A stretch of 10,441 bases of DNA from Armatimonadota bacterium (GCA_034722055.1 JAYENL010000114.1:1-10441); one strand, 5' to 3'. Counted from the stretch's first letter, positions 1 to 10,441 are shown. A program made the numbers and translations. Notes: generated by a model from the sequence alone, not told the origin.

Positions 1-20
1 GTGCTGTCGGCGGGCATCAT
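1..20 (-). CDS. 5' end of an unidentified gene running off the left edge (M)MPADS...
   Basis: Minus strand reads AGGAGG (30-25) TCAG ATG ATG CCC GCC GAC AGC: a strong Shine-Dalgarno 4 nt before the ATG at 20 or 7 nt before the ATG at 17. Too little sequence to name the product. Confidence 0.55.
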
Positions 21-238
21 CTGACCTCCTCGGGAGACCGAAAGGCTCCGATGATCGCTCACCAACAGGTGCGCCACGACCTGACTGAGAACCTTCCCGC
101 CAAGCCGAAAAAGGCGCATAACTTAGGCAGACGTCTACCACTGATGGGCGTACGGAGCGTCCGAACCCCCTGGCGACGCACCTGCAGCAGGGCATTCAGC
201 TGCAGCCGAGCCTATTGGCTCTTCCGGACCCCAGGGCG

Positions 239-550
239 TCACTCCGAGTTCGCCCGTAAGACCTTCGTCACCCATGCCCTCGAACACCCGAGCTTGCGCG
301 CCAGATGGGCCCGGCTCTCGGCCTCGCCGGAGTCGAGCATGCCCTGAAACCGTTGTCTTCTGTCTTCCGGTGTCTCACGTCTGGTCTGGAGTTCGGGGCG
401 AAGACTCAGATTGGAGAGCGTCGGGTCATCTCTGAGGTGGAGCCGGAACCAGCGCTTCCTACGCTGCCGGGCGATGGCGCAGTAGATGGTCACCGGCAGA
501 GAAGTTCGGATTCTGACGGTAACCGGGAGCCAGCACTCCTGTAAGTCCAA
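239..550 (-). CDS. Small helix-turn-helix protein of the type seen in integrative elements; true start uncertain
   Basis: C-terminus 'RFQGMLDSGEAESRAHLARKLGCSRAWVTKVL' has an HTH pattern (LARxLGxSRxxVT). The annotated TTG start overlaps a tRNA-3'-like junction, so the N-terminus is doubtful. Confidence 0.5.
   Translation of the reverse strand: MDLQECWLPVTVRIRTSLPVTIYCAIARQRRKRWFRLHLRDDPTLSNLSLRPELQTRRETPEDRRQRFQGMLDSGEAESRAHLARKLGCSRAWVTKVLRANSE
504..532 (+). other. tRNA 3'-end-like remnant / candidate att junction (GTTCGGATTC...ACCGGGAGCCA)
   Basis: T-loop-like GTTCGGATTC at 504-513 and acceptor-like ACCGGGA-G-CCA at 522-532. The spacing is about 5 nt too long for a real tRNA and no 5' half is visible. 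Confidence 0.35.
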
Positions 551-555
551 TCACC

Positions 556-584
556 AAGAGAGCCCGGGGGCCCCGGCCTCTCTT
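556..584. terminator. Near-perfect inverted repeat; possible intrinsic terminator or recombination-associated palindrome
   Basis: AAGAGAGCCCGGGG-G-CCCCGGCCTCTCTT has 14-nt arms with one mismatch (563/577). The U-tract is weak. It lies 23 nt downstream of the GGGAGCCA motif. Confidence 0.45.
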
Positions 585-1994
585 ACAGCTCCTGCTGCGC
601 CAAAGGCGACCTGTCGAGGTGCAGTGGTAGATCACCTGGCTGGCCGTGCCGTCACCTGCGCCAGTGCGGATGCGCACAAGGTGTACACCCGAAGTCGCTT
701 CTGGCGCTCCGCCGTGCCGTCGAGCTGTATGCTGCGGCCGGGTTCCCGCCAGCGCACGTGTCAGCTCCGACAGGGCCGCCGCGAGTCGCCCCGGCAGGTC
801 ATCGGGGCCCTGCTCCGGCGCCTCCACGACGAGGCTGAGGAGCTGACGCACCAGGTCGCGGTCCGCGCCACTGATCGCCACTGCCTCCAGCGCCCCGTGA
901 ACGTCGCCGACAACGGCCGGCGGCCAACCGCGCACCTGCAAACCGATGATCCTGGCGGCTACGTCAGCGAGCGGCAGCAGGGGGAAGTAGGTCCCACAGG
1001 CGTGGCAGGTGGTGGAGACAACGCGGAAGCCTGAGGCTGAGGCCGACTCCCGCCAGTCTGTGATGAGATGCGTCTTGCCGATCCCGGGCGGACCGATGAC
1101 CGCCACGGCGAGACCGGCGCCCCCGCGGACAGCCTCGGCGTAGCCCTGAAGGCGCTGCAGCTCGCTTCTTCGCGCTGCACTGGCCGGGCGTTCGAGCAAC
1201 ACGTGTCGCTGGGAGAGCTGGGCCTGGTCGGCTCCCACCAGGCGGAAGGCCTCTATCTCACGCTCGCCACCTGCGATCCGCAGGCGGGCCGCAGGCTCAA
1301 ACTCGAACGCCGCCCCCACAGCGTCGCGGACAGCCCGGCTGACGAACGTCTCGCCCGGCGGCGCCTCGTCCTCGAGGCGCTTTGCGACATTGACGCTGTC
1401 GCCGATAACGGTATAGTCGGTGTAGCCCACGTGGCCGATCGGGCCGACCATCACCCGGCCGATATTGATCCCGGTGTGCATCTCGAGTCGGACGCCGCCG
1501 AATCGGCCCTCATCGTTCAGCGCCCGCATCCGATCCTGCATGGCAAGCGCCGCCAGCAGCGCCCGCTCGGCTGAGCGCTCCTGGGCCATGGGCACGCCAA
1601 ACAGAGCCACGACCTCGTCGCCTACATAGTTGTCGATGTGCGCCCCATGTCCCACCAGGCACTCCGCGAGCTCTGTCATCAGCTCGTTGATAATGTTGAA
1701 CAGCCACTCTGGTTCCGCCTGCGCGGCCAGCTCCGAGAAGCCCGTCACGTCAGCCATCAGCACCGTCGCCAGGCGCTGCTCACCTGAACGCAGATGCGCA
1801 AACATCTCCTCCAGGGACGCCCGCGCATCGGGCGTCTGGGGCGATCGCGCGCCGTGCTGCAGCGCCGTGCCACAGCGCGAGCAGAAGCGATCGCCAGCCG
1901 CCGCCAGCCGCCCGCACTCAGGGCATCTCGCCTCAGTCACCGCGGCCCTCCCACCTCTGTCGTGGCTGAGCACAGCCTCGTCTTCGCCAATCGG

Positions 1995-4900
1995 CTATCC
2001 CGGCCCTCTGACGGCAATGAAGCCGGCCCAGTAGAAGGGGTGGGCCTTGTCGCCCGTCTGTGGCAGGGCGTTCTGGCCCCGCTGCAGCGCTTTCTCAACC
2101 ATCGCGCCCTCCGACAGCGCCTCGTAGAACGCCGTCATCAGCTCCCGGGTGCTCTCGTCAGACACTGGCCACAGGCTGCATACCACGTCCTGGGCGCCGG
2201 CGTAGATGAAGGCACGCGACAGGCCGAGGATCCCCTCGCCCTCCACGTCCCGCCCCAGCGCGGTCTGGCAGGCAGAAAGGGTCACGAGGCGCGCCGTCAG
2301 CGGCCAGCCATACACCTCACTTGCCGTCAGCACCTCGTAGGCAGTCTCGCCGCCCTCCGGGGCGGCCAGCAGCAGGCCCGAGAAGTCCGAGAAGTCCGGA
2401 TCCGCATAGCCGTGCGTCGCGATGTGCAGCACGTCGCAGTCGCCACCAACCTCGCTCAGCCGGGACTTCGTGGCCTCCGCACCGCTCAGTAACACCGTGT
2501 CGTCGAAACGGCTGGCCACGGCGTCGCCCTCCGCCTTCGCCTCCGGCAGCGGGACCATCGCCATCGCGGTCAGCGCCGACGACACGCCCTCGCCCCGGAT
2601 CGGCATGTAGGACCCGCGGATGGGCATGTACATCCCCCGGATCGGCATATACAGCCCGCGACCGTCATCGCCCTCTGGGAATGTGATCTGTGACGCCCCG
2701 GTCTCGGGAGCCGCCACGACCACCGCCTCCCGAGACGCCGCCTCCCGCTCGCCCCGCGATGACAGCGCCAGCGTCAGCGATGGTGCAAAGGCAATCGGCA
2801 TGCGCGCGCCCAGATACCGGTTGCGTCCGTCGATCAGCGCCGCGAAGGGCACAAGCTGCACCGCGCCGTCGGCCACGATCCACAGCCGATCCGCGCCGGC
2901 GAGGACGCCCTCCGCGGGCTGGACGAGCGTCTTGTACAACGCGGCGGCCAGCCCGTAGGCCTCGTCCGTGCGCTCCCAGATGGCCTCCCGGAGGCGCCCG
3001 ATCTGCTGGTAGAGAGCCTCGCGATCCGCCTCAATCAGCCGCACCCGCAGGTCGCCGCCGCAGGCGCCGACCACCACCAGGCCCTCGTCGGCGAAGGTGT
3101 AGTGCAGCACCGCCAGCCCCGCGTGCCTCGCAACCTCCGCCACCAGCGCCTCGCCGGAGGGGATCGTGACCTGCGACGCCCGCGCGTAGGCCGGCACCTG
3201 CTCCCGGATCGCCGACGCCAGCGCCGCCTCCTCGGCGGCGAGGTCATCAAGCAGGCCGCGCAGCCGCTGCACGTCAGCCTCCGTGGCCGCCTCGCCGCTG
3301 TCAAGCGGCCCCCGAATCGGCATGTACAGCCCCCGAATGGGCATGTACAGGCCGCGGTGGTCAGTGTCGCCCGAGGGTGTCTCTCCGCCGCCCATCACCT
3401 GCGCCAGCAGCCCGTAGGCCTCCCGCCGCATGTTGCGCAGCTCCACCAGCCGCTGGCGAAGGGCCTCGGGCAGCCGCACCGCCATGTCCACCTTCCGCCA
3501 GGCGAGCTGATCCAGCAGCACCCGCGAGCGCATCCGCTCCCCGCAGGCAAGCGCCAGCCCCGCGTCCGCCTGCAACGCGGCCACCCGCATGAGCTGGCGA
3601 TACGGCCCGATGTTGTCGGCGAACCACTCCTGCCGCAGCCGCGGGTCGAAGGCCAGCCGCTGCCGCCTCTCCTCCGTCCGGTCGATCACGGCTATCAGCG
3701 CATCGCGCGCGGCGGGCAGATCGCCCTCCTCGAGCCCGAGCGACGCCCGCTGATTCGCCACCTGCTCGGCGAGCATGCTCAGACCGGCCTGATCGGCGAC
3801 GGCGTGGGCCTCATCCAGCAGCGACAGCTTTGAGGAGCTATCTTCAGCCACCGTGGCCAGCGACATCAGGTGGTTGATCCGCTCGCCGGCGGACAGGTCG
3901 AGTCCCCGCACGAGCTCCCGCGCGCGCTGGAACCAGACGGTGGCGGCCTCCAGATCCTCGAGGCGGCGGCAGGCCGTCGCCAGCAGCACGTGCGCGTTGA
4001 CAAGAGACGAGCCGGCCTCGACGTCGGCGAGCCGTGGCTTCAGCGTCGCGATGACGTCCTGCCACCGCTCCTCACGCGCGGCCACCTGGGCCGTCGCCAG
4101 CGCGCTCTGCGCCACCGCTGCCGGCGCCTGCGCCTCAAGCTGCTCTGCCAGAGCGTTCGCCTGCTCCGCCAGTTCCGGGCGATCCGCTGCGTGGAAGAGC
4201 CTGCCGGCGTCGCGGGCGGCGTTGGACTTATGCCCAAGGTCCTCGATCTCGGAGAGGTAATGCATGATCTGCAGGCCCGTCTCGTAGTACCAGAGCTGCT
4301 TCTGATCGGGCGGCGCGGTGCGGTGCAGCGCCCAGTACAAGCTGCTTGGGCTTGCCGGGAACTTCTTGCCCATCAGCCACATCTCTACTATTGCCCGGCG
4401 CAGGTCAGGCGGAGTGGCCTCGTGCAGGCACCACAGCGAGGGGCCCGAAGGCAGGCCGAGGCTTTGAAGACGAGCGATATACCCTCGGGTGAGACGATCA
4501 GCCTCCGAGAAGCGCCGGAACCCGCTTGCTTTCTGTATCAACCGCGGACCACCCCGCTCATACCACTCCGGATTCGCGTAGAGGTGCTCCAGACACCAGT
4601 ACTGCGTGCGGTACGCGTCATCGTCCAACCCGCTCCACAGTATCCAGCAGCCGTCAAGCAGGGCCTCGTACATCTTCCATCGCCGCTGCCCTTCTGCAGT
4701 CGGCGTATCCACGATCTGCCTCAGGGCCGGAAGGAACCTCTCGCTGCCGCGGAGCCAGAGGCGCCCGCGCACCTCCGCCATGAGATGGTCTGAGCCCCGA
4801 AGCAGGGGGTCAGCCTCGAACAGATCAACAATCTCCTCCATGTGATCCAGGGCGTCGTCGTCCCTCGCCTCGGCGATGGCCGAGTCCACCGCTGTGAGCA

Positions 4901-5474
4901 GCGGGACAAATTCGGCCGCAAATCTTTGCTCGCGCAACTCCAAGCGCTTCGCAAGCTGCTCCGCTCTGTGTTCTGGATCCACGTAGTCGTTCAGTTCCCA
5001 CTTGAGCTGTGATAGATCCTCGGATGATTCGCCCGCCTTCTCAAAGGCGGCCGTCGCGAGATCCGCAAAGCGTGCCGATCGGAGGTATATGGGCAGCGCA
5101 TCCATGCCGCTGGGGTAGTACGTGGCCGAAATGAGCAGGCGTCCGCGGCTCGTATAGAGCTCGCCAAGAGCCGCCCAATGGCCCTTCGCCTCCGCCAGGG
5201 GGATGGCGGCATCGAACATGTCCTCGACGACCGCGTAGTAGAAGCAGTGCTTGGACCGGTCAGCAACCAGTCGGATGATGTCCATCATCTCATCCAGGTC
5301 GCCGTCGGCTTCAGGCTCCTCGAACATGCGCTCCGCCTCGACAAAAGCCTGCGCGGGGTCGGTCTCGAAGAGCTGCTCGAGCTCCGCGAGCGTCAGGGGC
5401 TGGGTACGGGAGGGCGCAGGCGGCAGCACCGACAGCAGGAGTGCGAGGACAACAAGGCGATGACACCGCCCCAT
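1995..5474 (-). CDS. Exported TPR-like/CHAT-domain (caspase HetF-associated) cysteine protease, ~1159 aa
   Basis: ATG at 5474 follows GGGAGG. N-terminus MGRCHRLVVLALLLSVLPPAPS is signal-peptide-like. Ala/Leu/Glu-rich helical middle region. CHAT motifs ERMRSRVLLDQL, WIVADGAVQLVPFAAL, LHIATHG (His codon 2412-2414), LVTLSACQTALG (Cys codon 2268-2270), SLWPVSD and HPFYWAGF. The reading frame is uninterrupted. Confidence 0.93.
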   Translation of the reverse strand: MGRCHRLVVLALLLSVLPPAPSRTQPLTLAELEQLFETDPAQAFVEAERMFEEPEADGDLDEMMDIIRLVADRSKHCFYYAVVEDMFDAAIPLAEAKGHWAALGELYTSRGRLLISATYYPSGMDALPIYLRSARFADLATAAFEKAGESSEDLSQLKWELNDYVDPEHRAEQLAKRLELREQRFAAEFVPLLTAVDSAIAEARDDDALDHMEEIVDLFEADPLLRGSDHLMAEVRGRLWLRGSERFLPALRQIVDTPTAEGQRRWKMYEALLDGCWILWSGLDDDAYRTQYWCLEHLYANPEWYERGGPRLIQKASGFRRFSEADRLTRGYIARLQSLGLPSGPSLWCLHEATPPDLRRAIVEMWLMGKKFPASPSSLYWALHRTAPPDQKQLWYYETGLQIMHYLSEIEDLGHKSNAARDAGRLFHAADRPELAEQANALAEQLEAQAPAAVAQSALATAQVAAREERWQDVIATLKPRLADVEAGSSLVNAHVLLATACRRLEDLEAATVWFQRARELVRGLDLSAGERINHLMSLATVAEDSSSKLSLLDEAHAVADQAGLSMLAEQVANQRASLGLEEGDLPAARDALIAVIDRTEERRQRLAFDPRLRQEWFADNIGPYRQLMRVAALQADAGLALACGERMRSRVLLDQLAWRKVDMAVRLPEALRQRLVELRNMRREAYGLLAQVMGGGETPSGDTDHRGLYMPIRGLYMPIRGPLDSGEAATEADVQRLRGLLDDLAAEEAALASAIREQVPAYARASQVTIPSGEALVAEVARHAGLAVLHYTFADEGLVVVGACGGDLRVRLIEADREALYQQIGRLREAIWERTDEAYGLAAALYKTLVQPAEGVLAGADRLWIVADGAVQLVPFAALIDGRNRYLGARMPIAFAPSLTLALSSRGEREAASREAVVVAAPETGASQITFPEGDDGRGLYMPIRGMYMPIRGSYMPIRGEGVSSALTAMAMVPLPEAKAEGDAVASRFDDTVLLSGAEATKSRLSEVGGDCDVLHIATHGYADPDFSDFSGLLLAAPEGGETAYEVLTASEVYGWPLTARLVTLSACQTALGRDVEGEGILGLSRAFIYAGAQDVVCSLWPVSDESTRELMTAFYEALSEGAMVEKALQRGQNALPQTGDKAHPFYWAGFIAVRGPG
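2592..2660 (-). repeat. 3 x 21-bp in-frame tandem repeat encoding R-GLYMPIR-GMYMPIR-GSYMPIR-G
   Basis: Read directly from the sequence. Copies differ at synonymous positions (Tyr TAT/TAC, Pro CCG/CCC, Arg CGG/CGC) and at residue 2. Confidence 0.95.
3309..3356 (-). repeat. 2 x 21-bp in-frame tandem repeat encoding R-GLYMPIR-GLYMPIR-G
   Basis: CGC GGC CTG TAC ATG CCC ATT CGG GGG CTG TAC ATG CCG ATT CGG GGG on the minus strand. Confidence 0.95.
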
Positions 5475-5622
5475 CCGGACACCTCCCGCCTGCGCCCATC
5501 GCTGGGGTAGTGCGGCGCTGGTGAAAGTTCCCGGCCGGTGGCGAACTTCCTTCAAGCGAGCGAGCAGTTCCCCGTGGGTCTGCGCCCGCCGTCGTCAAGA
5601 GCGCCTTCTGGCGCCCGCCTCG

Positions 5623-6715
5623 TCACCCTCGTGGCACGAGCTTCACCACGTAGGCATCGCTCTTCCCACCATGCCTGGTCTGGGCGGCGGCCTCGGTCAC
5701 CGGGAAGTCGCTTGACTCGGTGTGCCCGACCAGGTAGAGCTCGCCCTCTGGACCGAGCGCGACGCTGCGCACCATGTCCCCGGCGCTGCCGCCGAGGTAG
5801 GTGCAGTAGAGCAGCTCCGTGCCGTCCGGAGTGAGCACCCCAAGCCAGCCGTCACTGCTGCCGCCGCCGTGGGTCGGCTGCAGCGCGTCGGGCGTCACAG
5901 GGAGATCGCGCGACTCCGTCTGACCGACGATGACGATGTTGCCGTGCGCGTCCAGCGTCGGCATGAGGCAGAACTCGGTGGCCGATCCGCCCAGCAGAGG
6001 CCAGCATCGTGATGGTTGCGTCTCTGGGGCCGTTACGCTCCGTGCGATGGGCGGCGGGCGTCGTGGGGAAGTCCCGGGAGGCAGTCGTGCCGAAGATGCA
6101 CACGTTCCCCTCGCCATCAAGCGCCAGGCCGCCTCGCGGGGACTCATCGCCTGATCCGCCCACGTAGGTGCACCACAGCAGACGCGTGAGGTCGGCAGAG
6201 AGCTTGGCCGCGAAGCAGCCGCCCTGCCCACCGCCGTACTGCGGCTGGAAGCAGCCCTCGGTGGTGGGAAGATCCGGGGAGCGCGTCATGCTCGTGATGA
6301 CGATGCTGCCGTCTGCATCGAGCTCCATGCCGTAGACGTTCCGCTCCTGCTTCGAGCCGCCGAAGTAGGTGGCAGCGAGGATCCTGCTGCCGTCAGCGCT
6401 GAGCCTGGCGAGGTAGCAGTCACCGCCGTAGATCCCCCCGTGCCCCAGGTTCGGATCGTCGCCCGCGTACTCGGGCTGCACCACGCCTTCGGTCGTCGGG
6501 ATGTCCTGCGAGCTCGTCTGCGCGCCGATGAGGACAGAGCCGTCGGCGTAGGGGATCACCTCGCGGGCCTGCTCGCCTTCAGCGCCGCCGAGATACGTGG
6601 AATAGGCGATCTCATACCGACCCCGCGGCTCCTGCTGGGCACAGGAGCTTACTGAGATCACCGTCAACACGGCCAGGCAGAGAGCCACAAGCATGTGCTG
6701 TCCGAGGATCGCCAT
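5623..6715 (-). pseudogene. SBBP (beta-propeller repeat) protein, probable lipoprotein, split by a frameshifting deletion near 5998
   Basis: AGGAG precedes the ATG at 6715. Hydrophobic leader ends in VSS-C (lipobox-like). Repeated YSTYLGG / TxSxDxPTT / DxxxxxLxxDG motifs occur in ORF 5852..6715 up to 'DATITMLA' and resume in ORF 5623..6231 at 'LLGGSATE', ending 'DAYVVKLVPRG'. Confidence 0.85.
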
Positions 6716-6899
6716 TGTGAGTCACTCCTGGACTTGTCACCATCAGTCCTACTGCCCGCAATGTGGTACTGACCCATCTGCCATGCAGCCCTGAGCGGAC
6801 GAATGAGCGGAGCGAAACCCCCCAGCCCACGGCTAACGCGCCTCTGGAGCGGGGAGACGATATCCCAGTGGGCTCTGCGGTCCCACCGTCTGGCAGTGC

Positions 6900-7904
6900 C
6901 TTCGCCAGCGCTCCGCCAGCACCTGCGTCTCCGCCTATGATACTGAGTATGGTCTTCACGGTGCTGAGCGGATTGCACAGATCATGAGTAAGGGCCGAGA
7001 TGAACTCGGCCCGCAGGCGGTCGAGCTCCTTGAGGTCCGTGACGTCATGCAGCACCTTCATCTCGCCCAGAGCCCGCCCGCGGTCATCGCGGTACGGGAC
7101 GGTGTGGACGCGGACGACGCGCTCGCGCTCACTCCCAAGCGCCACCTCGTGGGTGCGCACGGCCTCCTCGCTGACGAGAGCGGTCTCCTCTGCAGGGGCA
7201 ATCAGCTTCTGCAGGGGGGGGGCGAGCGCATCAGGGACGGTATCGCCCGCGATTGGCTGGCCGAGGGCCTCGGCCTCCGGGACCCCCAGAAGCTCTACCG
7301 AGCGAGGGTTCATCAGGAGCACCTGCCCCTCGTTGTCCAGCACCACGACGCCGTCGGTGAGATCGCGCACCGCGCTCTCAAGCTTGGAGACGGCGAACTT
7401 AGGCTTGCGCGCGATCTGGCTGGTCAGCCAGGCGACGAAGCCGAAGATGAGGGTGCGCATCAGGAAGCTGTACACCGTCTGCGGGGTCAGCTCCCCGTCC
7501 CAGAACACGGCCACGAAGTAGGAGGCGACCACGATCACCCACAGCCAGCGGTGTTCGCGCATGCCCGGGTAGATCGCCATCCACACCACCAGCAGGATGT
7601 AGGCAATGTAGAAGCTGCTCTCCATGCCGCCCGTGGCGAACACCACGATCCCGATGCAGATCGAGTCCCCCACCACGTAGGGCACCGCCACCCAGTTGCC
7701 TCGCCCCTCCTCCTCCAGACGCTTCCACGGAATCACGTACAGCGCCAGGTTGTACGCCGACGCAACCACCAGCATCAGGTAGACGATCCCCGCGTGCGAG
7801 CGCTCCGCGGGAGCGCCGAAGGTGACGATGCCCCCGGCCAGCACAATGACCAGCCAGCGCATGTTCTGGCCGATGGTATACATCCGCAAGCGGAACTCAA
7901 GCAT
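6900..7904 (-). pseudogene. Membrane sensor histidine kinase (about 6 TM, PilS-like N-terminus, PAS, HisKA) truncated before the HATPase domain
   Basis: GGTGAGG precedes the ATG at 7904. TM segments include the TGGxxSxF motif. PAS: 'LTDGVVVLDNEGQVLLMNP'. H-box: 'LKELDRLRAEFISALTHDLCNPL' (His codon 6984-6986). No N/G1/F/G2 boxes were seen in any frame, and the ORF runs on to 6612 through intergenic DNA. The end coordinate is approximate. Confidence 0.85.
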
Positions 7905-7921
7905 CGCGCCTCACCGACTCG

Positions 7922-10001
7922 TCACGATGCGAACAGGTCCGGCACCAGATCCACCACGTTGAGCATGCCCAAGCCCAGGAAGTGCCGGGCAAGCTCATTG
8001 GCGATGGCATTGTCCGGGTAGTACTGGATCCGCCTCTGTGCGCCCAGCGTAATGGAGGGAGGGGCGGCGTCGGAGCCGGACTGGGTGTTTCCCTCCACGC
8101 GGTCTCGGAGGGCGGCTCCGGGCGTTGTGTCGAGCCTGAAGATGAAGTGCACGAAGCCCACGCGGCGATCCGCGCACAGCCGCCGCCACTCCTGGGGGAG
8201 CGGCGCGTCCGCCGACATCTCCAGCAGGTCAACGCGCGAGAGGTCACCGTCAGTGAAGTTCACCAGCAGACCGGTGGAGCCGGTCTGCACGACGAACTGA
8301 AGGGGCGAGCCGAGCAGAGACATCGTCCATCGCAGGGTGCGCAGCAGGGTCATGGCCTCTTTGCGGAAGGGGCGTGTGACGGCTCTGATAAGCCGGCCGG
8401 TGAGCCCCGGCGTACCGAAGTTGAGGCCCCCGTAGGGCATCTCACGGGCCACAACCTGTGAGAGCGCTTGCCAGGCGCCCCGCAGGTCGCGCACGTTGGA
8501 GAGCACGTCGGCCATCTCCAGTATCAGGGACTCCGAGACGGTGAGATCCGTGCCGGCCCCCAGCTCGATGTGGAGCGTGCCATCTCCGGTCGTGACCCAG
8601 ATGTTGGGCAGAAGTCCCGCCAGCGGCAGCCCCGGCGTCTCCCCCTCTTCCGGAGGCTGGATATGCACGTCGCGGAGGGCACACAGGGCGCCGAGCAGGG
8701 CGGGCGGCAGGGGCTCGATCATGAGATTGGGCTCCCGCCCCACCTCCTCGGGGTGCTCGAGGACGACCTGCTGGCGGATGTCGAACTGGGCGTAGATGGA
8801 CGGTGCCTGCTCCGGGACCTCCGGCTCATCGGCGGGCGGCCGGTTCTCGATGAGAAGCTTCACAACGCGGCTGGTGTGCCGCTCCCGGTGCCCGTCCTCG
8901 ATGAAGAGCCTTTCAGCCTCCCTCATGTCCCGCAGACACTGGATCGTGACCCGCTTGGTGTAGGCGATGGGCAGGTCCTCGTCGGCGAGCAGCGCGCGCA
9001 CCTGCTCGACGGTCTCGCCCTTGTACAGCCGCCAGAGCTTGAACAGGCCATCCTCCACCCGCTCGTAGAGCACCAGCGGCGTGTCCTGTCCGTCCTCGAT
9101 GACGGTCAGCATGGAGGCCTGGTCTCCCAGGACACGCCGGACGACATTCCGGACCACCGGGGCGAGGGCGTCCCCGTCCAGGTGCAACCAGGGAAAGAAG
9201 AACGGCAACGACAGCTCGTCGTAGGGCGGTGGCGTGCCCTCGGGGCGCGGTGAGCGTGAACCCCGTGAGCGTGCGTGTGCGAATCTCGGTGGCGCTGATG
9301 TGGACCAGGTGTGCCGTGATGGACACAAAGAGGAGGACCGAGAGCATCTGACGTGCCTGGCCCAGATGCTGCTGAGAGAACAGATAGCCGACGCCCAGGA
9401 GTATGATGGGGACAGCCGGAGCCATCCCGGCGAATGCCGCCGCGGCGACGGCAAGGGCGGCTATGAGAGCGACTGCCGCGATCTGCGACGCCAGCGGGGC
9501 GACCGGCATCAGGCCGGCCTAGTAGCCGATCGCGACGAGGACCGCAATCGCGGCGATGGTGACCAGCACCGGGAGCGCTCCGGGCTCGTCGAGCCGGACC
9601 CACTCGCCGCCGGTCCACATGAGGCGCGCGAGCATGGCCCCGATCCCGTAGGTGCAGATCGCCGCCATGCTCCACAGCGGGAGCATGAACCAGTGGGTGC
9701 CTTCGAGCGTGTTCCACTGCCACAGCTCACAGACCGATAGCGCGTAGCCGAAGGCTGCGCCCAGACCGAAGAGCCACAACACCCGGAGCCAATACGCCCG
9801 GTCACAGGTCAGGACGGCCACGGTGAACAGCGCCGCAAGCAGAAACGACATCAGATATTGGTTCTGGCCGAGGACCACGCCCTCGTAGACCATCGCGCCC
9901 ATGGCCGCGCAGGCTGCAAACCCGATGAGGTACGACTGCCGTTTGGCCGTCCAGATGGCCGGCTTGTCGATGGCGCCGCGCACGAGAGTGATGAGGTCCA
10001 C
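7922..10001 (-). pseudogene. Hypothetical membrane protein (about 7 N-terminal TM helices plus a ~435-aa unrecognised soluble region) interrupted by TAG at 9519-9521 and a +1 frameshift at about 9242-9245
   Basis: ORFs 9519..10001 and 8913..9509 share a frame and are separated only by TAG GCC GGC CTG. Removing one G from GGGG (9242-9245) joins '...GFTLTAP' to 'EGTPPPYDELSLPFFFPW...' of ORF 7922..9454. Could be a real pseudogene or sequencing error. Confidence 0.7.
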
Positions 10002-10194
10002 CTGCTCGCCGGGGGTTCACGCTCCTGGCGGCTCGCAAGGGCCATGGCCCGGCGCGGGCGGCCGTCGGCGACGTCCAGGTTTCAGCCCGGGGCGTCTGGC
10101 CCCAAGGTCGCAGGCCTCTTTCGCCAGGAAAGCTACTCAAGAGGTGTCCTGCTAGTGCTGCATCGCACAAGTTCGCGTACCTTGCCGCCCTTCC

Positions 10195-10424
10195 CGCGTC
10201 ACGACAAGACGCTCGCGCCCACCATGGAGGGGCCGCCGCGAGCGAAGCGAGCGGGCGAGCTGTGGGGGCGGGGAGAGACGCGCAGCGTCTCCGGGGAGCG
10301 GTGCGTTCTCTAACGCACCGCTCAGGTTCCACCCCGGCCCACCCGTCAAGTAGTGCAGGCGCCCTCGCCTGCACGCCATTCAGCGTCCTGGGCCGGGGTG
10401 GAACCTTCGGAGACCTTGGGTCTC
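10195..10424. repeat. Cluster of REP-like palindromes, including a GTAG-footed REP nested in an 18-bp perfect inverted repeat
   Basis: GAGACGC/GCGTCTC (10275-10291). GAGCGGTGCGTT-CTCT-AACGCACCGCTC (10296-10323). AGGTTCCACCCCGGCCCA (10324-10341) pairs with 10389-10406. GTAG at 10350-10353 leads into the stem GTGCAGGCG-CCCT-CGCCTGCAC (10353-10374). GAGACC/GGTCTC (10410-10424). Confidence 0.75.
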
Positions 10425-10441
10425 GCCGGGCGCAGCGCGCC

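Follow-up and report, generated by a model that had tools for sequence, protein, structure and literature searches.

Csx29 (Craspase), the periplasmic domain of DdvA and separase all combine a helical, TPR-like region with a CHAT core that carries a His/Cys dyad, and the protease described here is likewise built. The substrates of most bacterial CHAT proteases, like the ligands of most cyclase-STAND-TPR proteins, are to our knowledge not known. Separase cleaves after Arg, and one account places three self-cleavage sites in its disordered insert 2 (PMC10317155). Clostripain, of family C11, is described in another as a secreted, Arg-specific enzyme that is activated by removal of an internal nonapeptide linker (PMC4357240). 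Among the peptide-signalling systems grouped as RRNPP(A), PapR is given as a 7-mer, some Phr propeptides contain tandem pheromones (PMC11343458), and the published criteria call for a propeptide of 10-100 aa and a receptor of 250-500 aa (PMC10075063). Here we describe a locus of an Armatimonadota bacterium for which our preferred reading, at a probability of roughly 0.4, is that heptapeptides excised by a protease from itself would signal to the TPR sensor of a neighbouring STAND protein.

The locus lies in a window of 10,441 nucleotides (GCA_034722055.1, JAYENL010000114.1:1-10441), the whole stretch of DNA that was analysed; its features are collected in Table 1. An earlier note on this DNA had reported that a CHAT protease carries two clusters with five G[L/M/S]YMPIR units between them. 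The units, their coordinates and the positions of His1021 and Cys1069 are confirmed. The clusters do lie about 650 nt apart, measured edge to edge, and their codons do differ synonymously (ATT/ATC, CCC/CCG, TAC/TAT, CGG/CGC).

Table 1. Features of the window, with positions counted from its first letter.
Feature	Position	Strand	Basis or remark
Predicted exported TPR-like/CHAT (clan CD) protease gene	1995..5474	minus	ORF, 1159 aa from ATG 5474
Predicted Sec-type signal peptide, ~residues 1-25	5400..5474	minus	basic N-region and hydrophobic stretch
Acidic Gly-rich leader of cluster 1	3357..3392	minus	sequence
Heptapeptide cluster 1, R707-GLYMPIR-GLYMPIR-G722, two units	3309..3356	minus	helical-hairpin tip
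Acidic leader of cluster 2	2661..2681	minus	sequence
Heptapeptide cluster 2, R939-GLYMPIR-GMYMPIR-GSYMPIR-G961, three units	2592..2660	minus	catalytic-domain loop
Glu982, putative S1 acid for Arg binding (helix alpha1)	2529..2531	minus	32/32 conserved
Catalytic His1021	2412..2414	minus	HIATHG motif; conservation of 90% or more among 74 aligned CHATs
Catalytic Cys1069	2268..2270	minus	LSACQT motif
Asp1106, another putative S1 acid (presumed loop L5)	2157..2159	minus	32/32 conserved
Zinc ribbon-adenylate/guanylate cyclase-AAA (STAND) gene	459..1940	minus	Pfam Guanylate_cyc, AAA_16

The protein is recognised by Pfam as a CHAT protein (PF12770, E 2.5e-68, 231 bits against a cut-off of 24), and no Pfam TPR was found in it. 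Its AlphaFold model (mean pLDDT 88.8) is all-helical to residue 780 and continues as a caspase-like core; Csx29, DdvA and separase head the Foldseek ranking for this model, with E values from 6.5e-14 to 1e-11. A sequence search of the PDB gave DdvA as the sole match for the CHAT core, and a PDB search with the alignment profile returned generic TPRs. As modelled, the protein belongs to the TPR-CHAT family and has a separase/Csx29-like fold; proteolysis itself is predicted. H1021, G1022 and C1069 are all conserved among the aligned CHATs, in agreement with the dyad that had been claimed. Export had been claimed as well, and is supported as a prediction of the Sec type: judged by a simple rule on hydrophobicity, 28 of the 29 full-length homologues have an N-terminus that resembles a signal peptide, and no transmembrane stretch is seen in the protease beyond it. 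A phmmer search of the organism's genome (6.1 Mb, 93% complete) finds this CHAT gene only.

Among clan CD enzymes, the substrate pockets S1-S4 are bordered by loop L1 and helix alpha1, and L1/alpha1 carries the Arg-binding acid of RgpB and MALT1 (PMC4357240). Glu982 was likened to RgpB Asp163 and MALT1 Asp365 by topology alone. The S1 Asp of separase sits 41 residues past its Cys, judging by residue numbers in PMC10317155, and the corresponding position here is a variable Arg, which is not acidic. A specificity for Arg would therefore rest by analogy on E982 and D1106, two invariant residues that are topologically plausible candidates for the Arg pocket.

In the AlphaFold model, cluster 1 forms the coil between helices 670-693 and 732-759, with pLDDT below 50 at residues 702-725. 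In the catalytic domain, cluster 2 follows strand 915-923 and precedes helix 977-987, also with pLDDT below 50, and probably sits in clan CD loop L1. Both cluster loops are thus predicted to be disordered, and the model shows no confident docking of the units. YMPIR would be expected by chance 1.2e-4 times per protein, given the protein's own composition, and a six-frame search of the 6.1-Mb genome finds it once outside the protease gene, without the G..RG frame. Tandem Repeats Finder reports two 21-bp arrays. Three runs of a single brine study supplied contigs that span the clusters without an indel; two of these runs are possibly the source DNA.

Homologues were collected with query residues 660-1186. 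The close subfamily comprises 42 proteins and the query, and leaving out P0033 (a near-duplicate of P0007) and the truncated P0043 gives 40 close homologues; its named members and titled loci are Armatimonadota. The pattern R-G-x-Y-[MLIV]-P-[IVTL]-R occurs in 37 of the 40 and in none of 77 distant CHAT matches, so the predicted conservation in homologues is borne out; in the other three, units are degenerate or absent. Copy number does vary among homologues, as the earlier note had anticipated, from 0 to 3 units per loop. Neither is the motif missing from kin nor are the repeats buried, in loops with pLDDT below 50, the two sequence-level outcomes that the note had named as telling against it. 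Among 175 units, Tyr is present in 173, position 4 is Met, Leu or Ile, position 6 is Ile or Val, and position 2 is free, with 14 residues seen. G, Y, P and R are near-invariant, and the columns that the units occupy are some of the most highly conserved in the C-terminal half.

The codons bear on how these repeats arose. At identical residues of the units, codons agree in 198 of 448 comparisons within a loop, in 257 of 516 between the two loops of one gene and in 4734 of 9667 between genes, a set that contains a few near-duplicate loci. Codon identity between units (0.44-0.50) is thus no higher than between genes. Variable residues agree in 210 of 327 comparisons between loops of one gene versus 2801 of 6135 between genes. 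Saturated synonymous sites, together with the better match of residues within a gene, argue for selection on the peptide and not for recent copying, and the protein-level selection that had been proposed is borne out. Both loops of the homologue P0130, whose C-terminal half is 36% identical, carry a unit of their own, GVYMPLR. Residue 2 of the first unit is identical between loops in 18 of 33 cases (null 6.4 by plain permutation); in a tree-aware test the co-variation of the two loops trends the same way and is not significant, with at most five independent pairs. Neutral slippage repeats that are merely tolerated in the loops would account for the variable copy number and the 21-bp tandem arrays, but not for synonymous saturation beside near-invariant G, Y, P and R, for units among the best conserved columns, or for a motif common to two separate loops; we give this explanation almost no credence. 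The heptapeptide units are a real and strongly selected feature.

Selection extends to both ends of the unit. In a set of 50 proteins with 83 clusters, the residue ahead of the first unit is Arg in all 83 and Gly follows the last unit in 81, and the nine single-unit clusters all retain both Args. If no constraint is put on the flanks, an Arg stands three positions ahead of the Tyr in 196 of 198 cores and directly behind the core in 197 of 198. The first Arg is preceded by an acidic leader, with Asp at -3 in 53 of the 83 clusters, later Args are preceded by Y-M-P-I, and residues past the last Gly are unrelated; R|G is the sole feature common to all n+1 bonds. The separase-type motif (S/D/E)xExxR is not found at these bonds, as the leader sites read D/E-D-x-R and the internal sites Y-M-P-I-R. 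Retention of both outer bonds fits an excised 7-mer, whereas a one-sided recognition motif would not need both, and the two fixed ends thus fit excision better than a one-sided cut site. A protease-site consensus, for its part, would leave the conserved interior of the unit unaccounted for.

Arrays of the same period occur in a second CHAT clade, separate from the window's subfamily. The set in which they were counted comprises the best-scoring other CHAT loci, 80 regions biased towards the query's relatives, and yields 87 distinct CHAT ORFs from 81 loci. The spacing between Args in loop 2 peaks at 7 (189) and 14 (150), against 20-51 at any other spacing. Arrays of the type P-[ILF]-x-x-P-x-R, with 2-9 units in seven families, are present in 35 of the 87 ORFs and are confined to loop 2; examples of the unit are PIDTPSR, PLDSPAR, PFDRPSR, PIIAPER, PITVPDR, PISIPDR and PLTSGAR. 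Arg is last in 35 of the 35 arrays, and codon identity is 785 of 2023. Units of both clades have Pro at position 5. Within a genome, paralogues frequently have a unit in common and are frequently arranged in tandem. Single R-FV[LY]VP[SV]R-G units occur in a third, small CHAT group, and many distant CHATs have R-S or R-G in the loop that corresponds to that of cluster 2. A 2099-aa ORF in L003 was considered as a fusion and rejected, since it has the look of a CHAT with a frameshift, read on into a glycoside-hydrolase-like gene of its own.

These features might also be those of units that stay uncut and serve as multivalent docking or pseudo-substrate motifs, binding their own cleft, the TPR groove or an outside partner through two Arg pockets seven residues apart. 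The conserved hydrophobic interior, the Pro shared by both clades and the Arg-Pro junctions of the second clade would all agree with docking, as would the disorder of the loops in the model and the precedents of securin and the separase loops. However, the small Gly after every Arg and the acidic leader resemble cut sites, and a P1 Arg is what makes securin a substrate: PMC10317155 reports that securin becomes one when it is given that residue. We regard docking as improbable, and self-cleavage at the Args of the units as likely.

The earlier note had suggested looking for the motif in other proteins as candidate substrates, and for the window's subfamily none was found. In the organism's own genome, the best other match to the unit profile scores 17 bits versus 32-35; in five relatives, 40 of 41 pattern matches fall inside CHAT genes; and viral contigs gave 0 matches to the tandem pattern. 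A pattern scan of metagenomes returned 34 stretches at 30 loci, of which 26 are in CHAT genes and four are low-complexity repeats, two of these with Ser for Arg. The profile search of 1.84 billion representatives gave 67 matches, 11 of them already known homologues; among the 32 of the 56 new matches that were read, 10 are CHAT proteins or fragments and 22 are low-complexity or repeat-derived ORFs. Among the genome, relatives, metagenome loci and profile matches read, there is accordingly no non-CHAT carrier that might be a trans substrate of the window's subfamily. This result weighs against the motif being the specificity tag of a protease cascade, in which the loops would advertise a site cut in sibling exported proteases or in another substrate. 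Such a cascade would suit the paralogues of one genome that share units, often in tandem, and an exception in the second clade, L177, where a WD40-caspase neighbour with two related units lies beside a CHAT with R-PIDVPAR units. With scores of 17 against 32-35 bits and 40 of 41 matches inside CHAT genes, we find the cascade quite improbable, and the shortage of other motif proteins is in keeping with the preferred reading, in which the units would be cut from the protease that carries them.

The recurring neighbours of the protease are the cyclase-STAND gene, tandem CHAT paralogues and recombinases. In the window, the cyclase-STAND gene lies 54 nt downstream of the protease. Its full-length orthologues run to ~1050 aa and end in TPRs; the window's copy is truncated before the TPRs, with similarity stopping near residue 386-398, and the missing remainder was not found in the genome assembly. 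An orthologue (E <1e-170) occurs in 8 of 401 genomes of the phylum. Seven of these hold the protease subfamily, and the eighth has the protease's C-terminus at a contig edge. Of the ten genomes with the protease subfamily, three do not have the orthologue: the CHATs of one are motif-poor, and the other two genomes are incomplete. Thirty-two loci were examined, and in 12 of the 24 informative ones the cyclase is within 2 kb of the protease. A different, NB-ARC-type cyclase-STAND-TPR gene adjoins 10 of 14 array loci of the second clade versus 4 of 32 array-less ones, taking loci with 1.5 kb on both sides; over all its loci, a STAND neighbour is present at 13 of 31 with arrays versus 5 of 47 without. 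Kin in these counts are not independent, and a tree-aware test of the pairing, with 2-4 pairs and in effect two clades, is not significant. Readings in which the cyclase shares an amyloid-type motif or is cleaved directly were set aside, because in 10 aligned orthologues of the cyclase the motif is missing and a membrane anchor is not obvious.

Similarity between units was also compared with similarity between parts of the proteins, over 10-13 pairs. The correlation with the neighbour's TPR region is weak (rho 0.31-0.43, p 0.03-0.13 uncorrected), that with the STAND nucleotide-binding domain is -0.04 to -0.28, there is none with the STAND winged-helix part, and the protease core gives 0.25-0.49.

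The core's correlation is shared ground for another explanation, in which the clusters are only linkers for self-activation or self-inhibition, cut out to open the active site. Copy number would then set a threshold, the peptides would be by-products or act back on the TPR part of the protease itself, and co-regulation would be the cyclase's only link to them. The loop of cluster 2 borders the substrate cleft, clostripain and separase offer precedents, R-S or R-G is found in the corresponding loop of distant CHATs, and the arrangement would need no importer and would work at the 12 of 24 loci without a cyclase. Left unexplained, on the other hand, are up to 9-10 near-identical units, a period that stays at 7 residues though the sequences are unrelated, the presence of another cluster at a distance of 230 residues, and STAND-TPR neighbours that are enriched next to the arrays of two clades. 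We consider this explanation, the chief competitor of the preferred reading, somewhat doubtful. A further alternative makes the enzyme a legumain-like ligase that closes the units into cyclic heptapeptides. Legumain-type ligases act on multi-core plant precursors, and the N-terminal Gly, internal Pro, multi-core layout and variable second residue of the units would suit such an activity. Units of the second clade, however, begin with Pro, a poor nucleophile, and no RiPP-type tailoring or macrocyclase genes recur near the protease; cyclic products are very improbable.

The cyclase-STAND neighbour and the second family with Arg at period 7, both missed earlier, shift the weight towards peptide release, and the earlier interpretation holds in its sequence-level parts. 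According to the preferred reading, the protease would be exported with its two loops holding the Arg-bounded seven-residue units, and would cut itself after each Arg, freeing several copies of G-x-Y-M-P-I-R. The freed heptapeptides would re-enter the cell, where the TPR domain of the cytoplasmic adenylate-cyclase-STAND protein from the adjoining gene would read them, and the peptide-bound cyclase would yield a cyclic-nucleotide output. Of these steps, self-cleavage is likely, and release, re-entry, TPR binding and cyclic-nucleotide output are inferred. The signal reading draws on selection at both unit ends with a 7-residue period in two CHAT clades, on synonymous saturation together with P0130 and its own unit in both loops, on the protease/cyclase-STAND pairing in two clades, and on unit similarity that weakly tracks the neighbour's TPR region and not its nucleotide-binding domain.

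Several observations speak against it. The Opp-type binding protein PF00496 was not found in the organism's own genome (93% complete) or in 3 of 5 subfamily relatives; it is present in the other two and in 5 of 5 second-clade genomes. The genomes are incomplete. PTR2 and OPT transporters were not found in 5 of 5 genomes. The import step is thus left without a known carrier; the genome has 37 DUF6785 proteins, which may be peptide transporters. The cyclase is missing near half of the informative loci, and in the window it is truncated while five units stay intact; since the sensor gene here has no TPR part, the circuit would be broken in this organism and intact in relatives. Tree-aware tests have too few independent pairs to reach significance, and the protease core correlates with the units as well as the TPR region does. 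In the second clade, cuts would have to fall at Arg-Pro, a bond that many proteases avoid and clostripain may cut. Specificity for Arg depends on the analogy of E982/D1106, with the separase Asp position non-acidic. Finally, an enzyme of 1159 aa is a costly precursor for five peptides.

We put forward tentatively that this is peptide signalling of a new build in diderms, in which a secreted caspase-like protease would be both processing enzyme and multi-copy precursor of a lineage-specific heptapeptide, and a neighbouring, NLR-like STAND adenylate cyclase would be the receptor. If so, it would span two CHAT clades of the Armatimonadota, have at least about twelve peptide "dialects" (GxYMPIR, PIDTPSR, PLDSPAR, PIIAPER, PITVPDR and others), and would predict ligand-receptor pairs for orphan bacterial STAND-TPR cyclases. 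If the signal reading is true, it describes a new kind of bacterial peptide signalling, takes TPR-read peptide signalling to hosts outside the Bacillota and contributes a protease with a built-in signal. Self-activation alone, if true, would be the first general processing rule for a large group of exported CHAT proteins. The sequence points to exact scissile bonds, 7-mer products and a candidate cognate receptor, in dozens of natural variants, which makes the questions of a CHAT substrate and a STAND ligand testable. Searches of full-text literature, with few subscription papers among it, found no account of peptide arrays in CHAT loops, nor of a CHAT/cyclase-STAND pair.

Compared with its structural relatives, the protease is soluble and predicted to be exported, whereas Csx29 belongs to a CRISPR complex and DdvA has an anti-sigma membrane anchor. 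The self-cleavage sites of separase are ExxR motifs and non-tandem, whereas ours are near-identical 7-residue units with both ends fixed. Clostripain is a likeness as a secreted, Arg-specific clan CD protease, given the predicted export and inferred Arg specificity of ours, but it has one nine-residue linker, without tandem copies, a TPR region or a paired sensor gene. The SAVED-CHAT/PCaspase cascade and the caspase of type IV Thoeris are bacterial clan CD enzymes as well, for which Arg-directed cleavage is reported or suggested (10.1101/2024.10.24.620036; 10.1101/2023.06.23.546230); they differ in being cytoplasmic, nucleotide-triggered anti-phage effectors without peptide arrays or export. 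The RRNPP(A) systems (Rap-Phr, PlcR-PapR, NprR-NprX, AimR-AimP) resemble the locus, given the predicted export of its protease, in placing a Sec-exported source beside a cytoplasmic TPR protein, and a TPR-protein neighbour of this kind is found at 12 of 24 and 10 of 14 loci of the two clades, with the TPR lost in the window. The sizes depart from the RRNPP(A) criteria, with units inside a 1159-aa protease in place of a short propeptide and a neighbour of ~1050 aa with cyclase and AAA domains in place of a small receptor; moreover, the host is not one of the Bacillota, and Opp was not found in 4 of 6 genomes of the window's clade. By analogy, the protease system would work like RRNPP, yet it is not one.

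The protein subfamily that comprises the close homologues of the window's protease ends in a conserved C-terminal tail, F-x-[AP]-V-R-G-P, whose R-G is similar to the end of the Arg-bounded heptapeptide unit. Some homologues carry His, Gln, Lys, Cys or Asn in place of the tail Arg. All units are degenerate in the subfamily member at locus L109, and the cyclase orthologue is absent from that genome (93% complete). This combination is a single case of joint loss.

Features in the window and at homologue loci from other genomes or metagenomes
Feature	Location	Strand	Remark
Small HTH-like ORF	window 239-550		after truncated cyclase-STAND gene
Cyclase-STAND gene	window 459-1940	-	truncated before TPR domain
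Protease C-terminal tail	window 1995-2015	-	F-x-[AP]-V-R-G-P
Repeat protein	window 5623-6715	-	predicted exported; upstream of protease
Membrane protein with PAS domain	window 6612-7904	-	
Transposase-like gene, two frames	L038:6249-7235		between protease and cyclase gene
Transposase-like gene, two frames	L129:333-1319		between protease and cyclase gene
Subfamily member	L109:7651-11157	+	units all degenerate
WD40-caspase (C14) gene	L177:1642-4416	-	K-PIEVDAR-PIEVDAR within linker

Beyond its break, the window's cyclase-STAND gene continues in frame into unrelated sequence. Similar decay is found among relatives: only a TPR remnant persists at L033, and the CHAT copies of L001, L004, L010, L023 and L116 are frameshifted.

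The repeat protein, which has no Pfam match and of which no counterpart was seen adjoining the protease homologues, is split into two overlapping, mutually similar frames (287 and 202 aa). The PAS membrane protein shows the apparent start of a histidine-kinase H-box, and a Pfam scan found no kinase ATPase domain in it; the protein is possibly truncated.

Genome-wide, the organism carrying the window has 37 DUF6785 genes (L242, for example), whereas searches there for peptide importers of the Opp, PTR2 and OPT families gave no hit. Four relatives have 34, 25, 9 and 4 DUF6785 genes, and 14 control genomes have none.

In the second clade of Armatimonadota CHAT proteins, the catalytic-domain loop (loop 2) of L145, L166, L209, L211 and L137 contains 7-10 Arg-bounded heptads per array; many of these arrays end with a divergent unit and R-G. 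These loci have tandem CHAT paralogues that share a common unit. At L177, the neighbours of the WD40-caspase gene are a CHAT gene that encodes R-PIDVPAR units and one of the BTAD-cyclase-STAND-TPR type; the WD40-caspase itself is a candidate trans substrate or second precursor.
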